A stretch of DNA of 64,000 nucleotides from positions 3,648,001-3,712,000 of the forward strand of contig OZ241986.1 in NCBI GenBank assembly GCA_965204375.1, read 5' to 3'. The translations under genes and the position numbers were made by a program. Below are positions 1-64,000 of the stretch, piece after piece (the stretch's first letter is position 1; each line of letters opens with the position of its first letter). The notes beneath the pieces were generated by a model that saw only the letters and a list, made by a program, of their open reading frames with translations, had not been told where the DNA came from and did not search any database. The DNA comes from Candidatus Latescibacterota bacterium (GTDB lineage Bacteria; Latescibacterota; UBA2968).

Positions 1-1
1 A

Positions 2-3000
2 TCTGTTCCAGACCATCAGCAGGTTGTTGCTTACAAGACCGACAGTGACCTGTATCGTCCTGGGACATTAAAATTGATTTCTTTATCCTCGTTTCAATGC
101 CGAGGTCATGCCCGAATATCTGACGCAGTAAGCAATCCACCTCCTGTTTTACAACGTGGAAGCGGTGTGTTTGAACAAGAGATCACGCTTCAGAGAATAG
201 GCACACATGAAATGGTTGTGTTCAGTGCCCCAGAGGTAAGTGTTACTACTATTGAAAAGCTCTCAGAGGACTCCCCCCACCTATCCTCCCCAGATAGGCC
301 AGCCACGTTTACCATTGATGTTGAGCACAATGACATAATAAATATTTCTACCTTAGGACAAGATGGTCAAACACTTGGAAACTGGACCCTACGAATTCTC
401 GTTGAAGAATCTTTAGAGAGTGCTCCTCGTACACGTTTCGAGTCCCTCGTAAGGGCACACCAAGAGAACCGAGGGAACGCAAGACCTGTGAGACCTACTG
501 TTTCTGAGGTAAGACGTTTGGAGGAATCCTATCTCCAGAGTCAGGAAAGTTGGAAGGGAATGGTAGCCTGTTGGTCGACAACAACCAAGGTTTTTGAAAA
601 AATTGATTGGACACAGCGTTGCATAGGTAATATCCCTTTGACAGAAATCTTATCACCTGACTTAGACAAAATAACACCCCCGACATCCTATCTTTCTAAA
701 AGGGAAGACATAAGGCAGAAACTGGAGACCGCACATCGAACAATCGGCGAGATTAATCTTGATGACCAAAACTTGATTGCAACTGCAACTGATTATCTGA
801 ATGATTATTTGGTCTGGTTAAAACAAAAACCCGAGGTAGCGGTCTGGACGGATTGCATTGCTATTCATGCACCTTCACAAAATATACAAGCAGGGCAAGT
901 GATAGCAACCGGAGAACCAATTGGCCTTTTACTTTCACCCCTGCATCCCCTACGTTTTGCTTGGCACTGCCATTCCCAGCATGTGTTGCAAGAATCACTT
1001 TCAACGAAACGGTGTCCAGCAGCAGGATTGCTGGACCCATCGGCTTGCCCTGCCTTGTTCTCGCTACCTCTTTACAGAGGAGAAACACAGGCAATTTGGC
1101 GAACGTTTGTGACAGTAGGCTGCAACGAGCCACATTGGTTATTGCTGTGGAATGTCGATCATATTGGGGATTCTGAAGAAAAAAGATGCCTGATTTCCAT
1201 CCTGATAAATCTTGGTATTATACCCACGGGGTTAAGTGGTGGATTCACTGGCTCCCAAACCCAGAGGGCCCTAGAGGAAGTTTCGAGTATTCTATCTGCC
1301 AGAGCATCCCTGAGAGTGGGATTTATCGGTGGTAGTGAAGAATCCTTTAACTGTGTTGATGGCCTCATCGAATGGTGCACTAAACACTTCCACTCGGATG
1401 AAGAAGAAGATAAAATCAGTTTTCCCAGTTCCTGCGAAGTTTATGATCTTAGGGATAATCCTTCCTATCCTTCCGCAGCGAAAATAGCAGATTTATCTGA
1501 AGAAACAAGAGAACGGGTTAGATGGTTTTCAATAGGGACGAAGCAGCAATCACACAATATGGACTTAGTGGTTCTCGACCAAGTAGGTACGCTTGATCCA
1601 AATGGTATTCGCTCAACCTCGAAATCGTTAATCGCTAATGGGGCTCTCATGCGGTTCAATACTCGCCAAGACATAGGAAACGGTAGCATTTTACAGGATT
1701 CTCGTGCTTCCAGGTACGACGGATCATTATCTGGAATTGAGGAAAAAATAGTAAAGACGACAACCACATTAGAAAATCTTGCAAAAGAAAAAGGCGATAT
1801 CTCACACATAGAATTTAGACCTAATCAACAAGCCATAGGATCGCGCCTTGATCAATCCATGTTTGTTGCGGCCACATCAAGCCAGATTGATCCCGCCTGT
1901 TTCATTCGGGGAGCAGGAACACATGATGCTTATTTGTGGGATTACGAACTACCTGAGACATTAGGATTTGATGAAAACCAAGCAGGATATTATCTAATTG
2001 CCAAGCCATCCGATTCCATGAAAGATGCGATCCTTGCATCTGCAAGATTGATAACTAGTGCTTCCCTAAGGGCAGAGTCTCTCCTGGAAGAGATTTCAAA
2101 ACGAGGAATACCTGTGCTTAAGCAGCTGGCAAGCGGAGGGACGAGTGCGCGTGGTGAACTAGGCGTATTATTAGCTGTTCGCCTGATCCAAGACGCTTTT
2201 CGACAGGGTGGAAGTGGTATACGACTTCCTGTCATAACTGATGAATGTATGCATGTGTTATTGCCTGTAGATTCCTACTGGAAACCACTCTCTCAATTTC
2301 GTAAAATCCTCGATCCAAAGAGTTCCCACGAAAGACCGGACATTCTGGTAATTGCTATCCACTTTCCTAAAAATGAACAAGTAAGAGTCAAAGTTAAGAT
2401 AACCCCTGTTGAAGTTAAATTCCGTAACAGCACAATGCCTAATGGAGAAGTAAGACAGGCCCTGAGACAGGCAGAAAATTTGGGTGGATTGTTAAGAAAA
2501 ATCTGGGGATCAACTCCAGAAAACGAGCTATGGAGTGTATGTTCAAAATCCCTGCTTTGTCAATGTTTAGAACATGCTTTTCGTATCTATGCTGATTCCA
2601 ATATCCACGGTCTATCAGACGATGAATGGACAAAAAAACACGAAGATGTTCTACACGATATCCTTACGGGACAGGCTTCGATAATCGTTAATCAGGCTGG
2701 CCGGTTGCTTGTATTTGACCAATCAAATAATACCTCCATAAATGATATGGATGGCGACGGTCAGAGCGATACCGCCATTTTATCTTCTAAGGATGCCGAT
2801 TACTTACTCAGTGGTAACGGTAGCTTATCTCCAAAAGCACAAAATGTAGTACGACTCTTGGACTTTTCTTTTTCTGAGTGTATTTCACAACAAACTTCAC
2901 CAAGTAGTACTGGGACAGGTGATAATAGATCAGAAGTTATCGAGCCTATAGAAACAAGGGCATCAAGTGCGGATTTAGCGGGAGAAATTACTGTTCAAGA

Positions 3001-4072
3001 ACCTGAAGAAACAAACCAGAGCGGAGATCAGATATCCGAACTCCAAGAAAAAAAAGATAGTACTTCTCCTGTCCCGTCCGAAGTAAGAGAATTAGTTCGG
3101 CAAGCCTTTGATGGATTTATTGGTAATGAACCTGCTGTAAAACGTGTTTCTAATGACTTGTTACGCGCCCTGATTGAAAAACCACCCCACTTGCCCAAAA
3201 ACTACCTTTTTACGGGTTTACCGAGTACCGGAAAGACAGAATTTGCCCGCAGGATAGCGAAAGCACTCAGATTGCCGTTTGTCCAGTTAGACGGACGCGG
3301 GGTAGGCACGCGGGAACGGCTCTTCGATCTCGTAAAGGGAGAACTCAATCAACAGGATCTCTCAATATCACAGGTGGGACAACAGTCAGGGCTACCCTTG
3401 ATAGAATATCCTCCTCTCATCATTTTTATTGATGAAGTGCATCTGGTGCCAAAAAGTGTCCAAGAAAGCCTACTTACCATGTTAGAAGCCATGGATAGAA
3501 CTGTTATCCTATCTGATCAAGTTGCCAAGATGAACAAGGCCACTTTCCTGTTTGCTACCACGAGAGCATCGCAAGTGGACGCGGCTTTTCGCAGTCGGTG
3601 TGCGGAAGTCCAACTCAGGGAGTACACGAAATCCGAGGTAGCAGAAATCCTTCGCCGAAGAATTTCTGAAGAATGGCCTGAAGACATTCATCTGGAAATT
3701 GCAAAACTCGGTCGTTGTGTTCCTCGTGTAGCCATTGAGCTTGCACGAGAACTGGAAACGGAAATAACCGTATCGGAACATCCGGAGAGGAGTTTAGAAG
3801 AGCACTTAGAGGAAGTACAAAAAGCCAGAGAAATAGACGTTTTGGGATTAACCCTCACAGATCGCCAATATCTCACTGTGTTGGAAAAGGAAGGGAAACC
3901 TGTTGGTGAGAAAGCTATTATCAACATCCTCGGAGCCGTGGACAAGGATAGGATAATAAACGAAATTGAGCCCTTTCTACGGAGATTAGGATTTATAAAA
4001 CTTGGTGGGCAAGGAAGAGAAATAACACCTGAAGGTATAGATTACATCCTTTCAAAAAGACGTGAAGAATAA
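2..4072 (+). CDS. Giant putative defence protein, 5'-truncated by the window edge: DptH-like N-terminal region + PD-(D/E)xK nuclease-like motif + C-terminal RuvB-like AAA+ ATPase/winged helix
   Basis: Frame is open from position 2, with no stop upstream of 74. Motifs: LLLSPLHPLRFAW; ERPDILV...PVEVKFR; FDGFIGNE...LFTGLPSTGKT (Walker A); IIFIDEVH (Walker B); ATTR...AFRSR; RuvB-like tail GLTLTDRQYL...KPVGE...EIEPFLRRLGFI...GREIT. Confidence 0.7.
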   Translation, partial: SVPDHQQVVAYKTDSDLYRPGTLKLISLSSFQCRGHARISDAVSNPPPVLQRGSGVFEQEITLQRIGTHEMVVFSAPEVSVTTIEKLSEDSPHLSSPDRPATFTIDVEHNDIINISTLGQDGQTLGNWTLRILVEESLESAPRTRFESLVRAHQENRGNARPVRPTVSEVRRLEESYLQSQESWKGMVACWSTTTKVFEKIDWTQRCIGNIPLTEILSPDLDKITPPTSYLSKREDIRQKLETAHRTIGEINLDDQNLIATATDYLNDYLVWLKQKPEVAVWTDCIAIHAPSQNIQAGQVIATGEPIGLLLSPLHPLRFAWHCHSQHVLQESLSTKRCPAAGLLDPSACPALFSLPLYRGETQAIWRTFVTVGCNEPHWLLLWNVDHIGDSEEKRCLISILINLGIIPTGLSGGFTGSQTQRALEEVSSILSARASLRVGFIGGSEESFNCVDGLIEWCTKHFHSDEEEDKISFPSSCEVYDLRDNPSYPSAAKIADLSEETRERVRWFSIGTKQQSHNMDLVVLDQVGTLDPNGIRSTSKSLIANGALMRFNTRQDIGNGSILQDSRASRYDGSLSGIEEKIVKTTTTLENLAKEKGDISHIEFRPNQQAIGSRLDQSMFVAATSSQIDPACFIRGAGTHDAYLWDYELPETLGFDENQAGYYLIAKPSDSMKDAILASARLITSASLRAESLLEEISKRGIPVLKQLASGGTSARGELGVLLAVRLIQDAFRQGGSGIRLPVITDECMHVLLPVDSYWKPLSQFRKILDPKSSHERPDILVIAIHFPKNEQVRVKVKITPVEVKFRNSTMPNGEVRQALRQAENLGGLLRKIWGSTPENELWSVCSKSLLCQCLEHAFRIYADSNIHGLSDDEWTKKHEDVLHDILTGQASIIVNQAGRLLVFDQSNNTSINDMDGDGQSDTAILSSKDADYLLSGNGSLSPKAQNVVRLLDFSFSECISQQTSPSSTGTGDNRSEVIEPIETRASSADLAGEITVQEPEETNQSGDQISELQEKKDSTSPVPSEVRELVRQAFDGFIGNEPAVKRVSNDLLRALIEKPPHLPKNYLFTGLPSTGKTEFARRIAKALRLPFVQLDGRGVGTRERLFDLVKGELNQQDLSISQVGQQSGLPLIEYPPLIIFIDEVHLVPKSVQESLLTMLEAMDRTVILSDQVAKMNKATFLFATTRASQVDAAFRSRCAEVQLREYTKSEVAEILRRRISEEWPEDIHLEIAKLGRCVPRVAIELARELETEITVSEHPERSLEEHLEEVQKAREIDVLGLTLTDRQYLTVLEKEGKPVGEKAIINILGAVDKDRIINEIEPFLRRLGFIKLGGQGREITPEGIDYILSKRREE

Positions 4073-4162
4073 ACATAATGTTTTAAAAAAAGTGCGAAAT
4101 ATTGTCAAAATTGTGATGGTACTGAGCACAGGCTTGAGTATAGCTGACTGGAGCAATCTGGC

Positions 4163-4224
4163 GCGGTTAGAGTGCTTGCTTGACATGCAAGAGGTCACTG
4201 GTTCAAGCCCAGTATCGCCCACCA
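4163..4224 (+). pseudogene. 3' fragment of tRNA-Val(GAC), probable attR site of an integrated element
   Basis: GGTTAGAG-TGCTTGC TTGACAT GCAAG-AGGTC-ACTGGTTCAAGCCCAGT-ATCGCCCACCA gives an anticodon arm (GAC), T arm and CCA. The expected 5' GGGCGATTAGCTCAG is replaced by GAGCAATCTGGC, so the acceptor and D stems cannot form properly. Confidence 0.8.
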
Positions 4225-4232
4225 TTAAAAAC

Positions 4233-4270
4233 AATGGGTTACGCAAATTTATGCGTAACCCATTTTCCTT
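4233..4270 (+). terminator. Rho-independent terminator-like hairpin after the tRNA-Val fragment
   Basis: AATGGGTTACGCA-aattta-TGCGTAACCCATT followed by TTCCTTT. Confidence 0.7.
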
Positions 4271-4326
4271 TGATGCCCATCTGGATGCAGCCTTTTTCGG
4301 TTGTAACGTGTGCTATAAAGAGTTTC

Positions 4327-4719
4327 TCAATTATTGCCAATGAGCATATCATCTACAATGTTAACGATCTGGGGAACGCTTGACACCAGAAAGATAATAT
4401 TCAGCGACCGGGGATCAATCTGTTTAGGGATTTGTATGGCTGTGCTCTCAATGTTATTGCATATAGCCTTAGCATCTGGTGTGTCATCGACAAAAGGATC
4501 AATAACCTGTATAAGCCGTCTCTCTGGGGTCTCGGTCTGCACAGTCAGTTGCTCCACAAAATGCTTATCCTTATCTGTTTTCCATCGTGCGATATTCCAG
4601 GTTTCTGAAATAGCTACCTGAATCTGATTTGAACTTTCCTCCTGCATCGCCTGATTATACAGATCCAAGACTTCCTCAGCAAAATCATAATCTTTCTTAA
4701 ATGGAATTAGATTCTTCAT
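4327..4719 (-). CDS. Hypothetical protein (start uncertain: 4719 or 4782)
   Basis: ORF downstream of and co-oriented with 4779..6116; no recognisable motif. Confidence 0.4.
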   Translation of the reverse strand: MKNLIPFKKDYDFAEEVLDLYNQAMQEESSNQIQVAISETWNIARWKTDKDKHFVEQLTVQTETPERRLIQVIDPFVDDTPDAKAICNNIESTAIQIPKQIDPRSLNIIFLVSSVPQIVNIVDDMLIGNN

Positions 4720-4778
4720 CAATTGGCTGTAAGAACATATGTAAACTCCCATCAGGACGACGGTATTGAATGTTGGGA

Positions 4779-6116
4779 TCATAGTTTTTCTTTTAATTCA
4801 CTGATCACTTTATTCACCTTGGACCAGAGAGTAGTGCTCCCATGTAAGCCTCCTGCCAACCCGATGCTGATGAAGCCATCACCAGAATCATCAGGATGTC
4901 TTGGCAGCTCAAGTATCTCATAGCCCGATACTGAATGACGTACAGATTTTAAAGCTAAATCCCTTAGTACTTTCACTTCATTGTCAAGCTTTTGGTCATC
5001 CCATATACTTAAATCCGAAAATGAAAAATTCATAGGTGGTGGTTTGAATTCTTCATGGAAAAACGGTAAGATCAATCTCATAATGTTATCTAGATCTTTC
5101 GAGAAACCCCTTGTTGTTAGAGGCGGTTTGTAAAGCACTACAAGCTTCACAGGAACAAGAAGCGGCATCAACGTTGAGAATTTCTCTCTATATGCATGCA
5201 TCGATTCCTTTGCTTCTTCCCTAAAATTCTTGCTCTCACCTTCACTGACTGGAACAGTGGGAAGCTGAATTTTGATCGGTGAGTGTACGATCCATTTTGC
5301 AAGTCCGGCTGAATATTTCTGTACAAACTGCTCAAGATTTGGAAATGTGCCTAGACCACGATGCAAGGTTCCTGACGCTCGGTATAGAATACTGGCCTCC
5401 CGGATGCCCAATTCACCCTGTCTTAAGAATGCGTTCTGGTCCTGCATCCGGCTGTATTTAACGAGATTGTCATACGCGTTTTTTCCTAATGATTTGATAT
5501 AATAATCCTTATCAGACTTAATACTGCTTAAGTGAGAGAATTCATCAAGGTTATCATCATCGAAGTCTAATCTGAAACTGCTATAGTCATCTATATATTC
5601 GTTATAATTACCACTCAATATCTCTTCCGCTAATTTCAAGTCCTGAAGAAAATAACCCATTGGCATAAACTGACCTGATATGCCTGATTCTTTTCCACCT
5701 AGCGAGTAGCTGATTGCAAGATACTTTATCTGACGATCATCCTGATAAACCAACCCTTTTCTCGTAATACCACTGTCACGTAAAGGCTTGCCAAAGAGAT
5801 CTAAGATATTTTTCGTTGCGGTATGGATGTGAGGGGGATTGGGAGAGGTAGTATTGATCCACACTTCGGCAGCTACGCTTCCCCTAAACGACCTTTTGCA
5901 TCTTTCTTTCATTTGACCCAAAATGGTAGTCTGAAAGCTAATTTTTTCTGCCATCCTCATTGCTCTCTTAGATTTGGGTTCCTCGGCAATGTCATAATAA
6001 CCCCACCCCCGAAACCGGCGCCATTGGTGACGTCCGATCTGTGCTTTAGGCGTCTTAAGAAATTCGGATTTGCTGCCTGAGCTGTCAAATAAGCTTCTGA
6101 AATTCATCATCTTCAT
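4779..6116 (-). CDS. Hypothetical protein with two degenerate RusA-like (Holliday junction resolvase) repeats
   Basis: Repeat 1 VAAEVW...PPHIHTATKNILDLF...LVYQDDRQIKYL and repeat 2 PVKLVVLYKPP...SKDLDNIMRLIL both resemble the RusA pattern DxDN-K-D...DDxQ. Confidence 0.5.
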   Translation of the reverse strand: MKMMNFRSLFDSSGSKSEFLKTPKAQIGRHQWRRFRGWGYYDIAEEPKSKRAMRMAEKISFQTTILGQMKERCKRSFRGSVAAEVWINTTSPNPPHIHTATKNILDLFGKPLRDSGITRKGLVYQDDRQIKYLAISYSLGGKESGISGQFMPMGYFLQDLKLAEEILSGNYNEYIDDYSSFRLDFDDDNLDEFSHLSSIKSDKDYYIKSLGKNAYDNLVKYSRMQDQNAFLRQGELGIREASILYRASGTLHRGLGTFPNLEQFVQKYSAGLAKWIVHSPIKIQLPTVPVSEGESKNFREEAKESMHAYREKFSTLMPLLVPVKLVVLYKPPLTTRGFSKDLDNIMRLILPFFHEEFKPPPMNFSFSDLSIWDDQKLDNEVKVLRDLALKSVRHSVSGYEILELPRHPDDSGDGFISIGLAGGLHGSTTLWSKVNKVISELKEKL

Positions 6117-6120
6117 ATTC

Positions 6121-6705
6121 TCATTTACCTGAATATCCTACAGAAAGTATTTCAGCAATTTTATCCAGATAGGCTTTCAGGGACAATCCGTGACTTCTTG
6201 CCAGAATCCCCAGCGTATCCACCTTTGTCCGTTCTCCCTTTTCGATTCTGCGCACATGGCGTTCCGAAAGACTCTGAATATCGGTTTGCTTAAGCCTACA
6301 CTGTTTTCGAAATGCGGCAACGGCCTCTCCGAACCGAATGTCAGACATCAATCTTTCCCGATCCTTTTTTTCGCGCCACTCATCATCTTTCAGGTATCGA
6401 ACAGCATCCAGGTCGATATGTACATCAGCCTCAGGCCAATGGATATAACTGCCTTCGCTGGAGATGGTAAATGAAGAACGCTGTTCTTCTGGTATGCTCT
6501 TGAGTGCAGGCATTTCTTCAAAGCCAACTCTGAATAGGGTATGGTCACAGGCCACGACAAAAAGCTCATCATCAATAACCTGTGCAGTGGCAATTAGCTG
6601 ATCCGGACATCCAAGACTCCAGGCCGTGAGCACGCGCTTTGGCACATCTTTATCTGAATGCACAAGAATGTTTCGAGTCATTCTCAGTTTTGCCTCATAA
6701 AGCAT
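6121..6705 (-). CDS. DUF2442-like domain + C-terminal XRE-type HTH protein (antitoxin/regulator-like)
   Basis: ISSEGSYIHWPEADVHIDLDAV (DUF2442-like); FGEAVAAFRKQCRLKQTDIQSLSERHVRRIEKGE (HTH_3-like). Confidence 0.65.
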   Translation of the reverse strand: MLYEAKLRMTRNILVHSDKDVPKRVLTAWSLGCPDQLIATAQVIDDELFVVACDHTLFRVGFEEMPALKSIPEEQRSSFTISSEGSYIHWPEADVHIDLDAVRYLKDDEWREKKDRERLMSDIRFGEAVAAFRKQCRLKQTDIQSLSERHVRRIEKGERTKVDTLGILARSHGLSLKAYLDKIAEILSVGYSGK

Positions 6706-6712
6706 CTGTGGT

Positions 6713-6755
6713 AAAACGGGTAGAGAGCCCTGTGATACTCTACCCGTTTTTTATT
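6713..6755. terminator. Terminator-like hairpin
   Basis: AAAACGGGTAGAG...CTCTACCCGTTTTTT. Confidence 0.6.
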
Positions 6756-6871
6756 TCGAAAAAATTTCACATCCTCTGAATCTTTCATCTCTTCGGCTTT
6801 GTCAGAGTCGATACCGCACCAAAACAATGCATAAATGCATAAATGATGGGAGGGGAAAGGAGACTGAAAAC

Positions 6872-7411
6872 ATGCCAGACGAAAGCAACAAACTCTACCT
6901 CTATGAAGCTCTGGAACTCAGGGCTGAATACGATGCCAGGATCAAAACCCTGAAAGATTGCCTGCCAGAAACCAGGCAAAATCGCAATCGATCATTTTTC
7001 AATCGCGATGAAGAGGGCCAATATCGCCCCAATTCCGGGTTCGACATCTCTGAAGTACGCGATCAGATCAAAGCGCTGGAATACAAACGGCGCAAGCTCA
7101 ACAGTGCCATTCAGCAGACCAATTTTCAGCATCAGATGGAACATGATGGCGACACCATCAACCTCAACGAGGCGCTGGAATTGCGAAAAGGCTTGAATGT
7201 ACAAATCGGCGAGCTACACACGCAAGTCGTGGACGCAGCATACCAGCGGGTAATCTACAAAGAAGACCGCGACATTGTAGAACCCAACGAATTGTCATAT
7301 CCCGACAGCGTCCAGGACCTTGAAAGTGTGCGATTGGCTTTTCGGGCGTTAAACAGAAAGTTGCGATCAGCATCTTTTGAAGCCATCGTAGCCTTTCAGG
7401 ACGAGCAGTAA
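6872..7411 (+). CDS. DIP1984-family (DUF6847-like) coiled-coil protein
   Basis: RBS AAGGAG before ATG 6872. Two internal repeats: LYEALELRAEYDARIKTL / LNEALELRKGLNVQIGEL and RKLNSAIQQTNF / RALNRKLRSASF, matching the family pattern LxEALxLR...IQxxN. Confidence 0.7.
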   Translation: MPDESNKLYLYEALELRAEYDARIKTLKDCLPETRQNRNRSFFNRDEEGQYRPNSGFDISEVRDQIKALEYKRRKLNSAIQQTNFQHQMEHDGDTINLNEALELRKGLNVQIGELHTQVVDAAYQRVIYKEDRDIVEPNELSYPDSVQDLESVRLAFRALNRKLRSASFEAIVAFQDEQ

Positions 7412-7416
7412 TCATC

Positions 7417-7617
7417 AATCCGAAAGGAGACAGGGGAGCAAGCGCGACTGCTTCGGTGACGGAGCATAGCCCAGACTGTGGCATCTGTAAAAGCCATCCT
7501 CTTGAGGGGTGACGCTCATAACGTCCGGCAAAGCACCAGACCATTGAGCATCAAACCTCAGAGCAAACAAAGACTCACAGCCAAAAAGCCTTCAGGCTCC
7601 GCATCTCTTTTCGGATT
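7417..7617 (+). ncRNA. Putative ~200-nt structured ncRNA directly downstream of the DIP1984-family gene
   Basis: Closing stem AATCCGAAAGGAGA (7417-7430) pairs with TCTCTTTTCGGATT (7604-7617), extended by GGAGC/GCTCC. Several internal hairpins and an A/C-rich segment; no credible ORF. Confidence 0.55.
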
Positions 7618-7625
7618 CCCACATC

Positions 7626-8492
7626 CTATCCAATCGCCGATCGTTTTGGCAGCGCGGCTCTAAACGCCGCCACACTCTCCCACTCGGAACCCAGTGCGTG
7701 CCGCGAGAATATCGGATCTGGATGCCGATACATCAAATGCGCAGTGCGTCGAATCCGCTGCGTCTGCCGGACAGTCCCGCAGTGATAATTGGCAATATTG
7801 AACATCACAGCAGACCCCGCAGGCGCGTGGACATCGACCCGACCAATCCGTCGGGGATTTGTGCGACCAAAGGAATCTGTCCACATCGGCTTATCCGGAT
7901 CCACATACGCCGTCTCACCATCGTCAATCCGCAAAACACCCTCGCCCCATCCGGTTTTCCCCTCCCGCGTCTTGGGCAATTGTCGCTTGGTCTCGGCACT
8001 CTCTGGAATAAGACTCGTACAGTGGGACTCGGCATCCACATCGTCCAGATAGTAAATCACCTGTATCGCCGGGGCAAAAAACTCATTCCTATCCGCACCC
8101 TCTACAATACCATTGTACTCCCGGTGCCACTGCCGTGAGAGACAAATCGGATCCCCCCCGTCAATATCCTCTGGCGGATCGGCGGCGCACGCCTCGCGCC
8201 GCAAAAAACTCAGACTGCTAAACTGAACACCCGCTCCGAGAATGCGGCGCACCAGTGGCGCAACCGACGGATGGTGAACCAGGCCATCCAGCGCCTCTGT
8301 CCTGTGCATCAGTTCCGGCGCCCTGCAGCCCACCGCTATATGACCCGGACGCGGTCCAGGCTCCCATTCCTTCGGGTGCGCGGCCACATCGGCATCAATC
8401 CCATCGTTAATCGCCGTCACCTCCTCCGGTGAAAGCGCCCCCTCCACCACGGCATACCCGTTCTTCGCAAAACATCTCAGCATCTCGTCCAT
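7626..8492 (-). CDS. Phytanoyl-CoA dioxygenase (PhyH) family Fe(II)/2OG oxygenase
   Basis: FAKNGYAVVEGALSPEEV; WHRE (HxD/E); AGSAVMFNIANYHCG...R; RBS AAGGAG before ATG 8492. Confidence 0.85.
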   Translation of the reverse strand: MDEMLRCFAKNGYAVVEGALSPEEVTAINDGIDADVAAHPKEWEPGPRPGHIAVGCRAPELMHRTEALDGLVHHPSVAPLVRRILGAGVQFSSLSFLRREACAADPPEDIDGGDPICLSRQWHREYNGIVEGADRNEFFAPAIQVIYYLDDVDAESHCTSLIPESAETKRQLPKTREGKTGWGEGVLRIDDGETAYVDPDKPMWTDSFGRTNPRRIGRVDVHAPAGSAVMFNIANYHCGTVRQTQRIRRTAHLMYRHPDPIFSRHALGSEWESVAAFRAALPKRSAIG

Positions 8493-8520
8493 CGCATCGC
8501 TCCTTTGAAAAGACACCGCG

Positions 8521-9618
8521 TCAAACCGAATATCTCTCAAGAACATCTCGGTCAATCTCAATCCCCAGCCCGGGACCTTGGGGAACCGCGAGATACCCAT
8601 CCACGGGCAAAACAGGCTCTTTAGACAACGCTGTTCGAAGCCCATTCTCCGTCATATCGCATTCAAAAAAAGAAGGGACTGGATTCATAGAACCGGACGC
8701 ATCTGGCATCGACGCCTGCCAGTGCAGGGTAGCGACAAGACCAACAACTGCCCCCCACATATGCGGCATAACCGGGATATAATTGGCACTGGCCATTGCC
8801 ACAACCTTTCTCGCCTCTGTAAACCCGCCGACAATCGCAATATCCGGCTGCACAATATCCACCGCCCGTCGCTGAATAAACTCCCGAAATGCCCAGCGCC
8901 CCTGCAAACCTTCGCATCCCGCAATCCGCATCCCGAGCGCCCTTTTAATTTCCACATACCCGGCCACATCATCCCTCGAAATCGGTTCTTCATACCAGAA
9001 CAGATCGTACGCTTCCATCCTGCGCCCCACCGCAATCGCCGTACCCACATCATAGGCCAAATTTGCATCCACGCACAAAAGAATATCATCGCCAATCGCC
9101 TTCCGCACAGCAGCCACATTCCTCTCATCATAAGCCTTCCCAAGCCCAACCTTCATCTTCATCGCAGGAAAACCCTGATCCACATATCCTCTGGCTTCAT
9201 CCATCAATGCCTGTGTGTTATCCGGCCTGTCTTTCCTGAACAGCCCGCTGGCATAGCAGGGAATACGGTCTCGAAATGCGCCCCCCAGAAGGCGATAAAT
9301 CGGCACATCAAGCACCTTACCCATAATATCCCACAGCGCAATATCCACGCCGCTGGTCGCGCCCACATTCCTCAGATTCCCCGAATTGTTCAGCGCGTTC
9401 CAGATCACTTCATAATCGAACGGATCCTTCCCGATCACATGCCGCTGAATATCCGACTCACCCAGCGATCCCGCCCCCTGTCCCCATCCCGTAATACCCG
9501 CATCGGTAACAATCTCCAATAGGATAGATGACCGCTCCGTAATCCACGTAAAAGAATTTCCGAACTTCTCGGTCACAGGATAGCGCAAACGGTGATATTT
9601 AACATCCGTAATCTTCAT
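8521..9618 (-). CDS. Mandelate racemase/muconate lactonizing enzyme family (enolase superfamily)
   Basis: SGVDIALWDIMGK, MKMKVG, VDAN, WYEEP, GCE, DIVQPD, PHMW. Confidence 0.9.
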   Translation of the reverse strand: MKITDVKYHRLRYPVTEKFGNSFTWITERSSILLEIVTDAGITGWGQGAGSLGESDIQRHVIGKDPFDYEVIWNALNNSGNLRNVGATSGVDIALWDIMGKVLDVPIYRLLGGAFRDRIPCYASGLFRKDRPDNTQALMDEARGYVDQGFPAMKMKVGLGKAYDERNVAAVRKAIGDDILLCVDANLAYDVGTAIAVGRRMEAYDLFWYEEPISRDDVAGYVEIKRALGMRIAGCEGLQGRWAFREFIQRRAVDIVQPDIAIVGGFTEARKVVAMASANYIPVMPHMWGAVVGLVATLHWQASMPDASGSMNPVPSFFECDMTENGLRTALSKEPVLPVDGYLAVPQGPGLGIEIDRDVLERYSV

Positions 9619-9839
9619 AATTTCTCCCAACGACAATACATCCCAAAAATCTACGTCTGTCCAACATATAAACCTACCCGAAAATACAACCCCATTTTAC
9701 CAAAGTCAACCAGCACTGAACTTTAGAATATCATATTTCCCATCTGGACTTGCTATTCATTCTAACCTTGCCCATATTTGAATAGACAAACTGATCCAGA
9801 AATTTCTGTTGTTCAACCTCTTTACACAGGATTAGTAAA

Positions 9840-10139
9840 ATGGCTTCTTGGCAAATTAAGCAACTCGAAAAAATGAGCGAAACGGATCCCAATTTGATAG
9901 ATGATGTACTCCATCATCTACACCAATCAAACCCTGTACGCCTTGAAAAACTTGTAATAGGTGCTTATCTCGATCATGATATTAACCTCGGCAAAGCAGC
10001 AGAACTTCTCGGTCTGCATCGAGAAGAACTGAGACAACGCTTTCTCAAACAGGGCATTCCACTGAGAGAAGGGAGCCAATCCGTTGATGAATTAAAAGCT
10101 GAAATCGCTGCTGCTGATCAAATGGGGCGTTCGAAGTGA
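9840..10139 (+). CDS. UPF0175-family antitoxin-like protein
   Basis: AYLDHDINLGKAAELLGL...FLKQGIP; overlaps the PIN gene by 4 nt. Confidence 0.75.
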   Translation: MASWQIKQLEKMSETDPNLIDDVLHHLHQSNPVRLEKLVIGAYLDHDINLGKAAELLGLHREELRQRFLKQGIPLREGSQSVDELKAEIAAADQMGRSK

Positions 10140-10609
10140 TCATTATTGACAATACCGTATTGTCTAATTTTGCACGTACAAACCACCTTCAACTATTAGA
10201 ATTATTCTGTCGCAGTCGTGGATTGATCGTTCAGTCAGTCAGAGAAGAGTTTCAACGGGGTATCAATAGAGGCTTATTTTTTGAAACAGACTTATCTTGG
10301 ATGAATCAAATCGATATCACAGATCCCAAAGAAATCTATCTTTCACAACGTTATAGATTGGAGTTGGGCAACGGTGAATCTGACTGCCTGGCTATCGCCG
10401 TATGCCGCAACCATGAACTGCTCACTGATGATCGCAGAGCTCGTCAGATCGGATTTCGAGAACAAATACGTGTTTCGGGAAGTGTTGGTGTTCTTGGTTC
10501 GCTTATCAGACGATCCACAATCTCGTTGCTTGAAGGAAATCAAGTGTTGAAAGAATTTATTAAGGCGGGATATTTCTCGCCCGTTGAAGAACTTGATGAT
10601 TTGATTTGA
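10136..10609 (+). CDS. PIN-domain (DUF3368-like) toxin
   Basis: IIIDNTVLSNF...LGNGESDCLAIA...LLTDDRRAR...GSVGVL. Confidence 0.8.
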   Translation: MIIIDNTVLSNFARTNHLQLLELFCRSRGLIVQSVREEFQRGINRGLFFETDLSWMNQIDITDPKEIYLSQRYRLELGNGESDCLAIAVCRNHELLTDDRRARQIGFREQIRVSGSVGVLGSLIRRSTISLLEGNQVLKEFIKAGYFSPVEELDDLI

Positions 10610-10669
10610 CGAATAAAATTACAGATATACCAATTATCCGACAAAAGATCCATTAGTTTTATCTGGATT

Positions 10670-11341
10670 ATGGAGCATCTATTAATTTCCGGAATGAAAA
10701 TGATAGCCACGATATTTGACATTGATGGAACTCTGGTCGAGAGTTTTGGTTTTGATAGCGCCAGCTACATCTCTGCAATAAGAGAGGTCCTGGGCGGAGT
10801 TTACATCGACGATGATTGGAGCAAATACAAAAACGTAACGGATTCAGGTATGTTGCGACAAATAATGGAAGAGAATAAAATTCAAGAAGATGGACAAATT
10901 GAGGAAATCCGCAAAAAATTCGGTGAATTAATTGAGCAGTATCTTGAAAATGGTGGCGAATGCCGCCCAACGAAAGGGGCGATCTCCCTGATTGACAAAC
11001 TTCTATCTGATCAACACTATAAAATTGGAATTGCCACAGGTGGTTGGAAACATACCGCCAAGATGAAACTCAGGCATGCGGGATTTGACTTGAGAAATAC
11101 GGTTCTATTTTCCAGCGATGATAGCGACGAGCGTGTGGAAATCATGAAGAAATGTCTATCTGCATTGGGAAATGGCTTCCATCGCGTCGTATATGTCGGT
11201 GATGCTGTGTGGGATATCCAGGCGACCAAAAGACTGGGATGGCATTTCATAGGCGTAGGACCACGCTTAAAGGGGAAATGTGAGTGCTGGATTGAAGACT
11301 TTTCAAACTATGACACATTCATGAGAATGCTACACGCTTAA
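10670..11341 (+). CDS. HAD family hydrolase
   Basis: FDIDGTLVES, IATG, VYVGDAVWD. Confidence 0.85.
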   Translation: MEHLLISGMKMIATIFDIDGTLVESFGFDSASYISAIREVLGGVYIDDDWSKYKNVTDSGMLRQIMEENKIQEDGQIEEIRKKFGELIEQYLENGGECRPTKGAISLIDKLLSDQHYKIGIATGGWKHTAKMKLRHAGFDLRNTVLFSSDDSDERVEIMKKCLSALGNGFHRVVYVGDAVWDIQATKRLGWHFIGVGPRLKGKCECWIEDFSNYDTFMRMLHA

Positions 11342-11348
11342 AAACGAG

Positions 11349-12104
11349 ATGACGCTTAAAGAGCTAAAACAAATCGCAGCGTCTATTGGTAAAATTCAAG
11401 GGTGGGATTTCTCCGCCGTAAGAGATGGGCGGGATCCTGTTCCATGGGATTATATGACTCTGGTTCGCAACTACCTCACCTCATCATCTCGCGTCCTTGA
11501 CATAGGGACGGGTGGTGGCGAAAAGTTTCTCACTCTATCACCGACCTTCGGCAGGGGCATTGGTACCGACATCAGCGACGAAATGATTCAAACAGCTCAT
11601 GAAAATCAATCTAAAATGCAGATAAACAACGTCTCATTCAATGTCATGAGTGCTGATGCTCTGCAATTGCCTGACTCGGATTTCGATATTGTTTTGAATC
11701 GACATTCTGTTGTCAATGTAGATGAGATTTTGCGTGTGCTACGCACGGGAGGGTATTTTATCACGCAGGGCGTGGGACATCGCAATACGTCCAATATCCT
11801 GGCAGCATTCGATTGGACAAGCAACAGTTTTGGCAAGAATTGGTGGTCGTCTGCTAAAGAACTCGCCAAAACTTTCCAGCAACGCGGCAATCGCATCATC
11901 GCGCTCATGGAATATGACGTCGCGTATTGGTTCTGTGATGTTGAATCACTTCTCTTGTGGCTACACACGGTCCCGTTGCCCGAAAAATTTGAAATCGAAA
12001 AACACTGGCAATGCGTTAACCAGATTCTTGAAAATTACACCACTCAGCGAGGCATTGAAACCAACGAACACCGCGAGTTGCTTATTGTGCAAAAGAGCGC
12101 TTAA
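11349..12104 (+). CDS. Class I SAM-dependent methyltransferase
   Basis: VLDIGTGGGE, FDIVLNRH, RVLRTGGYFITQ. Confidence 0.85.
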   Translation: MTLKELKQIAASIGKIQGWDFSAVRDGRDPVPWDYMTLVRNYLTSSSRVLDIGTGGGEKFLTLSPTFGRGIGTDISDEMIQTAHENQSKMQINNVSFNVMSADALQLPDSDFDIVLNRHSVVNVDEILRVLRTGGYFITQGVGHRNTSNILAAFDWTSNSFGKNWWSSAKELAKTFQQRGNRIIALMEYDVAYWFCDVESLLLWLHTVPLPEKFEIEKHWQCVNQILENYTTQRGIETNEHRELLIVQKSA

Positions 12105-12125
12105 CAGCTTCCAGAGGAGAACCCA

Positions 12126-13208
12126 ATGGCTGAACCCAAAGGTAAAGCTTTTCAGACCGTGCGAGATACCGCGCCCCAAAATACCTATCGAGGTGCTGTT
12201 GTAGGATGCGGCAGAATGGGCAGCACCATTGACGACGAACACATCGGTATGCCCCATTACCCATGGCCCTGGGCGCATGCGCCTGCAATGATTGAAGCCC
12301 GGGGAATTGATCTCGTTGCCGCCGCTGATGATGACCCCGCCAAACTCGAGGACTTCAAACAGCGCTGGAACGTATCAGCCCTCTACACCGATTACCGGGA
12401 AATGGTCGAAAAAGAACAGATCGACGTAGTTTGTCTAACCACCCGACCCGAACCCCGTGCTGAAATCACAATCGGTCTGGCCGAACTGGGAGTCAAAGCC
12501 ATCTTCGCCACCAAACCAATGTGCCGCACATTGGCCGAAGCCGATGCCATGATCGACGCCTGCGCCAAAAACAACGTCATCCTCTCAATGGCCTGTCATC
12601 TCAACTGGTATAGCTACTACACAAACGCCCGCCAGCTCATTGCCGACGGCATCATTGGACCCTTAAAAACAATGATCTGCCACAGCCCCTCCAGCCTTTC
12701 CAATATACAAAGCCACACCCTGACTCTGCTCCGCCTCTTTGCCGGTGCGCCAGCCCAATGGGTAGTCGGTCTCATCGACACAGACAAACAGGCACGGTCC
12801 AACGCCGACATCCCCGGCTCGGGAATCATCGTCTATGAAAACGGCATCCGCACTATCTTAAACTCCCGCTCCGAAACCATGCCTTTTGCCTGGTCCCTGG
12901 AATTCATCGGCGAAACCGGCCGCATCATCTCCCGCAACGCCCATGCCCAGTTCGAGCTATGGACCCCGCACCCCGAAACCGACGCGCCCACCCAGACACA
13001 CCTCCCGGGACCATGGCATCCCAGAAGCTCAATGGTTGACGCCATCGAAGGCGTCTGTCGCTCTATTGAACAGGGCCGCGAAGACATCTGCCCCGGCGAG
13101 TTTGGCCGCGAAGCCCTTGAAATCGGCATTGCCATAAGAGAATCGCATCGCCGCGGCAACATCCGCATAGACCTGCCCCTTGAAGACCGCAACTTGAGGA
13201 TGGGGTAA
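12126..13208 (+). CDS. Gfo/Idh/MocA family oxidoreductase
   Basis: AVVGCGRMG, YTDYREMVEKEQIDVV, IFATKPM. Confidence 0.85.
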   Translation: MAEPKGKAFQTVRDTAPQNTYRGAVVGCGRMGSTIDDEHIGMPHYPWPWAHAPAMIEARGIDLVAAADDDPAKLEDFKQRWNVSALYTDYREMVEKEQIDVVCLTTRPEPRAEITIGLAELGVKAIFATKPMCRTLAEADAMIDACAKNNVILSMACHLNWYSYYTNARQLIADGIIGPLKTMICHSPSSLSNIQSHTLTLLRLFAGAPAQWVVGLIDTDKQARSNADIPGSGIIVYENGIRTILNSRSETMPFAWSLEFIGETGRIISRNAHAQFELWTPHPETDAPTQTHLPGPWHPRSSMVDAIEGVCRSIEQGREDICPGEFGREALEIGIAIRESHRRGNIRIDLPLEDRNLRMG

Positions 13209-13229
13209 TCGGCCTGATGAGGAAAAATC

Positions 13230-13616
13230 ATGATCGTCGTATATGGTATCAAAGAAAAACTGAATCCCATCAAAGCAAAATTATCCGATGTGATTCACGG
13301 GTGTATGCAATCCGTCCTCGGTATGCCAGAGGACAAGCGAGCGCACCGCTTTGTACCCATGGCCAAAGAGGATTTTTACTATCCCGGCGGTCGCACGGAC
13401 GCATACACCGTCATAGAAATCAACATGATGGCTGGTCGCCAGGTGGAAACCCAAAAAAGCTTGATCAAAACGCTATTCAAAGAAATCGAAAGCCAATTAT
13501 CTATTCCCCCCATGGACATCGAAATCACCATAAAAGAACAAGCACCGCATTGCTGGGGATTTCGGGGCATAACGGGGGATGAAGCCAACGACCTCAAATA
13601 CAAAGTCAACGTGTAA
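13230..13616 (+). CDS. Tautomerase family protein (MSAD/YrdN-like)
   Basis: LSDVIHGCMQSVLGMPEDKRAHRF...IEINMMAGRQVETQK...WGFRG. Confidence 0.8.
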   Translation: MIVVYGIKEKLNPIKAKLSDVIHGCMQSVLGMPEDKRAHRFVPMAKEDFYYPGGRTDAYTVIEINMMAGRQVETQKSLIKTLFKEIESQLSIPPMDIEITIKEQAPHCWGFRGITGDEANDLKYKVNV

Positions 13617-13635
13617 CAACGACCAGGGAGCCTCA

Positions 13636-14754
13636 ATGAATACCATACTGGAAACAGTCGAAACAACCCAAACATCCCCCGAAGGATTCTTCACCCTCGG
13701 AAAACTCGGCGAACGCTGGATTCTGCTCACACCAGAGCGACAGCCCTTCTTCTCAGTCGGACTGAATCACATCGACTCCTCCCCACTGCTATATCCAGAG
13801 AACCTGTCCCGCTGGCAACAAAAATACGACAACAACAGCATCAAATGGATCTGTGAATCCGTATCTCCCGACCTGAAAGCATGGGGATTCAACACCGTCG
13901 GCTGGGTACAGGACGTGACCATCTTAAAATACGCGCACAGCCCGAGCTTCACCCTGGAAGAATATCGCGCGCTATCCATGCCCTACTGCCACCTGTTGCC
14001 CTTCATCGAAACACATCAATGGAACCCATGGCACAAAAATCCCGACATCTTCAGCAAAGACTTCGAGGACTGGTGCGATTATGTTGCCAGATCCGAATGC
14101 GCCCGACTGCGGGATGAACCGAACTTAATCGGCTATTTTTACTCGGACTGTCCAACCTGGGTTCACGTCCGCCCCCCCCACACGGCATGGCGCGGCCCCA
14201 TGTTTGATCCCACGCGACTGGAATCGCAAGCGGGCCGGACGGAACTCTTCAATCTGGCACAGCGATACTACAAAGTCACCCACGACGCCATTCGCCGTTA
14301 TGATCCCCATCACTTAATCCTCGGAGACCGATACGAAGCACTCGCACCACTCCCAATGGAAATTGTACAGGCTGCCGAACCGTACGTTGATGTACTCAGC
14401 TTTCAGGACTTCGGAGACCCGGTCACACACATGCACGAATGGCACGCAGCCACGGGAAAACCGGTTCTATGGGCAGATGGCTCTCGCCCACGTGAAATCA
14501 TCACAGACGACAGCGGAAAATATCTGGATGGGGAATATCATCTCGTGGATGGGGAATGGTATGCCGAAGCCCTGTACGGCCTTCTGGAAAACCCCGGCGC
14601 AATAGGCGCGCATCTTTGCGGCGGTTATCTCCGAAACCGCTTCCGGCGAAAAGGTCTGATCGATGAACGAGAACAACCCGACCACGAAGCCATATCTGAA
14701 ATAAAAAAAGGCAGTCAAGTTGTATCACAATGGCTCGATGATTTGGAATCCTGA
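13636..14754 (+). CDS. Agarase-like glycoside hydrolase (TIM barrel)
   Basis: RWILLTPERQPFFSVGLNH, LKAWGFNTVG, DEPNLIGYF, AIRRYDPHHLILGDRY, YVDVLSFQ. Confidence 0.65.
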   Translation: MNTILETVETTQTSPEGFFTLGKLGERWILLTPERQPFFSVGLNHIDSSPLLYPENLSRWQQKYDNNSIKWICESVSPDLKAWGFNTVGWVQDVTILKYAHSPSFTLEEYRALSMPYCHLLPFIETHQWNPWHKNPDIFSKDFEDWCDYVARSECARLRDEPNLIGYFYSDCPTWVHVRPPHTAWRGPMFDPTRLESQAGRTELFNLAQRYYKVTHDAIRRYDPHHLILGDRYEALAPLPMEIVQAAEPYVDVLSFQDFGDPVTHMHEWHAATGKPVLWADGSRPREIITDDSGKYLDGEYHLVDGEWYAEALYGLLENPGAIGAHLCGGYLRNRFRRKGLIDEREQPDHEAISEIKKGSQVVSQWLDDLES

Positions 14755-14778
14755 ACAGATCCCGCAAGCTGAGAGACC

Positions 14779-15597
14779 ATGCCATTAGACCTCGTGACAC
14801 CGGCTATGACGGATGAAGCACCTGGCCCGGGTAAGCGTGTGCGTCAAACCGCGCCGGAGTATAGAGGGACCGATGTACACCACGCGCTATACCTTCCCAT
14901 AGACTGGCAACCCGGGCGCAAACACCCCGTCATCGTCGAATACACCGGCAACAAATGGGAACCGTGCAAATCAACGGGTAAGGTAGAAGATGCGAACCTG
15001 GGCTATGGGATAAGTGAGGGGCGTGGATTTATCTGGATATCCATGCCATATATAGAAAAAGGAAAAAAAGAAAACGCCGTCACATGGTGGGGCGATAAAC
15101 AAGCAACTATAAACTACTGCAAAACCAATCTCCCACGGATCTGTGAAAAATTTGGAGGCGACCCGCACAACATATTCATCTGCGGCTTCTCGCGCGGAGC
15201 CATCGGCACCAGCTACATCGGCCTTGCAGATGATGAAATTGCAGCCTTTTGGAAAGGCATCTTCACCCACGATCATTTTGACGGCGAAAGAGAATGGGAT
15301 TACCCAGAAAGTAATCGCGCATCCGCCCTCACCCGTCTCGCACGGATAAAAGGCAGGCCCGTACTCATCTGCGGTCTGAACGCCACGCGCGTAAGAGACC
15401 AATTTCTCAAAGCGCACCTCAAGTTGGCGCGCTTCACATTTTTGAACGTGCCAACCGACCAGATATTCAACATACCCGAAGGCAATATCGTCCACCCGCA
15501 TACGGATCTGTGGATGCATAGAGAAAGTGTGTATCGCAAGCACGCCAGAGCCTGGCTTGAAAGTGTCCTAAAAGAAACGCGCTACGCCCAGGGATGA
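14779..15597 (+). CDS. Alpha/beta-hydrolase fold protein
   Basis: YLPIDWQPGRKHPVIVEY; nucleophile elbow ICGFSRGA. Confidence 0.65.
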   Translation: MPLDLVTPAMTDEAPGPGKRVRQTAPEYRGTDVHHALYLPIDWQPGRKHPVIVEYTGNKWEPCKSTGKVEDANLGYGISEGRGFIWISMPYIEKGKKENAVTWWGDKQATINYCKTNLPRICEKFGGDPHNIFICGFSRGAIGTSYIGLADDEIAAFWKGIFTHDHFDGEREWDYPESNRASALTRLARIKGRPVLICGLNATRVRDQFLKAHLKLARFTFLNVPTDQIFNIPEGNIVHPHTDLWMHRESVYRKHARAWLESVLKETRYAQG

Positions 15598-16592
15598 AGC
15601 ACGATCTTTGCGGCCTCACCAGCAGCGAGAAGACCAAAAGCCTCCTGAATTTTGCTCATCGGCATAACGTGGCTGATCAGCTTATCGATAAGAGGCGACT
15701 CGGCAATCACCTGCATTACGCCCTCGTAATCCTGCATATTGTACAGCCAATTTCCCGACACCAGCAACCCTTTGCGAATCAAATCCGGGCTCACCTTAAT
15801 CGGCAAATCCTGGGAACACTCGCCGACAAACGCCACCCGTCCGCGCCGCCGCACCGCATCAATACACAACCGCTCGCCCGACACCGAACCAGAGCAATCC
15901 ACCGCGCAATCAACCCCGCGACCATCTGTCAAATCTCGAATACGCGCAAGCGGATCATCCTGAGGATGCAGCACCACTTCTGCGCCCAACTCGAGACCGA
16001 GCGCAGCGCGCCACGGCGCAGGCTCCACCGCCAGCACCCGCGCCCCGCGGAACCGGCCATTAATGATTCCACCAAGTCCCACCGGCCCCAGCCCTGTAAT
16101 CAGCACCGTATCAAAAGCACCCACGCCAATCGCTTGCATGCCCCCGAAAGAAGCACCGATACCGTCAATCGCCATTGTCGCCTGCTCGTACGTAACCCGT
16201 TCGGGAATCGGCAACAAAAGCCATGAGGGCTTGACCACATAATGGGCAAACGTACCACTGCCCTCGCGGGTACCCGTGAACTCGGCAAAATCGTACGTAT
16301 CCTCACAATAGACATAATCGCCAGCACGGCACAGAGCGCAATTGCCACACGGATACTGCGGCATCACCGTAACCCGGTCACCCACCTTCACCCGCCCCGG
16401 CTGCGCCACCGCCACCACCTCGCCCGCCCCCTCGTGCCCGATCACCTCGCGCCGATCCCCCGCCATCCACGCCTTATATTCAGTACACATCGCCGAAGCA
16501 TGCACCTTCACCACCGCCCAATCTTCTTTCGGCTCTGGCACTGGTGCTGGCACCACATCTGACTGCTCCTTTCCAATGATTCTTGCTTTCAT
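15582..16592 (-). CDS. Zinc-binding alcohol dehydrogenase (MDR) family protein
   Basis: GHEGAGEV, CGNCALCRAGDYVYC, GLGPVG. Confidence 0.9.
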   Translation of the reverse strand: MKARIIGKEQSDVVPAPVPEPKEDWAVVKVHASAMCTEYKAWMAGDRREVIGHEGAGEVVAVAQPGRVKVGDRVTVMPQYPCGNCALCRAGDYVYCEDTYDFAEFTGTREGSGTFAHYVVKPSWLLLPIPERVTYEQATMAIDGIGASFGGMQAIGVGAFDTVLITGLGPVGLGGIINGRFRGARVLAVEPAPWRAALGLELGAEVVLHPQDDPLARIRDLTDGRGVDCAVDCSGSVSGERLCIDAVRRRGRVAFVGECSQDLPIKVSPDLIRKGLLVSGNWLYNMQDYEGVMQVIAESPLIDKLISHVMPMSKIQEAFGLLAAGEAAKIVLHPWA

Positions 16593-16628
16593 ATTGCTAC
16601 CCTTGACTTTGTATGTTGGGCAATCGCG

Positions 16629-16904
16629 TTACGCCATTGCATCTAACATGCGTTCAAATTCATCGAGATTGGACACCTGTATCGCCGCACGAAGCAACTG
16701 CTTCAGGCGTTGCAAATCGTCAATAGTGGCAATGCGGTCAGATAGAGAGTCTGCTTCGTGCAGATCAAATCGAATCTCCAATACTTCGAGGATATCTTCA
16801 AGCGTACTTTTTCTTTGGCCCTGCTCAATGCCTTGCTCAAAACCTTCCTCTCTACCTTCTTGCTTAAAGTATTGAATAAGGGATGATTCGCGGATCAGAT
16901 CCAT
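16629..16904 (-). CDS. Putative intragenic small protein (RpnS-type antitoxin)
   Basis: In-frame internal ATG (MDLIRESS...) preceded by AAGGAGG at 6 nt spacing. Confidence 0.6.
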   Translation of the reverse strand: MDLIRESSLIQYFKQEGREEGFEQGIEQGQRKSTLEDILEVLEIRFDLHEADSLSDRIATIDDLQRLKQLLRAAIQVSNLDEFERMLDAMA

Positions 16905-17543
16905 GAGACCCTCCTTGATAATGATTTCAGAAACAGTTTCAGGCGCGTAAACCAACTCGCTCAAAACCGCCATGCCTGCCAGATAATTGGACTTGCGCGT
17001 CCGTTCTATGCGGCGCGTCTGAGCGGTGTGAATACACTGACGTAACCACGCATCAGATGCCATCCCTTCAGGCGGCTTCATCAACGGCGTGAAGGGAATC
17101 AGGCCAGAATGCCCCGCTTCGAGGATGCGTTGACCTTCGATCTCAATCAGCCTGATCACATTGTATTGAATCACCACGCGATAGCCGCGTAAGGCTTGCT
17201 CGTAGAATCCTGGATCGATCTTTCCCGCATTGGGACGCAGGTAGATGACGTTGGAATAAATCGGCAACCCGTGATGCTCAATGGCCCGTCCGATATAGCC
17301 AGCCATGCGACGCGGCATAGGCGGAGTGGTGCTGTCCGTGGTTTGAAATTCAGTGTGTATGAGTGCTTCTTCATCGCCGATTCGCACGCGGATGAAGCTA
17401 TCGGCCTGTCGTGCTTCAACGGTGTGTTGCTCCGTGTTGATGGTTTCAATGACCTCGATATCGTCTCGTGCAAGGGCGAAGCTGGCGAAGTGGTCGGGAT
17501 AGTGTTGAATCAGGTATTTGGAGATGGTGTCAATGTCTGCCAA
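16629..17543 (-). CDS. Rpn family recombination-promoting nuclease/putative transposase (PD-(D/E)xK); likely TTG start ~17543
   Basis: RQADSFIRV...LIHTEFQT...MPRRMAGY; C-terminal EGREEGFEQGIEQG repeat. Confidence 0.8.
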   Translation of the reverse strand: MADIDTISKYLIQHYPDHFASFALARDDIEVIETINTEQHTVEARQADSFIRVRIGDEEALIHTEFQTTDSTTPPMPRRMAGYIGRAIEHHGLPIYSNVIYLRPNAGKIDPGFYEQALRGYRVVIQYNVIRLIEIEGQRILEAGHSGLIPFTPLMKPPEGMASDAWLRQCIHTAQTRRIERTRKSNYLAGMAVLSELVYAPETVSEIIIKEGLMDLIRESSLIQYFKQEGREEGFEQGIEQGQRKSTLEDILEVLEIRFDLHEADSLSDRIATIDDLQRLKQLLRAAIQVSNLDEFERMLDAMA

Positions 17544-17713
17544 AAGCGATGCCCTGGATCTGAGGGTTGGGGTTTTTGGAACACACGCAACAGTCAGAAT
17601 CCAAAGCAAATATCAGGCCAATGTCACAGCATCGCACGGCAAATTGTATGGATTATCCTGATTATGTTTTCAATATGCTGTATTGTGCCTTTGTTCACAA
17701 CCTGAATTTAAAT

Positions 17714-17743
17714 CCGCAGATGGACGCAGATGGGCACAGATGA
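17714..17743 (+). repeat. 10-bp tandem repeat (CGCAGATGRR x3); reverse-complement copies at 37588-37617 and ~42392-42411
   Basis: ccgcagatgg acgcagatgg gcacagatga; tcatctgcgt ttatctgcgt tcatctgtgg. Confidence 0.6.
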
Positions 17744-17802
17744 AAGGCGAGAGGGTACACTTTGTGCCATGAATGGGCGGTCATGTGAAAGATATGTACG
17801 GC

Positions 17803-19080
17803 CTACTGTATCACTTTCATTGGTTTGTTTTGCAGATGATTTAGTATTTTTTTTACGCTACATTTGGGATCGGTCACATTAAAGGGAAAACAAGACAAAG
17901 ACAATTCATCATCAAATTTGTAGCGCAATATTTCCCGAAACTGCTCAGTCTTCGGATAGACAAGCGCGACCTGCTTGCAGCGATACTTTTTCCCATAAGC
18001 AAACAACTGGTACATATCGGCCTGGCTGATGCCGTGTTTTGGGTCACTGCCTTCTCCGTTAATACGCTTCCACTTGGTATCCAAGATAAATTCTGGCTCC
18101 CTGCCAGACATCAGGCTGATATCCGGTTTCATTGCAAATGCGCGATAGCCCTGGCCATCCGTAACCAAATACTTTCGCGGCCCTTGTTCGCGTACGAAAA
18201 ATTGCCGCTGATATCGGCGAAAACATGCCGCAACGAAATCCTCAAACACTTCCCACATCGGAAACAACAGCGTCTGATTGACATATTTGCCAGCAAACGT
18301 AGTCAGGCCGTGATTAAAAAGAAACAGCCCAACCCACTGCATCACCTCATCGTAATGCTGAATCGAACGATCTACCTGATGCCGATCCCAATCGCTTTTG
18401 GGGTGTTCCGACTGCGGAATATCGGAAAAGCTGATACGCAACTGATGGAGCAACTGCTGATTTCTCGGTTGTCGCACAGAACCCATCAGTTTGTGAATAG
18501 TGCTGTGAATCAGACGATTGGCCGGACGGTTGGCACTGAACTCGTCATAGCCGACGTAAAACCGCGCACGATTAGCTACATTTTCACGAATATGCTGCGG
18601 AAAAAGAATTCGCCCGCGTAGATAAGGCTGGTTGTCTTCCTGCGATTGATAGTGACGGGCGAGACCGCGTTGTGTCAGTAAAACGAGATTGTTCAGAAAC
18701 AGGTGGACAAACACCTCCAGCATATTGAAACGCCTCACAGCGTTGATGTGACTCGCGTTAAACTGCGCCAACGATTTGAACCCGCGCCAATCCCGCAGCA
18801 TAGTAAAAAAAATCCGTTTGGTTTTCTCTGTGTCTTCGCCTTCGGAAAAATCTACCTTCGGCAAAATTTCGAGCACGGTCCCTTTGTGCGTTTCAATAAT
18901 ACCGACATAATTTTGCGCGTATAGCCGACTGTTTTTCCACTCCAAAACAGGTCGGTAGTTGCCCTCCACATCTGTTCCATTTTCAAGAGCAAAATCCTTC
19001 AGGTCCCGCAATTCGTCTTGGCTAAGACCCTTTAGTTCTTCATGTTCCCTGATGGCGAGAGGTTCTTTGATAGCGGGCAT
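17803..19080 (-). CDS. mcrC: McrC family restriction endonuclease subunit
   Basis: QNYVGII...LEILPK; LLFPMWEVFEDFV; MKPDI...ILDTKWK; ADMYQLFAYG...LVYP; directly downstream of mcrB. Confidence 0.9.
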   Translation of the reverse strand: MPAIKEPLAIREHEELKGLSQDELRDLKDFALENGTDVEGNYRPVLEWKNSRLYAQNYVGIIETHKGTVLEILPKVDFSEGEDTEKTKRIFFTMLRDWRGFKSLAQFNASHINAVRRFNMLEVFVHLFLNNLVLLTQRGLARHYQSQEDNQPYLRGRILFPQHIRENVANRARFYVGYDEFSANRPANRLIHSTIHKLMGSVRQPRNQQLLHQLRISFSDIPQSEHPKSDWDRHQVDRSIQHYDEVMQWVGLFLFNHGLTTFAGKYVNQTLLFPMWEVFEDFVAACFRRYQRQFFVREQGPRKYLVTDGQGYRAFAMKPDISLMSGREPEFILDTKWKRINGEGSDPKHGISQADMYQLFAYGKKYRCKQVALVYPKTEQFREILRYKFDDELSLSCFPFNVTDPKCSVKKILNHLQNKPMKVIQ

Positions 19081-19091
19081 AATCAGGCGTC

Positions 19092-21398
19092 CTATTCGGT
19101 CTCACCTTGTTCTTTGTAGATCGCTTGGTAACTTTCCGGTTTTTTCCATTCCCCTCTATCAAAGGACAGTAACTCATAGACTTCACGGTTGTCATCTACC
19201 GGGGATCCACGCAAATCTTCTGGAATATCGATTTCTTCAATAAAACCATTTTTGTTTAATACCAGATCAATCTTCTCCCAGTTATCGTAAAAGTATTCCT
19301 GCAACAACGGAATGATTTTGGTTTTGAAGGCTGCCTCGAGAGAATTCTTGCCCGTAACCCTCTTAACATCCATAAAATACGTGTGCCCAATCTGATGTTC
19401 GCGGTCAAGCAGGAAACGGATGCGTTTATTCATTGTTGCAAGTAATTCTTGGCAGTTCACTCCCTCAATATCCGTACTGATTTTGTGATGCTTTGCATCC
19501 GGCATCATCTCAATAAACTCAAATCGCCGCCGCAGGGCGGTATCCAACAGGGCAATGGAGCGATCAGCCGTATTCATCGTGCCGATGATGTAGAGGTTGT
19601 CCGGTATGCCGAAAGAGTCTTGTGAATAAGGCAGGGTAACGGTTGCTGCATCATTCCCTCCAATCCGCTTAGATGACTCAATTAGCGTGATTAACTCGCC
19701 GAAAATCTTGGCGATATTACCGCGATTGATTTCGTCAATAATCAGGACATAATTCTGCTTCTCTACTGGTATCGATTCTTCCTGCTGCCATTCCTCGTCG
19801 TGAAATTGTTTTATCATTTGGTACAATTGAAAGAGGTATCTGGCTCTTTCATGCTCAGTTTGTTTTGATCTTCTGGTAGGTCTAATGTCTGTTCTCGATT
19901 TAATCTTGCCCTCACAAAAAGCCTCGTAATCTCGCTTGATCACTTTCTCAGCAAGTCTCCCGTACCTATCAAGTTTAAAAGATTGGAATTTATCATCTTT
20001 TGACCAATTTATTTGTTTGATAATGGCACCGCTTCTGTGATCGGGAGGAAAGAGATTGATTTCCTCTCCTGATTCCAGCCTCTCTTCTATTGACTTGGCG
20101 AATGCCTCAAGCAATGCATCCATATCCCATGACTTGTTGTCTGTCTGCTCAGATTGCGTCCTGGTTTCATCGGCTCGATCTGCAATTTCCCTGAAAACAC
20201 CCTCGTGTAGTTTATATTCAATATTCTTGCTCCCTTCATCTTCTTCGCTCCCTTTACCCGCCAAGACAGGCCTGATCCCTTCAATGAAATCCTCATAAGT
20301 AAAGTTCTGATGAAATGTCACCATTGCAATCTGACCGTCCTCCTTTAATTTATCAAATCGCTCCTTTATCTTTTTACGGATTTCTCTTTCAATATCACTT
20401 TGGTCATTCTCAAATTGCTCTTTTATCTCTTTACGAATTTCTTTTTCAAGATCCACTACAGACTTATCCTCGATAATCGCCACAGCGTGATTGACAGTGT
20501 TATAAGTTTTACCCGTACCTGGCGGACCATAAAGAATTTGGTTCAAAGTATCTGCTTTGGGTTGCGGATTGTTCTGATCAGGTTTAGACTCATTTTCGGA
20601 CTTAGAATCTTGCCAAAGCTCCCGAAGAGGAGAGGCGTAAAAGTCCAAATCCCTGATGTCATGTTCTTTTTCTTGTTCACGCCGTATATTGAGAAGTTCC
20701 TGGTCTATTTCCAATGCTGATAGTTTATTGACCTCTGCATTGGTTTTCCCCGTAAATTCTCGGACTATATCCCTTCGCTTTGTTCTAGCAAATATGTGTT
20801 CAAAGTCGTCTGGAAAAAGTAAAAACATGATCATATTGCGGAATTGGCGCCGATCACATTCTGGAATCTGTTCAAGCCACTTGCCAAACTTCCAGCCTTC
20901 GGAGAGAAGCTCGCGGCGTTCTGAGTCAGCGAGACTCTTAAAGGCAATCATCATGTGGATAAAGAACCTCAAATCGTACCATCTGTGCGTGTTACCCTGC
21001 CCAGTGTCGCCTGCCCCAATAAGAACATCTTCTGCTACCCAATCAGAGTCTTCAGGAAAGGGTTCACCTGACCACTCCCAAACAAGCCTAATATTCCCAA
21101 GCTTTTTCGACTTAGTAATATTGTCTGGACATAAGTGCATAAACCACAACATCTCTGCAGCCAGTTGTTTGACCTCAGATTTCGCTGGATCAAGTTGCCT
21201 TTTTAGTTTATCAAAGAAGTCACCATCACCCTCGTCAGGCTGATCAATAAAGTGCTGCTTTAAGTCTTGAAGATACGACAATGTCCACACTGGTTTCTGT
21301 GCAAATACTGCCCCATCTGACAGCAAGTTAACCTCTTTCCAAAGTTGACCGACATCCAGCATCCGTTCGAGACTCCTATGAGCATGATAACGACTCAT
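19092..21398 (-). CDS. mcrB: McrB family AAA+ GTPase
   Basis: ILYGPPGTGKTY, VTFHQNFTYEDFIEG, IIDEINRGN, GTMNTADRSIALLDTALRRRF, QIGHTYF, IIPLLQEYFY. Confidence 0.92.
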   Translation of the reverse strand: MSRYHAHRSLERMLDVGQLWKEVNLLSDGAVFAQKPVWTLSYLQDLKQHFIDQPDEGDGDFFDKLKRQLDPAKSEVKQLAAEMLWFMHLCPDNITKSKKLGNIRLVWEWSGEPFPEDSDWVAEDVLIGAGDTGQGNTHRWYDLRFFIHMMIAFKSLADSERRELLSEGWKFGKWLEQIPECDRRQFRNMIMFLLFPDDFEHIFARTKRRDIVREFTGKTNAEVNKLSALEIDQELLNIRREQEKEHDIRDLDFYASPLRELWQDSKSENESKPDQNNPQPKADTLNQILYGPPGTGKTYNTVNHAVAIIEDKSVVDLEKEIRKEIKEQFENDQSDIEREIRKKIKERFDKLKEDGQIAMVTFHQNFTYEDFIEGIRPVLAGKGSEEDEGSKNIEYKLHEGVFREIADRADETRTQSEQTDNKSWDMDALLEAFAKSIEERLESGEEINLFPPDHRSGAIIKQINWSKDDKFQSFKLDRYGRLAEKVIKRDYEAFCEGKIKSRTDIRPTRRSKQTEHERARYLFQLYQMIKQFHDEEWQQEESIPVEKQNYVLIIDEINRGNIAKIFGELITLIESSKRIGGNDAATVTLPYSQDSFGIPDNLYIIGTMNTADRSIALLDTALRRRFEFIEMMPDAKHHKISTDIEGVNCQELLATMNKRIRFLLDREHQIGHTYFMDVKRVTGKNSLEAAFKTKIIPLLQEYFYDNWEKIDLVLNKNGFIEEIDIPEDLRGSPVDDNREVYELLSFDRGEWKKPESYQAIYKEQGETE

Positions 21399-21440
21399 TT
21401 AATACCTCATTGTGATATAGTGATCAGAAGAAGCGGTAAA

Positions 21441-21578
21441 CTGGATCGCGGCTAAAATCATGCCGCGATGACAGACGGGACGGCACGGGAGCCTGTCCCA
21501 TAGTGCCTTTATACGGGAACCGTCCCTTACAAGACTATAGCCTGCCCCTGCGTGGTTTAAGCAGGGGCCGCGATGACA
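21441..21578. repeat. Cluster of REP-like intergenic palindromes
   Basis: ctggatcgcggc...gccgcgatgac; gggacggcacgggagcctgtccc; gcccctgc...gcaggggccgcgatgac (shared 3' GCCGCGATGAC). Confidence 0.5.
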
Positions 21579-21583
21579 CCTCT

Positions 21584-22606
21584 CTATTCACCGACCTTCG
21601 CGCCCGCTTCTGTAAGAACGCGAACAACCTCGCGGAGCTTATCCTTGTTCTTAATCGTCGAGCGCAACGCATTCATAAGCGGTGTTTGCCCCTTATCATC
21701 TCGCAAATCGACTTCTGCGCCGTGTTCGAGTAATAGAGAAACAATATCCACAAACCCCGCTCTTGCTGCACAGTGCAACGCAGTCTGGCCCTTGTAATTG
21801 CGCGCATTCACATCTGCACCGCGCGAGATCAAATCCCGGACGCGATCAACATTGCCGCCGCGATCCCCGCGGGCCTGAAAAACAATCGGCGGCCAGCCAT
21901 CCTCTGCGCGATTTGGATCGCAATCCACCCCGTGGCTTGAAAGCAAGGCAATAATATCGGGATTGGTAAGACCAGAACGCGGCAGTTCAGCCGTCACCGG
22001 ATCGAGACCCGCGTTGAGCAACACCTTCAAAATATCTGCCCGATCGCGCCAGATACAGAACCGCACCAGCCAATCGCCACAGAGCCGCGGATCTGCACCC
22101 CACTCAAGCAACAAACAAACAATATCCAGATAACCAGCACCAACCGCGTAGTGCAACACCGTAGCGCGAATATCCGTATCGTGCTGCACCCGCTCCACAG
22201 TGGCGAGACCCGGATCGCGGCGCAGGCACTCGGCAACTGCATCCCCATCGCCCAGATACGCAAACGTATAGATATCGGTACTCGCCCCTCTCGCCCATAA
22301 CACATCGGCAACCGCGTCGTGCTTCTTAAACCGCGCCGCGCAATAAGGCGAAATATCCACCAGCAACGGCGTAAAATGACAGCCCCATGCATGGATGTCT
22401 GCACCCTGGTCGAGCAACCATTCAACCATCGCCAACCGCCCCCGGTACGCCGCTTCCCAGAGCATCGTCCGCCCGTGCGACCCAACGCGCAACAACCAGT
22501 CTGGCCTCTCCGCCAGCACCAACTGCACAGTCTCCAAATCGCCGCGACCAGCAGCCGCAACCCCGATCTTCAAAAAATCACTAACCTTACCCGTAAGCAA
22601 CGACAT
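21584..22606 (-). CDS. Ankyrin repeat protein
   Basis: GRTMLWEAAYRG, ATVLHYAVGAG, GQTALHCAARAGFVDIVSLLLEHGAEVD, GQTPLMNA. Confidence 0.9.
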   Translation of the reverse strand: MSLLTGKVSDFLKIGVAAAGRGDLETVQLVLAERPDWLLRVGSHGRTMLWEAAYRGRLAMVEWLLDQGADIHAWGCHFTPLLVDISPYCAARFKKHDAVADVLWARGASTDIYTFAYLGDGDAVAECLRRDPGLATVERVQHDTDIRATVLHYAVGAGYLDIVCLLLEWGADPRLCGDWLVRFCIWRDRADILKVLLNAGLDPVTAELPRSGLTNPDIIALLSSHGVDCDPNRAEDGWPPIVFQARGDRGGNVDRVRDLISRGADVNARNYKGQTALHCAARAGFVDIVSLLLEHGAEVDLRDDKGQTPLMNALRSTIKNKDKLREVVRVLTEAGAKVGE

Positions 22607-24094
22607 CTAAAGCTCCAAAACCGTATCCACATGCGCGCGGTAAATCCACGCCGTATCGTGTGCATCGAGAAAATTTGCGTCAAAACCGCCAAAGTAGAGA
22701 AATTGACCCGCATCCTCTGAAAAAGGCGACAACGCAATCGCGCGGATCGCCACCAGAAACGGATCACCGGGTTTCCATCGTCCATTCACCTCCTTGACCC
22801 GATAGCTCAAATCGGGATATCGGATCAAATAAGCCGCGCCCGGATACCACTCCCCAAAAGTCTGTCCGCCATTCACCTTTGACTGAACGCCCATCATATA
22901 GACGGTCTGTCCCGTCGCAGGATCGGTAACAGGCACCATATCGCTGTACGCCGCAATAATACTTCTGCCTCTAATAGAACGCCGCCATGCCTTATTGAGC
23001 AACGCATCGATCCTCAGCTCAACAGTCGCTGCATAATCCGCCTCTGGATCCATGCGAATAATGCGATTTGTGTGAGAAAACAAAAGAGACGCACCTCCCC
23101 CTGCTGGAGAGGGAATCGCCGTCAAACCGCGGATACCAGCCTGTTCAAAACTATACGGCGTATCATCCGTGTACACCTCTTCCCAAACAGGCGCCTGCCC
23201 ATCCACGCGGCGATAAACCGACGTCCCAATCGAAGCGTACAAAACGCCATTTGCCTCTGCAAAAGACATAGGACGTGCCTCAATCGGCCCAAACTCGGAC
23301 GCCTCATCCCATCGAATCTTCCCCAACTGAGCCGGATCATAAACCCCTGAATAAATCCCCAACTGCCCCGCAGAAACAAAAATGCGATCCACCCCCGTCA
23401 CGCCATCGCGATGAACAAAAAATGCGCGCACCATGCGCCGATATCCCCTGCCGGACTGAAGCGTAGTCCTCACCCACGAACCACTATCATCGTCTCGCGT
23501 AAAAATATTCGACTCACCCATCCCGCGAACGCCCCTGCGCCGGTCAGAACCAGCCAGCAAAAGATGTACTTTCTCGGACAGGGAATTGCCCGAATCATCC
23601 GTCTCAAAAACCACCGACTTCAGCGCAGTAACCCGAAGATGTGACGCCCCCAAACTGTGGTCTATACGCCACGCATCACCCGGTGAATCAATCGCCAGAA
23701 CCTGCGCCCAGGGTATCGCGGTATAAGGATGATCCATCCAATAGCCATTTCCGGCATAAAGCCGACCCTTATGCGCCTCGATATGCACAATCTCCGTACC
23801 CCTCGCAAGCGGATCTGCGGAACCAATGCGACCTGCCAGAAAATTACACATCCAGGATTGCGTATCGCTATTCATCACTCGCCTCTCATTCCTATTCGTC
23901 TGCTGTGCAAGCGCGCCCTGAGGCACAATTCCATCCAACAAAGCCATACCCGCCGCAAAATGCGTTGCACTAACCAAAAATCTGCGGCGATCCATGTAAC
24001 CGCGAAGATACGCATCGCCAGATTCTATGTAATGTCTTATTGGCATGCGTGTTATTTTTTCAATCGAGACGCAAGCGATAGTGTCTGGGGCCAA
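22607..24094 (-). CDS. Tat-exported hypothetical beta-propeller-like protein (start uncertain)
   Basis: Twin-arginine signal MDRRRFLVSATHFAAG...ALA; HKGRLYAGNGYW and repeated beta-rich blades. Confidence 0.55.
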   Translation of the reverse strand: MAPDTIACVSIEKITRMPIRHYIESGDAYLRGYMDRRRFLVSATHFAAGMALLDGIVPQGALAQQTNRNERRVMNSDTQSWMCNFLAGRIGSADPLARGTEIVHIEAHKGRLYAGNGYWMDHPYTAIPWAQVLAIDSPGDAWRIDHSLGASHLRVTALKSVVFETDDSGNSLSEKVHLLLAGSDRRRGVRGMGESNIFTRDDDSGSWVRTTLQSGRGYRRMVRAFFVHRDGVTGVDRIFVSAGQLGIYSGVYDPAQLGKIRWDEASEFGPIEARPMSFAEANGVLYASIGTSVYRRVDGQAPVWEEVYTDDTPYSFEQAGIRGLTAIPSPAGGGASLLFSHTNRIIRMDPEADYAATVELRIDALLNKAWRRSIRGRSIIAAYSDMVPVTDPATGQTVYMMGVQSKVNGGQTFGEWYPGAAYLIRYPDLSYRVKEVNGRWKPGDPFLVAIRAIALSPFSEDAGQFLYFGGFDANFLDAHDTAWIYRAHVDTVLEL

Positions 24095-24290
24095 TTTTTT
24101 CTAATCGACCGTCTTCCAACCACTGCGCCCGACGTTTCAACGCCAACTGAATCAAACCCCGACGTGCCTCCGCATCGCGAGGACGACGACGGGGCAGGCG
24201 CTGGCGTCGCTGCGTGCGTTGCTCGAGTTGATAGCGTCGCGCACGCGGTCGTATCTCTCGAACGTGTTGATCAAAATTTACAGTTCTCAA
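24060..24290 (-). CDS. Small basic hypothetical protein coupled to the upstream nucleotidyltransferase
   Basis: 4-nt overlap with 24287..24862; GAGGAGG upstream; Arg-rich. Confidence 0.45.
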   Translation of the reverse strand: MRTVNFDQHVREIRPRARRYQLEQRTQRRQRLPRRRPRDAEARRGLIQLALKRRAQWLEDGRLEKIGPRHYRLRLD

Positions 24291-24862
24291 CCTCTGTCCT
24301 CCTCTGCCTGGCTTCTAAATGCAATCAATGCCTCTATCACGCCTTCAGCTTGCGCGCGGGTTTTGAGATATGTCCAATCAATATCTTGATAGTATAATGC
24401 CATGAGTTCCTGCGCCCAATTTCCATCATCGGTTGAATCCCAGTGGACATAAGCATCCAGCCGATCAATGATGAGATCTTCCACCCCGATAATATAAACA
24501 GTCAAATCCTCAATCTCGACCTGTGTCACCCTATCTTCAGATCCCGCCAGGACATCATCGGGAATCTCAATCGCAATATCCAGCCCCACATGATGCCAAT
24601 GTCTGCCCGTCTGATCAAACCCCCAGCTTTCCAACAAATTGCCAATTTCAGCTCGCCTTGAACTCACGAGATCGACATCCACAGTGGCATAAGCACCAAG
24701 CGTATAGAACTCCAGGGCATTGCCACCAACAATGACATAAGGCAACTTTTTTGCTTGCGGCAGTGCTGCGGCCACAAGCGCGCAAACATAGAGCCGACGG
24801 CGCAATGGATCGGCAATTGTCTTCGCATAATCGAGTTTTGCACACCATTTTGTTTCTGACAT
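24287..24862 (-). CDS. Nucleotidyltransferase (DUF6036-like)
   Basis: VIVGGNALEFYTLGAYATVDVDLV (GG...TxDxD); IIGVEDLIIDRL. Confidence 0.75.
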   Translation of the reverse strand: MSETKWCAKLDYAKTIADPLRRRLYVCALVAAALPQAKKLPYVIVGGNALEFYTLGAYATVDVDLVSSRRAEIGNLLESWGFDQTGRHWHHVGLDIAIEIPDDVLAGSEDRVTQVEIEDLTVYIIGVEDLIIDRLDAYVHWDSTDDGNWAQELMALYYQDIDWTYLKTRAQAEGVIEALIAFRSQAEEDRG

Positions 24863-24883
24863 GTTGTTCTTTCGTCTCTGCGG

Positions 24884-25474
24884 TCACTTCACCGGTATGG
24901 GATTAATAGAAAGGGACAGCGCACGGTCACGCTCACTGTGATAAACAGCCTGAGATAAAAAACCGCGTGCGTACAAATCGGACAAAAGCGCATCGCGTCG
25001 TTTCAGAGCCTCAATCGGATCATTCATCGGAACATCCGCACCCTGCGCGAGATCGCACAGCAGCAAAACCTCGCCAGCCGTGAGCTTTGAATGGTGAATA
25101 TCAAAATGATATAGAGAAGCCCGCTCAATACCGCGCACGGGACCAAACTGCGCGTAATGCAAAAATGCGGCAACGCGCTTCTCCTGTGATGTGTACGCGA
25201 GAAAAAGTGCAAAAACCAAACGGCGAATCGGCTGGTCGGACACGAGGGCTTCGGAAAGGATCCACTCCATATCTGATGCATCCGACCGCGAGTGATAAGC
25301 CGCAATTAAATCGGGTATATCGGCGGCATAATGCGAAGTTGGCGGCACATTGAGAGAGCGGTGAAAATCATCCCGGTAATCCAGAAAAACTACAAAAACG
25401 CAAATCACCAGAGCGATTGCAGCAATTAGGAAAAAAATATATCGCGCCTTGAAAGTCACACATCCTCCACTCAC
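24884..25474 (-). CDS. Membrane-anchored degenerate transglycosylase (GT51)-like protein
   Basis: N-terminal TM; FGPVRGIERASLYHF...LTAGEVLLL...ALKRRDALL...GFLS matches the C-terminal half of GT51. Confidence 0.55.
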   Translation of the reverse strand: MSGGCVTFKARYIFFLIAAIALVICVFVVFLDYRDDFHRSLNVPPTSHYAADIPDLIAAYHSRSDASDMEWILSEALVSDQPIRRLVFALFLAYTSQEKRVAAFLHYAQFGPVRGIERASLYHFDIHHSKLTAGEVLLLCDLAQGADVPMNDPIEALKRRDALLSDLYARGFLSQAVYHSERDRALSLSINPIPVK

Positions 25475-26184
25475 AGGGTATATTCAGTCTGTGTAATATT
25501 CATACCCGAAATCTCGTACACGCGAAAGGGATGGGGTGGCTCTCGAAACGCACGCGCCGTCGCAAAACAAACATGACCTTCCGCCATGAGATCCTCTCCC
25601 TCGTGATAATGCCCACTAAGCACGATCTTGTGGCGCGAATCTGCGAGCAGTGCAGCTTTCAACTCTGCCGCATCGCCATAATTAAATGGATATCCTCCGC
25701 TATGCTCGGGAAATATCATATAGTGTTGCAAATGAATCTGAGGACGCGGATCGCCATCTGACACCACAGATTGAAACCGCGCGCGTTCCGCCCCAACGCG
25801 CTGCGGGACATTGTGATCCCCTTCCTCATCGAAAAAAGTAATCACGCGAAAACCCTGCACATCAAAATCAAAAGGTTGATCACAAAAAACGCGGCGAAAA
25901 GACACGGGATGATCGTGATTGCCAGGCACATACGCAACAGGACAGGAAAGACTATCGAAACATTCGCGCACGAGATGGAGATCTTTTTCCCCCAGTGCAA
26001 TCGTATCGGGATCGTCTAATACATCGAGCGGATAATCGACCAGATCACCCGTCACAGCGACCAAATCGGGAGAATGCGCGGCAATATGACGCGCACCTTC
26101 GGATATAAGATCAGGCCCGCACTTAATATTATCGCCTTCGATATGGTGGCGAAGATGGAAGTCGGAAATATGTGCAATTTTCAT
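25471..26184 (-). CDS. Metallophosphoesterase (calcineurin-like)
   Basis: HISDFH, TGDLVD, PGNHD, LSGHYH. Confidence 0.9.
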   Translation of the reverse strand: MKIAHISDFHLRHHIEGDNIKCGPDLISEGARHIAAHSPDLVAVTGDLVDYPLDVLDDPDTIALGEKDLHLVRECFDSLSCPVAYVPGNHDHPVSFRRVFCDQPFDFDVQGFRVITFFDEEGDHNVPQRVGAERARFQSVVSDGDPRPQIHLQHYMIFPEHSGGYPFNYGDAAELKAALLADSRHKIVLSGHYHEGEDLMAEGHVCFATARAFREPPHPFRVYEISGMNITQTEYTL

Positions 26185-26363
26185 TGAGTAATCCTCCGTT
26201 ATCAGTTACCAATTCCAAGATACACAGAACGGGGAATGCGGTAAAGGCTTGTTTCAGCTTTTACTTCACACTTCTCACTTCTCACTTTCCCACTGGATTT
26301 GCCCGTCATGTTTGCCTATATTCCCAGCGTTTCCAAAACCCCAAACTTTTTCAGGAGGTCATA

Positions 26364-26801
26364 ATGCTCGATGTTGGCGATATCGCGCCTGATTTTCTGG
26401 TCAAAGACCACACAGGCAGTGAAGTAAAACTCAGTGATTATCGCGGAAAAACCGTCGTACTCTGGTTTTATCCCAGAGCAAGCACCGGCGGCTGAACGGC
26501 TGAAGGTATGGGATTCCAGGAGCGAATCCAGGACTATACAGATAGAAATGTGCAAATTCTGGGCGTCAGCACAGACAGTGTAGAAGCCAATGCCAAATTT
26601 GCAAAAACACAGGAATTTGAATATCCCTTATTGTGCGACACAGAACGCGAAATCTGTCTATCTTACGGGGCTTGTCAATCGGCATCGGACCGCGCTGCCA
26701 AACGCATGACATACCTCATTGCACCCGATGGGACAATCGCACAAATTCATACCAATGTGGATGCGCGAAAACATCCCGAGGCATTGTTGCCCACAATATA
26801 G
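26364..26801 (+). CDS. bcp: Selenocysteine-containing peroxiredoxin (BCP/PrxQ family)
   Basis: RBS AGGAGG; WFYPRASTGG-TGA(26493-26495)-TAEG occupies the peroxidatic Cys position (PxxxTxGCT). The two ORF-track halves are in the same frame; a hairpin follows the TGA. Confidence 0.85.
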
Positions 26802-26868
26802 GGATGCATCGACTGGCGGCAGACGGATTGTATCGTCTGCCGTTTTACTTGATGTACACAAATTGTGT

Positions 26869-28821
26869 ATGAACACCTTGCCCAAAGAAAATGAAATAAC
26901 TTTGTTCCGCTACAGAAATCGGCTCATGGCGGGCGTGTGTGTCAACATCTCCCATACCAGAGCCAGATTTGCGGTATCGGCGCGTACATCTCACAATGTA
27001 CCCATAGAAAATATTCTCCAGGCAACCGGACATATCGGAAATGACAAAACCGCTGGCACAGCGTGGCTCAATCGGGCAAAAGCCACAAGCACCGACATTG
27101 ACCTTTGCGACCTGTGGGAACTCGTCGTAGAAGAAGATGAAATCTGGGATCTGAACGAACTGACCGAACTGCATTACAATCACATGCCGACATCGGAACA
27201 AATGTCGGCATTTTTAGTCGCATTGGAAACGAGTGCCTACTTCGATGTCGAAGGACGGAGATTTCGCGCACTTGATCGGACAGAAGTCAGCCACAGATTG
27301 GAAATAGTCGCTCGCGACAAAGAACGAGAAGCGGAACGAGAGGCATTTTTGAAATGGCTTCAGTTTCAGGGCACCGGCAAAGACGACTGGATCGAACGGA
27401 TAAAAGACGTCGCACTACACGGCGAACAGAGCAAATATGCACACTGGCTGGAACGCATGGCCAGCGAGACCATCTCTGCGCGCAAAGCTTTTGATCGCTT
27501 AGTCGCCGAAGGTGTATGGGATCGGCATGCCTTTGTCGAATTGATGCGCGAAGATGTACCTCTGGACTTTCCCGACATATTAATCAAAGAAGCGGACGCG
27601 ATTCAAGCCATGTATAAATCGCTATTTGCAAATCGCCAGGACCTGACGCATATAGATGCCGTGACCATTGACGACGCATCGACAACAGATATGGACGATG
27701 CGATATCAGTTCAATTTCGGGAAGACGGCAGCTATCAAATTGGCGTGCATATTACCGATGTCTCCTCGTTGATCCCCGCGCACTCAGCCCTCGATGAAGA
27801 AGCCAGAAACCGCGGCGCAAGCCTCTACTTTCCAGAGACAAAATACCCCATGTTGCCGCCCGTTCTATCGGAAAATCTGGGCAGTCTCATCCCCCGTGAA
27901 AATCGATTGGCCGTCAGCCTATTGTGGGATGTGGGGCCAGATGGCACGATGGGAACCCCGACCTGGACACTTTCCGTCATCCAGTGTCGCGAAAAACTGA
28001 GTTATGATGAAGCAGACGCAATACTCGACAATGCGACGCACCCCAGACACGCGATATTATCAGCCCTATTTGACGCGGCAGAATCGCTTTTGATACAGCG
28101 CGTCGAAGCCGGTGCTGTAGCGGTTGATCAAGTTGACCGCCGCGTGAATATCTCGGCTGATGGAACCGTGAATATCAAAATAAAAAAACGCGACTCCAGG
28201 GCTGATTTGCTGGTCAGCGAACTGATGGTCAAAGCCAATGTCGAAGCCGCCAAATTGTGTGTTGAACAAAACGCACCCGCGATCTTTCGCGTACAAGACG
28301 CGCCCGACCTCTCCGATTTAGAACCCACGGATAGCGAGCAAGTACACCGCTATCAGACACTGACGCGCATGCGTGCAGCTGCAATCTCACTACAACCCGG
28401 TCTGCACGGTGGCCTGGGGGTAGAACCCTATTGCCAGACCACATCTCCCCTGAGGCGATTCATAGATCTGGTATCACAGCGACAACTCGTCGCCATCATC
28501 GACAACAAAGCCTTGCCCTATTCTATAGATGACCTGACGACACTTTGTCCCTACCTCGAAGAACGCCTCCGCCTGATCAACCGCCTGGAACAGCGCAGAG
28601 AGCGATACTGGATATTTCACCATCTCGCGCAATACAGAGGACAGGTATTTGACGCACTCGTGTTAAATACATGGGACCACCGCGCCCGGATCGAAATCCC
28701 GGACTATGCCCTGCAAGTTGACATGCGTCTATCGGGACAAATCCGCGTGGGTGAACGCATAAGCGTACGCCTGACGCGGATAGATCCCTGGGCAGATGAT
28801 ATTCAATTTGTCATGGAGTGA
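26869..28821 (+). CDS. RNB domain ribonuclease (RNase II/R family)
   Basis: TIDDASTTDMDDAIS, GVHITDV, LVSELMVKAN, YCQTTSPLRRFIDL. Confidence 0.9.
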   Translation: MNTLPKENEITLFRYRNRLMAGVCVNISHTRARFAVSARTSHNVPIENILQATGHIGNDKTAGTAWLNRAKATSTDIDLCDLWELVVEEDEIWDLNELTELHYNHMPTSEQMSAFLVALETSAYFDVEGRRFRALDRTEVSHRLEIVARDKEREAEREAFLKWLQFQGTGKDDWIERIKDVALHGEQSKYAHWLERMASETISARKAFDRLVAEGVWDRHAFVELMREDVPLDFPDILIKEADAIQAMYKSLFANRQDLTHIDAVTIDDASTTDMDDAISVQFREDGSYQIGVHITDVSSLIPAHSALDEEARNRGASLYFPETKYPMLPPVLSENLGSLIPRENRLAVSLLWDVGPDGTMGTPTWTLSVIQCREKLSYDEADAILDNATHPRHAILSALFDAAESLLIQRVEAGAVAVDQVDRRVNISADGTVNIKIKKRDSRADLLVSELMVKANVEAAKLCVEQNAPAIFRVQDAPDLSDLEPTDSEQVHRYQTLTRMRAAAISLQPGLHGGLGVEPYCQTTSPLRRFIDLVSQRQLVAIIDNKALPYSIDDLTTLCPYLEERLRLINRLEQRRERYWIFHHLAQYRGQVFDALVLNTWDHRARIEIPDYALQVDMRLSGQIRVGERISVRLTRIDPWADDIQFVME

Positions 28822-28904
28822 GAGGGCCTCACACGAGCGGGGTACAACTGCGATAGCAGTTCAAGACACGAAGACACACAAAGATAGAAAAAGGATACAA
28901 CAGT

Positions 28905-31133
28905 ATGATGCATGTGTGGTATCTGTTTTGTTTTTTGTTTTTCTCTCTTACCCCACACCTTTGGGCAGATGTGCCCAACGGGGGATTTGAACAAATCACA
29001 GCATCGCAGATACCTGTAAATTGGTCTCCCGTACCCGATTCTACGCGGATCATGGTCGAACGCGAACGCGCCCACAGCGGCAAAACCTCAGTCCTTCTGC
29101 TGGGCGGACCGCGGGGAGAACCCACCGCACTGATCAGCGATCCCGTCAGTATTCAGCCAGGAGCCGTTTATGTCTTAACCGGATGGGCGCGTGCCGACAG
29201 CGCAAAGGCCTATGCACGCATCCGATGGTTGTCAGAAGATCAGACTCCGGTGGGTGAAAGCGGGACAACAACAGAAGTAACAAGCGCGTCGTGGACAGAA
29301 TGGGCCGAGACTTTTGTGGTACCCACGAAAGCCATATTTGGGCGTGTAATTTGTCTTATCGACGGAAAAGAAGCAGCTTTTGACGACGTGCGTCTGCACA
29401 AAATTGCACCGCGAATGCCTCTCGGTCTTCAATTAAAAGCAACGGATTTTCCCACACAGGGCGCGCGCGCCGCAAACGTGCGCGTGACAATACAAGACAG
29501 CGTTGTCGCGCTACCCCACCAGGTCACGCAACAGGACAGTGTGGTCTCTCATGATGGAGCCGTGGTTATTTTTGAAGCGAGTCGCGGGCAAATAACCCCC
29601 TGGGCAACAATCAAAAATGGCACAGCGACAGCCACATTGCGCGACGCCGAAGAAAACGCGGGCGGCGTCTATGTGCGGGCGCGGTTGGCCCACCTCAGTG
29701 CCCGGGCCTATGCAGGCGACAAAAAAGCGACCCGATTGCGCGGTCGTCTTTTCAATACCGAAACCGGGCACCCCCTATTGGGCCGGATAATCGTCGCCGA
29801 TTCTCTGGGTAATATTTTACAGACGGGATTTGCAGAACGCGGCTTTGTTGCCGACAGTGCATTTGCAATTGATGTACCACCCCAAACAATCACCATATCC
29901 GCAACGCGCGGTTTCGCGCACCTGCCGCCAGAGCCTCAGGTCTTGCACCTCGTACCCGGTCGTGAACACATGGTAGAACTGCCCTTCAAACCATGGGGAG
30001 ACCTCCATGCGCGCGGATGGGTGGCAGGTGATCTTCTCAATAGCAATGATGCGCGAGCACGCGGACTGGATTGGGCAGCTTTGCCAGTGAATGGAAATGG
30101 AAATTCGATACTGACGCTACCCGGCAAAAATGTTGAAACCCGCGGGGGAAAACAATGGGTGTTGGGCACCACCGGGCTATTTACCCCCGAAAAAGCCGGA
30201 TTTGAGGTACATGCCCAGGCGCGTTTAGACCGCGGTATTACTGGCTATACAGATATTCGGGGCACATCGTTATTCGATATTCTCGCTGGACCGGCTTTTG
30301 ACGCACTCAATGTCGCACATCCCGATACGCGAGCAATCTGGTTTGCACTGCTCAATCGGGGGTATCGCATTGCGGGTACTGCTTTTTCCGACGAACATTT
30401 TCGCACATACACACAGGTACCCGGCGACCTGACCGCCGATAGACTGATGCGCGCAATAGCCAACGGCCAAAATATGATAACCAACGGGCCTCTGATCTCA
30501 TTATCCATCTTTGCAGCCGGACCCGGCAACCAATTGCCAGCAGGCCACAAAAGACGGGCAACAATTCACGCCTGGGCAGCCGCAAAATCCGATGCGTATT
30601 TGACGCGCATTGAACTCATTCGCAATGCACGGGTAATCCAGAGTTGGGATTTGAAAGAACAACCCCGGAAATATCGGATATCAACAGCACTCGAAGATAC
30701 TGTCAACTGCTGGTACCTCGCCCGGTGTTACGGTGCAGACACATCGCGCGTGGCATTGACGAATCCAATCTACTTCGAAACAAAAAATTTCGCGCCTCTC
30801 CAACCTGTTCGGGCTATTGTACAGGGCAAAATTGAAATGGCTGACAATTCTCCCGTACCCCAGGCCGTTATTCGAGCGGTTGATCCCATTGGCAGAACAG
30901 TCTTAGAGACAGTAGCCCGGCACGGAACATTTCAAATTTGGGTACCTGCGACCAGCCAGATTCGCGTAGAAGCAAAAGGCTACGAAACGCCACCGCAACG
31001 CATCTTTGACCATCGAGATATTCAGCGCCTATTGCAAACACCTGTCAACCCGTCTGAACTAAACGCCCTGGATACGCTGACAGAACAATTACAAGCCATT
31101 GACATGGTGTTTGTTCTCAAACGATCACGATAA
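28905..31133 (+). CDS. Secreted multidomain protein: CBM-like + Ig-like + degenerate CehA/McbA-type PHP-like domain
   Basis: Signal peptide; PNGGFE...FDDVRL; GWVAGDL; WFALLNRGYRIAGTA; MITNGPLI; WYLARC...ALTNPIYF. Confidence 0.55.
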   Translation: MMHVWYLFCFLFFSLTPHLWADVPNGGFEQITASQIPVNWSPVPDSTRIMVERERAHSGKTSVLLLGGPRGEPTALISDPVSIQPGAVYVLTGWARADSAKAYARIRWLSEDQTPVGESGTTTEVTSASWTEWAETFVVPTKAIFGRVICLIDGKEAAFDDVRLHKIAPRMPLGLQLKATDFPTQGARAANVRVTIQDSVVALPHQVTQQDSVVSHDGAVVIFEASRGQITPWATIKNGTATATLRDAEENAGGVYVRARLAHLSARAYAGDKKATRLRGRLFNTETGHPLLGRIIVADSLGNILQTGFAERGFVADSAFAIDVPPQTITISATRGFAHLPPEPQVLHLVPGREHMVELPFKPWGDLHARGWVAGDLLNSNDARARGLDWAALPVNGNGNSILTLPGKNVETRGGKQWVLGTTGLFTPEKAGFEVHAQARLDRGITGYTDIRGTSLFDILAGPAFDALNVAHPDTRAIWFALLNRGYRIAGTAFSDEHFRTYTQVPGDLTADRLMRAIANGQNMITNGPLISLSIFAAGPGNQLPAGHKRRATIHAWAAAKSDAYLTRIELIRNARVIQSWDLKEQPRKYRISTALEDTVNCWYLARCYGADTSRVALTNPIYFETKNFAPLQPVRAIVQGKIEMADNSPVPQAVIRAVDPIGRTVLETVARHGTFQIWVPATSQIRVEAKGYETPPQRIFDHRDIQRLLQTPVNPSELNALDTLTEQLQAIDMVFVLKRSR

Positions 31134-31201
31134 TTTGACCACCGTATTATATTTATACTGTAGAAATATATACATTTTCATTTTCATACCAGGAGAATAA
31201 A

Positions 31202-31894
31202 ATGAATAAAATTCTGGTGGTTGAAGACGAACCTGATATTTTGGAAATGGTGCGCTACAACCTCGATCAAGCTGGGTTAGATGTGGAAACAGCAGAAGAT
31301 GCCGAGTGTGCCCTCCAGAGCGTTCAGGAGGTTCTGCCAGATTTGATCGTACTGGATCTGATGCTGCCGGGCATTGACGGCCTGGATATGTGCAGGCAAC
31401 TAAAACAAGATGCTCGAACCCGTCACATACCCATCTTAATGTTGACCGCGCGCAAAGAGGAAGTAGATCGCATTGTGGGATTGGAGTTGGGAGCCGATGA
31501 CTACGTTGTCAAACCCTTTTCCCCACGCGAACTCGTCTTGAGGGCGCAGGCGATTCTGCGGCGCAGTCAGAGCAGCTTGCAATCGACCACAGATACCTGG
31601 TTACATACGGGACCGATATCTATCGATAAAGCCGCACACCAGGCCCTGTTAAACGGTGACCCATTGGAATTGACAGGCACAGAATTTAAGCTGCTCATAA
31701 CCCTGATCGAACGCCGCGGACGCGTGCAAACACGCGACGATTTACTCGATACAGTATGGGGTTATGAATACAGTGGTTATGGGCGCACGGTCGATACGCA
31801 CATCAGGCGATTGCGCGAGAAACTCGGCGAAGCAAGCGAATGGATCGAAACCGTGCGAGGCGTGGGTTATCGCTTCCGCCGAGAGAGAGCATAG
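31202..31894 (+). CDS. phoB: OmpR/PhoB family response regulator (PhoB/PhoP-like)
   Basis: VVEDE, LDLMLPG, GADDYVVKPFSPREL, RTVDTHIRRLREKLG; paired with a PhoR-like kinase. Confidence 0.8.
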   Translation: MNKILVVEDEPDILEMVRYNLDQAGLDVETAEDAECALQSVQEVLPDLIVLDLMLPGIDGLDMCRQLKQDARTRHIPILMLTARKEEVDRIVGLELGADDYVVKPFSPRELVLRAQAILRRSQSSLQSTTDTWLHTGPISIDKAAHQALLNGDPLELTGTEFKLLITLIERRGRVQTRDDLLDTVWGYEYSGYGRTVDTHIRRLREKLGEASEWIETVRGVGYRFRRERA

Positions 31895-31895
31895 A

Positions 31896-33722
31896 ATGCG
31901 TTTGCACTGGAAATGGATGCTCGCCTGCCTTTCTGTACTGGTACTGGTACTGGCATCTGCACATCTGTATCTGGATCACGTCATACGCGACTTTTGGGTT
32001 CATCATCTCGAACAGAGACTTTTGCGCGAGGTGCGTTTTGCCCGCGTGCATATCAGCGAGGTGGCAAATACCGATGAGGGACTCGTCCCGCTTGTCAACG
32101 AAGTGGGCGTGCGTTTGGGCGTGCGTGCAACGCTAATCGACGGTCAAGGGCGCGTATTAGCCGATTCGGAAACCGACCCATCTGATCTGAGTACTCTGGA
32201 AAATCACGCCGATCATCCAGAAATCAGCACAGCACTTCAACAGGGGCGGGGAAGTAGCTTGCGTTATAGCAAGACACAGGATATCGAAATATTATATGTC
32301 GCAACTGCAGTACCGGAAATTGGCGATGGAAATTTTGTCCTGCGATTGGCCCTGCCCTTACGCGGCGATATAGGGCATATAGAACAACTGATTGCACCGG
32401 CGATATGGATGGCATCGATACTGGGATTATGCCTCGCCTTGTTATTGGCTTATGCCACCTCGCGATATATCTCGCGCCCGATTTTAGATGCCATTTGGTT
32501 CGTCAAAAACATTGCTTCGGGAAGATTAAAACACCCCACACTCCGCGTTAGTTCCACACGAGAATTGCGCGAATTGGGCACAGCATTAGACGACATGCGC
32601 CAGCAGGTCCAGGCGCAAATTGGGCAAATCACACTTGAAAAATCGCGTTTAGAAGCCGTCTTGCCGAGCATTACAGAAGCAATTCTGGTCACGGACCAGA
32701 GTGGTCGTATTTTGATGGGAAATCGAACATTTGAGAAGCTATTTGGTGTATCTGACGCCATTGAAGGGCGCATGCCCATTGAGTTTGTGCGCCATCGGGA
32801 TGTGCAAGATGCGATTGAGCAAACCCTATCAACCGGACAAGTGGCGTTTTTAGATCTCACCCGCTCAGATGGTCGAGAACGCCATTTCGATGTGCAGATT
32901 GCACCTATTTTGCAAGACGATCATATCGCGGGTTCTGTAACTATATTTTACGACATCACTGAACTGCGCCGACTGGAGCGCATTCGCAAAGATTTTGTCG
33001 CCAATGTGTCCCATGAATTGCGCACCCCGCTTACGACCATTAAGGGATGTGCAGCCACGCTGGCAGACGGTGCCTTAGACAACAAAGAAGCCGCACAGCG
33101 ATTCGTGCAAATGATTAACACCCATGCGGATCGCCTGCACAATCTGATAGAAGATATTCTGGATCTGTCGCGTATAGAATCGGGTGCTCTGCCCCTTGAG
33201 ACCGGCGTATATCCCGTACATGAGATAGTCGATTCCGTCGTTGGACAGATACGTCCACAGGCAAAAGAAAAAACCCTTGCCATCGAGATAGATACAAAAG
33301 AAAATGTACAGGTGCAATGCGATCGCAAGCTCATTGAACAGGCATTGCTCAATCTGCTCGACAACGCGGTAAAATACACGCCCGAAGGGGGTAAAATCTG
33401 GATTCAGACGCGGGATTTCAAGCATGTGGAAAATGTAGATGAAGACCGTCGCAATAGACATGGTGAAAATGCGACGCAGACCCGCAAGCGTCGCATTGCA
33501 CTTGAAGTAAAGGACACGGGTATTGGGGTACCACTTTCAGATATGGACCGCATTTTTGAGCGATTTTATCGAGTCGATAAAGGGCGGTCGCGGGCAATGG
33601 GAGGGACGGGCCTGGGCTTATCAATTGTTCGGCACATCATGGATGCACACGGCGAGCGGGTCTATGTCGAGAGTGAACAGGGCAAGGGATCGACATTTGG
33701 ACTGACATTGCCAGGGGAATAA
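31896..33722 (+). CDS. phoR: PhoR-like sensor histidine kinase (HAMP-PAS-HisKA-HATPase)
   Basis: RKDFVANVSHELRTPLT, NLLDNAVKYT, IFERFYRVDKGRSRAMGGTGLGLSIV. Confidence 0.8.
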   Translation: MRLHWKWMLACLSVLVLVLASAHLYLDHVIRDFWVHHLEQRLLREVRFARVHISEVANTDEGLVPLVNEVGVRLGVRATLIDGQGRVLADSETDPSDLSTLENHADHPEISTALQQGRGSSLRYSKTQDIEILYVATAVPEIGDGNFVLRLALPLRGDIGHIEQLIAPAIWMASILGLCLALLLAYATSRYISRPILDAIWFVKNIASGRLKHPTLRVSSTRELRELGTALDDMRQQVQAQIGQITLEKSRLEAVLPSITEAILVTDQSGRILMGNRTFEKLFGVSDAIEGRMPIEFVRHRDVQDAIEQTLSTGQVAFLDLTRSDGRERHFDVQIAPILQDDHIAGSVTIFYDITELRRLERIRKDFVANVSHELRTPLTTIKGCAATLADGALDNKEAAQRFVQMINTHADRLHNLIEDILDLSRIESGALPLETGVYPVHEIVDSVVGQIRPQAKEKTLAIEIDTKENVQVQCDRKLIEQALLNLLDNAVKYTPEGGKIWIQTRDFKHVENVDEDRRNRHGENATQTRKRRIALEVKDTGIGVPLSDMDRIFERFYRVDKGRSRAMGGTGLGLSIVRHIMDAHGERVYVESEQGKGSTFGLTLPGE

Positions 33723-33756
33723 AAAAGGGGTCGCGTTATTTAACGCGACCCCTTAA
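33722..33756. terminator. Bidirectional terminator between phoR and tRNA-Pro
   Basis: AAGGGGTCGCGTTA-tt-TAACGCGACCCCTT with an A-run on the left. Confidence 0.75.
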
Positions 33757-33762
33757 ATCTAT

Positions 33763-33839
33763 TGGTCGGGGCGAGAGGATTTGAACCTCCGGCCTCCTGC
33801 TCCCGAAGCAGGCGCTCTACCGGGCTGAGCCACGCCCCG
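33763..33839 (-). tRNA. tRNA-Pro(CGG)
   Basis: Reverse complement CGGGGCGTGGCTCAGCCCGGTAGAGCGCCTGCTTCGGGAGCAGGAGGCCGGAGGTTCAAATCCTCTCGCCCCGACCA; full cloverleaf with CCA. Confidence 0.97.
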
Positions 33840-33893
33840 TTTGCTATTTGTCTAAAAAAATACCACAATTTCATTCTCAGGCAAGAAAAAGAT

Positions 33894-34238
33894 TCACGCC
33901 GTCTGAAATGCCGCAACAGCCTCATCTACGGAATTGTGCAGATCGAAAATTTTAATCAACTGCGTCTGCACAAAAACACTGATCACATGATCGTGGGCAT
34001 TGGCGAGCTTCAAATCGCCGTTGGCCTTGCGCAAACGCTGCAAAAGCGCGGTCAAAACCCCAAATGCCATGCTGTTTAACCACCGCACCTGCCCCAAATC
34101 CAAAACCACTTTCATCCCATTATTCTCTTCGAGAAATTCAGTTACATAATCGGCCAACGCCGACATCTCGCGGTCTGTCACCTGACCGTCGAGCTTTATA
34201 ATGCGAATATTCCCCTGCATAGTTTCTTCAAAAGCCAT
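33894..34238 (-). CDS. STAS domain anti-sigma factor antagonist
   Basis: VVLDLGQVRWLNSMAFGVL...GDLKL...VFVQTQLIKIF. Confidence 0.85.
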   Translation of the reverse strand: MAFEETMQGNIRIIKLDGQVTDREMSALADYVTEFLEENNGMKVVLDLGQVRWLNSMAFGVLTALLQRLRKANGDLKLANAHDHVISVFVQTQLIKIFDLHNSVDEAVAAFQTA

Positions 34239-34251
34239 CCTGTTTTCCTTC

Positions 34252-37146
34252 CTATTTGTGAACCAAATCTCCCTGCACCTCGAGCGCGGCTGCAAGAGAT
34301 TCCACATGCGCTCTCAAATCTGCTACAAAGCGCTCAGCACCTGACCAATTTTCATCCTTTGCTAACTCTTCAATTCTCGCGGCAACCTCCCTCACATTAT
34401 CCGCGTAAAACAATTCGGCATTCTCTCTCAATTCACGCGCTCCCTGGCGAAGCGTTCCTGTGTCGTCAAGCAGGCTTAACAAATCGCCCCTCGTTTCTAA
34501 AAACATCTCGGATAGCCGCACGAGAAGCGCCTCATCCCCGCCAACATGTTGCAATGATGCCTCCCAATCGAGTGCCTGCTGCCCGGCGGGACCCGTCGCT
34601 TCTATCGCATCGTAAAGGAGGCGAGATCGAAGCGGTTTGGCGACAAATCCATCCATGCCGGCTGCTATGCAAAGCTCGCGGTCGCCCTTCATCACATCGG
34701 CTGTCATCGCAACAATTCGAATATGCCCACCCAATTCCTTTTCGCGCTTGCGAATTTCTTTGGTGGCTTCAAGCCCATCCATTTCGGGCATTTGTACATC
34801 CATCAACACCAGATCAAAGGTATCGTCTTTGTCAAGTGCTTCCAGAGTCTCCACACCATTATTTGCCACAACGACTGTGTGACCGCGCTGGTGCAACATA
34901 TCAATGGCGACGCGCTGGTTGACCAGACCGTCTTCGGCCAATAAAATGCGCAGAGATTTCCGCGCCTTATCGGTTACAATATCGCCCACCCCCAAAGCAT
35001 CTGGCGCAGATTCCTCAAATATACCAGCGATCAAATTAAAAAGATCGGATTGCTTGATGGGTTTGGATAAGTGCCCGGCCAGCATTTCGCTGGTAGAAGC
35101 CATATCCGGACGACCAGCAGAAGTCAACACCACCACGCGCGTGTATTTCAGCGTTGCGTCAGCGGCAATCTGCCTTGCGAGCGCGTAACCGTTCATAACG
35201 GGCATTTCCGCGTCGAGCAGAACCAGTGGATATGGACTACCTGCCTGTTGTGCGCGCAGCAACTCTTCCAATGCAATCTGACCATTCTCAGCCAGAGCGG
35301 GTTTCAAGCCATGGCAGGACAACATCTCTTCAAAAATCACCCGATTGGTATTGTTATCATCAACGACCAATACGGGCATACCGTGCAAAGTATCGGGCAA
35401 AACATCCCGGTACGACACACCGGTGGTCCGACGCGAAAAACTGGCTTCAAAAAAGAAAATACTGCCCTTATCCGGCTCGCTTTTCACATCGAGTTTTCCA
35501 CCCATCAACTCGACCAATTGGGCAGAAATAGTCAAACCAAGCCCCGTGCCACCATACTGCCGCGTCGTTGAACTGTCAGCCTGATCAAACGCGCTGAATA
35601 TCTGTTGTTGTACCTGCACTGGAATACCGATACCTGTATCGCGCACCTCAAATCGCAGTTTTGCGTCCTCCTCGCGCACCTCTACCAGATCAACATCGAT
35701 ATCCACAGTCCCATGATCTGTAAACTTGATGGCATTGCCCACCAGATTGACGACGACTTGTCTCAGGCGAATGGGATCGCCTATCAGGTCGTCGGGAACC
35801 TCTGGCGCAATCCGATAGGTCAACTCAAGCCCCTTTTCACTCGCTCGAACAGCCAGTGTTTGTAACGTATCGCCAAGCGTATCTCTCAGCGCAAACGGAA
35901 TGCTTTCCAATTCGAGCTTGCCTGCCTCCACCTTGGACAGATCGAGAATATCGTTGAGCAATACGAGCAACGTATCCGCCGAATTATAAGCGAGATCGGC
36001 GTATTCTTTTTGCCGCTCAGTCAACTCGGTATTGCCCAGCAATTCGATCATCCCCATAATGCCGTTCATCGGCGTGCGAATCTCGTGGCTCATATTGGCC
36101 AAAAATTGGCTCTTGGCCTGATTTGCTGCTTCGGCTGCTATACGGGCATTTTCAAGTTCTTTGTTCTGCGCTTCGAGGCGCTCGAGGTCGTCTAAACGGG
36201 TAACGCCTATTGAGACCTGTTCTGCAATACTCTCCAAAAACAAAACCTCGGCCTCTGAAAAAGCAGAAACCTCATCACTCATCAAAGCCATTGTACCCCG
36301 CACATGGGGAATATCGAGAATACACCGCACCTCAACCCCATATCTCGCAGCTATGGCCTTGAATCCCACCTGTGACAACCCCCCCATATCTTCTACGAGA
36401 TTCTCGCGATAAATTGTTTTCTGCTGTTGCCACATCCGATATACATTCGGCACCTGGCGCACCATGCAATTGATCTGCCCCGAAGGCATCACCTCGTACG
36501 TTTCAAAAGTACGCGTTTTGGGATCGAGCAAACGATGTACGGCAATGGCGACAACGGATACATCGAGCGCCAGCAACTGTTCTCTACACACGCGAACAAC
36601 CACCTCGAGATGCTCTGGTCGCGTCATCTGTTGCACGGCGTGACTGACCTGTATAAGCGCGTTCTGAAAAGCCACCTGCTCGCCGAGCGCACCTTCTGCC
36701 CGCTTTTGTCGGGTAATATCGGCCAGCGCGCCAATCATGCGAACCGGCACTTCTTCACCCGCATCAAAAAATACTTTGGCTTTGCTGCTGACCCATCTCA
36801 CCTCGTCATTGGCGTGCACAATTCGGTATTCAGTATCATAAGGAGCGCGTCCTTCAAGGGCTTGCCTGACCTCCCTCTGTGCGCGATCGCGATCATCCGG
36901 ATAAACACACGCCAACCACTCGGCCTCAGAGACCATTGTATCTCGTGGGGGAAAACCAAAAAGTTCGAAATACCGGTCTGTACACACGGCACTATCGTTC
37001 TGTATATCCCAATCAAACAGACCAATCCCACCGGCATTGAGCGCGTGCGTTAGACGCTCTTCACTCCGCTGCAATGCGTCTAACGCATCCCGAATCTGTT
37101 GAAAACCACCAGTAGAATCAATCGTATGTGTATCGCGTTTACCCAT
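34252..37146 (-). CDS. Hybrid sensor histidine kinase (PAS-GAF-HisKA-HATPase-REC-REC-HPt-like)
   Basis: [32 protein letters not shown]; two receiver domains (VVDDN..LDAEMP; LAEDG..MDVQMP). Confidence 0.92.
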
Positions 37147-37155
37147 GGTAAAATT

Positions 37156-37395
37156 TTATTCACCCTCTGTTCCCCGGGGCGTTACCTGTTCTACCGGGTC
37201 ACCGCCCGGAATAGATTCAAAGAGAAAATTCATTTCTTTTAAACCGTAAATCACAATGACCAGGGCAATCACAATGGCAATGACAATAAACCCATTCCTC
37301 AAATTATTCCCTTCTTCAAAACGATGAAGAATGCTTTTGAATTTTTGTCTTTCTTCTTGCTCCTTGTGGATACGGTCCAAATCTTTGAGATCCAT
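37156..37395 (-). CDS. Small single-pass membrane protein
   Basis: RBS AGGAGGAG; one hydrophobic segment. Confidence 0.6.
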   Translation of the reverse strand: MDLKDLDRIHKEQEERQKFKSILHRFEEGNNLRNGFIVIAIVIALVIVIYGLKEMNFLFESIPGGDPVEQVTPRGTEGE

Positions 37396-37640
37396 AAACT
37401 CCTCCTGATACTATCGGAATAGCGATTGTGGAGAACCATTTGCCATTAAGATTGCAAACACAAAAACAGAAGTCAATCAAAAATCTACTTCTCCCTGGTC
37501 GTCTGCCACCCCACAACCTCAAACAATTGTGGTTGACACAAACCGCCAATCTGTTGTACCTATTATGCGAATGATTTTTTGTGGTTTTCATCTGCGTTTA
37601 TCTGCGTTCATCTGTGGATACATTCCTGGAGTCGGATTCG

Positions 37641-38339
37641 ATGGCCCATCTCCCAACTTCTTGTGATGCGCTCATAATAGACCGCAACCCCATCCATCGC
37701 CATCTGCTCTACGCGCTACTCGAGCAAATGGGCTATCAGATCGCGGCAGTTCCCGAACTGCCCGAGCAAGCCATATCCTATCGGTTCGCGATGATGGACA
37801 TAGATGAGTGTGAAAATATTGAACAACAAATTGCGCGGGCGCAACCGGGCATTCCCATTATTGGTCTCGTATCACACGAAAAACACGATCAACCCTGTCT
37901 CAACGCAGGTGCCACAGCAACGCTAATCCGCCCTATCCGCGCAGACCAGCTCGTTGCCATCCTGCAAAATCTGAATATACAGCCCGAAAACGTCCAAACA
38001 CCTCCTATTGACATTGATCGTATCATGACACGGGTAGGTGGAAGAAGGCAAATTCTAAAAAAAATGGTTGATATCTTCACAGAAGAATTGCCCGACCAGA
38101 TTGCCGCATTGCACCGTGCCATTGACCAACAATCGCCCGAAGACCTGCGCCAGGCAGCCCACGCGCTGAAAGGTTCCGTGGCCAATTTTGACGCCAAAGC
38201 AGCTTATGAAGCAGCTTTCGCACTCGAGCAAATGGGCAAATCGAACGACTTGAACCAGGCCCCCGCAACCTTCCAAACGCTCGAACGCGAATTATCTGCT
38301 GTCCAAAATGCACTCAAAGAGCTCACCTTATCCTTTTGA
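37641..38339 (+). CDS. Degenerate receiver + HPt domain protein
   Basis: LIIDRN...FAMMD; HPt motif LRQAAHALKGSVANF. Confidence 0.8.
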   Translation: MAHLPTSCDALIIDRNPIHRHLLYALLEQMGYQIAAVPELPEQAISYRFAMMDIDECENIEQQIARAQPGIPIIGLVSHEKHDQPCLNAGATATLIRPIRADQLVAILQNLNIQPENVQTPPIDIDRIMTRVGGRRQILKKMVDIFTEELPDQIAALHRAIDQQSPEDLRQAAHALKGSVANFDAKAAYEAAFALEQMGKSNDLNQAPATFQTLERELSAVQNALKELTLSF

Positions 38340-38353
38340 ACCGAGCACCGAAC

Positions 38354-39205
38354 ATGTCCAAAATACTGATTGCTGAAGACGACGGCCCAACCAGAGTGCT
38401 GGTAGAAGCCATACTCGAAGACGCCGGGTACACAATAGAAACGGTTACCGATGGAACAAAAGCTTATGACCGAATCGCCACAACCCCATTCGACTTGCTC
38501 CTTACAGATATATGGATGCCCGGACTCAACGGTTTGGAATTGTTGTCCAAAATCCAGACCCTGCCCTCACCCCCGACAGTTATCGTCATGACCTCCGATG
38601 ACACCTCAGACACCCTCCTCAAAGCAATCCGAGAACAGGCATACCACTATATCCCAAAACCCATAGATCCGCAGGAATTGACACGCCTCGTCCAGGATGG
38701 CCTCAGTGCAAGTCGCCAGGAAACATTTATCGAAGTGACATCGGCAACCCCAAACTGGGTTGAACTCCTGGTGCCCTGCGACCAAAAATCAGCGGGACGG
38801 ATGCGCAATTTCGTGATGCAATTAGAAGCCGGTCTGCCCGAAGACCTCCGCGAGACCATCGCGATGTCATTCTACGAACTCCTCGCCAATGCCATTGAAT
38901 GGGGCGGACAACTCGACCCGAGCAAAAAGGTTCGAATCGCGTTTCTCCGCTTTGAACGCATGCTCATGTTCCGCATCGCAGATCCCGGATCGGGTTTTGA
39001 CATGGATGAACTCGAACATGCGGCCCTCAACAACCCCGACGATCCCATCGCCCACATGAGCGTCAGAGAAAACCGGGGATTGCGCCCGGGTGGGTTTGGC
39101 CTGCTAATGGTCAAAACCAGCGCAGACGAATTGATCTACAACGAAGCGCGCAACGAAGTGGCCTTTGTCAAATACCTCGCCCCCCCCAAAGACACCAACA
39201 GGTAA
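38354..39205 (+). CDS. Response regulator fused to an RsbW-like anti-sigma kinase (HATPase_c_2)
   Basis: IAEDD, TDIWMPG, PKP; ELLANAIEWG...IADPGSGFD...GGFGLLMV. Confidence 0.85.
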   Translation: MSKILIAEDDGPTRVLVEAILEDAGYTIETVTDGTKAYDRIATTPFDLLLTDIWMPGLNGLELLSKIQTLPSPPTVIVMTSDDTSDTLLKAIREQAYHYIPKPIDPQELTRLVQDGLSASRQETFIEVTSATPNWVELLVPCDQKSAGRMRNFVMQLEAGLPEDLRETIAMSFYELLANAIEWGGQLDPSKKVRIAFLRFERMLMFRIADPGSGFDMDELEHAALNNPDDPIAHMSVRENRGLRPGGFGLLMVKTSADELIYNEARNEVAFVKYLAPPKDTNR

Positions 39206-39207
39206 CC

Positions 39208-39258
39208 ACAAAAAGCAAAAGGGCTGCACACTCATTGCACAGACCTTTTGTCTTTTGT
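39208..39258. terminator. Bidirectional terminator between convergent genes
   Basis: ACAAAAAGCAAAAGGGCTG...CAGACCTTTTGTCTTTTGT. Confidence 0.5.
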
Positions 39259-39280
39259 ACTGAAAGAATCCGTCACACAA

Positions 39281-40468
39281 TCATTTCTCTCCCACAACAC
39301 CACAATAATCGACTGCAGCCAACGCGTACACCTGCGCTGCCCGCTCCAACCGATCCACCTCTACCCATTCTACATCCGCGTGTGCCGTCTCATTCGAGGG
39401 ACCGTAATAAAAAGTCGGCACCCTCGTCCCGTGCACGTATAAATTGGCATCTCCCACAATCCGCATCCCCACCAGCTCCGCATCCTGGCCCGTCACCTGT
39501 GTATGCGCCCGGGCCACCGCCTGCACTGCCGCATCGTCGGCACGGGTATCAAAAGGCTCGCGCTCGTGCTCCATCTCGACCCGCAGACTCAACTTCCCGG
39601 CCTCGGCAAAAGGCCGCGCCAGATCTTCCAACTCCGCCAACACCTGTGGCGCAGTGCGCCCCGGCAGCCAGCGCCTGGTCCCGGTCAGAGTACAACACAG
39701 AGGCGTGCGATTAAAATAGTCGCCCCCGGTGACAATACCCAGATCAATTCGCTCTGCCCCGGCAAGAGCGTGTGCTGGCCCAGCATCGAGTTCAAGCTGA
39801 TACTGGTGAATCCGCTCGATAAGCGCGCCCACAAAGCGGATCGGATTCTCTGCAAAAGGCACGTACTGCGTGTGCTTGCCGCCAGCATCCGATTCGAGCG
39901 TGATGGTAAAAACCATCGACCCCATGCTCATCACCCACAGCGCGTCGCGCCCCTCGACAATCAAAATTCGATCTCCGCCAATCCGGCCACTATTGCGATC
40001 GGCAATCAGCGCCCATGGCCCATCCTTTTGCGCCTCGACCTCCTCGTGCCCCACAACCGCCGTCAGCCACAAATCGCCCCGCAACGCCACACCACTTTCC
40101 ATGAGTGCCTTAACCGCGCCCAGAGCCGCAGCCATACCCCCTTTCATATCGGTCGCTCCCCGCCCATACACGCGATTGCCCTCGCGGCGAGCGGGCGGAC
40201 AATCCCCCACGGGAATCGTATCGAGATGCCCATTGAGCATCAGAGAGGGGCCATCCCCCTGCCCTGCTATACGCGCGTAGAGATTATTCCGCCCCGGAGT
40301 AACTTCCCGCACATCCACTTCCAGACCAATCCCGCGCATCATATCGCAATACGCGCGGCAGACTTCGGCTTCATCCATCGTAACGCTGTATATATCGACC
40401 AATTCCAGAGTCCGATCAGCCACCCACTCCCGGTCAATAGCCGCTATAAGTTCTTCTGTATGCATCAC
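39281..40468 (-). CDS. M20/M25/M40 metallo-hydrolase (ArgE/DapE-like)
   Basis: LNGHLDT, GRGATDMKGG, VGHEE, AHADVE. Confidence 0.88.
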   Translation of the reverse strand: MMHTEELIAAIDREWVADRTLELVDIYSVTMDEAEVCRAYCDMMRGIGLEVDVREVTPGRNNLYARIAGQGDGPSLMLNGHLDTIPVGDCPPARREGNRVYGRGATDMKGGMAAALGAVKALMESGVALRGDLWLTAVVGHEEVEAQKDGPWALIADRNSGRIGGDRILIVEGRDALWVMSMGSMVFTITLESDAGGKHTQYVPFAENPIRFVGALIERIHQYQLELDAGPAHALAGAERIDLGIVTGGDYFNRTPLCCTLTGTRRWLPGRTAPQVLAELEDLARPFAEAGKLSLRVEMEHEREPFDTRADDAAVQAVARAHTQVTGQDAELVGMRIVGDANLYVHGTRVPTFYYGPSNETAHADVEWVEVDRLERAAQVYALAAVDYCGVVGEK

Positions 40469-41362
40469 CTAATCATCTCGCCCCGGGAAAGTCAACTCGG
40501 CAACACCCGACTTGTCCAGATCGCCCTTGCCCTTCTCTTTCAAAAGCTCAAACTGGGCTTTTGTCGCCTCTGCCAACGGAAGATTGATACCAGCATCATA
40601 AGCGAGCGAAAGCGCAATCCCCGAATCTTTCGCCGCATGATCGGCGGAAAAATAACACTCGTGATCGCGGATGACCATATCTTCCCCATCGGTCTCCAAC
40701 ACGCGGGAATTTGCCCCCGTCTGTGAAAACACCTCCATGAGCATATTCAAATCCAAGCCGAGCGCGGCACCCAACCCCAGCCCCTCTGCCAGACCAGCGG
40801 TATTGATATTCATAACCATATTGACGAGTGCCTTGACCTGCGCGGCCTGCCCCGCTTCGCCGATATAGATCAAATTCGTACTCATAGACTCGAGAATCGG
40901 ACTCGCCTGGTCAAAAACAGCGCGCTTACCGCCACACATCAAATAGAGCGTCCCCTCACGCGCCTGTGTAATACTACTGGCCATGCACCCCTCCAGACTA
41001 TTTGCACCCGCCTGCTCTGCAAGACCCTCGACATCCACGTGAATCTGTGGCGTAATCGTCGCGCAATTGATAAAAACCTTGCCCTGAGCACCCTGCAGCA
41101 GACTATCGCCAGACTCGGCATAAATAGTCCCCATCGCAGCATCATCTGTCACAACCGTAATGATATAATCTGCAGCAGCCGTCACACCCGCGAGTTCCGT
41201 ATGTGCCTCACAGCCCAACTCGCTGGCAAGATCCGATGCGACCTCTGCGCGAATATCGTACACCGCCTCAACCGAAAACCCCTCGTCATTGAGATGTCGC
41301 GCAATATTCGCGCCCATTCGACCAACGCCAACCACGCCAATTGTGTAATCTGAATTTGCCAT
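40469..41362 (-). CDS. NAD(P)-dependent oxidoreductase, 3-hydroxyisobutyrate dehydrogenase family
   Basis: GVVGVGRMG, GTLYLMCGG, VKALVN, AAKDSG. Confidence 0.88.
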   Translation of the reverse strand: MANSDYTIGVVGVGRMGANIARHLNDEGFSVEAVYDIRAEVASDLASELGCEAHTELAGVTAAADYIITVVTDDAAMGTIYAESGDSLLQGAQGKVFINCATITPQIHVDVEGLAEQAGANSLEGCMASSITQAREGTLYLMCGGKRAVFDQASPILESMSTNLIYIGEAGQAAQVKALVNMVMNINTAGLAEGLGLGAALGLDLNMLMEVFSQTGANSRVLETDGEDMVIRDHECYFSADHAAKDSGIALSLAYDAGINLPLAEATKAQFELLKEKGKGDLDKSGVAELTFPGRDD

Positions 41363-41440
41363 ATCTACCTCGATAGTTTAAGGATGAAAAAAATTCTCGT
41401 AATAATGTATTTTTCAAAACGCGGACCTGTCAAGAACTAA

Positions 41441-42406
41441 CTACCTGCGCCCGGCCAAACGCTCGAGAACGAGCACCAGTCCCAGCCCCAAAAGCGCGAG
41501 TCCTATTGCCCCTATCACCTCGTCCGACCAAACCTCGGGCAACGCATTTACCTGAACCAGAGGCACCACCTCGCCGTGCCGATTGACCATCGTCTCCACC
41601 GTCTCTTTCCACGGCCAGATCTTCCTGAGCGACCCCAGCATCAACCCGGTCAACAGCGCAATCGTCAAATCGTGATAATGCCGAAAAAACCAGTTCAAAA
41701 CGCGCGAAAACGCCATCAGCCCAACCACAGCACCCGCACCAAACAGTGCAATGGTAAACAGATCGCGCGTATTGACTGCGTTGAGAAGATACGGATATTG
41801 CCCCAGCAAAACCAGCACAAAGGACCCGGAAATACCGGGCAAAATCATCGCGCAAATCGCAACCAAAGCAGAACAAAAAATATACGGCGGACTATGCGGC
41901 ATTTCGACCGGCACCAGCCCGACCAAAAAATACGCGCATAGCGTTGCCCCAACAGCGCCCAAAAACATTCTCAAATTCCACTTTGGGATACGCCGCCCCA
42001 CCGTAAAAACAGACGCCAGCACCAGACCAAAGAAAAAGGACCACAGAAAAACAGGCTCATTGTCCAGCAAATAAGTAATCGCGCGCGACAGTGAAAAAAT
42101 CGCAACGAGAATCCCCGCGACAAGCGCGCACAAAAAAGGCCATCGCACATAATTGACCAACGCTCTTATACGCAACCCCATCAGAAGCCGCGCAGATCGC
42201 GCATCAAAAGAACGGATCGAAAGAATCAACTCTTCATAAATCCCCGTAATCAGTGCCATAGTGCCCCCCGACACGCCGGGCACAACATCGGCAGCCCCCA
42301 TGCACACACCCCTCAGCGCAATGCCGAAATAGCTTCTCAAAGACCGCTTTGGTCTGTGCGCCATCTCTTCCATTTCCATATACTCTCCCGGTTCATCTAC
42401 GTTCAT
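41441..42406 (-). CDS. DUF368 domain membrane protein
   Basis: GVCMGAADVVPGVSGGTMALITGIYE and AMILPGISGSFVL. Confidence 0.9.
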   Translation of the reverse strand: MNVDEPGEYMEMEEMAHRPKRSLRSYFGIALRGVCMGAADVVPGVSGGTMALITGIYEELILSIRSFDARSARLLMGLRIRALVNYVRWPFLCALVAGILVAIFSLSRAITYLLDNEPVFLWSFFFGLVLASVFTVGRRIPKWNLRMFLGAVGATLCAYFLVGLVPVEMPHSPPYIFCSALVAICAMILPGISGSFVLVLLGQYPYLLNAVNTRDLFTIALFGAGAVVGLMAFSRVLNWFFRHYHDLTIALLTGLMLGSLRKIWPWKETVETMVNRHGEVVPLVQVNALPEVWSDEVIGAIGLALLGLGLVLVLERLAGRR

Positions 42407-42582
42407 CTGCGTAAAACGCTCAAATTACTCGCGTTTTTTCTGCGGATCACACTTCAAAATATAGAACGAGAATTCACTACACACAACAGTTTGTCCTTGA
42501 CAAGGCAATAATTCCCTTTTTATTGTTCGCGGCGGGATAATGACGGATTCTATTTGCATCGATGTTTTGACAGGAGATTTTT

Positions 42583-43092
42583 ATGTGGCGCACATCTATA
42601 ACACTCGTCTTTTGTGCCTTATTAATTGGTTGTGGCGACGACATCAAATACCAGGCAGAGCTTCGCGGAACCTGGCTGTTGGAGTCTCGCAAACCCGCGC
42701 AGGGTGAAATCATCCAGAGCCCGCAAATCAGCGGCCTCATCGAATGGTTTCCAACCACACCCACCCAGGCCAAGGTACATCTCTCAGTAACGGACGACAG
42801 ACAGAGCATCAGAGTCATCGACCGTTTATACGATCTACAGGGCACGGCATTTACATATCAATCCAAACTCAGAATCGGCTCGGTAGAAACAGATAGCACA
42901 GATGCAGTTTATGACACAACATCCCAAAATGGCACGGGACAAATCTCCTCTGACGATGCGCGCGTCACACTCACCCACGACAACGGAACGAAATTTGAAT
43001 TCATCGGCACACAACTCACCGTAACATATTCAAACGGTGTAGTCGATACGTGGACACTCAACAAAGATCAAAAAGGTGTTTTGGCAAAATAA
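42583..43092 (+). CDS. Putative lipoprotein (lipocalin-like beta barrel)
   Basis: Lipobox LLIGC; LRGTWLL. Confidence 0.6.
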   Translation: MWRTSITLVFCALLIGCGDDIKYQAELRGTWLLESRKPAQGEIIQSPQISGLIEWFPTTPTQAKVHLSVTDDRQSIRVIDRLYDLQGTAFTYQSKLRIGSVETDSTDAVYDTTSQNGTGQISSDDARVTLTHDNGTKFEFIGTQLTVTYSNGVVDTWTLNKDQKGVLAK

Positions 43093-43182
43093 AAAATCAT
43101 TCTCAAAACGCGGTTCAGATCACCAGCGCCTCCCCAATCATTCGCGTGCTGGTCGATGAACCATATTCAAAAGGAGTAAAAA

Positions 43183-43623
43183 ATGGCAGGAACAATCCCC
43201 CTCATCAGTTCAGGTGTAGCAGGACCAGCGGGCGTACTTCATCTTCCTCGCCTGTGGAGCAAAGTCCTGTTGGGCGCCACGGGCAACCTCGAAGAAGGAT
43301 ATGACCAGTGCGGCATGGGTTACGACCAGATGGTTCTCGATGGCCTGGGTCTCGACCGCGATGCCACCGTCGCCTATCTCACCGAAAATCTGCCCTCCTA
43401 TCCGGAATTCGAAGCTTGGGTAATCGAACAGAGCGGCGGCAGCCTCGACAGCAATGCCGTTGCAGAACTCAACGCCGCAATTGAAGGTTACAACCACGCA
43501 GACGATGTCCGCGGGGCCATCCTCGGTGGTGCAGGCATTGACGACGACGGCACAATTCTCGACGCCGTCAACCTGAACAACCTCGATGACTGGACAGAAT
43601 TTCACGCACAACTGACGGGATAG
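43183..43623 (+). CDS. DUF5069-like protein
   Basis: GVLHLPRLWSK...GYD...LDGLGLD...LNNLDDW; RBS AAGGAG. Confidence 0.65.
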   Translation: MAGTIPLISSGVAGPAGVLHLPRLWSKVLLGATGNLEEGYDQCGMGYDQMVLDGLGLDRDATVAYLTENLPSYPEFEAWVIEQSGGSLDSNAVAELNAAIEGYNHADDVRGAILGGAGIDDDGTILDAVNLNNLDDWTEFHAQLTG

Positions 43624-43645
43624 ACACCCGTCCATCTCGCACAAA

Positions 43646-43682
43646 AAATCCCAGAATGGGAAAAACCATTCTGGGATTTTCT
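43646..43682 (+). terminator. Rho-independent terminator
   Basis: AAAATCCCAGAATGG-gaaaaa-CCATTCTGGGATTTT. Confidence 0.75.
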
Positions 43683-43861
43683 CTATACCGCTTTCAGGAG
43701 ACCACCATGTTACGAGGTCTTCAATCCATAGATAATAACAATAAAATAGGCTGCGGGAGGGGAGGACCGGTCCCTAATTTTTCTGGCAAAAACCAGAGAA
43801 ACATCCCGCAGCCGTTGAGTTTTTCTGAGTTTGTATTCACACATTTCCAAAATGGCAACTA

Positions 43862-43940
43862 ATATTCTCAAGTTATTAGCTTGAGATACATCCCATCGCC
43901 GACATTTGACTTGCCAGAATCTGTCGGCGACTTCTTTATA
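43862..43940. ncRNA. Conserved two-hairpin element, copy A (homologous to 54012-54090)
   Basis: TCTCAAGT-N5-GCTTGAGA plus TCGCCGACA...TGTCGGCGA; aligns by eye with copy B. Confidence 0.5.
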
Positions 43941-44034
43941 ATAATACAATTGTCACTACAATTTCAACATCAAAAAATTACGCGTACGTCTGATTTCTTA
44001 CGCATACGTCCTCTTTTTTGCATTATATGCCTAA

Positions 44035-44727
44035 TTACTTACGCGCATGTCCTTTTCGATAAGCACGAGGAGACATGCCATATAATCTCTTAAAAGCTTC
44101 GTTTAAACGCGACGATGAACGAAAACCACAGTGTGCTGCAATTTCAAAAATTGGCAATGGAGTTTCTTCAATCAATAATTTTGCCTTTTCAATTCTAACC
44201 TTCCTCAATGATTCACGGAAAGTCTTACCCAAATGTTTTTTGAACAATGCGTAACCATGCGACTTAGAAAATCGAAAATAGCGCATGACGTCTTCAAATT
44301 TTAGATCTGGATTGCTGTAACACTCCTCCAAAAATACTTCAAACCTGGTCTTCCACATATCTCGTGGAGGCATATATCTTTTGACCTGTGTCAAAAAAAC
44401 ATCTCTCTCTATTGGTTTGTCAAATACACTTGTAGCGCCAGCCTTGATCAGTTGTTCGCCCAATTCTGCAGATCGCAAACTTGTCATGATCAGCATAGCT
44501 GTCTGAATTTTTTCCTCCTTCACATGCTTCAATAGCGTTATACCATCTATACCCTCTACATGTAGCTCAACAACAGCAAGAGCAATCTCCTCTTTTTTCA
44601 AAATTTCAAGACCTTCTATCCCATATCCTGCCAGACATATTTCATAGGGTTCATCCCACAAGAATCCTGCAAGCTGTGAGATTACAAGCAGGTCATGATC
44701 TACAATCAGAATTTTCTGCTTTTCCAT
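44035..44727 (-). CDS. Atypical response regulator (pseudo-receiver + AraC HTH)
   Basis: KILIVDHD...LAVVELHV (phospho-Asp replaced by Glu); AraC motif LFKKHLGKTF...EIAAHCGF...FKRLYGMSPRAYR. Confidence 0.85.
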   Translation of the reverse strand: MEKQKILIVDHDLLVISQLAGFLWDEPYEICLAGYGIEGLEILKKEEIALAVVELHVEGIDGITLLKHVKEEKIQTAMLIMTSLRSAELGEQLIKAGATSVFDKPIERDVFLTQVKRYMPPRDMWKTRFEVFLEECYSNPDLKFEDVMRYFRFSKSHGYALFKKHLGKTFRESLRKVRIEKAKLLIEETPLPIFEIAAHCGFRSSSRLNEAFKRLYGMSPRAYRKGHARK

Positions 44728-44857
44728 AATTCCTCCTGGAGAATTTGAGACCTATCCCTTCACGCTATTCAAGAGAGGCTTCTTGCCGCATAATATTTAT
44801 GTGCAATATCCGTCTATATTTTGCCACCATATTATAATCCGTTTAACCAATAAAAAA

Positions 44858-44947
44858 AAGGGTTATGCAATAAATACATAACCCCTGTCTTATTATGGTC
44901 GGAGCGACTGGATTTGAACCAGCACCCCCTATCACCCCAAGAGGGTG
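44858..44947 (-). repeat. Duplicated 3' end of tRNA-Pro(GGG) plus terminator hairpin (att site)
   Basis: TTATTATGGTCGGAGCGACTGGATTTGAACCAGC (44890-44923) is identical to 56400-56433 and continues imperfectly to ATCACCCCAAGA.GGTG; adjacent hairpin similar to 56371-56398. Confidence 0.9.
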
Positions 44948-45017
44948 TGTGTCGTTTTTTGTTTTGAGGTATTCTATAAAGCGTCATCAGATGCGTTGCT
45001 GTCGCGTGTACACCGCT

Positions 45018-46037
45018 TTAAAGAGCCTTCAAAACATCCTTCAGTATGCGCTCTTCCCTTTGAGAAATATCATCTAACAAGGTGATAATCTTCAGAATAC
45101 GATCTATATCCCACGCTCTCTTGACCTTCACTAACGCTCGCAATTTAAGCATCATCAGATGAATCTGATGCGCCTTCTGTTCAACCTCCTTGTACGCCTG
45201 ATGAAACTGGTCTGACGGACGCAAATACCCTCGCTCCTCCAGATAAGCAAGCCTGTCTAACATACAGTGCTTGTGCTCCCAAAGCGTGAACAAATGCCGC
45301 CGATCCCACAATCGAGGATGGACAAACAAATGCGTAAAGTAATCTCGCAAGAGCTTATACGTCCCCATCCCAAAGACGCCTTCAACTGGCTTGCGCAACG
45401 TCCGGTAGTGGATAGACGAATTCTCAGAATGGATGTAGGCTCGCAACTGGTCAATGACAGCATCAATATCAAACTCATAGATACCGTCCTCGTTATACTC
45501 AAAAAGGTCTATCCGATACGATCTTCGTTTCTCGGGATCAATCCAGCGAAACGCCGCTTCAAAATCTGAATACCCAACCCTGGAAACAGCGTAATCCCGC
45601 GCTCGATTAAATCCCAGAGTCTCAAGCGTTTCCGTATCGTCATCGTATCCGAATACGAGAATGGCATGCGGATGATGGATTTTCTCATAAAATGGCGTAT
45701 GTGGTAGAAAATACTCATCGGCCATCAACTGGACATAGAAGCCCTCATCAATCTGATCGCGAATAAACGGCACAATCTGGTTATATACTTTAGCAATTGA
45801 TCGCCTTGGAACAGTGTAGATAGACAGCCACGGCGGTGTGTATGGTCCCTGAAAATAGAAATTAAATCGAATGTTATGTTTGCTTTCATGCAACAGGTCA
45901 ACGGCGAACAGTTGGATGTAATTACAGAAGAACCAGGGAATATACGCATCGTGAAGCGACATAATCGAAAGCCGATAGCCATGGCGGGGATAACCGTGTA
46001 TGGGTGGGGATACCTGTATGGGAAGTGTTTTTTTCAT
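45018..46037 (-). CDS. BtrH N-terminal-like / papain-fold protein (putative ACP-dependent acyltransferase or peptidase)
   Basis: Likely start MKKTLPIQ (46037). WFFCNYIQL; FIRDQIDEGFYVQLMADEYFLP...HPHAILVFGYDD...LWEHKHCM. Confidence 0.6.
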   Translation of the reverse strand: MKKTLPIQVSPPIHGYPRHGYRLSIMSLHDAYIPWFFCNYIQLFAVDLLHESKHNIRFNFYFQGPYTPPWLSIYTVPRRSIAKVYNQIVPFIRDQIDEGFYVQLMADEYFLPHTPFYEKIHHPHAILVFGYDDDTETLETLGFNRARDYAVSRVGYSDFEAAFRWIDPEKRRSYRIDLFEYNEDGIYEFDIDAVIDQLRAYIHSENSSIHYRTLRKPVEGVFGMGTYKLLRDYFTHLFVHPRLWDRRHLFTLWEHKHCMLDRLAYLEERGYLRPSDQFHQAYKEVEQKAHQIHLMMLKLRALVKVKRAWDIDRILKIITLLDDISQREERILKDVLKAL

Positions 46038-46089
46038 GATGTGTCTCAAAACCCGTGTCATCTGAGTGCGAGCGAAAAATCTATTCTGT

Positions 46090-46356
46090 CTATCCGACAG
46101 CAGGTACCTTCTGTAGTGCTGTGCGAACATAATCGGCCATAGTCTGTACGCTATCAAATAGTTCCACGCGCAAATCTTCATCTGGAACTTCAATGTCAAA
46201 TTCCTCTTCCAGCCCCACAACGATCTCAACCGTCGCCATTGAATTAAGCCCCAGACCACCGCCAAAAAGCGCGTCTTCATCGTCAATTTCTTCTGTGTCA
46301 ACTTCAAGAGACAACGTGCGAATGATCACCTGTTTGACCCGATGTTCAATAGACAT
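46090..46356 (-). CDS. Stand-alone acyl carrier protein
   Basis: LFGGGLGLNSMATVEIVVGLEEEFDIEVPDEDL (Ppant Ser in GLNS); RBS GGAGG. Confidence 0.9.
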   Translation of the reverse strand: MSIEHRVKQVIIRTLSLEVDTEEIDDEDALFGGGLGLNSMATVEIVVGLEEEFDIEVPDEDLRVELFDSVQTMADYVRTALQKVPAVG

Positions 46357-46364
46357 AACCCCTC

Positions 46365-48278
46365 CTATGCGATAGCTACCTCTGATGTATCATCCTGTGA
46401 AAAATATTGAATCACAGTTTCCACAAGACGTTGTTGACCCGTCTCTGAAAGAATCTCAATCGCAGGCACACAAAACGTATCTTGTAGTTTTTTGAGGTGC
46501 CGATCAATTTGAGATTGTGCCATCTTCCTGGGCGTAATCATACTGTGCTCATAAGCTGTTTGGATGTGTTTTTCGTGGTCGCCCATCGCCAGCAAGATAG
46601 TCGGTGCTTTGCACACCACACGTATGCCATCTATGGTATCGCGGATGTACTCTTCTGCATCAATGCTGTTGACCACCAGAATGCAGGCATCGGGTTTCAC
46701 CCCCAGTAAAAACGCCAGTGAAGACAAGCAATGTGTACTGTGTTCCTGGACATGATAGGGAATGGTCCCCGACTGAGAGCCTGTCAGGATAATATCGGGC
46801 TGTATGCGCTGGCAAATCTCCCGCATTTTGTAATCCAGATACGGGATATAATGTTGAAATGGCAGTTTGAGCGGCGAAGCATAGCCCATTGGAAAAACAG
46901 CATCCATGCCAAATAGCCGAGAATGGTGCTCGGTACCAATCTGCCCAACTTTATACCCTTTTTGGATGAGCCTGCGTCTGAGCGCGAGTTGTAAGGTGAA
47001 CTTGCCCTGCTGAGAACTCGTGCCCATCACAGACAGCACGGGCACATCTATAGGCGGGAGTGCGTTGAAATTTTGAATTGCCTGTGCAAGTTCTTCTCTA
47101 TGAACGTGAGGATAGGCAACGCACAGCCCCTTTTTGTCCGCTGTGTCATACAGATCACCGTAAAGGTTTGGGTCAAGTGCCTGAAAACTGAACACATGGC
47201 ATCCAGCATCGAGTGCCAATTGTACATATTCTCTGAGCAAATCGCGCTTGCGGATGCGAGATAGCTGATCCACATAACCCAGGATAAGCGTATCTACATC
47301 TGCTAAGGCGCGGCGGATATTCGGACTAATCCGCAGATTTGCAACAGGTTCGCCAATCACCTTACCCGCATCTTTGCCCACCATCCCTTTACCAATGGGA
47401 TCGGCGACGCCGACAATCTCAAAATCGAGTAAATTGCGATAACGCACCAGGCTATGCATCTCTTTGTTATACGGATACAACACGGCTTTCTTGATATAGG
47501 CATAATCCTCTTGAAAATCTTTTCGGTGTGACTGACCATCCGATTTGGACCTGTGAGATATTTCGTTTAATGCTTTTTCTTGTAATAATAACCGAATATC
47601 TTGAACAAAACATTTTGGATGCTGTTCCAATAGGTGTGCGATAATACCCGCAATATGGGGTGCAGCAAAGCTATTTCCCCCAGTCATAATGTGTTTTCCG
47701 TTTAACCAGCACACGCGCTGTTCATCCCCTCGCGCCACACATTCGATGCGCTGATCCTTGCGGTAATAAAATCCATCTGGTTCATAAATCACACCACCTG
47801 TCACACCAATCACTTCGGGAAATACCGCAGGATAACTCTCACCCCCGTCATTGCTCTCAGCAGCTACGAGAATCACGCCAGCATCAACCGCTTTACGGCA
47901 CACCTTTTGGAGAGTCTCCTTAAACGTCACATCCGTTGTGCCCAGGCTCAAATTCACCACATCCATCTCATTGTCAATGCACCACTGAATCGCCGCAATT
48001 AACGCCCGCCCATCCGCCATCAAAGACGCATCAAAAATCCGCACGCTATATAACACTACATCGGGAGCCTTCTTCCTGATAATCCCGGCACACGCTGTGC
48101 CATGTCCTGCACAGTCGGCGTGATCATCCCAAAACACAGTCTCACCATCTTGACCAATCTGAATATGAACACCGCCCGCAATTTCATCCACATCTGTATG
48201 AGATGCGTCTATGCCGCTATCAACAATAGCAATACGAATCCGAGAACGATTTTCTTTTGGCATGACATATTTCTCCAA
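46365..48278 (-). CDS. S8 (subtilisin-like) peptidase fused to a DUF1611/TIGR04066-like domain
   Basis: Triad IAIVDSGID / GHGTACAGII / GGNSFAAPH; C-terminal YPYNKEMHSL, VMGTSSQQGKFTLQL, GQIGTE, TGSQSG, KPDACILVVN. Confidence 0.8.
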   Translation of the reverse strand: MEKYVMPKENRSRIRIAIVDSGIDASHTDVDEIAGGVHIQIGQDGETVFWDDHADCAGHGTACAGIIRKKAPDVVLYSVRIFDASLMADGRALIAAIQWCIDNEMDVVNLSLGTTDVTFKETLQKVCRKAVDAGVILVAAESNDGGESYPAVFPEVIGVTGGVIYEPDGFYYRKDQRIECVARGDEQRVCWLNGKHIMTGGNSFAAPHIAGIIAHLLEQHPKCFVQDIRLLLQEKALNEISHRSKSDGQSHRKDFQEDYAYIKKAVLYPYNKEMHSLVRYRNLLDFEIVGVADPIGKGMVGKDAGKVIGEPVANLRISPNIRRALADVDTLILGYVDQLSRIRKRDLLREYVQLALDAGCHVFSFQALDPNLYGDLYDTADKKGLCVAYPHVHREELAQAIQNFNALPPIDVPVLSVMGTSSQQGKFTLQLALRRRLIQKGYKVGQIGTEHHSRLFGMDAVFPMGYASPLKLPFQHYIPYLDYKMREICQRIQPDIILTGSQSGTIPYHVQEHSTHCLSSLAFLLGVKPDACILVVNSIDAEEYIRDTIDGIRVVCKAPTILLAMGDHEKHIQTAYEHSMITPRKMAQSQIDRHLKKLQDTFCVPAIEILSETGQQRLVETVIQYFSQDDTSEVAIA

Positions 48279-48299
48279 CGAATGATGCTTAATCTCTGA

Positions 48300-48515
48300 C
48301 TTTGCAGGCTACGTCAACGATTTCCCCTGAATCATCACTGACATAACGAAATTATGGGAGATGCGCTATCAATGATTGTAACTTTGATCGCTTTCATTTT
48401 CTCCAAAATACTCTCCTGAAACAGGGCACTGCATTGCATCACAAAGCCGATATTTCGACGCAGAAAATTGAGGCGATACTACTTGATTCAATCCCATCAA
48501 TCAAGATCTGACCTT
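48300..48515 (-). pseudogene. Decayed remnant of an ABC transporter NBD paralogous to 50217..51932
   Basis: 48401-48515 aligns with ~50655-50770 (GAAACAGGGCACTGC.TTGCATCACAAAGCCGATATTT...CCCATCAATCAA) with indels and stops. Confidence 0.75.
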
Positions 48516-48524
48516 ATAACGAAT

Positions 48525-49370
48525 TTATTTCAAATGAATCCATAGATCATTATAAATGTAGTAAAAAATATAGGCATTATAGAAGTGAATCATTAGATTT
48601 CCAACGGCGTGGATACTCCAACACAAAACCAAAGATCCGGTTATCTCGAAAATTAATGTTGTAATTATGGCAGAAAAAGTCGCAGGTATTCCACTGAATC
48701 GAAAATGAATTACACCAAAAACAATAGATGATAACAACACACTTCCTACGACATTTATCCGCTTGCGTAAAGAAGAATACAGCATCCCACGAAATAATAA
48801 CTCTTCCACAAAAGGGCCAATAATAACAGTTAGTAAAAGTGAAGAAATAACAACTTCGAGTTTCCACCGAAATTCTTCACTAGGGTAATATGGGCTAATC
48901 ATATTTATTGGAAAAATAAGTAAAAAAGGCAACGTTATCACTGTAGCTTTTAGCACCCCGATGACGCTACCTAATACCAAATATTTCCTCAAACGATATC
49001 CGGTCAGCGTTAAATCTCGCAGTGAAAGATTATATTTATATGATATAACTCCCCAAATGATAAGTAAGCTGGTCAAATAAGACAAAATTAGGCATAATGG
49101 TCTGCCCAGCAAATAAATATAAGACGGAGAAAATTGAGTTAAAAACCTTTCAAAGAAGGGTGAAGTCTGAACGAGATAAACAAGTAATATGGGAAATCTC
49201 AGGGCGCATTGTCCCAATAATAGCGTTAAAATTATGAGACTGAGAGGGATCCAAAATGACCAAGGAGATTGCCAAATGCCATTAACGGACCTCCCAAAAA
49301 ACTCAGGTCTTTCATTTAAAACGCGGAAGTCATTCACTGATTTTTGAAGCTGTTTTAAAACCCTCGCCAT
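48525..49370 (-). CDS. CPBP (CAAX/Abi) family intramembrane metalloprotease
   Basis: GPFVEELLFRG, FGVIH, IHAVGN; multiple TM helices. Confidence 0.88.
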   Translation of the reverse strand: MARVLKQLQKSVNDFRVLNERPEFFGRSVNGIWQSPWSFWIPLSLIILTLLLGQCALRFPILLVYLVQTSPFFERFLTQFSPSYIYLLGRPLCLILSYLTSLLIIWGVISYKYNLSLRDLTLTGYRLRKYLVLGSVIGVLKATVITLPFLLIFPINMISPYYPSEEFRWKLEVVISSLLLTVIIGPFVEELLFRGMLYSSLRKRINVVGSVLLSSIVFGVIHFRFSGIPATFSAIITTLIFEITGSLVLCWSIHAVGNLMIHFYNAYIFYYIYNDLWIHLK

Positions 49371-49542
49371 TAAGCAAATCTCTTAAGTAAAAGGTGAATC
49401 ATAGCGATATAAGTAAATGGCTTCACAGTTGACCTCAAGCCTTCATAATCCTTTGATAGCCACCGAAAGGGACTGCAACGACCTGTAGTAAAACGTATCA
49501 ATCACAGGCTTGAAACCCAAGCCCTAAATACTCCACCAAAAC

Positions 49543-49672
49543 GATGCTGTTGCCGAATTCCGAATTCTATCTCCATGCAACTAAACATAGAACTTACAGA
49601 GCCTGCATTCAGGCCACAAACCGCCGTTTTTCCAACCGTCGATTCCCTCTCGACCAATTCGGCAACAGCATC
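49543..49672. mobile_element. 130-bp MITE with 17-bp terminal inverted repeats and a 6-bp target-site duplication
   Basis: GATGCTGTTGCCGAATT (49543-49559) / AATTCGGCAACAGCATC (49656-49672); CAAAAC at 49537-49542 and 49673-49678. Confidence 0.85.
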
Positions 49673-49743
49673 CAAAACGGGGTAACTCCAAAGAACTATT
49701 GCACTGGGGGCTCCTTACGGTTCTTTTTTGCTACCCTATTAGC

Positions 49744-50154
49744 TTAATCGCCGGTAACTTTTTTCAATGCTGCTGCACCTACTTCTTGACCAGTTGTTAC
49801 TACGGCTTCCTCTCCTGCCTCTTTTGCAACAGTTCTGGCCACCACTCTTGCACCTGCACTAGCAGCTCTAGCTCCAGCTATAGTAGGACCAACGATAAAC
49901 TCAACTGGACTAACAGCATCTCCCAAACCTGGTGCATGAATAAGCATGCTATCCGCCCAAGCAGGACTGCCAGGAACTTGACTGTCTGTCGTATCGGAAG
50001 GTGATATTTCAAAGTCTATATAAACAGCGTTGGCATCATCATCAGCCTTCGCATCAAGTTCATCATAGACCTCACAGCCATATGCTTCTATACAACAGTT
50101 CACATAGACCTTTTTGGGGGATTTTCTCAATGCTGGTAATGCTAAATCTTCCAT
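49744..50154 (-). CDS. Putative precursor/exported substrate with a CLI_3235-like leader (…LRKSPKK…IEAY|GC…)
   Basis: RBS AAGGAG before ATG 50154; 25-aa leader ending IEAY; 111-aa acidic then Ala/Val/Gly-rich payload; sits directly downstream of the exporter. Confidence 0.6.
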   Translation of the reverse strand: MEDLALPALRKSPKKVYVNCCIEAYGCEVYDELDAKADDDANAVYIDFEISPSDTTDSQVPGSPAWADSMLIHAPGLGDAVSPVEFIVGPTIAGARAASAGARVVARTVAKEAGEEAVVTTGQEVGAAALKKVTGD

Positions 50155-50216
50155 ATTGTACTCCTTTCTTAATTTTAAGTTATACATTTATGAAGCCCCC
50201 AATGCAATAAAAATCA

Positions 50217-51932
50217 TTAAATCCTCGCGGCTCGCTCCTGGAGCATGGCATAAACACCATCTTGCAGCAGCAAAACTTCGTGGCTGCCTTCTTCCGCAAT
50301 TCTTCCCTGATCAATGACAACAATTTTATCTGCTCGTTGGATGGTTGACAGGCGATGGGCAATCACGATCACGGTCCTTTGCTTGCAAATTTCCTTCATC
50401 GCTTCCTGAATATAAAATTCAGATTCATTATCCAGTGCAGCAGTGGGTTCATCTAAAATTAAGATGGGTGTGTTCTGTAGTAACACTCTTGCGAGCGCGA
50501 CCCTTTGCCGCTGTCCCTCTGAAAGTTGCGCTCCCTGCTCACCGATGACAGTGTGATAACCGTTGGGGAGCCGCGTGATAAAATCGTGGATATAGGCTGC
50601 CCGGGTTGCGGCTTCAACATCGTTCATGGAAATCGGTTTGTTAAACGTCAAATTCTCCAGAATACTCCCTTGAAACAGGGCACTGCCTTGCATCACAAAG
50701 CCGATATTTTGTCGCAGGGAATTGAGGCGGTATTGCCTGATATCAACCCCATCAATCAAAACCTGACCATCCACTGGATCGTAGAACCTCGGAATGAGCT
50801 TTGCCAAGGTAGATTTGCCTGACCCGCTTCTTCCAACAATGGCGACTGTCTCATCAGCCTCAATATCGAGGTTGATCTCGTTTAACACCACCCTTTCGGG
50901 TTGATATGCAAAACTGACGTCTCGAAACTCTATCCTTCCATGAATCTCATTGAGTTCAGCCAACTGCGGTTCATCGCGTATGTCAGGCGTGATATTATAG
51001 ACTTCAAAAAAGCGATCTGTGTGAACCAGTGTAGATTCAATGCGTCGCAATAGGCCAATGAGACTTTTAATAGGTCCATACAAATATCCCACATAGCCCG
51101 TAAAAGCCATATAACTCCCCAACGTCAAATTGTCAGATAACACCTCGTGCCACCCATAGAAACTGTAGGCAAGTGTTCCGCCCGTCTTAAAAATAGTGCC
51201 AGCATAGCCACTTATCCCCTGAAATAGCGACAATTTCATTCTGAGATTTGCAACATTGATGAATAATCCCTGTAGCTTCCGAAAAAACGAAGTCTCCAAC
51301 CCTAAAGACTGTACTGTTCTAATTGAAGAGATGGACTCGTAATTCTTTGCCGATAACTCTGCCGCACGCTCCGCAATCTCTTTCGTATATTTGCGTATAA
51401 ACCGTCTCGAAATCAAAACCAACAGCGTATCTAAGGGCAAGATCGTGAGGCTGATCAGTGCCAGTTTCCAATTGATAAAGAACAGAATGGGCGGAAAAAT
51501 TACGAGTTGGAGCGAATTGATAATCAGTGTGTTAATCAAACCGATGACACTGGCAATGGAACTCCGCATATCCCTGAATCGAGATAGTATTTCACCGGTC
51601 TCCCGGTTGTCAAAAAAACTAAAATCCAGCGTTTGGATATGTTTGTAAAAACGCGCTTGAAAATCATATCCCATCCTAATGCCAACACACTGACCAAAAT
51701 ACCCACTGATAAACCTCATCCCACCCACCCCCAACGACATCAGCATGCCCAACAACAGAACAAAATTCAACAGAGAGAAATCTTTGTGCGGATATACGTC
51801 ATCGATCATTATTTTCGTGAAATAAGGACCAGGTATCTGAAACAGCATGAACAAAATGCCAACACAAAGCGACTGGATAATATACCGCCAATAAGGTCGC
51901 AGCATCTTAACAACAGTGAATATTTGCGTCAA
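50217..51932 (-). CDS. ABC exporter (TMD+NBD), peptide/type I secretion type, without a C39 domain
   Basis: GRSGSGKST, LSEGQRQR, ILILDEPT, IAHRLST; N-terminal TMD begins immediately. Confidence 0.9.
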   Translation of the reverse strand: MTQIFTVVKMLRPYWRYIIQSLCVGILFMLFQIPGPYFTKIMIDDVYPHKDFSLLNFVLLLGMLMSLGVGGMRFISGYFGQCVGIRMGYDFQARFYKHIQTLDFSFFDNRETGEILSRFRDMRSSIASVIGLINTLIINSLQLVIFPPILFFINWKLALISLTILPLDTLLVLISRRFIRKYTKEIAERAAELSAKNYESISSIRTVQSLGLETSFFRKLQGLFINVANLRMKLSLFQGISGYAGTIFKTGGTLAYSFYGWHEVLSDNLTLGSYMAFTGYVGYLYGPIKSLIGLLRRIESTLVHTDRFFEVYNITPDIRDEPQLAELNEIHGRIEFRDVSFAYQPERVVLNEINLDIEADETVAIVGRSGSGKSTLAKLIPRFYDPVDGQVLIDGVDIRQYRLNSLRQNIGFVMQGSALFQGSILENLTFNKPISMNDVEAATRAAYIHDFITRLPNGYHTVIGEQGAQLSEGQRQRVALARVLLQNTPILILDEPTAALDNESEFYIQEAMKEICKQRTVIVIAHRLSTIQRADKIVVIDQGRIAEEGSHEVLLLQDGVYAMLQERAARI

Positions 51933-51975
51933 GATTCCGAATCTCCGATTTGCTTATGTGGTTAAAACCACCCGA

Positions 51976-53154
51976 TTAAAAAACCAGCGGATTTTGCTTG
52001 TCAACGATACCAAAAGCCTCTTTGATCTTTTTCCACCCAATTTGCCATAAAAAACTTCTTTCAATAATGATCTTCGCATCTAATCTCATACCATAAGCAA
52101 CGGGATATATCTGATCGCCACTGCGAACAAAGGGTTCATCGATCAATATCTTCACGGGGTATAATGTCAGTGCAGTTGCATTTGGAGGCACGACTTGATT
52201 CCGACTGGGCAATTCACTAACCCTACCACTAAAAATTTTGTAATTCATATGCGGAAACGCATGGATGTACAACTTGACATCTTGACCCATTTCAATTTTT
52301 GAAATATCCACCTCTTGCACAAAAACCCTCGCCTGCCATTCATTTAACTGCGCCAATTCCAATACCGGGCTGCCAACCGAAACCCTATCTCCTTCTATTG
52401 TTTCAATATCTGAGGTCAGCACAATTCCTGAGATTGGAGAAATGATGGTGGTTTTTCTTATCTGTTCCTGAATCCAATCGCGTTCTTGCAGGAGCTTATC
52501 CCCGACCAGTTTTAGCGTCTGGATTTCTTTCTCTCTGACAACCAAAGCATCGAGTTCAATTTCCAGATAGGTCATGCGTTGCAGGACGCGGTTGAGATTA
52601 TTTTCTTGAAGTTTTACAGGTAAAAGCGTCTCAAGAGGTCGTGTCTGTACCTCTCTCTCTTTGAGATATTTTTGATACAATTGTTGCTCCTGTAAAATCT
52701 GTTCGAGCCGGAGACCACCCGCTTCGTGTTCAAGTCGCGCCTGGTCGAGACTCGATTCTATTCTTTGCCGATCAAAAAATAATGTCTCTCTGAGTTCCTC
52801 TCTCTGTCGCTGATTAATTGCGATCTCTTTCTCAATTTTCGCAGCCTCTTTTCTCCACTCTGAAGCACCCAAAATAAAAAGCGTATCTCCTTTTGCAACC
52901 TGCTGACCAGCGTGAATAAGCACCTTCTCTATCGTGCCCACAGTCTCTGATTTGACAAATTTTTTCTCAACGGGTTCAACGTGACCAGAAGCCTCAACAC
53001 TGATTTCCATTTCGACATCCCAACCTAAAATCACAATCCCCGCAACGAGCAGAATAGTCGATGCTATAATAGACAGAATGAAGAATCTTATAAACTCAAA
53101 GCCCTTTAACTTGATCTCGTGATCAGATTCAGGCTGTTTGGTGGCTAACGCCAT
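51976..53154 (-). CDS. HlyD family secretion adaptor (membrane fusion protein)
   Basis: N-terminal TM; GQQVAKGDTL; coiled coil; IISPISGIV; GMRLDAKII. Confidence 0.88.
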   Translation of the reverse strand: MALATKQPESDHEIKLKGFEFIRFFILSIIASTILLVAGIVILGWDVEMEISVEASGHVEPVEKKFVKSETVGTIEKVLIHAGQQVAKGDTLFILGASEWRKEAAKIEKEIAINQRQREELRETLFFDRQRIESSLDQARLEHEAGGLRLEQILQEQQLYQKYLKEREVQTRPLETLLPVKLQENNLNRVLQRMTYLEIELDALVVREKEIQTLKLVGDKLLQERDWIQEQIRKTTIISPISGIVLTSDIETIEGDRVSVGSPVLELAQLNEWQARVFVQEVDISKIEMGQDVKLYIHAFPHMNYKIFSGRVSELPSRNQVVPPNATALTLYPVKILIDEPFVRSGDQIYPVAYGMRLDAKIIIERSFLWQIGWKKIKEAFGIVDKQNPLVF

Positions 53155-53252
53155 ACTGGAGACATAAAATAAGTTGCGATAACATAACGGCCAAAGCCGA
53201 TGGACTTAGAGTGGGCAAATAGACATTTAACTCACACATTTTCCGAAAACGT

Positions 53253-53948
53253 CTAAATTTCTCCACGTCTAAATTTTCTCCGGTACTGGGTAGGAGAAAT
53301 GCCATGTATCTTTTTGAAAGCCTCATACAAACGCTTTTGTTCACGAAACCCACATTTATCTGCAATTTCATAGATCCGCAATGGCGGTTTTTCCATCAAG
53401 TGCTCTTGTGCCTTTGCAACTCTGATCTCCCTCAATTTTTCCAAGAACGTCTTGCCCAAATGTTTTTTGAACAGCTTGCAGCCATAAGATCTACAGAACA
53501 GGAAATGGTCCATAAGGTCGTCAAATTTTAGCTCTGGATCGCTGTATTTCTCATTCAGAAATGATTCCAACTCTGTTTTCCACGGATATCGTGAAGACAT
53601 AGACTTTCTGATCTTCACCAGAAATTTATCTCTCATAATGGGGAATACACTTACAACCTTTCTCTCGAGGATTTCTTCGCTCAACTTCAGGGATCCAGAC
53701 CTTGCCCTGAGCAAGATATCCGCCTGAGTTTTTTCCTCCGATAGGCACGTCACAAAGTGTATCCCATCAACATCCTCTATATACATCTCGGCTATGGCAA
53801 GGTCTATCTGCTCGCTTCTTAAAATATCAAGCCCTTCTCGCCCATCTGGTGCAGTAAATACGTCATGAGGGCCATCTATCAAGAATCTTATGAACGCCGA
53901 CATAGTATAGGTTGCATGACCTATAATCAGAATTTTCTGCTTATCCAT
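53253..53948 (-). CDS. Atypical response regulator (pseudo-receiver + AraC HTH), paralog of 44035..44727
   Basis: KILIIGH...LAIAEMY (Asp to Glu; Lys-Pro lost); LFKKHLGKTF...EIADKCGF...FKKIHGISPTQYR. Confidence 0.85.
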   Translation of the reverse strand: MDKQKILIIGHATYTMSAFIRFLIDGPHDVFTAPDGREGLDILRSEQIDLAIAEMYIEDVDGIHFVTCLSEEKTQADILLRARSGSLKLSEEILERKVVSVFPIMRDKFLVKIRKSMSSRYPWKTELESFLNEKYSDPELKFDDLMDHFLFCRSYGCKLFKKHLGKTFLEKLREIRVAKAQEHLMEKPPLRIYEIADKCGFREQKRLYEAFKKIHGISPTQYRRKFRRGEI

Positions 53949-54011
53949 AGCACCAGCAGCAAGCCACAAATCTCAATGGTTGACAATTGAGATTTGGATC
54001 GTTATTTTCAG

Positions 54012-54090
54012 ATATTCTCAAGTTGCCCGCTTGAGATATTTAACCCGCCGCTGACAGATGACTTATTCAGGTCTTGTCGGCGGCTTTTTA
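54012..54090. ncRNA. Conserved two-hairpin element, copy B
   Basis: TCTCAAGT-N5-GCTTGAGA plus GCCGCTGACA...TGTCGGCGGC-TTTTT. Confidence 0.5.
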
Positions 54091-54120
54091 ATTATACCAC
54101 CGCAGCCTCCTGAATCGCAA
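54091..54120 (-). promoter_or_regulatory. Sigma-70-type promoter with extended -10
   Basis: Reverse complement TTGCGA-N18-TATAAT with TGn immediately before TATAAT. Confidence 0.6.
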
Positions 54121-54232
54121 TTCAAAAATATTCTTTGTATTGCTCATTTTCCCTCATATTTCTACACTTCCGAGAGAAAAATCGCCTATCTGTAATCAGA
54201 CCCACGCTTCCACGCGCCTACTTCACACTTTT

Positions 54233-54264
54233 TAGTGGATAGTGGATAGTGGATAGTGGATAGT
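54233..54264 (+). repeat. Heptamer tandem repeat (TAGTGGA) x4.5
   Basis: tagtgga tagtgga tagtgga tagtgga tagt. Confidence 0.85.
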
Positions 54265-54314
54265 TCAACTGAGTAAAACGGCAGGGCCTCAAGCAAATTC
54301 ATGCCTTGAGGTAG

Positions 54315-54330
54315 TGCAAATACCGTGCCA
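54315..54330 (-). promoter_or_regulatory. Sigma-54 (-24/-12) promoter
   Basis: Reverse complement TGGCACGGTATTTGCA = consensus TGGCAC-N5-TTGC. Confidence 0.8.
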
Positions 54331-54406
54331 GACAAGCAAATAACCCGTAACTGATTGCAGGAGAGCGTATTTCTATAAAATACCGTTGAAAGGATCTACA
54401 GGTAGG

Positions 54407-54443
54407 TGTTTCAAATGAAACAGTAAGTGTTTCATTTGAAACA
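54407..54443. promoter_or_regulatory. Tandem palindromic enhancer (bEBP UAS-like) sites
   Basis: TGTTTCAAATGAAACA (54407-54422) and TGTTTCATTTGAAACA (54428-54443), 21 bp apart, ~80-110 bp upstream of the sigma-54 site. Confidence 0.7.
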
Positions 54444-54521
54444 GTAGAGACTGTAATGAGGCAGGGGATTATGGAGAGATCAGACTAAAAATACCCTGAA
54501 GAACACAGGGCAGGCTGGAGG

Positions 54522-54628
54522 GTAGCGGGCGAAAGATTTTTCGCCCACCATCGGACAACCACGAGGGTTGCCCCTACAACATCAGGGCGTGATGACAAGC
54601 ACGGGCGAGGCATGCCTCGCCCCTACGG
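54522..54628. repeat. Cluster of REP-like palindromes (GTAG/CTAC-tailed)
   Basis: gggcgaaagatttttcgccc; ggacaaccacgagggttgcccctac; gggcgaggcatgcctcgcccctac. Confidence 0.65.
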
Positions 54629-54663
54629 TTGCTTCACCCTTCATACTTTCTACTTCAAACTTC

Positions 54664-56349
54664 TCATGTCGCATCTGTCTGCTGGTGCTGGCCGATAAAA
54701 CCAATAACAACGCGCGCCTTGCTCTTGTCCCAATCAAAAGCGATTCGAATTGTGTAACGCGCATTCCTATTGCTTCCCGTTCCGATGTGCTTTTTTAGCC
54801 AATGGGTCTTGTTACCAACTTTAGTGGTGTACCAATCCTCGTACTTATTCATTGTTATATCGCTCTGGTGCCCCTTGTACCACCACTTACACGCTTTCCG
54901 AATGGACAAATCGGGATTTTTTAGACTGATCTCCCCCTGGCGCGCCCCATAATACGTGGTCGCCAACCATTGCAGCGCGTCCCACACAGCTTTGGGATGC
55001 TTGAATGGGTTATCCTCAACGCACGATTTCCCATTGAGCTGGAAGAGAAGTTTATCGTCGAATCTTTCTTTGGCAAGCTCAACAGCATCATTCACGCTCT
55101 CGATGGACAAATCCTCATCTTCACTCGAGATTGCCACTCCCTTACTCGCCTCCTCAATATAGTACCTTCTCCACCTCTCGGCCTCCTTTTGCAACTTTTC
55201 GATCTCATCCTGACGCTTGTATAATTGGCTTTGCAGCGATTCGACCTCTTCTTCATGCTCTGATTTTAACGCGATATAGTCTGCCTCTGAAAACGCACGT
55301 TGATTATCGGATTCTTGAGCGGATTGTTCCTCAGTTGGAACATCGGATTCTTGTTCTTCCTCTATCGGTGGTGTGGGAGATTCATTCATGAGCCGATCTA
55401 TGCGGTCTATAATCGGCAAGAGGCGATTCTCCAGCTTTACCCGCTTGGGCCTTCTCTCGCGTTCCTCCTCCAGAACAGGCGCGGGTTCGTGAATAGGTTG
55501 GTAATCAGTTAGCAAAGACCGCATGTTCTGAGTATCCTGAAGGACTTTTGGAAGGTCAGCATCGGGCAATAAATGCGCCGCAGACCATGACGCGAGATCT
55601 TTTTGGAAAAATTTCAGTTCCGATGAAAAAACATCCCTGACCTCAACGATCAGAGCGTCGAGGTCATTGGCTTGCTTGTATTGCGCCTTCTTTGTCTCTA
55701 TAATGGTCTGCACCGATTCGACAAAGCCCGGAATCGCCTCCCCCCACTCTGGCGCATTAGCAGGCAGTGATCTCAAATATTCGAGCCCTTGCGACAAAAC
55801 ATCGTCTTTTTTTTCTTTAGCTCCAGGTATTTTGCCCGACACATAGCACAGCATCAGCTCAATATCCTCTTTATCAAATTCGCTGTGGCGTTCAAGAATT
55901 TTGTCCGCCTCCCGCTCCCATACATCACGGAACCAGAAACCTTGGAATTGATTCTCCGAAAAATCTGGATACTCAGCCGGCATTGCCAGATCCTCGAGAT
56001 GTTTAACAACCACATCGCCGAGCGCGTCATGGGACTCCGCCCAGACCTTCAAAACCGCGCCCGTTAGTTTGTCCGATTGAGTTACAGCTTTCAGGACAGG
56101 CTCTTGTAAATAATGGGCTGGCGCGCGATCTGTGTTTTTGTACCCATCAACTCTTATGTACTCGCGTATCGCCGAGTTGAGCGCTCTCCTCGCTTCTGTT
56201 GACACCTTACGCCGTGAATCAATCGCGCGTTGGACCACAGCCTCGTGATATTCAGAATTCATAAATCCAAAGATCGTACTAATTTGCAAACTATCTGATT
56301 TCGTTATATCGCCTGAGAACATGTCTGACATTGTACAAATCTCCTTCAT
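54664..56349 (-). CDS. Hypothetical protein with a coiled coil and a C-terminal RelE-like fold motif
   Basis: Coiled coil LKSEHEEEVESLQSQL...; C-terminal KKHIGTGS...TIRIAFDWD...VVIGFIGQH. Confidence 0.5.
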   Translation of the reverse strand: MKEICTMSDMFSGDITKSDSLQISTIFGFMNSEYHEAVVQRAIDSRRKVSTEARRALNSAIREYIRVDGYKNTDRAPAHYLQEPVLKAVTQSDKLTGAVLKVWAESHDALGDVVVKHLEDLAMPAEYPDFSENQFQGFWFRDVWEREADKILERHSEFDKEDIELMLCYVSGKIPGAKEKKDDVLSQGLEYLRSLPANAPEWGEAIPGFVESVQTIIETKKAQYKQANDLDALIVEVRDVFSSELKFFQKDLASWSAAHLLPDADLPKVLQDTQNMRSLLTDYQPIHEPAPVLEEERERRPKRVKLENRLLPIIDRIDRLMNESPTPPIEEEQESDVPTEEQSAQESDNQRAFSEADYIALKSEHEEEVESLQSQLYKRQDEIEKLQKEAERWRRYYIEEASKGVAISSEDEDLSIESVNDAVELAKERFDDKLLFQLNGKSCVEDNPFKHPKAVWDALQWLATTYYGARQGEISLKNPDLSIRKACKWWYKGHQSDITMNKYEDWYTTKVGNKTHWLKKHIGTGSNRNARYTIRIAFDWDKSKARVVIGFIGQHQQTDAT

Positions 56350-56370
56350 TTTTATTCATAAAAAACAAAC

Positions 56371-56398
56371 AAGGGGTTATGCACAAAGCATAACCCCC
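56371..56398 (-). terminator. Terminator hairpin downstream of tRNA-Pro(GGG)
   Basis: GGGGTTATGC-acaaa-GCATAACCCC. Confidence 0.7.
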
Positions 56399-56405
56399 GT
56401 TATTA

Positions 56406-56482
56406 TGGTCGGAGCGACTGGATTTGAACCAGCGACCCCCATCACCCCAAGATGGTGCGCTACCGAGCTGCGCTACGCTCCG
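56406..56482 (-). tRNA. tRNA-Pro(GGG)
   Basis: Reverse complement CGGAGCGTAGCGCAGCTCGGTAGCGCACCATCTTGGGGTGATGGGGGTCGCTGGTTCAAATCCAGTCGCTCCGACCA. Confidence 0.97.
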
Positions 56483-56608
56483 ACAACTCGTTCGTGAATA
56501 AATTTACCCATTTTGTTAGAGACCGTCAAGATAAACAAACGATCAGCGGGCAACCCGCCACCCGCCGTCTTCGTCCCCTTCACACTTCCCACTTCCTACT
56601 TCACACTT

Positions 56609-57481
56609 CTATCTACCCGAACTCAAAAAACTCTCGGATTGCAGATCCACATCAAAAATGCGAATAAATTGATGGGGCTTTGTCGTCTCGCCGATCAACT
56701 CGGGTATGCCATCGCCATCGAGGTCCGCGTAGCCAATCTTCTCACCAAAACCATCGCGGTATTCCCACTCAACGCGCTGATAAGTCGCGCCAATAACAAA
56801 CCCGGTATTGAGCACAATCTCAAGCTCACCGTCGTCATCGAGATCGCCAACAGCCATACTCTGTGCCCACAGCCCCTGCTCGCTGCGCCATTCTAAAAAC
56901 AGATTTTTGCAATCAAACACAAACAAGCGCCCAATCTGTGCGGCGCGCTCCTGATCGAGATTATCGCGCAATCCACTCGGCGGTCGATAGCTCCGACTCT
57001 CCGCAGCATCCTCGCCGCAAAACACCAGCTCGAGTTGCGGATCGTCGTCGATATTTTCAATCACCATGGCCGAAACCGATGCAAACTCATCGTCCGTGCT
57101 TCGCCATATCTCATGAAAATCGCTGGCGCGATAAAACGCAATATCTCCAGCATGGGTATAGGCAACGATCTCGAGTTCGTCATCGACATCGATATCCAGA
57201 ACAAAAACTTCTGCAATCTCCGCTCTCAATGGCGGACTCCTCCACACCTCTCGAAAGCGTCCCTCTTGCATTTCCAACACGTAAACTGCCCCATGACGGT
57301 CGCCATACACAATGCGCGGTGCCTCATCATCTTTACCCACAATTGCTTTTACAGCTCGCATTTCGGGTACAAACCCGCCAAAAGAAATCGCGTCATTATC
57401 TTTCCAATGAAACCACGCCAGATCGGTCGCTGAAATTGTAGCTGTAAGGGCAAAGAGCCAGAGCAGAATCCTTATGACCAT
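56609..57481 (-). CDS. Secreted protein with FG-GAP/VCBS-like DxDxDG repeats
   Basis: Signal peptide; DIDVDDELEI, NIDDDPQLEL, DLDDDGELEI, DLDGDGIPEL. Confidence 0.65.
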   Translation of the reverse strand: MVIRILLWLFALTATISATDLAWFHWKDNDAISFGGFVPEMRAVKAIVGKDDEAPRIVYGDRHGAVYVLEMQEGRFREVWRSPPLRAEIAEVFVLDIDVDDELEIVAYTHAGDIAFYRASDFHEIWRSTDDEFASVSAMVIENIDDDPQLELVFCGEDAAESRSYRPPSGLRDNLDQERAAQIGRLFVFDCKNLFLEWRSEQGLWAQSMAVGDLDDDGELEIVLNTGFVIGATYQRVEWEYRDGFGEKIGYADLDGDGIPELIGETTKPHQFIRIFDVDLQSESFLSSGR

Positions 57482-57491
57482 AGTGAACTCC

Positions 57492-58403
57492 TCAAAATAT
57501 ACTAATACTGAGATAGCGTTTGGGATTCCGCTTGATATCTTCAATAAGACTATCCACAGACGTCAGTGTGCGATCCAGATGCTCGTACACCGCTTCGTCC
57601 TTAACCAAACGCCCGACCGTACCGCGTCCGTCTCGTATCCCTTTGGAAATATCATCGAGATTGGCAAATGTATTTTGCATAGCAACCGAAGTCGATTCCA
57701 TCTGTGCCGAAATCCGCGCAAGGCGTTCCATCGTCACAGCTATATTGTTCACTGCAATGCTCAAATTTTCGCGATTATCCCGCATCAAGCCACTCGCATC
57801 GCCCGTCGCCACCGCCAGGCTGTCGAGCATCTTATCGACCTTACCCAGATTATCGTCATTCAATAATCGGTTGAGATAGTACGTGGTCGTATCAATACGC
57901 GAAAGAACGCTTTCCAGATGCGCGAGATTGTTATCACTGGCTACGCCATCTACTGCATGGCGAATTTTTTCGATCATAAGCCTGCTTTCAGACACCATCG
58001 CATCGAGGTCAGAAGCAGAAGTCCCCTCCACAACAGCGCCATCTGGAAGACGCTGTTCCGACTCTCCCAACTGAATTTCGATCATCTGCCCACCCAGCAG
58101 ACCGTCGGATTTGAGTAAAAAACGCGAATCCACGGGCAAATCTCTCACTGAGGCAAACCCGAGTGCAACAAAAGGCAGCCCATCCTCAAGGGTGATAGAC
58201 AGCACCTTTCCCACCCGCACCCCGCGAAACGTCACGGGATTGCCCACTTGAAGCCCCGGCACACTGTCAAACTTAGCATGGATGCGATATCCGCCAGCCG
58301 CACCTGCATAGCGCTCAGAGAGCCACACCGTGCCGACCACCAGAATAACGGCTGCAAAAAATACAACTGCACCCAGAATAATTTCTTGCCGACGATTTCT
58401 CAT
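57492..58403 (-). CDS. mlaD: MCE/MlaD family protein
   Basis: GLQVGNPVTFRGVRVGKV, DGLLGGQMIEI, DIKRNPKRY. Confidence 0.88.
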   Translation of the reverse strand: MRNRRQEIILGAVVFFAAVILVVGTVWLSERYAGAAGGYRIHAKFDSVPGLQVGNPVTFRGVRVGKVLSITLEDGLPFVALGFASVRDLPVDSRFLLKSDGLLGGQMIEIQLGESEQRLPDGAVVEGTSASDLDAMVSESRLMIEKIRHAVDGVASDNNLAHLESVLSRIDTTTYYLNRLLNDDNLGKVDKMLDSLAVATGDASGLMRDNRENLSIAVNNIAVTMERLARISAQMESTSVAMQNTFANLDDISKGIRDGRGTVGRLVKDEAVYEHLDRTLTSVDSLIEDIKRNPKRYLSISIF

Positions 58404-58406
58404 AAG

Positions 58407-59150
58407 TTACCCCAACTTGCCCTGAACAAATAATTCGAAAACCTCATTGCCAGATGCCTCGACATCTTCCATTGCACCTTGAACCACTGCTTTGCCGTCA
58501 TAGAGCAGGGCAACCCGATCTGAAACGCGCCGGGCAAGGGGCATATCGTGGGTGACGACCACCGATGTCACATTGAGTTCCGATTGCAATTTCAGTATAT
58601 AGTCCCCCACAACGCTGGATGTATTTGGATCCAGACCCGTTGTGGGTTCATCGTAAAGAATAAAATCGGGTTCCATCGCAATCGCCCGCGCAAGTGCCGC
58701 GCGCTTTCTCATTCCCCCCGACAACTCAACCGGCATCTTGGCCTCTGTCCCCGCCAACCGCACGGCATCGAGACAGATATGCACGCGCTCTGCAATTTCT
58801 TCTTCGGACATCCTGGTGTGCATACGCAACCCAAAAGCCACATTCTCTTTAACCGTCATAGAATCAAAAAGTGCCGAAGACTGAAATAAAACCCCGATGC
58901 GCTTGCGCAACTCGATCAACTCGCCATGGCGAATCCGCTCCATGTCATAACCGGCAACGACGACCTTTCCCTCATCAGCCCGCTCAATCCCAATAACATG
59001 TTTTAAGGTCACACTTTTACCGCATCCACTCGGTCCCAAAATCGTCGTAATCTCAGACCGGGGAATCCACAGATCAAGCCCTTTCAGCACAGATTGCGCT
59101 TCAAAAGACTTAAACACCTCGACAAACTCAATAGCCGTTTCATTTGCCAT
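58407..59150 (-). CDS. mlaF: MlaF-type ABC transporter ATP-binding protein
   Basis: GPSGCGKS, LFQSSALFDSMTV, LSGGMRKRAALARA, YDEPTTGLDP. Confidence 0.88.
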   Translation of the reverse strand: MANETAIEFVEVFKSFEAQSVLKGLDLWIPRSEITTILGPSGCGKSVTLKHVIGIERADEGKVVVAGYDMERIRHGELIELRKRIGVLFQSSALFDSMTVKENVAFGLRMHTRMSEEEIAERVHICLDAVRLAGTEAKMPVELSGGMRKRAALARAIAMEPDFILYDEPTTGLDPNTSSVVGDYILKLQSELNVTSVVVTHDMPLARRVSDRVALLYDGKAVVQGAMEDVEASGNEVFELFVQGKLG

Positions 59151-59153
59151 AGT

Positions 59154-59927
59154 TTAATACAACAACGCGTGTGTTAAAAAATAATCGAGAATGAGAACCA
59201 GCGCAGAAGATATCACAACTGCAGCCGTAGCAGCCCGTCCAACACCCTGTGCACCGCCTGCGGTGCAAAGCCCCTTGTAAGACCCCATAAACGTCAGCAA
59301 CCCACCATAAACAACGGATTTGACCAATCCGACAAAAACATCATACACCTCAAAATAGAGCTTCATACCTTTGACCAACTCTGTAGGCGTAATAGCCATC
59401 TTGATCATCGACATACCAAACCCACAGATATTCGCGACTAAAAAAGAGTAAATCACGAGAACTGGAACCATAATCGCGCCAGCGAGCATTCGGGGCAACA
59501 TGAGATACCCCACTGGATCGACAGCCATTGACGCGAGCGCATCCACTTGCTCTGAGACTTTCATCGTGCCGAGTTCAGACGCAACGCCCGCACCCACCCT
59601 GCCCGCGAGCACGAGACCCAACAAAATAGGCGACAGCACGAGTATCACAGAGCGGACCATAAGCGCACCAACCATATAGTCGGGCACGTAATCTTCCATC
59701 TGATAGGCCGTCTGAATAGCGACCGCCATCCCGCTAAAAGCCGAAATCAGACAAACCAGAGGCAGAGAGCTAACACCAACAGCATAACACTGTTCGATAA
59801 TCTGATGTCGATAGAGGTAGAGATGCCGCATTTCCTTCACACACTGGACGCCATAGCAGAACATCTGGAAAACCTGGACAAAAAATGCGGCGAGTTGCCC
59901 ACCGAGGAATACAAATAATCGGCCCAT
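59154..59927 (-). CDS. mlaE: MlaE family ABC permease
   Basis: AGRVGAGVASELGTMKVSEQVDAL...PR; GGAQGVGRAATAAVV. Confidence 0.9.
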   Translation of the reverse strand: MGRLFVFLGGQLAAFFVQVFQMFCYGVQCVKEMRHLYLYRHQIIEQCYAVGVSSLPLVCLISAFSGMAVAIQTAYQMEDYVPDYMVGALMVRSVILVLSPILLGLVLAGRVGAGVASELGTMKVSEQVDALASMAVDPVGYLMLPRMLAGAIMVPVLVIYSFLVANICGFGMSMIKMAITPTELVKGMKLYFEVYDVFVGLVKSVVYGGLLTFMGSYKGLCTAGGAQGVGRAATAAVVISSALVLILDYFLTHALLY

Positions 59928-60109
59928 ATCGAGTAAAAGCCTGAACTGAGAAAAATGAGGCGGTTAAAGGTCCAGAAAGCGTGTAGAATCTACACTCCAT
60001 TTTTGAATAAATCAACCCTTTTCAAAGCATTTGCTAAAACTGCTTTACGCAGTAAAGGCGGCCCTGGAAAAACCAGAACCGCCTTTATTACTCCGAAGAT
60101 AAGATGCTA

Positions 60110-61045
60110 TCACACCAGATCTTCCACCTTTCCACCCGGAACATTTCTCCGAAAATATCGCTGCAACTTGGCAAGCGCGCGATTGCGAATCTGCCGCACG
60201 CGCTCTCGGGTAACACCCAGAGAACAGCCAATATCACTCAGCGTCCGGCGCTCATCTCCATCGAGACCAAAATAAGCGCGAATAACATCTCGCTCCCGGG
60301 GATCCAGAGAATCATTGAGAGACCGCAATATAAACTCGGACTGATCCCGGTATATCACGAGTTGATCTGGATCCTCTCCATCGGCCTCGAGTATATTCTG
60401 GAGCGGCTGCTCGCCCGCCGTATCTACGGGCATAGAAAGAGACAGATCTGGGCGCACACAGCGCAACGCCCGTTCTGCGCGTTTGTTGCTGATCTTCATA
60501 TCGCTGGCAACTTCGTCCAGCGTGGGCACGCGCCCCAGTTCCTGGGTCATCTGCCCCCAGCGGCGCGCCATCCGGTCCATATCCTCCTGGCGATTTGCAG
60601 GCATAACCACATTAGACGTGCGCTTGAGCGCATTGAGAATGCACTGCCGAATCCACCACACCGCATAGCTGATAAACTTAAACCCGCGTTCTTCGTCAAA
60701 TCGCTTGAGGGCTTCCATCAACCCCATATTGCCCTCGGCAATCAAATCGGCAAGGGGCACACCTCGCCCCTGATATTCGAGTGCAACACTGACGACAAAA
60801 CGCAAATTTGACGTAATAACTTTGTCAATCGCCGCTTGATTTCCCCGTTTGGCCTTGCGAAGGACTCTTTGTTCCTCCTCCCGGCTCAATGGGGGGTACT
60901 TGCGCAGTTCTTTGAGATAGCTCTGAACAGAAGCTTCGCGCGCGTACTGCGTTCCCTGTTGCGTGTATTCCATTGTATCTCCTACCACTTGCTCCTCTTT
61001 ACCCGACCCGGTGCGGGATTCTGTTACAACAGTTGGCGTTACCAT
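60110..61045 (-). CDS. Sigma-70 family RNA polymerase sigma factor (RpoD/SigA-like, lacking region 1.1)
   Basis: SNLRFVVSVA, DLIAEGNMGLMEA, FKFISYAVWWIRQ, VTRERVRQI. Confidence 0.9.
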   Translation of the reverse strand: MVTPTVVTESRTGSGKEEQVVGDTMEYTQQGTQYAREASVQSYLKELRKYPPLSREEEQRVLRKAKRGNQAAIDKVITSNLRFVVSVALEYQGRGVPLADLIAEGNMGLMEALKRFDEERGFKFISYAVWWIRQCILNALKRTSNVVMPANRQEDMDRMARRWGQMTQELGRVPTLDEVASDMKISNKRAERALRCVRPDLSLSMPVDTAGEQPLQNILEADGEDPDQLVIYRDQSEFILRSLNDSLDPRERDVIRAYFGLDGDERRTLSDIGCSLGVTRERVRQIRNRALAKLQRYFRRNVPGGKVEDLV

Positions 61046-61328
61046 TTTTGATTGTCACCCCCTCCCAGCATTGTTTAACGAATTGTTATATACCTTTCTT
61101 AAACGCACTTAACATTTACAAAGTTTCACAATCTCGAATATATTTCTCGATTGCTGTCCATCCCCTGTTACATCTTAGATACACGCCATATATCTAAAGG
61201 TTTCAAAATAGTGCGTGCGCGGAAGAAGATATCGAATTGCTTGCGGGACCGGTGCCGAAAGGCTATCTTGCTCGCTACCTGGCAATGATACGCGATTTTA
61301 ACGTTGTGTGTAAACGAAAGGAAAGACA

Positions 61329-62669
61329 ATGTCCCGGCATAAAGACAACATCTTTCACAGAACCCTCAAAAAAGAATGGTCGAAGATATCACACGGAGAA
61401 GGCATTTATCTGTTCGATACCGAAGGAAATCGCTATCTCGACGCCTGTGCGGGCGTGCATGTAGTCAGTATCGGCCACGGAGTCAAAGAGATCGCAGAGG
61501 TCATGGCCGAACAGGCGGAGAAGGTCTGTTTCACCTACGCCCGGTTCCTCACCCAGCCCCAGATTGACCTATCAGACAGGATCGCCAGCCTCACGCCGGA
61601 AGATCTGAACCGGGTCTTTTTCGTTTCCGGAGGATCCGAAGCCACAGAGTCGGCCATGAAAATCGCCCGAAAGTACCATATCGCAACCGGCAATCCCGGA
61701 AAGTACAGGGTCATCTCCCGGTGGCAGGCCTGGCACGGGAATACGGTTGGTGCCCTCTCCATGTCCGGGCGGTCGCCCTGGCGTGAGGACTATATCCCCT
61801 ACCTGCTGAATTTCCCCCATATCCCGCCGCCCTACCCCTACCGGTGCGCCTACTGTAAGGACCACTCGGAATGCCAGCTTCACTGCGCAGAGGAACTGGA
61901 GCGGGTCATCAAACAGGAGGGGAGCGAGTCGATCTCCGCCTTTATCGCCGAACCGATCCTCGGCACCTCCGCCGCCGGAGTGACCCCTCCTCAGGACTAC
62001 TACCCTCTCATTCGGGAGATCTGTGACCGGCACAATATCCTGATGATCGTCGATGAAGTCGTCACCGGTTTTGGCAGGACAGGCCGCAACTTCGGCATCG
62101 AACACTGGGATGTGGTCCCCGATATTATGGCGACCGGGAAAGGATTGAGTAGCGGCTATACGCCCATTGCCGCAACCGTCGTCCACGAAAAAATCTACAA
62201 CGCCATCTACAGGGAATCCGTCTCTTTTGTACACGGGCACACCTATGGCGGAAACGCCCTTTCCTGCGCCACGGCCCTGGCCGTGCAAAACTACATCCAG
62301 ACACATGATCTGGTATCGAACTGCGCCCGGATGGGCGACCTGATGCTGGAAAAACTCATGCCCCTGCAGGACCTGCCGATCGTCGGGGGCATACGCGGGA
62401 AGGGCCTGCTGATCGGCATCGAATTCGTCGCTGACAAATCCACGCGTGCCCCCTTCGACCTCTCAAAAGGAGTGACCTCAAGGATCGTGGATCTCGCCTT
62501 CGAAAAAGGGGTACTGGTCATGCCCGGAGCCCCCGGCCTGGTCGATGGTGTCGAAGGCGACCATATCGCCATCAGCCCCCCTTTCACCATCACCGAATCG
62601 GAAGTACAGCACGTTGTCGATGTGATACAAGAAACCATTGAGGAAGTCTCGGCACAGCTGTGTAAGTAA
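61329..62669 (+). CDS. Class III PLP-dependent aminotransferase
   Basis: SGGSEATE, WHGNT, FIAEP, DEVVTGFGRTG, TGKGLSSGY, HGHTYGG. Confidence 0.92.
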   Translation: MSRHKDNIFHRTLKKEWSKISHGEGIYLFDTEGNRYLDACAGVHVVSIGHGVKEIAEVMAEQAEKVCFTYARFLTQPQIDLSDRIASLTPEDLNRVFFVSGGSEATESAMKIARKYHIATGNPGKYRVISRWQAWHGNTVGALSMSGRSPWREDYIPYLLNFPHIPPPYPYRCAYCKDHSECQLHCAEELERVIKQEGSESISAFIAEPILGTSAAGVTPPQDYYPLIREICDRHNILMIVDEVVTGFGRTGRNFGIEHWDVVPDIMATGKGLSSGYTPIAATVVHEKIYNAIYRESVSFVHGHTYGGNALSCATALAVQNYIQTHDLVSNCARMGDLMLEKLMPLQDLPIVGGIRGKGLLIGIEFVADKSTRAPFDLSKGVTSRIVDLAFEKGVLVMPGAPGLVDGVEGDHIAISPPFTITESEVQHVVDVIQETIEEVSAQLCK

Positions 62670-62690
62670 TTCTCGGCATGGAGAGGGAAT

Positions 62691-64000
62691 ATGACAGAAA
62701 AAGCCCATCGGATCCTCTACGTGAGCGACCCATCCACGATCGCACGCACGGTATTGCCTGACCCAGTAAGAGAAGCCGACCTGCGCAAATGGGTGGATAT
62801 GGTCGCGGACAGCGGGATAGATATATTCAATCAGGAAATATTCTCTCAAGGATGGACGGCCTACTGGCAATCCGAACACTACGAATACGACCAGCGGCCT
62901 CAGCACCAGCGATTCAGACCGTTAATCGAAGCGGGCACACAACCACTGGACATCCTCATCGACCAATCGCACCGGCGCGGCATGCAATTTATCGCTGGCT
63001 TCCGCATGAATGACGGCCACGCCGCACACAACCGCAAACAAGGTGTCGGCATTGCCGAATATATTGAATCCAATCCGCATCTGAGATTGCACGACCCGCG
63101 CCCCGGGCAGAACTACCAGGAACCAGAAGCACTCGACTTCACCCATCGGGAAGTTCGAGAATTCACTTATGGCGTTATAGAAGAAGTCGCCTGCGGATTT
63201 GACATCGACGGCATAGAACTGTGTTTTCGAGACACGGCCTACTTCCCCCCGCACCATGCTGCCGAACGCGCACACCTCATGACAGATCTCATACAAAATA
63301 TCCGCACGCGACTAAATGAGCGCGGCAAAGAAATCGGCAAAAAACTCATATTTGGTGCACGCATATACGCAACGCCAGCAGAATGCGAGAGTCAGGGCCT
63401 GGACATTTGCAATTGGATACGAAATGGACTGCTCGACTACATCAGCCCGCAAGATACGATGTATGCCGACCACAATTTGCCCTATTCGGAATGGTCGGCA
63501 CTAACGCGGGAAACAGCGTGCCTGCTCTATCCCGGCCTACTACCGTGGAACAGCTACCGCGCGCGCTATCGCCTCGGACGCATCCCCTTAAGCCACGCCA
63601 CCTGCCGCGCACTCGCGCACACCATGTACGGCGCCGGTGCACATGGCATATCGATCTACAACCATTTTGTGCCTTCCGTGTGGCAGCAACCTTTTTACCC
63701 TCAAAGCATGCAGGTCTTCCACCAGCTCCGCGATCCCGAACGCGTTGCGCGCGGCGAACGGCACTACATTTTCGACCCCACCTGGGACGGATTTAGCGGT
63801 TTCGGAGCCAATGGCAGATGCAGCACAGGCGTAACCAACGCACAACAACTTCGACTATCGCGCAGCGAACAGCGTCCCACGGGTGAATTTCGCTTTCAAC
63901 TCTATGAAAACCTGCAACACGCGCACTGCGCGACACTCCTCTTTCGGGGATTTGGCCTGACCGCGGGCGATGAATTAGACGTGCGTCTCAACGGCCATGC
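62691..64000 (+). CDS. GHL10/family-10-like glycoside hydrolase, 3'-truncated by the window edge
   Basis: RBS GGAGAGG, ATG 62691; manual translation gives ...HRRGMQFIAGFRMND...LDFTHREVR...FDIDGIELCF; absent from the ORF track, consistent with no stop before the window end. Confidence 0.7.
   Translation, partial: MTEKAHRILYVSDPSTIARTVLPDPVREADLRKWVDMVADSGIDIFNQEIFSQGWTAYWQSEHYEYDQRPQHQRFRPLIEAGTQPLDILIDQSHRRGMQFIAGFRMNDGHAAHNRKQGVGIAEYIESNPHLRLHDPRPGQNYQEPEALDFTHREVREFTYGVIEEVACGFDIDGIELCFRDTAYFPPHHAAERAHLMTDLIQNIRTRLNERGKEIGKKLIFGARIYATPAECESQGLDICNWIRNGLLDYISPQDTMYADHNLPYSEWSALTRETACLLYPGLLPWNSYRARYRLGRIPLSHATCRALAHTMYGAGAHGISIYNHFVPSVWQQPFYPQSMQVFHQLRDPERVARGERHYIFDPTWDGFSGFGANGRCSTGVTNAQQLRLSRSEQRPTGEFRFQLYENLQHAHCATLLFRGFGLTAGDELDVRLNGH

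Follow-up and report, generated by a model that had tools for sequence, protein, structure and literature searches.

A conserved structured RNA with a periodic tract follows a DUF6847-related protein gene and may form a ribonucleoprotein module with it

The window analysed here, a stretch of 64,000 nucleotides from a Candidatus Latescibacterota bacterium, carries a gene for a 179-aa helical protein followed by an element of about 200 nt. Comparison of sequences across phyla makes it nearly certain that this element is a conserved structured RNA on the strand of the gene, and nearly certain too that RNA and gene are coupled. We favour, as the best explanation and one that we consider rather probable, a ribonucleoprotein module in which several protein copies would read repeats in the RNA. 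Protein and RNA would then be the two parts of a single module, co-transcribed from the same strand. The RNA has a compact head, made of a GNRA-capped hairpin and two pseudoknots, with its ends locked by two helices (P1 and P1b) that also enclose a tract of short units. Several protein copies would sit along this tract, each of the two repeats of the protein reading one unit, so that four two-repeat proteins would occupy eight sites, while the folded head could nucleate or cap the assembly. The RNA would restrain the protein, and the role of the pair is probably that of a selfish or protective two-component module. The features of the locus are as follows.

6799 to 6828, + strand: promoter-like site (TTGTCA, 18 nt, AACAAT) before the 179-aa gene, called by a consensus scan and putative in function
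6872 to 7411, + strand: gene of the 179-aa helical protein, internally duplicated, DUF6847-related, with the 3KDQ fold (ORF, Pfam and NCBIfam scores, AF2 model, Foldseek and VIA)
7417 to 7617, + strand: structured RNA in full, bounded by the outermost bases of its closing stem (covariance model R1, 169 bits)
7417 to 7431, + strand: 5' arm of P1 (variable outer part plus GAGAC), pairing with 7603-7617 (compensatory changes in 9 of 11 P1 pairs)
7435 to 7439, + strand: 5' arm of P1b, GGAGC, pairing with GCTCC at 7596-7600 (4 of 5 pairs compensatory, 98.8% of cells pair)
7444 to 7470, + strand: P2, a GC/GC clamp (7444-7445 with 7469-7470) and a hairpin (7449-7455 with 7460-7466) with the GNRA loop GUGA at 7456-7459 (alignment, RNAalifold, pair counts)
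7472 to 7496, + strand: first pseudoknot, formed by P3 (CAG 7472-7474 with CUG 7485-7487) and by its loop (7479-7482 with 7493-7496) (pair counts)
7506 to 7525, + strand: second pseudoknot-like helix pair, one helix of GGG/CCC type (7507-7508 with 7516-7517, weak here) and one of GACG 7511-7514 with CGTC 7522-7525 (pair counts)
7529 to 7595, + strand: single-stranded tract rich in A and C, with about eight 8-nt units whose usual ending is AGC (or AAC, GAC) (unpaired in the consensus structure; periodicity)
7596 to 7617, + strand: 3' arms, P1b at 7596-7600 and P1 at 7603-7617 (stem search, pair counts)

The initial annotation had described a 14-bp stem with one G-U pair that opens 6 nt past the stop codon and encloses nearly the whole intergenic region. 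Both arms are indeed present, AATCCGAAAGGAGA at 7417-7430 and TCTCTTTTCGGATT at 7604-7617, 14 nt each with one G-T and 173 nt between them, and in the genome of the window position 7431 meets a C-A mismatch at 7603. The closing stem is one of only two inverted repeats of at least 10 nt between 6700 and 7700. When folded, the + strand of 7412-7625 reaches -76 kcal/mol, whereas 200 shuffles give -55.4 +/- 4.9 (z -4.18) and none of them does as well; its minimum-energy structure includes the long closing stem. The - strand is about as stable (z -4.04), so energy alone does not name the strand, and relatives were compared to settle it.

Covariation in these relatives bears out the downstream structure. 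From a plain MAFFT alignment, RNAalifold derives 27 pairs, and compensatory changes occur in 22 of them. In the full structure, counted on a model-fitted alignment of 71 copies after helices spotted by eye were added to the RNAalifold set, 88.2% of cells pair (slid controls: 32-43%), compensatory changes mark 33 of the 39 pairs, and none of 500 shuffles does as well, the relatedness of the aligned sequences meaning that these shuffle statistics overstate significance. The proposed extension of the closing stem by GGAGC/GCTCC holds, as P1b. The proposed hairpin GCTTCG-GTGA-CGGAGC (7450-7465) is likewise kept in relatives as P2, where 5 of 5 core pairs are compensatory, 98.5% of cells pair and the tetraloop is GUGA, GCGA, GCAA or GAGA, all of the GNRA type. 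The P3 helix (CAG/CUG) is paired in 95.6% of cells with 2 of 3 pairs compensatory, and its loop makes a further helix (AUGGC/GCCAU; 82.3% of cells, 4 of 4 pairs compensatory), giving the first pseudoknot. The hairpin GACG-ctcataa-CGTC that had been noticed is also conserved (74.6% of cells, 4 of 4 pairs covarying); it is interleaved with a GGG/CCC helix (92.7% of cells, 3 of 3 pairs compensatory). P3 and GACG/CGUC were absent from the model, so that alignment fitting cannot have favoured them. One detail was lost in the comparison, the small CCTC-TT-GAGG hairpin (7498-7507), which is not conserved in relatives. As for the strand, many G-U pairs of the RNA structure would be C-A on the opposite strand; the frequent G-U pairs, together with the GNRA loop, indicate that the functional molecule is RNA and that it lies on the strand of the gene.

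Across phyla, 16 positions of the RNA are invariant, and no family of Rfam 15 matches the element, either in the window (E up to 10) or in 10 diverse loci (E up to 1), so the search proposed at the outset comes back empty. A compact pseudoknotted core with many invariant nucleotides and no match to a known family is what one would also expect of a ribozyme or ligand-sensing RNA that acts independently of the protein, its adjacency to the gene being due to joint transfer. We consider this very unlikely, given that gene and RNA keep their adjacency, order and spacing almost without exception whichever of the two is searched for (see below), that a long periodic single strand is atypical of either class, and that clustering of 370 crude neighbour ORFs shows no conserved downstream gene to regulate.

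The pairing of gene and RNA was followed from the protein and from the RNA. Within the genus, the full gene is present in 9 of 20 other genomes and reduced to a stump in two, with 93-97% DNA identity across the element. For other phyla, 80 loci were fetched using the protein. In the 330 nt past the stop codon of these loci, the ..GAGAC/GUCUC.. stem recurs with arms about 190-200 nt apart and varying outer letters, and both sequence anchors are found in 70 of the 79 loci having a stop codon. In 67 of 71 loci from outside the genus, the covariance model R1, built from 57 non-redundant copies, places the RNA directly 3' of the gene on the + strand; partial genes or a contig end account for the other four, and 13 of 13 further subfamily loci of the phylum carry it as well. 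No such RNA accompanies two canonical full-length DUF6847 genes (L115, L116) or a 119-aa single-hairpin relative (L117). A comparable structure is thus present downstream of homologues of the 179-aa subfamily and lacking from the canonical DUF6847 genes examined, and the RNA appears to belong to this subfamily only. Within the subfamily, the comparative check suggested in the initial annotation speaks for the coupling. In the opposite direction, metagenomes were scanned for a 20-nt motif of the RNA, which yielded at least 118 matches. Sequence was fetched for 80; among the 63 of these loci with at least 560 nt upstream, an intact-length gene ends within 60 nt of the motif in 54, remnants are left in six and nothing in three. 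The RNA occurs in hundreds of environmental sequences. There are exceptions to the one-to-one arrangement: a full RNA without gene behind a nucleotidyltransferase/HepT pair (L208, one of the three just mentioned), a full-length gene followed by no more than the 5' portion of the RNA (L097), and a planctomycete-like genome, that of a Uabimicrobium strain, with one gene and three RNA copies, the extras gene-less (L096). An archaeal occurrence was not accepted, mis-binning being likely for a 'Thermoplasmata' contig (L073) that shares 2119 nt with a Desulfatibia contig at 99.1% identity, and for a 'Methanophagaceae' contig (L103) that shares 812 nt with a deltaproteobacterial contig at 95% identity. 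A further locus (L047) comes from a Bathyarchaeota bin.

The protein had been annotated as an internally duplicated helical hairpin of the DIP1984 family. Duplication and helical character are confirmed: over 80 residues the halves share 33% identity (E 9e-4), both match the same C-terminal ~80 positions of the DUF6847 Pfam model in six-frame searches, and the AF2 model (pLDDT 86.9) has four long helices and two small beta hairpins. Family membership stands in part. Pfam DUF6847 (PF20935) matches residues 7-88 on model positions 64-140 of 141 with 29.5 bits against a cut-off of 27, a borderline match that falls to 26.6 bits in a six-frame genome search, whereas NCBIfam DIP1984_fam (NF038048) scores 27.8 bits, below its 70-bit cut-off. 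The fold is clearer. Foldseek aligns the AF2 model with 3KDQ at E 4.4e-4 (TM 0.72/0.83; next match E 0.29) and VIA does so with Z 13.1 and rmsd 2.8 over 152 of 152 target residues (runner-up Z 8.9), making 3KDQ the sole clear structural relative. This entry, which we take to be the DIP1984 protein, is titled 'functionally unknown conserved protein from Corynebacterium diphtheriae'; a PDB search by sequence gave only chance-level coiled-coil matches. The 179-aa proteins are a distant subfamily, outside the DIP1984 family in NCBI's sense.

Homologues of the protein number 680 at E <= 0.001, and their conservation is unusually strong. An alignment across phyla has 49 invariant columns in 27 sequences, and identity between phyla is about 60-70%, which in our own judgement seems high for a toxin. 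Pfam, NCBIfam and PADLOC recognise no catalytic or toxic domain, the sole Pfam match being DUF6847, and PADLOC finds no match to a known defence protein. The plasmid, phage and IMG/VR collections contain no relatives, a result that speaks for those collections alone. Homodimer prediction scored 0.37, the mark being 0.42, a value that weighs on neither side of the question of binding. Besides its own DUF6847 cluster, an ESM Atlas search with the protein returned a 'Siphovirus Gp157 family' cluster at 0.94. Searches of the openly accessible literature, at the level of abstracts, turned up neither an account of the RNA nor a function for the protein. No function of the DIP1984/DUF6847 fold was found on record there either, and a dedicated RNA partner would be the first functional lead.

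What in the RNA could the protein recognise? The loosely periodic, poorly pairing A/C-rich tract pointed out at 7529-7595 proved to be unpaired in the consensus structure, with a conserved period of about 8 nt. Between CCGG-AAAGC and P1b it measures 62-80 nt (median 67), with A at 38%, C at 27%, G at 20% and U at 15%. In 62 distinct tracts, AGC occurs 315 times against 81.9 expected (3.85-fold), successive copies being spaced by 8 nt in 88 cases, by 9 nt in 19 and by 15-17 nt in 71 (shuffles give about 1.5 per lag), and in 55 representatives with less than 75% similarity the autocorrelation has its peaks at lags of 8, 16 and 24. Homology among the tracts makes these figures look more independent than they are, yet the period remains a property of each RNA. 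Where the pattern is clean, as in L065, eight units can be counted. Tandem Repeats Finder detects no array between 7412 and 7625, the 8-nt degenerate units not being picked up.

Seven RNAs (L113, L150, L151, L157, L169, L174, L191) carry (N3-4)UUAC units instead, at the same period and again about eight in number; the two motifs have a terminal purine-C in common. The proteins of this clade, found at six of the seven loci (no gene was found beside the RNA of L150), are 32-38% identical to that of the window and depart from the main clade at 17 positions where the latter is conserved to at least 90%, including R23, R52, R63, R74 and R165; several of the 17 are basic. That the 8-nt period and the ~8 units are kept while the letters switch together with a divergent protein clade lends indirect support to the idea of a partner reading one tract unit at a time. 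The switch from AGC to UUAC is what one would expect if the protein reads the units, although as one event it is no proof, and on a long branch it could also reflect drift or another reader. Protein binding to the tract is the best-supported mechanism, and one that we judge reasonably probable.

Alternatively, the main partner of the RNA might be a host factor, for instance Rho, an Hfq-like protein or a ring-shaped motif reader, for which it would serve as a sponge or loading site, the DUF6847-like protein being accessory. The tract is suitably unstructured and G-poor, one orphan RNA stands without gene (L208), and known sponge and attenuator RNAs likewise carry spaced short motifs, as in CsrB, CrcZ and TRAP sites. 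However, gene and RNA are kept together across phyla whose host factors differ, and the repeat letters change in step with the neighbouring protein clade, which makes a host factor quite improbable as the main partner.

Hints of expression come from 17 RNA-library runs that contain part of the stretch. Contigs from four runs of four studies cover both gene and RNA; one whole contig (6831-7583) starts just past the promoter-like site at 6799-6828 and another ends at 7616 without a loose end, although DNA carry-over is possible in such libraries, so that these contigs can prove neither transcription nor ends. Contigs that bridge gene and RNA would also suit a cis-acting device in the 3'-UTR of the mRNA, either a long-range terminator and exonuclease block or an autoregulatory site to which the protein binds transiently, with no free RNA or stable particle. 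The RNA starts right behind the stop codon, there is no evident room for a separate promoter, and in 70 of 121 distinct RNAs P1 has U-rich sequence behind it, taken as five or more U among 8 nt no further than 20 nt away. Yet two pseudoknots, a GNRA loop and the invariant positions exceed what stability or termination needs, the counted periodic tract would have no role, and RNAs outlast the loss of the gene, with extra gene-less copies in L096. We therefore hold a device of this kind to be unlikely, and return to the ribonucleoprotein module.

How does this module compare with known systems? With the DIP1984/DUF6847 family (PF20935, NF038048, 3KDQ) it shares the fold, the two-hairpin architecture and a weak but real sequence match; the 179-aa proteins nevertheless form a distinct subfamily, with both halves on the C-terminal Pfam positions and with an RNA that the canonical genes L115 and L116 lack. 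The initial annotation had proposed a ribonucleoprotein in the manner of type III toxin-antitoxin systems. Work on these systems describes an RNA that binds and inhibits the protein (PMC8860590, PMC13682666), the toxin being an endoribonuclease and the antitoxin multiple RNA repeats that join it in a cyclic toxin-repeat complex (PMC8860590). The module resembles ToxIN, CptIN and TenpIN in pairing a protein gene with a repeat-containing non-coding RNA, in its toxin-antitoxin and defence neighbourhood, and in RNA copies that persist after gene decay. It differs in its all-helical DIP1984-fold protein, for which Pfam, PADLOC and the fold give no nuclease match, and in its RNA, which lies downstream as one folded unit with 8-nt degenerate repeats and no tandem array detected. 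Type III antitoxin repeats are about 34-45 nt long and lie upstream of the toxin gene. The analogy holds for the gene-coupled structured RNA and its conserved periodic tract, while two features that define type III, an endoribonuclease toxin and an antitoxin of tandem RNA repeats, are absent.

In TRAP (spaced GAG/UAG triplets) and in CsrB/RsmZ (GGA motifs), RNAs with periodic motifs are wrapped on, or sequester, oligomeric proteins. Regularly spaced short motifs, unstructured RNA and a number of units that suits several subunits are common to these systems and the tract; here, in contrast, fold and motifs are others, the tract lies inside a closing stem with a pseudoknotted head, and the RNA stands in cis after the gene. 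A retron ncRNA (msr-msd) is comparable in its length of ~200 nt, its long closing stem around hairpins and its occurrence in defence-type islands, whereas the RNA considered here follows a helical protein gene rather than preceding an RT, and Pfam finds no reverse transcriptase among four proteins of the window or in 150 of the 219 neighbour ORFs at other loci. The module is thus outside the type III toxin-antitoxin families, the retrons and any Rfam family.

In the window, the element lies between convergent genes, a PhyH-type dioxygenase gene ending at 7626 on the - strand. Homology with seven of the nine full-length same-genus loci stops at 7616/7617: in five, 135-190 nt of other DNA are inserted, in a sixth the contig ends and in the seventh the PhyH end is ~1.4 kb away. 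In same-genus genomes that lack the module, the DNA upstream of PhyH is unrelated, and the locus is a variable island. This sharp boundary, with other DNA behind it in a variable island, might be taken for a DNA-level feature, that is, a mobile-element end, MITE or recombination site with the arms as inverted repeats. Such a reading is highly improbable: the compensatory G-U pairs make sense on one strand only, the hairpin ends in a GNRA loop, no transposase or recombinase travels along among the neighbour ORFs clustered and scanned, and the 6.34-Mb genome of the window holds a single copy, by BLAST as by the covariance model. A MITE or dispersed repeat was rejected on that copy number.

A scan of 150 of the 219 neighbour ORFs gave 18 toxin-antitoxin components (by Pfam name; type II) and six transposases, together with Wadjet, TOTE, type I R-M, Fic and DUF4143 ATPase genes. 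The module would travel as a unit between distant bacteria, lodging in toxin-antitoxin, transposon and defence islands, and on the strength of this transfer and these islands it is probably a selfish or protective two-component module. More specifically, the context makes it reasonable to guess at a role in defence or one like that of a toxin-antitoxin system, which we put forward tentatively; if this is correct, the module adds a new protein-RNA type to such systems. More speculative still is the full picture of an undescribed class of ribonucleoprotein: a pseudoknotted RNA 'ruler' of eight 8-nt sites on which four two-repeat (or eight) DIP1984-fold proteins assemble, the RNA restraining an active or toxic protein until infection or loss of the module, as a structurally unrelated analogue of type III toxin-antitoxin or abortive infection that has spread horizontally across uncultured phyla. 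Whatever its role, the RNA represents a new class, ornate, ~200 nt long, supported by covariation and without an Rfam family, and its architecture is unusual in placing a folded head and eight counted 8-nt units within one closing stem. This architecture makes predictions, both on the stoichiometry of the complex and on the outcome of swaps between the AGC and UUAC motifs.

Clustering of 370 crude neighbour ORFs yielded no partner gene that recurs from phylum to phylum. Recurrent neighbours were seen in PVC-group loci only: a 367-403-aa protein downstream in six loci, one example of which (L083) has no Pfam match, and an XRE regulator upstream in five.

On the chromosome of a Candidatus Uabimicrobium (locus L096), a single DUF6847-related gene is followed by three copies of the structured RNA (L096:4514-5480), which show a mean column identity of 87% among them:

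4514-4716: RNA copy 1
5059-5266: RNA copy 2
5275-5480: RNA copy 3

Copies 2 and 3 are preceded by the gene's final ~15 nt, and each ends in a T run. The RNA also occurs apart from the gene: locus L208 (1-1200) holds a full-scoring copy (157.8 bits) with no DUF6847-like gene within 1000 nt upstream; upstream of this copy lies a nucleotidyltransferase-like ORF, together with a HepT-like RNase (123 bits). In another Latescibacterota genome (locus L115, 448-1932), a canonical DUF6847 gene of 152 aa is present, and the ~295 nt of non-coding DNA 3' of it gave no match to the RNA model. This gene adjoins a divergently oriented ORF that looks PhyH-like by eye.

Three loci come from contigs binned as archaeal: L073 (Thermoplasmata), L103 (Methanophagaceae) and L047 (Bathyarchaeota). 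The contigs of L073 and L103 match deltaproteobacterial ones at 99.1% and 95% identity, respectively. These two bins are probably contaminated, and an archaeal occurrence of the family is unproven. Loci from Verrucomicrobiota, Victivallales and other PVC-group members have the module between two further ORFs:

Upstream ORF: XRE-type regulator (loci L081, L083, L084, L089, L094)
Downstream ORF: protein of 367-403 aa, 150-290 nt after the gene (loci L080, L081, L083, L084, L092, L094)

The L083 example of this downstream protein had no Pfam match.

Within the genus, decayed copies of the gene are found. In genome G018 (locus L013), a clean deletion joins codon 39 to the end of the convergent PhyH gene with 16 nt between them (window 6987-7625). 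In G007 (locus L012), the first 45 codons remain, and ~1060 nt of unrelated sequence come next (window 7000-7627). In five genomes of the genus, an extra 135-190 nt separates the final base of the RNA from the end of the PhyH gene (window 7617-7628; L037:4746-4930), and one genome, G015, has an insertion of ~140 nt just before the RNA, after the stop codon. Fragments of this insert, 22-67 nt long, recur at 14 sites of the genome that the window comes from, which suggests a family of short repeats dispersed in it.

Upstream of the gene, the window contains a cassette (4232-6714) that includes:

4779-6116, minus strand: 445-aa ORF
6121-6705, minus strand: DUF2442 + HTH-like protein

The 445-aa ORF had no match in Pfam, NCBIfam or PADLOC. 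G007 is without the cassette, its equivalent of position 6715 joining sequence that matches window 4189-4231. A perfect 13-bp hairpin, then a T run, marks the cassette border (6713-6750). An exact tandem repeat with an 8-nt unit, AATGCATA x 2.5 (6826-6845), lies within the gene's putative 5' leader and overlaps the end of the promoter-like site.

Near the module, two genes share 4 nt (window 9840-10609): one for a UPF0175-family protein (30.9 bits), the other for a PIN-like protein, the latter a weak match under the cut-off (20.3 bits). The two genes probably form a type II toxin-antitoxin pair.
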